A stretch of 22,691 bases of DNA, from assembly GCA_043808155.1 (NCBI GenBank), contig JAZDFD010000019.1, forward strand, positions 1 through 22,691, read 5' to 3'. The position numbers were made by a program, and so were the translations under genes. The stretch comes from Candidatus Iainarchaeum sp. GTDB taxonomy: Archaea > Iainarchaeota > Iainarchaeia > Iainarchaeales > JAZDFD01. Shown here in pieces: positions 1 to 22,691 of this stretch. How positions within the stretch are numbered: position 1 is the stretch's first letter; each line of letters begins with the position of its first letter. The notes under the pieces are model-generated. The model was given only the letters and a program-made list of their open reading frames with translations. It ran no database searches and was not told the DNA's origin.

Positions 1-2
1 TT

Positions 3-809
3 GTGAATAACGATCTAAAAATTGAAAGAGGAAAGTTTGAGGTTTTCACTTTGCTTGTTGAAAACACAGGCGACTTTGAAGAAAATGTTGACATTGAAGT
101 CAATGATTACTTTGAAGGAATTGAAGTAACAATCTCAGACAAACACTTTAATTTGGATGACGGAGATTCACAAGAAGTGTACATTAGTGTTACTGCAACA
201 GAAGATGCAGAACTTGGAAGTTATGAACTTTCAACCTTAGTAACTAATGGTGAAACATACAGGGAAACATTAAGGTTTGAGGTTGTGGATTCAGGTTATG
301 AACCATACGACCCATATGAACCAGAACCCATATATGAAGACTTTGAAGTTATTTCATATCCTGACGCAGTTAGTGTAACTATGTTAGGCGACAACAAAGT
401 TGAATTCACTATTGGAAACATAGGTCAGTATCCAATTTACGGAATGCGTGTAAGTTTGGAAAACCTTCCAAGAGGAATTAACATTGATATCCCAGACTTT
501 GATATCATGCCAGGCGAAACTAAAACAGTTGAAGCAACAATTACTGTTTCAGACGAAGTTGAAGCAGGAACTTATGACGGAAAACTTAGATTTGCTTCAG
601 AAGGTTTCGTTGACAAGAAAGATGTAAAAGTCACAGTTGAACCAGATGGATTTGGAGAATTAGCATCAGGATTATTTGCAATGGGTGCAAACGTTCTGTT
701 AGGAATTGTGGTACTGCTTGTTGTAATCGGTGCAATACTCTTAATCTCAAAAATGGTTCAGAGTGGCCCCTCTCGAAAAGAGAGAAGGGAAGCTTGGGAA
801 GACGATTAA
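3..809 (+). CDS. C-terminal part of a multi-domain surface protein (Ig-like CARDB/NEW3-type repeats, C-terminal TM helix); probably 5'-truncated by the window
   Basis: Frame is open from the window edge. Two acidic beta-rich Ig-like repeats (…VENTGD…AELGSYEL; …IGNIG…VEAGTYDG), a Pro/Tyr linker YEPYDPYEPEP, then SGLF, a hydrophobic helix (NVLLGIVVLLVVIGAILLI) and a charged tail. Confidence 0.85.
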   Translation: MNNDLKIERGKFEVFTLLVENTGDFEENVDIEVNDYFEGIEVTISDKHFNLDDGDSQEVYISVTATEDAELGSYELSTLVTNGETYRETLRFEVVDSGYEPYDPYEPEPIYEDFEVISYPDAVSVTMLGDNKVEFTIGNIGQYPIYGMRVSLENLPRGINIDIPDFDIMPGETKTVEATITVSDEVEAGTYDGKLRFASEGFVDKKDVKVTVEPDGFGELASGLFAMGANVLLGIVVLLVVIGAILLISKMVQSGPSRKERREAWEDD

Positions 810-813
810 GTAC

Positions 814-851
814 AGAAGCCTTAGGGCTTCTTTCATTTATTTTTTATTTTT
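814..851 (+). terminator. Hairpin plus T-tract terminator
   Basis: AGAAGCC-ttag-GGCTTCT (814-831) lies 4 nt after the stop and is followed by a long T-rich run. Confidence 0.7.
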
Positions 852-912
852 AAAACCAGCACATTCCTAACACTTTAAAAGATTTGAGTTAGGGAAAATG
901 GTAGGTGAGATT

Positions 913-2901
913 ATGAAATTTCGATATGCAATTTTAACATTAGGAGTATTACTTATTCTCTTTTCAATTTCCGGCACAGCAAACGCATTAGTATTGAATG
1001 GTGACTTTACAGTTGAAGCAGACTGTATTGAGCCAGCACAAACAACCTGGGTTCTTGAAAATGATGATTCAGTAACACACACATACACTATAACTGCACA
1101 GGGAGACTATGCAAACTGGATTAATATTAATGGAAAATGGGTTGGAAAAGAAAATCTTAAAATCACTTTAACTGCTTCTGAAACTAAATTTCTTTATGCA
1201 TTCATAAAAGCAGATTCTTGTTTTATAAAACCAGGGAGTTATGAAATTCCTTTAACTGTTTCAAATGAAGAAACTATTGAAAGAGTTGTTATTGTTGAAG
1301 TTTTAGAATCACGAAGCGTGAAATTAAACGCTTTTGAAAATGAAATTACTTCAGGACAATGTGAAAATGTTTCTTTTGAGTTTGGAATTGAAAACACAAG
1401 TAAATTAGATGAATCTGTTATGCTTGAAGTTTCGGGTTTGGATGCGGATTGGTATTCATTAAGTGACGAAAGTTTCACTTTAGAAAAAAATACTTCAAAA
1501 ACTGTGTCACTTGAAATTAACGCACCATGTGATGCAGCACTTGAAACATATGAATTCGAAATTACTGCAAAACTTGAAAAATCATATTTCGAAACTTCAG
1601 AAAAATTCACTTATGAGATTCTTGACGCTCAGGAAATTGAGGTTCTTGTGGATTCAATAATTGTCTGTAATGATGAGAAATCTGAAGCTAAAATTGTTTT
1701 GAGAAATAATGGTAATTTCTCTGATTCACTTGAATTAAATATTTCTGACCCTGAATGGGTTTCATTAAGAGAAACAATAGTTGAAATTGAAGCAGGAGCT
1801 GAGAAAGAAATCACGCTTGAATTCACTGAACACGAATCAGAAGAAAATGTGGAAATCCTCCTTGGAATTTACAGCTTAAAATTCAATAAAATGACTAATA
1901 AAATGATTTCTGTAAATTCAGAGGATTGTTATAATGCTGAAATTGGGGCATTTACTCTGCCTGAATCACTATGTCAGGAAGAGGCAAATCCAGTAAATGC
2001 CACATTTGATATAGCAAATACTGGGACAAAAAACATTGCATTAAACCTGACAATAGAGGGTGTAAATGCGATTTTAAGTCAAGAAAGTGTTGAAATTATG
2101 CCTTCAGAAGTGGCTAAAATTGCAGTTGTTCTTGATTTTAGCGCAATTAGTTCAGTTAGTCCTGGTCTCTCAATAAAGGCTGAAAATCCATTATTCAGCA
2201 CTGAAAATGCCTATTCTATAGACCTTGTGGACTGTTATGCTCTGGATATAGATGCTTCAGAATTTGACGGAAAAATCACTGCGGAAAGGGGTAAGGAACC
2301 AATATTAGTTACTCTTTTCATGGAGAATGAAGGGAGCCGAACACAGGGTGTGGACATAGCATTTGAGGGGCCCTCATGGATTTACTTTGAACCACGCGAT
2401 GTTGAATTAGGCGTTGGCGAAACACAGGAAGTTTACTTTTATATCAGCCCTTCATTAGAGGTTAAAGCTTCAGAATATGAATCCACTATTAGAATCACTG
2501 GATTCGACTTTGAGGAAGAAGTTAAACTTGTAGTGAAAGTTGATGAAGCCGGGATGCTGGTTGAAGAAGAAACATTAGCAGAAGAAAACGGAGATTCAGA
2601 AGTGAACTCTGAAGAAACTGTAACTGCAGAAGAAACTTCTTCAGAAGAAAGTGAAAATTCAGAAGATAATGGTTTTGTTGGGACAGGTTTATTTCTCCTT
2701 GCAAACGGCGGTTCAATTATAATTATTGTTTTGTTCTTGGTTGTTGTTGCATTGCTTGCATACTTCAGCAGAAGTGTAAACAATACAAAATCTGAAGTTA
2801 CAGAAAGTAATGAAACTTATACTGAAACTGATATTCCGGTAAAAAAAACATTTACAAAAAAGAGAACTTCAAAACCTAAAACAAGAGCAAAGAAGAAATA
2901 A
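913..2901 (+). CDS. Secreted, C-terminally anchored multi-Ig surface (S-layer-like/COG1470-like) protein, about 662 aa
   Basis: SD GGTGA at 904-908 favours ATG 913 over 898. Signal peptide MKFRYAILTLGVLLILFSISGTANA. About five ~100-aa Ig-like repeats with paired Cys (…DCY…). Glu/Ser/Thr-rich linker, TGLF, a TM helix and a Lys-rich tail. Confidence 0.88.
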   Translation: MKFRYAILTLGVLLILFSISGTANALVLNGDFTVEADCIEPAQTTWVLENDDSVTHTYTITAQGDYANWININGKWVGKENLKITLTASETKFLYAFIKADSCFIKPGSYEIPLTVSNEETIERVVIVEVLESRSVKLNAFENEITSGQCENVSFEFGIENTSKLDESVMLEVSGLDADWYSLSDESFTLEKNTSKTVSLEINAPCDAALETYEFEITAKLEKSYFETSEKFTYEILDAQEIEVLVDSIIVCNDEKSEAKIVLRNNGNFSDSLELNISDPEWVSLRETIVEIEAGAEKEITLEFTEHESEENVEILLGIYSLKFNKMTNKMISVNSEDCYNAEIGAFTLPESLCQEEANPVNATFDIANTGTKNIALNLTIEGVNAILSQESVEIMPSEVAKIAVVLDFSAISSVSPGLSIKAENPLFSTENAYSIDLVDCYALDIDASEFDGKITAERGKEPILVTLFMENEGSRTQGVDIAFEGPSWIYFEPRDVELGVGETQEVYFYISPSLEVKASEYESTIRITGFDFEEEVKLVVKVDEAGMLVEEETLAEENGDSEVNSEETVTAEETSSEESENSEDNGFVGTGLFLLANGGSIIIIVLFLVVVALLAYFSRSVNNTKSEVTESNETYTETDIPVKKTFTKKRTSKPKTRAKKK

Positions 2902-2944
2902 TTTTAAAATTCAAAACTTAAAAAAACAAATAAATTCAAAACCC

Positions 2945-2968
2945 AAAGAAGAAACAAAATTCTTCTTT
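2945..2968. terminator. Probable bidirectional terminator between convergent genes
   Basis: AAAGAAGAA-acaaaa-TTCTTCTTT, with an A-rich run upstream and a T-rich run downstream. Confidence 0.6.
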
Positions 2969-3078
2969 CTTATTTTATTTTTTTATTATCCTAAATAAGG
3001 TGTAAAAAATAGTTTCTGCAAGAAGGTTGCTTGGTAAAACATTAATTTGATTTCATGCATTCTGCCCATAGATGTTTT

Positions 3079-3216
3079 ATGACGTATTGTGTGTATTGTC
3101 GGAAGTTTCAGAATGAGAACTTTCTGAGTTGTTTGAACTGCCTCCATTTTGAGGGCGTGTTAGTTTTTTTGTTCAAATACTCCGGGAATGAATTTTTCTT
3201 TATCAATACAGCCTAA
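3079..3216 (+). CDS. Possible 45-aa zinc-ribbon microprotein (CxxC-x10-CxxC)
   Basis: My translation: MTYCVYCRKFQNENFLSCLNCLHFEGVLVFLFKYSGNEFFFINTA*. Overlaps the 3' end of the convergent gene by 57 nt; no clear SD. Confidence 0.2.
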   Translation: MTYCVYCRKFQNENFLSCLNCLHFEGVLVFLFKYSGNEFFFINTA

Positions 3217-4851
3217 ACATTGTGCAATAGTTGAGCAGGTTGCGCATTCTGCTGAAGGTATTACTGTTACGGGTGGCGTAACTGGAGGAGTAACTGGTGG
3301 CGTAACTTCGCACATCGGCGATTTTCCAACTGCAAGCAAAGCTTCGTCCCACTGCAAACTTGAATTATTTGTAATCATAGGGCTTGTTGCAGTTCCATTG
3401 CCTATCCCGACACAATATTTGAAATAATAAGTAGTAGTATCAATATTGCTTTTTATTGTTGGTTCCATATGATGGCCTGCAATTACTCCGAAACCCGAAT
3501 CTGCTTCCCTTCCAACTGCAGCACCTCCTGATTCCTCAACAATGTAAATGTTCATATTGTTTTTAGTAAAAAGATATTCAGTTGTACCTGCAGTTGAAAC
3601 AACATATTTGCTGAAAAACATTCCTGACTGGCATGCTTCATTTGCCCTGAAATTTAAAACTCCGCCTGTGATTTCTGAAATATTGCCGCTTCCATCCAGC
3701 CAATACTTATTATCAACTTCAAGTTTAGTTTCGTTTTTACCAACCCAATAAAACTGATGCCCTATAACACGAACAGCTGCATCGCTTGGGTAGAAACATT
3801 TCAGATTGTTTTCCGCATCTTCTTTATTTGTGTAATAAGAAACATCATCTGCAGGATTCTTCGCCATCCAGATCCAAATCTGTTTTTCTGCAGGAACTGC
3901 AGATGACAATGTGAATTTGGGGACTACAACAAGTGCAGATGGACCTACTGCGGGAGTTCCAGGAACATAATAAACGCCGTCTACTGATTCAAGTTCTGCT
4001 GTTGCATCAGCGTTGTAAAAAGAAAGGATTGCATTTCCTACACCATTTGGAGATGCGGGAGTGCCTTCACAAGATGCACTTGGAGTTACACAACACCTAA
4101 TATTATTTCCACCTGAACAGCAGTAGTTACCATTGCATTCTCTTGTTTTTATTAGTGTGCCACTGCATTGTGTTGTATCTGTGTTTATGCAGAGTCCATC
4201 AGTATTGTGCGGTGCTCTGCATGGTCCGTTTACTGTCGCTATGGGCACCTCTGGAATTGGGTTTTCATTACCTGGTGCGCCAGGTATTACTTGGTCTGGT
4301 GCAGCAGAGGGTGTACGATTACAAATGTCAAATTTAACATACATATCATTCTGTAAAAGCGCGCCCCATTCAAAACGAACTACTTCAAAATTTTCAAGAG
4401 TTATAATAATATTGTTAGGAACTGCAGGCATGCGATCATTAGCATCACTAATATTTATTGCACCGACAGTAGCTGGGTAGCGAGGGCTTGCTTTCCGATA
4501 GCCTAGCCAGTATAAGTCTACATTGAAAGGCACATCTGTGTCTGAAATAGTTGCCTGATAAACATATCCTCCACTCCAGAAACCATTGTATCTCTTGACA
4601 TTAATAGTATAACTACAACTTTCATCATTACACTGAAGTGAGTATAGATGCAATTCATACTGTTGTACAGCATTAGAACCAATATTAACATCAAAATTCG
4701 CAGGCGACAAGCCATTCCATAATTGACCTTCAGCTTGCATACAATCGCCAGGGTTAGGTATTCTAATATTAATAGGCATCATATCCGCAAATACGTGGGG
4801 AATTAATAACAAAATGACTAAGGCTACTACAAAACGCTGACCAATATTCAT
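3160..4851 (-). CDS. Secreted Cys-rich modular protein (large partner, cassette C), about 563 aa
   Basis: SD-like AGGTGTGTGA before ATG 4851. Signal peptide MNIGQRFVVALVILLLIPHVFA. Pro-rich linker, Cys module ending GGNNIRCC, (VTPP)3 linker, and C-terminal CATCSTIAQCLGC. Confidence 0.85.
   Translation of the reverse strand: MNIGQRFVVALVILLLIPHVFADMMPINIRIPNPGDCMQAEGQLWNGLSPANFDVNIGSNAVQQYELHLYSLQCNDESCSYTINVKRYNGFWSGGYVYQATISDTDVPFNVDLYWLGYRKASPRYPATVGAINISDANDRMPAVPNNIIITLENFEVVRFEWGALLQNDMYVKFDICNRTPSAAPDQVIPGAPGNENPIPEVPIATVNGPCRAPHNTDGLCINTDTTQCSGTLIKTRECNGNYCCSGGNNIRCCVTPSASCEGTPASPNGVGNAILSFYNADATAELESVDGVYYVPGTPAVGPSALVVVPKFTLSSAVPAEKQIWIWMAKNPADDVSYYTNKEDAENNLKCFYPSDAAVRVIGHQFYWVGKNETKLEVDNKYWLDGSGNISEITGGVLNFRANEACQSGMFFSKYVVSTAGTTEYLFTKNNMNIYIVEESGGAAVGREADSGFGVIAGHHMEPTIKSNIDTTTYYFKYCVGIGNGTATSPMITNNSSLQWDEALLAVGKSPMCEVTPPVTPPVTPPVTVIPSAECATCSTIAQCLGCIDKEKFIPGVFEQKN
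3265..3306 (-). repeat. 12-bp coding tandem repeat encoding a (VTPP)3-VT linker
   Basis: Synonymously diverged repeat units in the C-terminal linker of the 3160-4851 protein. Confidence 0.7.
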
Positions 4852-4892
4852 AATATCACACACCTATAATTAGGATATATATTATATTCAAC

Positions 4893-4904
4893 TTATTATA
4901 TAAA
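4893..4904 (-). promoter_or_regulatory. Putative archaeal TATA box for the 3160-4851 gene
   Basis: TTTATATAATAA on the - strand about 40-50 nt upstream of the ATG. The same 12-mer precedes the 14781-18320 gene. Confidence 0.5.
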
Positions 4905-4907
4905 AAA

Positions 4908-5537
4908 CTACTCCCTGCAGAAGTCATCCTCCAGAGCTAAAATATCGGATTCGATTTCCAAAATAAAACGTTCATCAGGATATTTAAGGTTAGCTGCTTC
5001 ATCCGAAAGAGAGAATTTATAATTAAGCCCGGAATACTTTTCACTAAAGGATATTAAATTTTGCATAAGAGAAGGACCAACCACGGCTAATTTCCGTGCT
5101 TTCTCTGCAATTGCCTTAAAAGTAGGCAAAAGTGTACAATATGCCGAATCAGGAACATTTGCAGCTAAATTTGCCTCTACAACTTCTTTTCGTTTATTAG
5201 ATAACTCCGTAAATTCATTAGCTAATATAACATAAGTAATCATTTCAAACTGCAAATCTAATGTTTCTTTTACAACAGAATCGTCTTGAGATGATTTAAA
5301 ATTAAGAACATCTGTTTTTAATTTCACTAACTCAGATTTAGACATATTTGAAAATTTATCAGACGATAAAAACAAATCTTCACCAATTACCATTTCTCTG
5401 TCAGACCAAAATTCATCAAATTCTTCAAAAACTACAGTAACATCATCTTCAACAGTCGGGGGAGTCTGGAAAAATAAGAAATAACCTGCAATTATTACAA
5501 TAAAAACAATTGTACCAATAATGATTTTTTTGTCCAT
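4908..5537 (-). CDS. Small N-terminally anchored helical protein (small partner, cassette C); paralog of 11875-12585
   Basis: MDKK plus a TM helix; helical, charged ectodomain with two Cys (AYCTLL, DDFCRE); SD-like GAGGT upstream. Confidence 0.85.
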   Translation of the reverse strand: MDKKIIIGTIVFIVIIAGYFLFFQTPPTVEDDVTVVFEEFDEFWSDREMVIGEDLFLSSDKFSNMSKSELVKLKTDVLNFKSSQDDSVVKETLDLQFEMITYVILANEFTELSNKRKEVVEANLAANVPDSAYCTLLPTFKAIAEKARKLAVVGPSLMQNLISFSEKYSGLNYKFSLSDEAANLKYPDERFILEIESDILALEDDFCRE

Positions 5538-5592
5538 CCCGCAACCTCTTTTGTATTCCTTATATGATTATATTCTTTATATTATTAGTAAT

Positions 5593-5628
5593 ATATAAAG
5601 ATTCAGGTAAATATAAAGATTCAGGTAA
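5593..5628. repeat. Perfect 18-bp tandem duplication containing a TATA-like core (TTACCTGAATCTTTATAT on the - strand)
   Basis: ATATAAAGATTCAGGTAA at 5593-5610 and 5611-5628, about 55 nt upstream of the 5537 start. Confidence 0.85.
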
Positions 5629-5750
5629 TTTGTAATAAAATATGCGTTTCGGAAGTATTTAAGGGTTACTCTGGAGAGAGTGTTCTTTTAAATAAATTGG
5701 GGAAATGAGGTGGCTGATAAAGTGTGTAATATATGACGAGGTTGCTGATG

Positions 5751-8700
5751 CTACTCCGGATCGGAAATATCAGGCTGCAAATCTGATGAACGTTTTCGCG
5801 TGTTCCAGTAGAGAAGCATTTCACTTTTAGTATTGTCTAAATCAAGGCAGGTGTAGCCTGATTCCAGCAGATTCAGATATTCTTCAAGTGAATAATAGTT
5901 GTAGAATTCTGTGTTGTTCAGTTGTAATGTGCGTGATGTTTCTGCAAGTAACTGATTGCTTACTGCACCTAGTTTTGTGGTTGTTGTTATGCCTGAACCT
6001 GAGGGATTGAATTCAACAGAAGATACTGCGTGTTCATTCGCTGAACAGATAAAAGTCAGTGCCATTGGTGTGTTTAAAGGCGTGAATACGATTGAGGAAA
6101 TGTCGCTGCCTAAATCACCTGAAATACCCGCATAATTATTTGAGCCTGAAACAGATGAACAAGTTGAGGTTAATTCACTTGCTTCATTCAAGTGATCACT
6201 AACCCATCCGCTTTCAATTTGCCAGTAAAGAATTGGTGCTGTTGTTTGAGCAGGAGTCAGAGAATAGAAAATACCTTTTGGTTCTGCATTAGTATAGTCC
6301 GTTTGTGTTCCGCCGTCTCCCGAAGGGACTTTTGTGCCCTCGTCTATTTCAACAGTAACTTTTACTGCAGATGAAGGCGAATAATAAATTTTGTCATCAG
6401 AAGTTATTTCAAAAAGCTTTCCTTCTTGTGTGAAAGAATAAGTGTCATAATAATTTGCATTTTGTGATTCTTCAATTACAGCATCATGAGCGCCTGGGTC
6501 AACAGACTTTGAAAGTATTATTTCTGAAACTAAATTAGGGTGCATGCCTGCATTGAAAGGCGTGAAAAATAATGGGTTTGCCCTGTAATTGAAAGAACTT
6601 TCTGGCTGTGATGCAGTAAGTGCAGTAAAACTATAGTGCAGTATTGCACGTGAAAGTTCAAAAGTGTCGCTTTCCCAATTGTAATTCAATAATAGTTTGT
6701 ATCTTCCTGCTTGACCTAAACTTGTTAAACTTTTCCAGTTCTCTTCTGCGAAATTGATATAATCTAAAGGATGTTTTTCGTTTTCATATAAGCCGGCATA
6801 AAAATAGTGTTCTCTGAAATTGTCATCCGAGTATTCTCCGTTGCCTGAATAATCATCTTCCAAAAGATATGAGTCAAACCTTATGTTATTCCACAAATCA
6901 GATGCATTTAATCCCTTAATATTTTTTGCGTCTGTCATTATTTTAGTTATGAGTTCATCATTATTCTCAACTGTGAGAGTGCCTGAATTTCTTATTCCTG
7001 CGGAAAATGAAATGTTTTCATAAATTTTTGTTAATAAGTCAGTAGTTAATTCAACTGTTCCATCATTATCGGAAGTTATGCTTTCAATTGTGCATGTTTC
7101 AGTTTCAGCTGAACAATCTGTAAATAATGAATTAACTAATGCGTGATACTCATTAAAAGTCATGTAATAATTTCCTGTGACTTCATCTTTTTCTGCACCT
7201 AAAAGATTCATTTGTACTTCATCAAAGTTATCATCTGAAATTGTTGCAATAATTTCAGCGTCATCAAATCCAGCGTCACCTAAATCTTCATTTTGAGAGC
7301 CAACTGAGACCTCTAACCTTGTTAAATCTAATACCACAGATATGAAAGTTGCAGGTTGTGATTCATTTGATTCTTCGTTTTCTGCATTTTCTTCATTATC
7401 AACTTCAAAATCATACTGACTTAGAATTTCATTTTTTGAATTTCTGAAAAATAAATATGTTGTTGGTATGTCTGAACTGTCAGTAATTTCCATTTGTTCT
7501 TTTGTCCACAGATATAAATGTGCAGTGTCTTTCAGTTCATCAAAATCAACATTATCAAAACCCCATTTTCCAGTGTAGGCTTCGATGTCTGTAAAATTGT
7601 CTGAACTTTCAGTGAATTTTTTGATTTGCACAGCTTTTTTAGAAAGCGAAATAGAAAATTGTGTTGCATCACAAAACTTTGCATTTCCCGAATCATCACA
7701 TTCATTAATACTTACATCATCCCAGCTCCAGTCAAATAATAATCTGTCAAATCCGTATTTGAGATATGCCTGTTCTCCTGTTTCACCAGATTCGCCTGTA
7801 TGACCAAGATTGCAAGAAGCCAACTCAATTGTGCCTGTTGCACCTGGTTGTGAAGCACGGTAAATTATTTTTACAATAATTGAATCTTCTAAAATCCACG
7901 TACTATCACTTTGTTTTACTGCTGCACAATATTTTACAAATTTATAATCTGCATCCCGAAGAATGTCCATATTAACTCCTGCTGTCATGTAAGCCCTGTT
8001 AGTTTCAAGCATATACAAATTTTGTCCTGGAACAATTGTTTCGCCTGCGGGTGCAAAAATCCAGGTGTTTGACATTTCATTTTCAGAAGTAAAACAATCC
8101 AAATTATTTGTTTCTTCAAGTGTGAGATTATCGCCTCCACCTAAAACTTGCCAGAACAAAACAATTCCTGTTTCTGGTAAATCATTATTGTTTATAAAAA
8201 ATCTTGGTCTTAGAGGATTGCCTTTAGTTAATTCATAATATTGGAGTTCGTTTTCAGACAGAGGTGCAAGAACTGAATTGGGTTCACTAACAGTCGCTAA
8301 AAATAAATTGGTAGGAAAATTTTCACGAACGTATTCCGATGCACGTTCCATAAATAAATTATTTGCAGAACCTACTACTGGCTCAGTATCGTCAGCTAAA
8401 TTTTGATTAAAACCTGAGGGAGTTATTCTGTTTAAAAATACACTGCAGTTTGCTATTTCACTTTGATAATAGTCAGGACTTAATCTGCAGTGGCAGAGAC
8501 CGGCAGTTCCCTCTGCACAAATATCAGTTGCTGTGCTCCCAATACAATAATTTGAGGAATATCCATTATTGCAGGTGTATTTTCCTGTTGTTGCAGGTTT
8601 GAAAGTATCACATAATGTGTCACACGACTTAGAATAAATTGTTGTGGCTTTTTCAACTTCGGGTGCGGGTGGACCTACAAATGGTTCAGGTGCGGGTGTT

Positions 8701-9155
8701 TCATCTGGTGTTTCTGTTGGTGTTGTTGGTGTTTCAGGTGTAAGATTAATACAGCATTTTATATTACTGCTGCCTCCACATTTTCCTGAAATTTCACTCC
8801 AGGGCGGCATTGGAAAATCAGTGTTACCACAGCGTCTGGGTTTATCTAACATTGTTGATTTCCATAAACAAACTCCAAATGTTTCATCACTGACACATAT
8901 GGCACTAATGAAATCCTCATCTATTTTGCATCTTGCAACTTCATTACCAACAGCATCACGGCAACCATAAGCGCATGGAGTTGACACCTCGGAACAATCA
9001 ACAAGAGTCTGAATTAATGAATCACCATTTGCACTGCATTCAAAATGATCAATACAAACTTCTACTTCGCCTTCTGCAAAAGAATAAAGTGAAATTGATA
9101 AAAGGAAAATAAAAATTACTGAAAATTTAAAATAACGTGAATTATAAAACTTCAA
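5751..9155 (-). CDS. Large secreted acidic Cys-rich surface protein (large partner, cassette B), about 1134 aa
   Basis: SD CAGGAGGGGG within the upstream gene's last codons. TTG at 9155 (or 9158) overlaps the upstream TGA. Signal peptide ending …SLYSFA. N-terminal Cys modules, a Thr/Pro linker, and a C-terminal region containing FDWSW…CD…CDATQFSISL. Confidence 0.88.
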   Translation of the reverse strand: MKFYNSRYFKFSVIFIFLLSISLYSFAEGEVEVCIDHFECSANGDSLIQTLVDCSEVSTPCAYGCRDAVGNEVARCKIDEDFISAICVSDETFGVCLWKSTMLDKPRRCGNTDFPMPPWSEISGKCGGSSNIKCCINLTPETPTTPTETPDETPAPEPFVGPPAPEVEKATTIYSKSCDTLCDTFKPATTGKYTCNNGYSSNYCIGSTATDICAEGTAGLCHCRLSPDYYQSEIANCSVFLNRITPSGFNQNLADDTEPVVGSANNLFMERASEYVRENFPTNLFLATVSEPNSVLAPLSENELQYYELTKGNPLRPRFFINNNDLPETGIVLFWQVLGGGDNLTLEETNNLDCFTSENEMSNTWIFAPAGETIVPGQNLYMLETNRAYMTAGVNMDILRDADYKFVKYCAAVKQSDSTWILEDSIIVKIIYRASQPGATGTIELASCNLGHTGESGETGEQAYLKYGFDRLLFDWSWDDVSINECDDSGNAKFCDATQFSISLSKKAVQIKKFTESSDNFTDIEAYTGKWGFDNVDFDELKDTAHLYLWTKEQMEITDSSDIPTTYLFFRNSKNEILSQYDFEVDNEENAENEESNESQPATFISVVLDLTRLEVSVGSQNEDLGDAGFDDAEIIATISDDNFDEVQMNLLGAEKDEVTGNYYMTFNEYHALVNSLFTDCSAETETCTIESITSDNDGTVELTTDLLTKIYENISFSAGIRNSGTLTVENNDELITKIMTDAKNIKGLNASDLWNNIRFDSYLLEDDYSGNGEYSDDNFREHYFYAGLYENEKHPLDYINFAEENWKSLTSLGQAGRYKLLLNYNWESDTFELSRAILHYSFTALTASQPESSFNYRANPLFFTPFNAGMHPNLVSEIILSKSVDPGAHDAVIEESQNANYYDTYSFTQEGKLFEITSDDKIYYSPSSAVKVTVEIDEGTKVPSGDGGTQTDYTNAEPKGIFYSLTPAQTTAPILYWQIESGWVSDHLNEASELTSTCSSVSGSNNYAGISGDLGSDISSIVFTPLNTPMALTFICSANEHAVSSVEFNPSGSGITTTTKLGAVSNQLLAETSRTLQLNNTEFYNYYSLEEYLNLLESGYTCLDLDNTKSEMLLYWNTRKRSSDLQPDISDPE

Positions 9156-9610
9156 CAAACCCCCTCCTGAAGAAGATTAACTTGGCCGTTTTTGGTTTCA
9201 AAAAATAATGGCTTTTCTTCAGCTGTTCCTGAAGAAGGTTCTAAAAATACAACTTTGTAAAGTGCATCTCTGTCTGCAAACCCAATGTAATAACCCCAGC
9301 CATCTCCATCGTGGTACATGGGATTTACTTCTGCCTGTCCAAAGGCAATTTCAGAACGATCAACTGCGTTATAAGTTGGGCAGGTATCGGAATAAGATGA
9401 ATCTGCTTTGTAAAGTCTTACAACTCCTTTGGTTTCATCTGAGGCTAATTCATCTGCAATGTCAGGTAATGCAGCAGTATAAATTGGCGCATCGTAATAG
9501 AAATAGAATCCTTCTGATTCATCAACTGGTGTTTGGTTCATGAAAAATAAAAAACCAAAAACAATTATAATAATTAAAAAAAAACCTGCAACAATCACTT
9601 TTTTGTCCAT
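9152..9610 (-). CDS. Small N-terminally anchored protein (small partner, cassette B), 152 aa
   Basis: MDKK plus a TM helix; SD-like GAGGGCGG; beta-rich ectodomain; stop overlaps the start of the next gene. Confidence 0.85.
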   Translation of the reverse strand: MDKKVIVAGFFLIIIIVFGFLFFMNQTPVDESEGFYFYYDAPIYTAALPDIADELASDETKGVVRLYKADSSYSDTCPTYNAVDRSEIAFGQAEVNPMYHDGDGWGYYIGFADRDALYKVVFLEPSSGTAEEKPLFFETKNGQVNLLQEGVC

Positions 9611-9662
9611 ATAACCGCCCTCATAAAGGTGTTTTAGTTAATAATTATTAAGTATCTGGATG

Positions 9663-9671
9663 TATATAAAA
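9663..9671 (-). promoter_or_regulatory. Putative TATA box for cassette B
   Basis: TTTTATATA on the - strand about 55 nt upstream of ATG 9610. Confidence 0.5.
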
Positions 9672-9680
9672 CATGACACT

Positions 9681-11882
9681 CTAATTGACCTCTTTTCCAT
9701 ATGAAACTGCCATTGTTTGTGTTGATTTTGTTGTTGTTTCATCAGTAACAAGGAAAATTACAGGGTGTCTGTGAGTCTGTGAAGCAAATTCAACTCTGTA
9801 AAGTCCGGACACTGTACCTGCCGGAAAAGCCAAATAATAATTATTACCCCTAGTATCAGAATCTAAATTCAGCAAATTTAAGTTTATGTTGACTAATGAA
9901 CCAGAATCATTTTCTGATTGCAAGGAATATACATTTGCTATTTGCTCGTTAAAATTATAATTAGCATAGCGAGAATAAAATATCACAAATTCATTCCAAA
10001 TTGTTCCAAATTCGGGGCCTGAGAGGGGTGTTTCTTCCAGAATTTCTTCTGGTTCTTCGACATCGATTTCAGCAGGATTAATTATTGTAAGAACTGCACC
10101 ATCAGAATCATGCGGTTCTGAACTCTCAACTTTACCATTATCATCAGCATCAATACCTGCACAAAACTGAGCACGACTCAAAACATTTGGTAAAGATTCG
10201 ATAAATGCGGGATTTGAAAGATAACCTGTTTCGATTCCATTATTATTGGAAACAACTGGACCAATAATTTCAGATGTTTGGATATTTGGAATTCCATTAA
10301 TGCTGAAACAGTCTTCATTGTCAGGCGGTTGCCACACAATTATGTTTTTACCTTCACAGGATTCTAAATCAGGAGTGTCACCATAAAGATAAATTATTTT
10401 TCTAAAATTTCCTGGTAAAACTAACATAGGCGGCACGAGAGTTAAATTAGTAATTACTGTTTTGCTCGTGCATTCTCCGGCAGCAGGCGTTTCATTTTCA
10501 TAGTTATAGTAATTATTCATTGGTGTGTCTTCAAGATTTGTTAAACCATAACTGCAAGCAATTTCATGATCGCAGGCAGAGTCGAAATAGAAGTAATGAC
10601 CTTGGTGGCCTGCAGTTGCTAATCTGTTCGGAAGCCACCTATTTTTCATTTCTGGTGAATCTGGAGAAATATCTCTGCCGGGCCAAACACCAGTATATAC
10701 ATTGTTTTGGATTCCCTGACTGTAATCGTAACCGCGAATATCAAAATACTGCCACTTGTCATCAATATACCAAACCTGATCTTCATAATAAGTAAAACCA
10801 ACACCTAAAATGCGACCTTGTGAATCAGTTGCAAATCTATAACCAGTATAATCATTAACATATTGAATCACAGTATATTGGTTTGCTGTATCTTTATTGG
10901 TTACTTGTTCCCAGAATTTAACATTTGGAAGTGTTGAGACATAAAATTTATCAACAGGCCCATCATCAAAAATATCAAAATTTTGAAGGATTTCAGAAAC
11001 AATATCATATGTATTTAAATTTAATTCATCAAGATTGGAAAAATCACCAAGAGAATATTGTTCCTGAATTATGCCTGATTTTGGAATAAATATTTTCTTA
11101 GAAACAGTTTTGAATTCAACTGGATTTCCTGCATTATCAGTATCCAAAGGTAAATTTTGGGCGTTATCAGTTATAACAATCAGATACCTGGCACTCCAAT
11201 TGGCGCCGGTTTTATAATCATGTCCTTGAATAGTTGGTGGCATGGCAGGAGAACCAAAAACACACGCTTTGTCATCTAAACAGTTGCCAGCAATGCTGTT
11301 GTAACAATATGCGCTTCCTCCGTCTAAAAGATAAGCATTTATTACATCAGGACAAACAGTTAAAAGTTGCTGGGCAACATCGTAGGCAGACCCTGTTGTA
11401 CCAATAGTCACTAATGTCCCATCTTTAAGCAAGGCAATCGCAATTCTAGCAGAAGCTTCAGTCAAATCCGAAGAGTGGGATTGTTTTAGTATGTCTTCAA
11501 TGTTATTAATTGCTTCGCCATTATGAATAATTCTGAAAAGCATATTATCAGCAGTGCCTGCACTGTTGCGGGAATCAACTAAATAAGTGTATGTTCCGGG
11601 GATTATGTGAATCTCTCTTTCACCTGAAGGATTACCATCATAAATGACACCACCTATTCTCGCAGGTCTTGCATCAGTACTATTTTCAAAACCATTTCCA
11701 AAGTCGCCGGTAATCACAGTCACATCGGATTTAGCATTATAATTACTGAACTCAGACGTAGGTATAGCAAAAACATACGGGTTAGTATGCCTTTCAATAC
11801 ATGATGTATCTGCAAATACTATTTCCGACATATTGACAAATATTAAAATTGATAAAATACAGAAAATTATTTTTTTATTCAC
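9681..11882 (-). CDS. Secreted modular protein with an N-terminal NAGPA/phosphodiester-glycosidase-like domain (large partner, cassette A), 733 aa
   Basis: GTG start overlapping the upstream stop. Signal peptide MNKKIIFCILSILIFVNMSEIVFA. SARIAIALLKDG…AYLLDGGSA resembles the NAGPA PRTAIG…A(I/L)NLDGGGS motifs. Confidence 0.8.
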   Translation of the reverse strand: MNKKIIFCILSILIFVNMSEIVFADTSCIERHTNPYVFAIPTSEFSNYNAKSDVTVITGDFGNGFENSTDARPARIGGVIYDGNPSGEREIHIIPGTYTYLVDSRNSAGTADNMLFRIIHNGEAINNIEDILKQSHSSDLTEASARIAIALLKDGTLVTIGTTGSAYDVAQQLLTVCPDVINAYLLDGGSAYCYNSIAGNCLDDKACVFGSPAMPPTIQGHDYKTGANWSARYLIVITDNAQNLPLDTDNAGNPVEFKTVSKKIFIPKSGIIQEQYSLGDFSNLDELNLNTYDIVSEILQNFDIFDDGPVDKFYVSTLPNVKFWEQVTNKDTANQYTVIQYVNDYTGYRFATDSQGRILGVGFTYYEDQVWYIDDKWQYFDIRGYDYSQGIQNNVYTGVWPGRDISPDSPEMKNRWLPNRLATAGHQGHYFYFDSACDHEIACSYGLTNLEDTPMNNYYNYENETPAAGECTSKTVITNLTLVPPMLVLPGNFRKIIYLYGDTPDLESCEGKNIIVWQPPDNEDCFSINGIPNIQTSEIIGPVVSNNNGIETGYLSNPAFIESLPNVLSRAQFCAGIDADDNGKVESSEPHDSDGAVLTIINPAEIDVEEPEEILEETPLSGPEFGTIWNEFVIFYSRYANYNFNEQIANVYSLQSENDSGSLVNINLNLLNLDSDTRGNNYYLAFPAGTVSGLYRVEFASQTHRHPVIFLVTDETTTKSTQTMAVSYGKEVN

Positions 11883-12585
11883 TGAACTCAGCCCCGCATC
11901 CTTTTTTCCAGCTGTTTAGGAAAAGTTTTTTTTCTTCAAATTCAATTTCTAAATCTGAGAGTGTTTCAATGTCAGTGTCTAAATGTATTTTCTTTGTTAA
12001 AGCAGGGTGTTTTACTGAAAAGACATTTGCAAGTTGAACTAAAATTACGGAATTGTCTTTTAGTGGTTCAAGAGAAGCAACATATGTTTCATAAATATCA
12101 AGATTTGCACAGATTTCTTCTTTCGATTCTAGTGATGCGATTGTTTCTTTTTGTTCAGAGAGTTCACTTTGATTTTGTTTTAGTAAATTAATGTAATCTG
12201 CAAATGCAATGTTCAGTTCAACGAAATCAGTTGCCGCAGTTGGGACTAATTTTTGAGATTCTAAATCGGATTTGTAAATCATGAAGGATCTGCTGACTGT
12301 ATCATAGTTAAAATTTTTTATTTCATCTGAAGAGAGTGATGAAATTATTGCCTGTGATTCAATATCAATATTCTGACTTTCCCAGGTAGCTTTTACAAAA
12401 CTAAAAGTGTCATTTGTTATTTGCTTGTCTGCTGTATCTGTAACTGTGATATTGACATTAATAGTTGATTCAAAATCATTAATTGGGGCTGTGTTAGAGG
12501 TGAAAAATGGATAGCCAGTAAATAAAACAAATGAAATTGCCAAAATTAGCAGAATAACAGCGGAAAATAATATTTTTTTGTCCAA
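11875..12585 (-). CDS. Small N-terminally anchored helical protein (small partner, cassette A), about 236 aa; paralog of 4908-5537
   Basis: TTG at 12585 after GGGGTGTGTGTGA gives MDKKILF…, matching the other two small genes. TM helix; two Cys (EICANL, KKGCG). Confidence 0.82.
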   Translation of the reverse strand: MDKKILFSAVILLILAISFVLFTGYPFFTSNTAPINDFESTINVNITVTDTADKQITNDTFSFVKATWESQNIDIESQAIISSLSSDEIKNFNYDTVSRSFMIYKSDLESQKLVPTAATDFVELNIAFADYINLLKQNQSELSEQKETIASLESKEEICANLDIYETYVASLEPLKDNSVILVQLANVFSVKHPALTKKIHLDTDIETLSDLEIEFEEKKLFLNSWKKGCGAEFSE

Positions 12586-12678
12586 ATTCACACACACCCC
12601 TAAGCTTAGATTATATAATGGTTAATATATTTAATATTGAGAACTAATATATATTGTTTAGGGCATGAGATATATAAC

Positions 12679-12770
12679 AGGTGAAAAAATGAGCAATACT
12701 GACGTTTTGATTGTTGGTTCGGGTCCTGCGGGAATTACTGCTGCGATTTATGCCTTTAGAAAAGGGCTTA
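12679..12770 (+). repeat. 92-bp direct repeat, copy 1 (trxB SD plus first 27 codons)
   Basis: Identical by eye to 13836-13927 (AGGTGAAAAAATGAGCAAT…AGAAAAGGGCTTA). Confidence 0.97.
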
Positions 12771-12781
12771 ACGTATTTTAA
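12689..12781 (+). pseudogene. trxB: Truncated 5' copy of thioredoxin reductase (30 aa)
   Basis: Translates as MSNTDVLIVGSGPAGITAAIYAFRKGLNVF*; the first 27 aa are identical to the intact gene. Confidence 0.9.
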
Positions 12782-12819
12782 ATTGAACGATGGTTTTATA
12801 AATTGAACGATAGTTCAAT
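12779..12819 (+). promoter_or_regulatory. TATA box flanked by tandem operator-like sites
   Basis: TAAATTGAACGAT occurs at 12779 and 12799. Perfect palindrome ATTGAAC-gata-GTTCAAT at 12802-12819. TTTATAAA at 12795-12802. Confidence 0.7.
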
Positions 12820-12848
12820 ATTAGCATAACCACTGTTGAGTGACACTT

Positions 12849-13412
12849 ATGAGTAATATTTTTGATAGCTGTGTAACATGGAAATTGCTTTCCTATTTCT
12901 TAACGGAGCCATGGAAAGAATCATATGTGAAAGAGCTTGCTAAAAATATGAAAATAAGCTCTGGTTCCGTAAGCGTTCTTTGCAAAAAATTGTGCAGCGA
13001 GAATCTGCTTAAAAAAGAAATCAGAGGAAATCTGCTTTTGTATAAATTAAATAAAAACAATCCTATTATGAAAGAACTTCAAAAAGCGTATCTTTTAAAC
13101 AGACTCACTAAAGCTAAATTTACTCAAAAATTTTTTGATACAGATGAGAGCATTATTTCTCTTGCAATTTATGGTTCCTATGTAAGCGGAGATGTTGATG
13201 ATAAAAGCGACCTTGATGTTTTGATAATCACACAATCAAATGCTAATTTCTCAGAAGCCGTGAGAAAAATTGCAAAAGAAATTAAAATTGATGTTAATAT
13301 AAATAAATTTACACTGCTTCAGTGGAAAAAACTGTCTGGAAAAAATGACCCCTTTTATAAAGAAGTTATATCAAATCACATTCTTTTAAAAGGGAGCAGT
13401 CTGGTGATTTAA
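12849..13412 (+). CDS. wHTH-fused minimal nucleotidyltransferase (MNT family antitoxin-like), about 187 aa
   Basis: N-terminal wHTH (YVKELAKNMKISSGSVSVLCKKL…GNLLLYKLN) and a GSx10DxD motif (GSYVSGDVDDKSDLD). ATG 12849 follows SD-like GAGTGA. Confidence 0.9.
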   Translation: MSNIFDSCVTWKLLSYFLTEPWKESYVKELAKNMKISSGSVSVLCKKLCSENLLKKEIRGNLLLYKLNKNNPIMKELQKAYLLNRLTKAKFTQKFFDTDESIISLAIYGSYVSGDVDDKSDLDVLIITQSNANFSEAVRKIAKEIKIDVNINKFTLLQWKKLSGKNDPFYKEVISNHILLKGSSLVI

Positions 13413-13841
13413 ATGTCAGAAGATTTGTTTGAGGAAGGGTTGCTGAAAAAAATTCCGCCTTCATGGGAAAAATGTGTTAAATCACTGGAAATTTCAGAAA
13501 ATTATCTTGAAGAATCTAAAACTGCTTTAAGAGTGAAAATTTACAACAGCTCAATTCTTGCGTCATATAATTCTATGTTCCATGCTGCCCGTGCAGCATT
13601 ATTTCTCAAAGGAGTAAAAGAGCGGAGTCATTATGCAATAGTGGAATATCTTCTGCAGAACTGCAAAAAAGAATTAGGAATTGATTTAATAAATCAGTTG
13701 GATTCTTATAGGTTAATGAGACATACAGTTTCTTATGGACTTGATGCTAAAATTAGTGTAGATGATGCTGAATCTGCAATAGAATTTGCAGAGAAATTTT
13801 TGGAAAAAATTGAAGACTTTGTTGAAAATGAAAAAAGGTGA
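13413..13841 (+). CDS. HEPN domain protein (UPF0332/COG1895-like), putative toxin partner
   Basis: SYNSMFHAARAAL…SH…RLMRHTVSYG…AESAIEFAEKFL. Starts directly after the MNT stop, with SD GGTGA at 13403-13407. Confidence 0.9.
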   Translation: MSEDLFEEGLLKKIPPSWEKCVKSLEISENYLEESKTALRVKIYNSSILASYNSMFHAARAALFLKGVKERSHYAIVEYLLQNCKKELGIDLINQLDSYRLMRHTVSYGLDAKISVDDAESAIEFAEKFLEKIEDFVENEKR

Positions 13842-13927
13842 AAAAATGAGCAATACTGACGTTTTGATTGTTGGTTCGGGTCCTGCGGGAATTACTGCTG
13901 CGATTTATGCCTTTAGAAAAGGGCTTA
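13836..13927 (+). repeat. 92-bp direct repeat, copy 2 (includes the HEPN stop codon and the trxB start)
   Basis: Identical to 12679-12770. Confidence 0.97.
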
Positions 13928-14766
13928 GTGTAAGGATTTTTGAGAAGGGCTTGATTGGAGGGGTGGCTTCTGATGCAATAATGGTTGAGAACTATCCTGG
14001 TTTTGAGGGACTGAGCGGAATGGATTTAATGCAGAAAATGAAGAAGCATTTAGAGAAATTTGGAATGAAAATTGAACTTAATGAAGTCAAGGCAATTGTA
14101 AAGAAATTAAATGTTTTTGAAATTGAAGCAGGAAAAGAGAAATTCAATGCAAAATCAGTTATACTTGCAACTGGAACAAAAAATAAAATGCTTGGAATTC
14201 CAGGTGAAAATGAACTGAAAGGAAAGGGAATTGCTTATTGTGCTACGTGTGATGGATTCTTCTATAAAGGAAAGGACGTTGCAGTAATTGGTGCGGGAAA
14301 TTCTGGTGTAATGGCTGCAATTTATCTGAGTGATATTTGTAAGAAAGTTTATTTAGTTGAGTTTTTGGATGAAATGATGTGTGATGAGATTTATAAGAAA
14401 AAACTTGAAAAACTTAAAGGGAAGAATTTAGAACTTCATTTGGGAACTGCATTAACTGAAATTTCAGGGAGTGGTAAGGTTAATGGAATTAAAATCAAGA
14501 ACAGGAAAAGTAATGCAGAAAACGAAATTGCACTTGACGGTGTTTTTATGTATGCTGGTTTGATTCCGCAAAGTGAACTTGCGAAGAAAGCTGGTGCAAA
14601 GATTACTGAAAAAGGTTTCATAAAAGTTTCTGAAAATATGGAAACATCTGTTAAAGGAATTTTTGCTGCGGGTGATGTTACAGGTGAATTAGCACAAATA
14701 GTTTCTGCTGCTGGTTCGGGTGCGAAAGCTGCAGTTTCTGCTTATAATTACATTAAGGGAATTTAG
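13846..14766 (+). CDS. trxB: Thioredoxin-disulfide reductase (low-Mr TrxR family), about 306 aa
   Basis: GSGPAG FAD-binding motif, ENYPG, ILATG, redox-active CATC, GAGNSG and TSVKGIFAAGD. SD GGTGA favours ATG 13846 over the ORF-track start at 13786. Confidence 0.95.
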   Translation: MSNTDVLIVGSGPAGITAAIYAFRKGLSVRIFEKGLIGGVASDAIMVENYPGFEGLSGMDLMQKMKKHLEKFGMKIELNEVKAIVKKLNVFEIEAGKEKFNAKSVILATGTKNKMLGIPGENELKGKGIAYCATCDGFFYKGKDVAVIGAGNSGVMAAIYLSDICKKVYLVEFLDEMMCDEIYKKKLEKLKGKNLELHLGTALTEISGSGKVNGIKIKNRKSNAENEIALDGVFMYAGLIPQSELAKKAGAKITEKGFIKVSENMETSVKGIFAAGDVTGELAQIVSAAGSGAKAAVSAYNYIKGI

Positions 14767-14780
14767 TGTTGACTTTAAAA

Positions 14781-17700
14781 TTAAGCTGCAGAAGAGGAAG
14801 CTAATTTTCTCAGAAGCATGAAATTGTCTAGTATTTCATATTGTTTGTAAAGTGACTCTGAGTAGGATCCAAACACTAAGTTCACATTATATAACAACCA
14901 TGACAACCAATCATGTGTGAAGAAAGTTGTTGAGGTTTGGAAAGTTCCGGAATTAATTTGAATTGTGTGTGTTCCCGATTTTAATGTTTTGAAAGAAATT
15001 CTTCCTTCGTTGTCAGTTGTTAGCGTGAATGCATAACCATCAGGTTCTGTTATTGTTACGGTAATTCCAACAGCGGGTTTTCCGGTTTTTGGATCTGTGA
15101 CTCTTATGTATTGCGTGTCTCCAATAAATGAAATATCTAATGCTAATTCAATGAATTTGTCTTCTTGAATTTGGCAATCTTCATCAACTCTTCCGTCACA
15201 ATTGTTATCTAAACCATCACATCTTTCAGATTCTGATTTTATTTCACCTCTGCAGGTATCCCATTCGCCTCCAACACAATCTTGTGTTCCCTGATTACAT
15301 TCTCCTTCATTTGTTCCGCAGAATTTTCTTTCACCAAGTGAACATTCGCAGCCTTCATCAACTGAACCATCGCAGTCGTTATCTAATTCATCATCACAGA
15401 TTTCATTTCCTGGGTTTGGCGCAGTGCACTCTAACCAGTATCCGTTTTTGCAGTTCTGTTCTCCTGTGCAGACTCCTACTCCCAAACCACAGCCTCTTTT
15501 TTCCATGAAACTGCATTCAGTACTGCTTCCTCCTGAGCCACCTCCGCCTCCTCCGCCGCTGCCTTGGGGCGGATTTTCAGGTGTTGTTCCCCCAGACAGG
15601 GTCAGAGTTACATTTACATCTGCAGTTGTGTTATTGTCTGCATAATCAACTGCTTTCACATAATATGTGTGATTTCCATCAGTTTGAGAAGTAAAGGCAT
15701 AGGATGTGTTTGTTGAATTATTTACCCACCCAGAAGCATCTACCTGAACATAATAGATTTCAATTCCTGAATTTGAATCTGAACCAGAGTATTCTAAAGT
15801 TACTGTTGATGATGTTAACGTGTCATTATTTGTTGGAGCAGAAATTGATAAAGATTCAGGTGCAGTTGAATCTATAAGCACATATTCTTCCAATGTTGTT
15901 CCATTATTGTCAACATTATCCTTACCGTGATATCTAATAGCCCAGTTTCCGTCACCAACGAACGTAGTATTTGCAGGGGAACCGCCACCATCAGTCCAGC
16001 CTCCGAAAGAGGTGCTGTTACTCGAATCTGAATCTTTTCTGTAATAAATAGTACTGCATCCTGACTGTGAATCTGCACAGGTAAGAGTTACTAAAACAGT
16101 ACCTGTATCCTGCCATGATGAAGAAATGTCAGAAGTTGTTGTTGGTGCGGTTTTATCAATAAGCACGTATTCTGTTTTTGCTGTTTCTGTCCCGCCCCAT
16201 AAATCTGTTGAATAAAACTGCAGTCCGTAATTCCCGTCAGTACTTATTAAAACACTTGAACTATAAGTTGACCATGAACCAGGATAAGATGTTTCAGAAG
16301 TGGAATCAGTATCAAGTTTATAATATGTTGTTGCACAACCAACACCATTTGCATCATCACAGGTTAAAATGACATCTGCATCTGTTGCCTGCCAGCCTGA
16401 ATTGGCATCAGATGTTGTGTAAGGTGCATTTATATCTGCTGTAAATGTTCTGTCATCTGAATCATAAACATCAAAACCTGTTTTATAAATTCTGAAATCC
16501 CATGTTTCTTCAAGTTCATTGAGAGGTGCAGGACCTGCAGTGTTGTTGCAGTCATAGTAACCAGCGTGTCCAACAGCGTCAGAACATAAATTCACATCTT
16601 CAGTTACGTCTCTGAAAACAACATTTGCATCATTAACTACAGTTGAACAACTATTCTGAACACCGGTTACATTAAAATCCCACAAGACACCTTCTGGAAT
16701 TGTTGCACTCGTCGGAGGTTCCCATTTTGTAAGTGAAAAAGTGTCATTATTCACAGTAAATGTTCTGCTGGAAAAGAAGTTGGTGTCAAAATCAGTAGCA
16801 ACTAAGTTAGCATCCCAAGTGTGATTTCCAATAGTTGTCATATCGAAATAACAATTTGCATCAGCACCATTATTTACAACAACATCTTCACAGAAAAGAT
16901 TTTCAGTTGAATCTGAAATTCCAAAGTTGGCATCAGTGAACGATTCACCACAACGGCTGCTGACATTTGTTATGGAAAATGTGTCTATTTCACATGATGC
17001 ATTGCTGTCATTATTTGCGGGGGTTAATGTGTCCCATGTAAATTTGTCATTTATTGCAGTGGGCGTTCCTGTTTCTGTTTCGGAACAGTGATTTTCATCA
17101 TCACAGCAGGTCGCAAATAATGATGCTGTAGGAACATAATCACAAGTCACGCTCCCCCCTGTACACGTAGTTGGAGCTGACCCTGAATTAGAGGTTTCGC
17201 AAAGTTTGTCAGCAGAATCAGAATTGCACGGACTGCTTGCACATGCAATAAATCTCCACTGGTCGCCTGTGTTAGTGCAACCGCTGATTGTAAAGTTAAA
17301 ATCTGAATTAAGCGTTCCAGTATATGTATATCCTGGCTGGCTTGGTGCATTATCTACCTCAAATGAATAAGTAGTTGAAACTGAGTTTGTATCTGTTAAA
17401 TCAAAAACATTTAAATCCATGTAATAAGTTCCATCATTAACTAATGTAGTGTTCCATGGATATGCGCAGTTTGAACCGTCTCTAAAATCATAATCTCCTC
17501 CGCAGCTTATTTCGCTTGGATTCATTATGTTAATGTCAGTGTCGACTGCGGTAGTGTATAAACCATTTGCATCTGAAATCCAAATTCCAAAATTCAAATC
17601 ACCTGCTTGTGTTGAGATATCTAAATCAGTAAACACAATATTCACATCATGTGTTCCATTAACATCCTGTTCATTTGAGGTGGGTGTGAGAATGTTTGCA

Positions 17701-18320
17701 TCCGGAATGTTGTTTATGAAACCGACGCTGATATTGTCGCTCATGCCGTAAGAGTTTGTTACGCCGTCATTGCCGTGAATTCCCGCATTTGTCATTATGT
17801 TTGTGTCGCCGTCTGTTTTTGACTGGAAATTGAAGCCCCAATATATTATCACTGGAACAGGAGATGGGATTACATGAACATTTGTGTCAGATATATAATT
17901 ATCGGCATTAAGCTGGCAGGAGCCTACATCTGAAAGCCAAGTGCTTCCGTCCCAGGAGTAAAAGCAGTTGAGGTCGGAGGTGTTGTTCACAATTTTGCCA
18001 AACAGATTAGAAGTTACTGATGCCCAGTTTAAATCAACACTGCAGGTGCCGGATACCACGGTAACCCTGTACTTGAACTCAACCCTGAAATAGTTCACAT
18101 CATCATGAAGCCTTCTTGCACAATTTGTATCTGCAGTTGCATCAGAAGGGGATGATTCTGTGCATATTACTGGGCCGTTATTGGTAGTGTCATCCAAAGC
18201 ATCTATGTCCCTTATCCAGAATGTCGTGAATGTCATGGCATCACATGTGGCATAAACAAGGGGAACGAGAAAGAGGACTATATAGATTAGAATAATCAGT
18301 TGTTTAGTCAACTTTCCCAT
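14781..18320 (-). CDS. Large secreted surface protein: Ig-like repeats, Gly linker, two MopE-related Cys-rich repeats and a C-terminal prealbumin-like domain; 1179 aa
   Basis: Signal peptide ending …VPLVYA; SD AGGGGGA. Ig-type D(I/K/S)xAP starts (DINAPYTTSD, DKTAPTTTSD, DSTAPES). GSGGGGGGGSGG linker. EICDDELDNDCDGSVDEGC and ERCDGLDNNCDGRVDEDC. Confidence 0.88.
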   Translation of the reverse strand: MGKLTKQLIILIYIVLFLVPLVYATCDAMTFTTFWIRDIDALDDTTNNGPVICTESSPSDATADTNCARRLHDDVNYFRVEFKYRVTVVSGTCSVDLNWASVTSNLFGKIVNNTSDLNCFYSWDGSTWLSDVGSCQLNADNYISDTNVHVIPSPVPVIIYWGFNFQSKTDGDTNIMTNAGIHGNDGVTNSYGMSDNISVGFINNIPDANILTPTSNEQDVNGTHDVNIVFTDLDISTQAGDLNFGIWISDANGLYTTAVDTDINIMNPSEISCGGDYDFRDGSNCAYPWNTTLVNDGTYYMDLNVFDLTDTNSVSTTYSFEVDNAPSQPGYTYTGTLNSDFNFTISGCTNTGDQWRFIACASSPCNSDSADKLCETSNSGSAPTTCTGGSVTCDYVPTASLFATCCDDENHCSETETGTPTAINDKFTWDTLTPANNDSNASCEIDTFSITNVSSRCGESFTDANFGISDSTENLFCEDVVVNNGADANCYFDMTTIGNHTWDANLVATDFDTNFFSSRTFTVNNDTFSLTKWEPPTSATIPEGVLWDFNVTGVQNSCSTVVNDANVVFRDVTEDVNLCSDAVGHAGYYDCNNTAGPAPLNELEETWDFRIYKTGFDVYDSDDRTFTADINAPYTTSDANSGWQATDADVILTCDDANGVGCATTYYKLDTDSTSETSYPGSWSTYSSSVLISTDGNYGLQFYSTDLWGGTETAKTEYVLIDKTAPTTTSDISSSWQDTGTVLVTLTCADSQSGCSTIYYRKDSDSSNSTSFGGWTDGGGSPANTTFVGDGNWAIRYHGKDNVDNNGTTLEEYVLIDSTAPESLSISAPTNNDTLTSSTVTLEYSGSDSNSGIEIYYVQVDASGWVNNSTNTSYAFTSQTDGNHTYYVKAVDYADNNTTADVNVTLTLSGGTTPENPPQGSGGGGGGGSGGSSTECSFMEKRGCGLGVGVCTGEQNCKNGYWLECTAPNPGNEICDDELDNDCDGSVDEGCECSLGERKFCGTNEGECNQGTQDCVGGEWDTCRGEIKSESERCDGLDNNCDGRVDEDCQIQEDKFIELALDISFIGDTQYIRVTDPKTGKPAVGITVTITEPDGYAFTLTTDNEGRISFKTLKSGTHTIQINSGTFQTSTTFFTHDWLSWLLYNVNLVFGSYSESLYKQYEILDNFMLLRKLASSSAA

Positions 18321-18373
18321 GGGATCCCCCTTTGATAATTAAACTAAATTGCTAGCAGTAATAATTAGAATTA

Positions 18374-18385
18374 TTATTATATAAA
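18374..18385 (-). promoter_or_regulatory. Putative TATA box for the 14781-18320 gene
   Basis: TTTATATAATAA about 55 nt upstream of ATG 18320; identical to 4893-4904. Confidence 0.55.
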
Positions 18386-18430
18386 TCTATTGAAAATTAG
18401 GAAACACCAGGAAAAAACTAGAAAAATATT

Positions 18431-21400
18431 TTATCCTGTTTTTGTGAATGACCAAAGTTCAGAATAATTACTTTCTTTGATTCCTTTTACTGATTTAACC
18501 TGCCAGGTGTATTCTCCATTTGGTAAATTATTCCAACCTGGTTCATAAATTGTAAAATAGCTTTGGTCTGGCGGAAGCTGGAATTCTATTGGATTTGGGT
18601 TTCCGGGTATTGTTGCTTTTGCTTTGTAAAAATCTGCATTTTCAACATCATCCCAGTCAAATGTCACAGGCGCGTAATCGAGCTCTGCTCCATTAAACGG
18701 GGATAGCAAAACAGGTATTGTATCTTTTGTTAAATGCCATTCCTCGGAATAGGGGCTATTATGTGAACCCACAACAGATGCTACACTCCATTTGTATGTG
18801 CCATCATTTAAAATATTCCACAGATTTGAAGGTATTACATACTCTGTGCCTGCAATCTCCTGCTCAAATGGCATCCCGTTAAGCAGAATTATCTTTAATT
18901 TGTATTTTTCTGCACCTGTATTTTCCCATTCTGCAATAACAGGCTCACTTCTGTAAGCGTAAGTTGTTCCATCATACGGGAAAATTTGCACGGGAGTTGT
19001 GAGTTTTGTGAAATTCCATTCCTCGCTTGCTGGGCCTTCTTCAGCATTCACAACTGCATTCACTTTCCAGGTGTAGGTGCCGTCTTTTAATAAAGTCCAT
19101 TCTGTTGCTTCTAATAAATATTCACTTTCAATTGGGTTGAAGATGAATGTCCCATGTACGGGATGGGCGATTGTTAGTTTGTATTCATCTGCATAAGGAA
19201 CATCACTCCAATCAAAGTAAAGTGAATCAGCATCAAGATGTATGGAGTTATTTTCTGGGTGTAAAAGTTGAGGAGCGGTTATTGTAACTATTTCCCATGT
19301 TCCATTGTTGCATAATTCTGTTTTTAAATCATTATCTATGTCTCCTGAATATTCATTATCATAACATACAGAAGTGTAAACGCATTTGTCATTTGAAATA
19401 CAACATGCATCATCAGTAGAATCTGAAATGCATGCATCTGGTTCGCAATTGCGTATGGTTTTGAATTCGCTTGAATCATCTCCGCAACAAGTGGTTTCTG
19501 CAGTTTCTCCACCTAAGTTCCAGAAGTTTTCACCTTTGCATTCATTGCAGGTATTTTCTTCAGTATCTGCATCATAACTTTTTGAAGTACATGTATCATT
19601 CAAAGGGCATGCATCATCTGAATCCACGGGATAAAACTCTAGAAAGTGACAGGAGTTCTCCGAAGTTCCACAAGTGCCTTCACAGTGATCAGTTCCGGAA
19701 TCTCCATTCTCTGTCTCAAACTGACCACCAGAACACTCTGCTCTAACTCCTGCGTGGCAGCTTTTAGTGTATGTTGGGTCATCACCATTGTTTTCTGCAT
19801 CGTCATCTGTTGCCTCTTCTTCAAAACCATCCTCACACAAATATGACTTTGTATCATACGTCACGTTCCATGGGAAGTGTTCCCACAGCTTTGTGTCAGT
19901 TTCACAGTAATCAGAATAGGGATCCACACTGGAAATACATTGCCCTTCCGAACATGAATCAAAATCAGTTAAAATTCCAAAAAGTTTTGGAGCATCCCCT
20001 CCATCAGTATCAGTGCTTGTCTTTGTTGTGCAGTCTTCTACTAATTCGCCGCCAGTGCTTGTGCAGGTGTTTGTGTTTAAAATGACATAGAAATCCAAAT
20101 CACCATGAACCCCGTTTCCAACACACCATGTTGTACAGTCATCCTGCCAGTCACAATTTTGTGTATTGGCTACTTCAAATTGTTCGTTTCCGGAAGCATT
20201 GCAATAATAATCTTCATAATCTGAGTTTGAGTCTATTCCGCATCCAAATGTATTCCCTCCACCGTACCATCCATCTTCGGGTGGTTGTGCAATACAACAT
20301 CTGCTTGCGTTTGAAACTGAACCTTCGCAGTAGCCTGAAGAACATTCCTCATTTGAATCGCATGGCGCCCCAGGCTGTTTTTCATCTATAAGAACAATGA
20401 CTATTTCCTTGCTCTGATTCATATAAACGTATTCAGTAGCAGATTGGAATCCCTCAAGTTCTGCCTCAATTGTGTGAGGTGTGTGATAAATTTTAGAGCC
20501 ATCACCAAAGTGTACATATTCCTTCACAATTTGCGTCGGAATATAACCAAACATGTTTGTGGTTCCGAAGAACACCTGCCCGAAATCATTGGAAATTGTA
20601 ACATTTACATTCTTAATCGGAATGCCAAATTCATTCTCCAATTTTATATCCAAAAACCATTCAATAGTAATGCTTGATTCATCATCATCGAATCCTACTA
20701 GGGCTTTGTCAAAGGAAACATTTCTTAACGTGTTGAAAGAATTATAAGACCATACATCATAATTATTGTCAGCTATTGTGCCACCTTCAACAACATTCAT
20801 GTTGGAATCAAGAAAGCGTATGCCTTTTGATTCAGTTGAGAGCCCATAAATAAAGTTATTTCTTGCATCATTTTGTTCTACTTGATTAAATATAATTCCA
20901 CTAAAATCAGCAGTGTAAATATTATTGTCAAAGACATCATTGTATATTGAACCATATCTGACCACAAGTCCTCCGCCATTATTCGGGCAGTAAATGTGAT
21001 TTTCATAAATATCATTTTGCTGTGAATTTGATTCAACAGTTATTGATGCTGCAACAGTTGCGTCTCCTACATTATTGTCATAAATTTTATTATCATTAGA
21101 TTGGTACGCTCTTATGTTTGTACCATTGTTATAACTTATATTGTTGTAAATATCATGATTATCTGAATCTAAAACAACCTGAATCCCTGAAATCCAATTA
21201 TCATATGTTTTATTGTTGTAAATATTTGCAAAAGAAGAACTGCCCATTAGCTCTACCCCCGAAGCTTTATTTCCAAAACTGTTATTATCATGGATTATTA
21301 GATTTGAATTATCGTTACTGGCAAGAATCCCGCTCTGTTCATTGCCATATATTTTGTTATTGTTAATCTCTGTCCCTTCGGAATGAGATAAATAAACTCC

Positions 21401-22690
21401 GTGGTACTGAACATTGTCATAAATCTCATTATATTGAACATAGCTGTCGTGTGTCCTAAACATAGCCACTCCAATATTATTATCGTAAAGTTGATTGTTA
21501 GTAATGGTGTTATTTAAAGAAGAAGGAAAAAATGGATGGAACATCCCATTATCATTAAGATAAATTCCAGCCCAAAAATTGCTTATTTTGCAGTTCTTTA
21601 TAGTTGCGTTTTCAATCTCGTAAAGGTCAATGCCATTACTCGCATGATCAGTTCCTACAATTTGATGACCTGCACAATCCAAAGTAATTCCGGATGTTGT
21701 AATATCCATGCAATCATCGGGAGTGGATACATTCGCCTCTAAAGTAATGTCATTTTTCATCTCTCCGCAATTGTAGGGAGAAGCATAAGGGCAATTTATA
21801 TTGTGCCTTCCAAACGCCTGACATATTTCTTTGTAATTGGGAGTTAGGTTTGTTAAATCTCCATCATTATCGTCAAGTAGAAGAATTTCATTTAGATAAT
21901 TCTGGAAACTGTTAGGTTTTCCGTATTTTGCGAAATGAAATAAATAGTCTGCATATGTTTTGCCTGCGTCATAGCCGTTTTTATCAATAAAGTTCTCCCG
22001 CATATGCCAAAGGGCGCCGCTTAATACTTCGCTATGGCAATAGTAATTAATATCAGCATCACCACATTCAGTCGCAGGATATTTTCTTTCAGCATCCGCA
22101 GGTCTTAAATAAGCGTTAGGGTTGGAAATACTTATACCTTTTGCAATTTCTCTTCTGTTTGTCATTGTATTTGCAAGATAATCCGAAAATGCTTCATCCA
22201 TCTTATTAACAATTGGGAAGAAAATAGTATATTGAATTCTTGAAATCACATGGCCATATTCATGATAGACTACATCATTAAGAAATGCCATATTTGTACA
22301 CATATTGCCCCCGTCCATAAAAAAAGCTTCTAACCATGAAGCACAGGCATTGCATGGGCCACCACTATCACAATAGCTATAATCAGAAACATTTGTTGTT
22401 ACAGGAAAATGTTCCGGTAAAATAATTTGCCCATCTAATTCTTTTACATAATCGTGCAATACATTAACATGGTAATAAGCATTCCTCTCGCCCATGGAAG
22501 AATTTGAATTATCAAAATCTATCTGTTCAAAAGTTCCTGTTTCAGCAGCATCAGAATAGAGAGCATCATTTCCGTTGAAATCAAGTACATGCACATAACG
22601 CCCATTGAGAAACGCATTGATTGCAGTTTCCCCTTCAAATAATGTTTCAATGTCAAAGACCCCATATTCATCAGTGTAGTCTGTTCCAAA
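18431..22690 (-). CDS. Multidomain zinc metalloprotease (M4/M36-like gluzincin) with NosD-like right-handed beta-helix, Cys-rich region and three FN3/Ig-like repeats; 5'-truncated by the window
   Basis: Frame stays open to the window end (FGTDYTDEYGVFD…), so the GTG at 22594 is probably internal. NAYYH; DVVYHEYGH (HExxH at 22250-22264); MDEAFSD (third zinc ligand); H…SGALW. Many I.NN.IY.N…GI repeats. Three P.L..P.N…W…YTW.V…WxFTK-type repeats. Confidence 0.88.
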   Translation of the reverse strand, partial: FGTDYTDEYGVFDIETLFEGETAINAFLNGRYVHVLDFNGNDALYSDAAETGTFEQIDFDNSNSSMGERNAYYHVNVLHDYVKELDGQIILPEHFPVTTNVSDYSYCDSGGPCNACASWLEAFFMDGGNMCTNMAFLNDVVYHEYGHVISRIQYTIFFPIVNKMDEAFSDYLANTMTNRREIAKGISISNPNAYLRPADAERKYPATECGDADINYYCHSEVLSGALWHMRENFIDKNGYDAGKTYADYLFHFAKYGKPNSFQNYLNEILLLDDNDGDLTNLTPNYKEICQAFGRHNINCPYASPYNCGEMKNDITLEANVSTPDDCMDITTSGITLDCAGHQIVGTDHASNGIDLYEIENATIKNCKISNFWAGIYLNDNGMFHPFFPSSLNNTITNNQLYDNNIGVAMFRTHDSYVQYNEIYDNVQYHGVYLSHSEGTEINNNKIYGNEQSGILASNDNSNLIIHDNNSFGNKASGVELMGSSSFANIYNNKTYDNWISGIQVVLDSDNHDIYNNISYNNGTNIRAYQSNDNKIYDNNVGDATVAASITVESNSQQNDIYENHIYCPNNGGGLVVRYGSIYNDVFDNNIYTADFSGIIFNQVEQNDARNNFIYGLSTESKGIRFLDSNMNVVEGGTIADNNYDVWSYNSFNTLRNVSFDKALVGFDDDESSITIEWFLDIKLENEFGIPIKNVNVTISNDFGQVFFGTTNMFGYIPTQIVKEYVHFGDGSKIYHTPHTIEAELEGFQSATEYVYMNQSKEIVIVLIDEKQPGAPCDSNEECSSGYCEGSVSNASRCCIAQPPEDGWYGGGNTFGCGIDSNSDYEDYYCNASGNEQFEVANTQNCDWQDDCTTWCVGNGVHGDLDFYVILNTNTCTSTGGELVEDCTTKTSTDTDGGDAPKLFGILTDFDSCSEGQCISSVDPYSDYCETDTKLWEHFPWNVTYDTKSYLCEDGFEEEATDDDAENNGDDPTYTKSCHAGVRAECSGGQFETENGDSGTDHCEGTCGTSENSCHFLEFYPVDSDDACPLNDTCTSKSYDADTEENTCNECKGENFWNLGGETAETTCCGDDSSEFKTIRNCEPDACISDSTDDACCISNDKCVYTSVCYDNEYSGDIDNDLKTELCNNGTWEIVTITAPQLLHPENNSIHLDADSLYFDWSDVPYADEYKLTIAHPVHGTFIFNPIESEYLLEATEWTLLKDGTYTWKVNAVVNAEEGPASEEWNFTKLTTPVQIFPYDGTTYAYRSEPVIAEWENTGAEKYKLKIILLNGMPFEQEIAGTEYVIPSNLWNILNDGTYKWSVASVVGSHNSPYSEEWHLTKDTIPVLLSPFNGAELDYAPVTFDWDDVENADFYKAKATIPGNPNPIEFQLPPDQSYFTIYEPGWNNLPNGEYTWQVKSVKGIKESNYSELWSFTKTG

Positions 22691-22691
22691 A

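Follow-up and report, generated by a model that had tools for sequence, protein, structure and literature searches.

A wHTH-MNT/HEPN Cassette between Duplicated trxB Gene Starts in Candidatus Iainarchaeum sp. and Its Probable Insertion through Host-Gene-End Recombination

Results

The DNA analyzed here (the window) is a stretch of 22,691 nt from Candidatus Iainarchaeum sp. (assembly GCA_043808155.1, contig JAZDFD010000019.1, positions 1 to 22,691 of the forward strand). It contains a 92-nt direct repeat, the two copies of which (R1 and R2, Table 1) are 100% identical and lie 1157 nt apart from start to start. Identity ends at C/A on the left (12678/13835) and at AC/GT on the right (12771-72/13928-29). 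No second long direct repeat is present in the window, the next repeat families being at most 38 nt long with 64-88% identity, and the expected chance of an exact 92-nt repeat in 22.7 kb is, arithmetically, ~1e-47. The initial annotation of the locus had reported this perfect repeat, which sequence comparison reproduced, as well as a TrxB stub arising from copy 1 and an intact trxB arising from copy 2, both in agreement with the ORF coordinates; its placement of the HEPN stop codon within the repeat and its geometry for a 1157-bp excision between the repeat copies are likewise correct.

Table 1. Coordinates of the genes and sequence features at the trxB locus
Feature	Position	Strand	Remarks
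Divergent 240-aa gene	11875-12597	-	
Native trxB upstream region (intergenic)	12598-12678	+	AT-rich, with TATA-like runs; extends from the divergent 240-aa gene to R1
Direct repeat copy 1 (R1)	12679-12770	+	trxB ribosome-binding site AGGTGA, ATG at 12689 and first 27 codons
TrxB stub ORF	12689-12781	+	30 aa; 27 TrxB and 3 foreign codons, then stop at 12779-12781
Inserted cassette (putative)	12771-13835	+	1065 nt between R1 and R2; extent fits the ~1.0-kb segment common to unrelated loci
Promoter/operator block (predicted)	12773-12818	+	Tandem 20-nt units and an inverted half-site; from repeat-family and motif counts
wHTH-MNT gene	12849-13412	+	187 aa; Pfam and fold match
HEPN gene	13413-13841	+	142 aa, AF0298/UPF0332-like; PF05168
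Direct repeat copy 2 (R2)	13836-13927	+	Provides the stop codon of HEPN as well as ribosome-binding site and start of trxB
Intact trxB	13846-14766	+	ATG at 13846; 306 aa, CATC redox motif

The last sense codon and the stop codon of HEPN (13836-13841, with TGA at 13839-13841) fall within R2, and the trxB ATG lies 4 nt past this stop. The product of the intact trxB matches TIGR01292 with an E-value of 2e-99 and a score of 332 bits, short of the curated cut-off at 343. Because only 4 nt separate HEPN from trxB, the cassette and trxB are probably co-transcribed, and the native trxB upstream region may still work as a promoter. The GC content of the cassette is 0.31 versus 0.35-0.38 in the flanks, a difference too small to argue for a foreign origin. 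Microhomology at both junctions amounts to just 2-3 nt of AT-rich sequence and is uninformative, and no tRNA gene was found in the window.

For the first cassette gene, the start codon ATG 12849, which gives the same 187 aa as in P0001, was preferred to GTG 12840. Its product matches the Pfam families Polbeta (9e-9) and NTP_transf_2 (2e-7), and the minimal nucleotidyltransferase motif GS-x10-DxD can be read directly in P0001. Alignment with 40 relatives revealed that G109, S110, D121 and D123 are invariant or almost so, and MarR_2 was matched in 28 of 40 members of the MNT family. The NCBIfam MntA equivalog scored 23 bits on the window protein, below its cut-off of 60. The structure model (pLDDT 96) has its best fold matches in Shewanella MntA (7bxo, 6m6w) and in winged-helix proteins of the SmtB, MarR and AspA types; according to the model, the protein is composed of an N-terminal MarR/ArsR-like winged helix and a C-terminal minimal nucleotidyltransferase.

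The MNT stop codon (13410-13412) directly abuts the HEPN start, and the HEPN product matches PF05168 (5e-17) and the AF0298 structure 2hsb (9e-9). The canonical Rx4-6H motif is absent, the conserved R103 being followed by a histidine at +1 and an invariant tyrosine at +5, and two further histidines, H57 and H73, are invariant and located N-terminal to R103. An AF0298-type HEPN exception with an alternative histidine has been described, with which the window protein agrees (PMC3710099). On sequence grounds, HEPN is presumed to be an RNase toxin and wHTH-MNT its antitoxin and autorepressor, and the pair would have toxin-antitoxin (TA) activity. In each of the two operator units (12773-12792 and 12793-12812), a TATA-like box precedes TTGAACGAT (12783-12791 and 12803-12811), and an inverted half-site GTTCAA (12813-12818) follows both units. 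The motif has 2 matches versus 0.28 expected, and the same promoter/operator block precedes MNT in many related loci; the wHTH domain would bind the TTGAACGAT operator.

The gene pair resembles type VII HEPN/MNT (HepT/MntA) systems in that MNT is directly followed by HEPN, in the GS-x10-DxD motif and in the MntA-like fold of the C-terminal domain. In contrast to HepT/MntA, the window MNT bears an N-terminal MarR/ArsR-like wHTH with a conserved double operator, and the AF0298-like HEPN lacks the canonical histidine of Rx4-6H. The patchy spread across phyla that was noted for the "mobile two-gene MNT-HEPN module" (Makarova et al. 2009) is also seen here.

Of 80 loci that carry a related HEPN gene in a genome scan, 73 have full-length wHTH-MNT directly upstream of it. 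Pairs of loci with unrelated flanks have DNA in common over ~1000-1040 nt only, a segment that begins with the promoter block and ends at the HEPN stop, for example 88.6% identity over 1039 nt in L017/L024, 85.5% over 1025 nt in L015/L021 and 81.5% over 1017 nt in L018/L046; the left junction in the window (12771) lies 2 nt ahead of the conserved promoter block. The cassette family is widespread and mostly archaeal and is made up of discrete ~1.0-kb units carrying no recombinase gene. Close relatives of the window host are lacking (60% for the best TrxB relative, 48% for the best HEPN locus), so an empty trxB site could not be demonstrated, and a trxB homologue occurs at just one related locus, L006, 4 kb from its module. 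A HEPN protein 99% identical to that of the window, P0005, lies on a 936-nt contig, and its C-terminus matches the window HEPN, which requires the cassette/repeat junction to be present there. The plasmid and phage collections searched gave no match to the 1.4-kb region (blastn) or to MNT (tblastn, E 1e-8) and hence no carrier replicon. As a separate observation, L055 and L058 share a genome, but their cassettes are distant (MNT 29%), so that the pair is uninformative on two specificities within a single genome.

Flanking repeats are enriched around the modules. Exact repeats of at least 20 nt flank 10 of 73 modules versus 9 of 345 random placements; direct repeats of at least 35 bits flank 12 of 72 modules versus 4 of 246 random placements, and at the same threshold 10 of 67 modules versus 7 of 221 other gene units (Fisher p=0.0012). 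Host-gene ends are the source of the repeats. In L026 and L031 the repeat is the start of a TRM5/TYW2 gene and contains the HEPN stop, as in the window, and in L049 it is the start of a small ORF; gene 3′ ends serve as repeats elsewhere, among them those of PCNA in L055 and GFO_IDH in L034. The repeats fit tightly to the cassette on both sides in L031, L055 and L005 as well as in the window, and on the right side in L026, L051, L021 and L058. Arrays with three repeat copies, in the order repeat-cassette-repeat-cassette-repeat, are present in L055, L069, L021, L049 and L052, and the repeats behave like attachment sites. Homologous MNT-HEPN pairs elsewhere are flanked by duplicated gene starts in L026, L031 and L049, and duplicated 3′ ends also occur. 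A repeat of at least 35 bits is missing at 60 of the 72 modules, so that most copies would have lost their repeats or come by another route. A tblastx search at the peptide level (at least 22 bits) was noisy (15 of 66 modules versus 18 of 189 controls) and was excluded from the repeat counts; it added two likely old cases, L030 and L003. A tRNA lies near the repeat at one of 13 loci (L046, ~190 nt away); the L058 repeat could not be confirmed to adjoin the 3′ end of a tRNA. No terminal inverted repeats and no common motif were seen at the repeat ends.

The L026 and L031 loci are syntenic, with identities of 50% for MNT, 58% for HEPN, 38% for TRM5 and 63% for HerA, the module having diverged roughly as far as the neighboring genes. 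Their repeats are unequal in length, and three more loci syntenic with them (L035, L013 and L061) have no stub. To account for these features, the repeats must have re-formed more than once or undergone gene conversion.

At two loci, the differences between repeat copies preserve coding function. In L031, all five are function-preserving (start for start plus four synonymous), and the same is true of all five between copies 1 and 3 of L055 (two codons changed synonymously and one stop codon exchanged for another), copy 2 being frameshifted. The simulated probability of such differences under random substitution is 2e-4 for L031 and 5e-4 for L055. The orphan copy in L034 retains a 5-codon tail with the stop at the same position, and that in L003 retains peptide and stop. 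The coding-preserving differences in L031 and L055, an argument from two loci with five differences each, point to the joining of two functional alleles and not to duplication in place followed by decay; the window repeat is perfect and hence uninformative on allele origin.

In keeping with the initial annotation, no integrase or transposase was matched among the 13 large window ORFs in Pfam or among nine of these in NCBIfam. Six of the 13 matched no family and may include an unrecognized recombinase. The regions reaching 3.5 kb from 12 repeat-positive loci contain 83 flanking ORFs, none of which matched a family of integrases, transposases or recombinases; about one third of these ORFs have no Pfam match at all, and a recombinase could be supplied in trans from elsewhere in the genome. 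Two transposon hallmarks sought in the window, a transposase and an inverted repeat pairing the cassette ends, were not found, and the duplication has no fixed length (92 nt in the window, 20 to about 215 nt elsewhere). Compared with integrative elements, the locus has the flanking repeats derived from the target gene and lacks an element-encoded integrase, the cassette consisting of MNT and HEPN only. Repeats around a cassette in which no integrase gene was found, by searches covering the window and the flanks of related loci, would also fit the structure of a cis-mobilizable element (CIME), a kind of element that keeps its att sites, has lost its genes for integration and transfer and is moved by the integrase of a relative; the close and recurring borders of the cassette make an origin by decay unlikely.

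Discussion

We hold with moderate confidence that the locus represents a real insertion of a self-contained ~1.07-kb TA cassette before trxB and that the gene-end repeats result from circle or Campbell-type recombination. A circular form would comprise the cassette and a carried copy of the host-gene end and would recombine with the chromosomal gene by a Campbell-type single crossover, leaving a stub and an intact target gene. The crossover might be carried out by host homologous recombination or by a recombinase acting in trans, and recombination between R1 and R2 would bring back a plain trxB locus while setting free a circle of 1157 bp. We infer the circle, the direction of the event and the enzyme. 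Against this reading stand the many modules with no repeat of at least 35 bits, the unequal repeats and missing stubs among the loci syntenic with L026 and L031, and the first arrival at a new target, for which homology alone cannot account. The proposal of the initial annotation, a small mobile TA unit entering by way of a copied gene start, fits the discrete ~1.0-kb cassette, the enriched repeats, the TRM5 design and the coding-preserving copies, but its restriction to gene starts is too narrow since 3′ ends are also used. Its further proposals, namely integration with no need for a recombinase, targeting of the GxGxxG region for its conservation and ongoing switching, are conjectural, as a recombinase could act in trans.

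A staggered break or replication template switching could instead have led repair to copy the 92 bp of the target in place, in the manner of a target-site duplication of unusual and variable length, with no trxB copy borne by the cassette. Such an event would give both junctions and a perfect repeat in one step, would reach new targets that share no prior homology, and would be expected to leave repeats of widely varying length, as observed, in the absence of a fixed recombination site. However, a decaying copy should neither be limited to coding-preserving changes, as in L031 and L055, nor keep its stop, as in L034 and L003; three-copy arrays reusing one repeat are unexpected from random staggered breaks, and random breakpoints would not yield equal cassette borders in many unrelated loci. 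We consider in-place duplication rather unlikely on this evidence.

The second alternative is that a larger virus or plasmid with an integrase entered the 5′ end of trxB and that deletions left the TA pair and its att sites, in an archaeal counterpart of a CIME. Direct repeats of the target-gene end are the usual scar of an integrase, archaeal att sites are known in protein-coding genes (PMC8371274), and the tandem arrays look like accretion at a single att site. Conversely, the repeats hug a minimal cassette, with 2 nt between R1 and the promoter block and the HEPN stop inside R2, and independent random deletions should not keep stopping at identical borders. Moreover, no integrase remnants were found in the 83 flanking ORFs or in the window, and unrelated loci have the cassette alone in common and no other element DNA. 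A decayed element is accordingly an unlikely source of the locus in our assessment. We know of no cognate integrase-bearing element for this cassette family. The parallels with integrative elements and CIMEs include direct repeats of the target-gene end, an intact target, tandem arrays with one repeat and, for CIMEs, the lack of an integrase inside the element (PMC5704250). The cassette differs from both kinds of element in being only ~1 kb long, with borders that coincide with one TA operon at many independent sites, and in that some of its targets are 5′ ends including ribosome-binding site and start codon. CIMEs have been described in bacteria, and the available text of the literature searched yielded no archaeal description.

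An assembly product would arise if a loop in the graph had merged a plain trxB chromosome with a separate 1157-bp circle, or had joined two haplotypes at a 92-bp node. Some assemblers use k-mers shorter than a repeat of 92 bp, and very short contigs carry close relatives of the cassette genes (P0002, 1158 nt; P0005, 936 nt; P0006, 686 nt), as at breaks caused by repeats or strain variants. Yet the loop itself requires real reads for the R1/cassette and cassette/R2 junctions, and even then recombination of the cassette with the start of trxB would stand; the HEPN C-terminus is matched in P0005, and at least 12 independent MAG loci, spanning different studies and assemblers, have the same architecture. 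In L026, L031 and L049, the repeats (25-53 nt) are shorter than the MEGAHIT k that we take their k141_... contig names to denote, so that single k-mers support the integrated order. An artifact of this kind appears quite improbable.

Movement of the TA pair as an integron gene cassette by IntI through attC sites is the least credible explanation and highly improbable, for although archaeal integrons and integrase-less attC clusters exist, TA genes make up 10.5% of functionally annotated archaeal cassette proteins, integrons and CALINs also hold small promoter-bearing TA cassettes in repeat-separated arrays (PMC9668308) and such arrays recur here in L055, L069, L021, L049 and L052, an attC (an imperfect palindrome of at least 57 nt) has no room in the 4 nt between HEPN stop and trxB ATG, the 78 nt upstream of MNT are taken up by the promoter block, the repeats are pieces of host genes and not structured attC sites (the window repeat is trxB coding sequence with no hairpin on either strand, z +0.3; six of seven repeats from other loci are unfolded, z -1.5 to +0.45, L046 alone folding at z -2.7), and searches found no IntI in the window or the flanks of related loci and no attI or attC array in the window.

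Extending the insertion of a self-contained cassette to the whole family leads to a broader and more doubtful proposal, which we advance tentatively: recombinase-less selfish cassettes of archaea and a few bacteria might travel as small circles bearing a copied end of a conserved host gene, home into that gene by homology-dependent recombination, gain new "address tags" when excision is imprecise, accumulate at gene ends in arrays like those of integrons and put essential genes such as trxB under the cassette promoter. Partly comparable systems are known. The Thermococcus pTN3 integrase, which performs homology-dependent recombination, sets a precedent for a trans-acting enzyme that might use arbitrary repeats of ~100 bp; in contrast, such an integrase is absent from the window and from the 12 loci searched, many repeats of the cassettes measure only 20-53 nt and are thus far shorter, and the hosts of the cassettes belong to different phyla. 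The E. coli island H47 is likewise small, flanked by short direct repeats and devoid of a site-specific recombinase, its excision being supplied by the host (PMC5426353). H47 is, however, bacterial, carries other cargo and was studied for excision only, and its abstract describes neither a family-wide pattern nor a gene-end duplication (PMC5426353).

Ever since TA pairs were recognized as "mobile two-gene modules", their mode of movement has called for an explanation. The 2009 survey had already described MNT-HEPN pairs recently inserted into loci that are otherwise syntenic, but its available text gives no mechanism of movement (PMC2701414), and flanking host-gene-end duplications, present here, are not mentioned in the available text of the HEPN/MNT literature (PMC2701414, PMC3710099). 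A defined cassette with defined borders, recurrent att-like duplications of host-gene ends and no recombinase gene within it offers a concrete and testable object for studying this movement. If homology-driven homing were true, genes would flow in DPANN and other archaea along a route that standard mobile-element finders miss, because these are keyed on integrases and transposases, and such homing would present a selfish element that ties itself to the expression of an essential gene. If a helper integrase were found instead, the cassettes would be, by the literature searched, the first small non-autonomous integrative cassettes in archaea.

A minor observation concerns P0002, the contig of which, at 1158 nt, is a near-match in length to the predicted 1157-nt circle and is noted as a lead only.

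The trxB Repeat and the Cassette Between Its Copies

Inspection of the window confirmed that its MNT-HEPN module, a presumed toxin-antitoxin (TA) pair, is embedded in a perfect 92-bp duplication of the trxB 5' end and, as the initial annotation had also proposed, that copy 1 yields a 30-aa TrxB stub, copy 2 opens the intact gene, and the HEPN stop codon falls inside the repeat (see table). The copies are spaced 1157 nt apart and their identity ends sharply, with C versus A on the left (12678/13835) and AC versus GT on the right (12771-72/13928-29). They form the sole long direct repeat of the window, the next families being at most 38 nt long with 64-88% identity, and by our own arithmetic the chance expectation for an exact repeat of this length in 22.7 kb is ~1e-47. 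Copy 1 is preceded by an intergenic region, itself downstream of a divergent 240-aa gene, while copy 2 provides the AGGTGA ribosome-binding site, the ATG and the first 27 codons of trxB.

The 1065-nt insert consists of a promoter/operator block, a wHTH-MNT gene and a HEPN gene. Each operator unit comprises a TATA-like box followed by TTGAACGAT. The wHTH-MNT protein matches Pfam Polbeta (9e-9), MarR_2 was found in 28 of 40 relatives, and in the AlphaFold model (pLDDT 96) one half best matches the fold of Shewanella MntA, the other half the folds of SmtB/MarR/AspA repressors. The nearest solved structure to the HEPN protein is AF0298 (2hsb); the conserved Arg is kept, the canonical His of Rx4-6H is absent, and invariant His residues lie further N-terminal. 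As predicted from its sequence, the active site is of the AF0298 type, an exception to Rx4-6H described in PMC3710099. The gene pair is assigned by its domains to the HEPN/MNT TA class, from which it departs by the wHTH fusion on MNT and by this active site. By analogy with characterized HepT/MntA pairs, the putative MNT would neutralize the HEPN RNase by AMPylation, and the wHTH domain would act as repressor of the operon through the predicted double operator.

The window has a low G+C content (0.36) and is dominated by genes for giant surface proteins (1135, 1179 and >1387 aa) with beta-helix/NosD and Ig-like domains; it contains no tRNA and nothing that reaches the gathering score in Rfam, and for 6 of its 13 large ORFs neither Pfam nor NCBIfam gave a family match. 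The closest TrxB relatives among 5.8 billion proteins are at most 60% identical. The isolation of TrxB, the family-less ORFs and the giant surface proteins suggest a deep-branching host, probably DPANN-like.

Features of the window and of related loci (L numbers) from the genome scan
Locus	Coordinates	Feature	Details
Window	5572-5626	Tandem duplication (family D2)	Short; AT-rich 18-nt unit; intergenic between 209-aa and 1135-aa genes, both minus strand
Window	12679-12770	Repeat copy 1	trxB gene start
Window	12689 (ATG) to 12779-12781 (stop)	Stub ORF	30 codons, from copy 1
Window	12773-12818	Promoter/operator block	Two tandem 20-nt units plus inverted half-site GTTCAA
Window	12849-13412	wHTH-MNT protein	187 aa; N-terminal winged helix, C-terminal minimal nucleotidyltransferase
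Window	13413-13841	HEPN protein	142 aa; PF05168, 5e-17; TGA within copy 2
Window	13836-13927	Repeat copy 2	trxB gene start
Window	13846 (ATG) to 14766	Thioredoxin reductase (trxB), intact	306 aa
L026		Repeat, TRM5/TYW2 methyltransferase gene start	25 nt, 100%; HEPN stop inside repeat
L031		Repeat, TRM5/TYW2 methyltransferase gene start	45 nt, 91%; HEPN stop inside repeat; upstream stub ORF
L049		Repeat, small-ORF gene start	
L055		Repeat, PCNA gene 3' end	Last 20 codons
L034		Repeat, gene 3' end	GFO_IDH oxidoreductase C-terminus
L069		Repeat, gene 3' end	Small membrane ORF
L003	533-1690	Repeat, gene 3' end	Probably surface-protein C-terminus; Micrarchaeota
L046	5036-5241, 6718-6826	Repeat	~110-215 nt, 83-94% identity
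L046	7023-7109	tRNA-Leu gene	~190 nt from repeat
L005/L006	549-1736 / 5336-6503	Module with both flanking repeat copies	Thermoplasmata; 75% DNA identity over 1174 nt
L007/L057	6663-6875 / 3648-5030	~1.4-kb indel shortly downstream of module	Closely related Methanosarcinales loci, ~87% identical
L030	5151-6595	Putative ~207-nt duplication around module	Undinarchaeota; 49% peptide identity
L049	9357-9631, 11152-11426	275-nt direct repeats	91% identity
L049	9903-11057	385-aa ORF between the 275-nt repeats	Minus strand; no Pfam match
L054	3004-4311	Non-MNT-HEPN unit	Flanking direct repeats, 44 nt (95%)
L074	7335-8456	Non-MNT-HEPN unit	Flanking direct repeats, 74 nt (81%)
L015	3666-5225	Non-MNT-HEPN unit	Flanking direct repeats, 32 nt (91%)

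A Family of Cassettes with Recurrent Borders

A scan of one genome per GTDB species with the HEPN alignment A2 gave 103 confirmed loci, of which the best 80, at 34-48% identity, were retained; the host genome of the window is absent from this set. In 73 of these best 80 a full-length wHTH-MNT gene lies directly 5' of the HEPN gene. Hosts of the best 80 loci include Micrarchaeota, Woese- and Pacearchaeota, Iainarchaeum, Aenigmatarchaeota and Undinarchaeota, and further Thermoplasmata, Methanosarcinales, Methanoperedens, Bathyarchaeia, one Asgard archaeon and a few bacteria; the MNT family comprises 239 clusters (50% identity) at E ≤1e-10. All-against-all blastn revealed many locus pairs with unrelated flanks whose common DNA is only the ~1000-1040 nt from promoter block to HEPN stop (L017/L024, 88.6% over 1039 nt; L015/L021, 85.5% over 1025 nt; L018/L046, 81.5% over 1017 nt; L068/L076, 77% over 1017 nt). 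Border alignments place the start of this block at the BRE/TATA region and its end at the stop codon; the left junction of the window (12771) is 2 nt ahead of it, and the right junction lies at the HEPN stop. The 130 nt preceding MNT contain a TTGAAC/GTTCAA hexamer in 26/73 loci, compared with 61/730 random segments.

Direct repeats are enriched around the modules. Exact repeats of at least 20 nt within 800 nt on each side flank 10/73 modules versus 9/345 random placements in the same loci, and gapped blastn matches of at least 35 bits flank 12/72 versus 4/246 random placements, leaving 60 of 72 modules with no repeat at that score. Against other gene units of 800-1400 nt, each flank being 300 nt or longer, the count at 35 bits or more is 10/67 versus 7/221 (Fisher p=0.0012, odds ratio 5.4). 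Some control hits are array neighbors, the same repeat being present three times: the L055 array reads PCNA 3' end, 467-aa gene and ParE pair, repeat, MNT-HEPN, repeat, MFS; that of L069 reads repeat, MNT-HEPN, repeat, AAA_14/DUF4143 ATPase, repeat; and three copies also occur in L021, L049 (MNT-HEPN and HicAB) and L052. Where present, the repeats fit tightly around the cassette, copy 1 ending 65-80 nt before the MNT start, at the promoter block (window, L049, L055, L031, L005), and copy 2 starting -6 to +64 nt from the end of the HEPN match, which in the window is the stop codon (window, L026, L031, L051, L021, L058, L055, L005).

By sequence comparison, the flanking repeats are host-gene ends wherever they could be assigned; those of L058, L046, L021, L005/L006, L051 and L076 are non-coding or without an assigned gene. 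Hairpin folding was not detected in the window repeat (z +0.3, both strands) or in those of L055, L058, L069, L049, L052 and L021 (z -1.5 to +0.45). Among the seven other-locus repeats folded, only that of L046 forms a long hairpin (z -2.7, minus strand); unlike the others, it may be MITE-like or a structured recombination site. The same 22-nt repeat core is present in the L005 and L006 genomes, marking either an orthologous site or a repeat moving with the cassette. Through this family-wide pattern the earlier interpretation gains in interest.

That the contig is an assembly loop, the true state being either a circle beside an uninterrupted locus or a pair of haplotypes with one junction each, appears very unlikely. 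A loop in the assembly graph dictates that both novel junctions occur in reads, and even these two states, which exhaust the alternatives to an integrated cassette, would require recombination at the start of trxB. Moreover, the same design recurs at 12 or more loci from different projects, three of them on k141_ contigs (presumably MEGAHIT k=141 naming) with repeats of 25-53 nt that a 141-mer spans, and P0005, a 99% identical HEPN on a 936-nt contig, has the C-terminus of the window HEPN, which requires the cassette/copy 2 junction. Speaking for the loop, relatives of the cassette genes lie on contigs of 1158, 936 and 686 nt, as expected if assemblies break there. The first carries the closest MNT relative, P0002 (79% identical), and is one base off the predicted 1157-nt window circle; the others carry the closest HEPN relatives, P0005 and P0006 (64%). 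These sizes could be coincidence or reflect assemblies breaking at cassette borders.

Probable Mobility and Origin of the Repeats

No integrase, transposase or other recombinase was matched among the 13 large ORFs of the window (Pfam) or the nine sent to NCBIfam, in agreement with the initial annotation, nor were recombinase families found in 83 ORFs within 3.5 kb from 12 repeat-positive loci, about one third of which match nothing. Since the repeats are arbitrary in sequence and range in length from 20 to ~215 nt, a homology-dependent reaction is favored. Candidates are recombination of the RadA type by the host, RecA-independent recombination between repeats, which PMC5426353 reports for the E. 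coli island H47 that lacks a recombinase, or an enzyme acting in trans and resembling the pTN3 integrase, for which homologous-recombination outcomes on ~100 bp segments are described (PMC5495485). The earlier proposal of a minimal, recombinase-free TA element integrating by homology is supported in part: a small TA unit entering by recombination with a gene end fits the family-wide repeats. Homology by itself cannot account for first arrival at a new target. We conjecture that new targets would be acquired through imprecise excision taking the end of a neighboring gene, as in specialized transduction.

Diverged repeats carry information on their origin. The L031 stub differs from the real TRM5 start at five places in 15 codons, one a start-codon swap (ATG/TTG) and four synonymous third positions, and the real PCNA end of L055 differs from the orphan third copy at five positions (TGA against TAG as stop, one synonymous Ala change, and a Leu codon altered synonymously at two bases). 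When equally many random substitutions were placed on the functional copy, function was kept in 0.021% (L031) and 0.048% (L055) of 200,000 trials. The L034 orphan copy retains a diverged 5-codon tail with its stop at the matching position, and at the peptide level that of L003, after the HEPN stop, retains the C-terminal peptide and stop of the upstream ORF; in contrast to these function-keeping copies, copy 2 of L055 is frameshifted. The simplest reading of these sequences is that two functional alleles, residing in different genomes, diverged there and were later joined: a cassette bearing the gene end of one allele would recombine with the resident gene in an att-type, Campbell-like event, after which the copy from the cassette would supply part of the working gene end and for that reason have to stay functional. 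Such an origin would extend to the window repeat by analogy only, as this repeat is perfect and holds no allele information. Around the L030 and L003 modules, comparison at the peptide level suggests duplications of greater age.

Synteny connects L026 and L031 with L035, L013 and L061. Between the first two the module has diverged about as much as its neighbors (MNT 50%, HEPN 58%, TRM5 38%, HerA 63%), and their repeats are separate, differing in length and in distance from MNT. As L026 and L031 have their own repeats and no stub was found at L035, L013 and L061, the repeats were apparently formed or refreshed separately at an old common site. Renewal could have proceeded by repeated excision and re-entry, re-invasion from relatives, or gene conversion; the pattern fits a dynamic element, though it was not predicted.

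Relation to Known Elements

Judged by its sequence, the unit is probably a non-autonomous, att-bounded integrative cassette. Its framing resembles the attL/attR of integrative elements and that of bacterial CIMEs (PMC5704250), whereas here one operon makes up the whole unit, and its exact borders recur. Identification as an integron cassette, IS or transposon was rejected, the defining features of these being absent from the window. Recent MNT-HEPN insertions are reported without a mechanism in the accessible text of PMC2701414. The literature searched, with subscription journals and supplements outside its scope, includes the available text of PMC2701414, PMC3710099, PMC4158269, PMC6563490, PMC8371274 and PMC9668308, and yielded no account of MNT-HEPN cassettes bounded by repeats or of gene-end cassettes without an integrase in archaea.

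Small repeat-bounded cassettes may be a general trait of these archaeal genomes. Three units other than MNT-HEPN have flanking direct repeats (L054, L074 and L015), and the unit with the 385-aa ORF of L049 may be a further repeat-bounded cassette on the contig that carries the MNT-HEPN/HicAB array.
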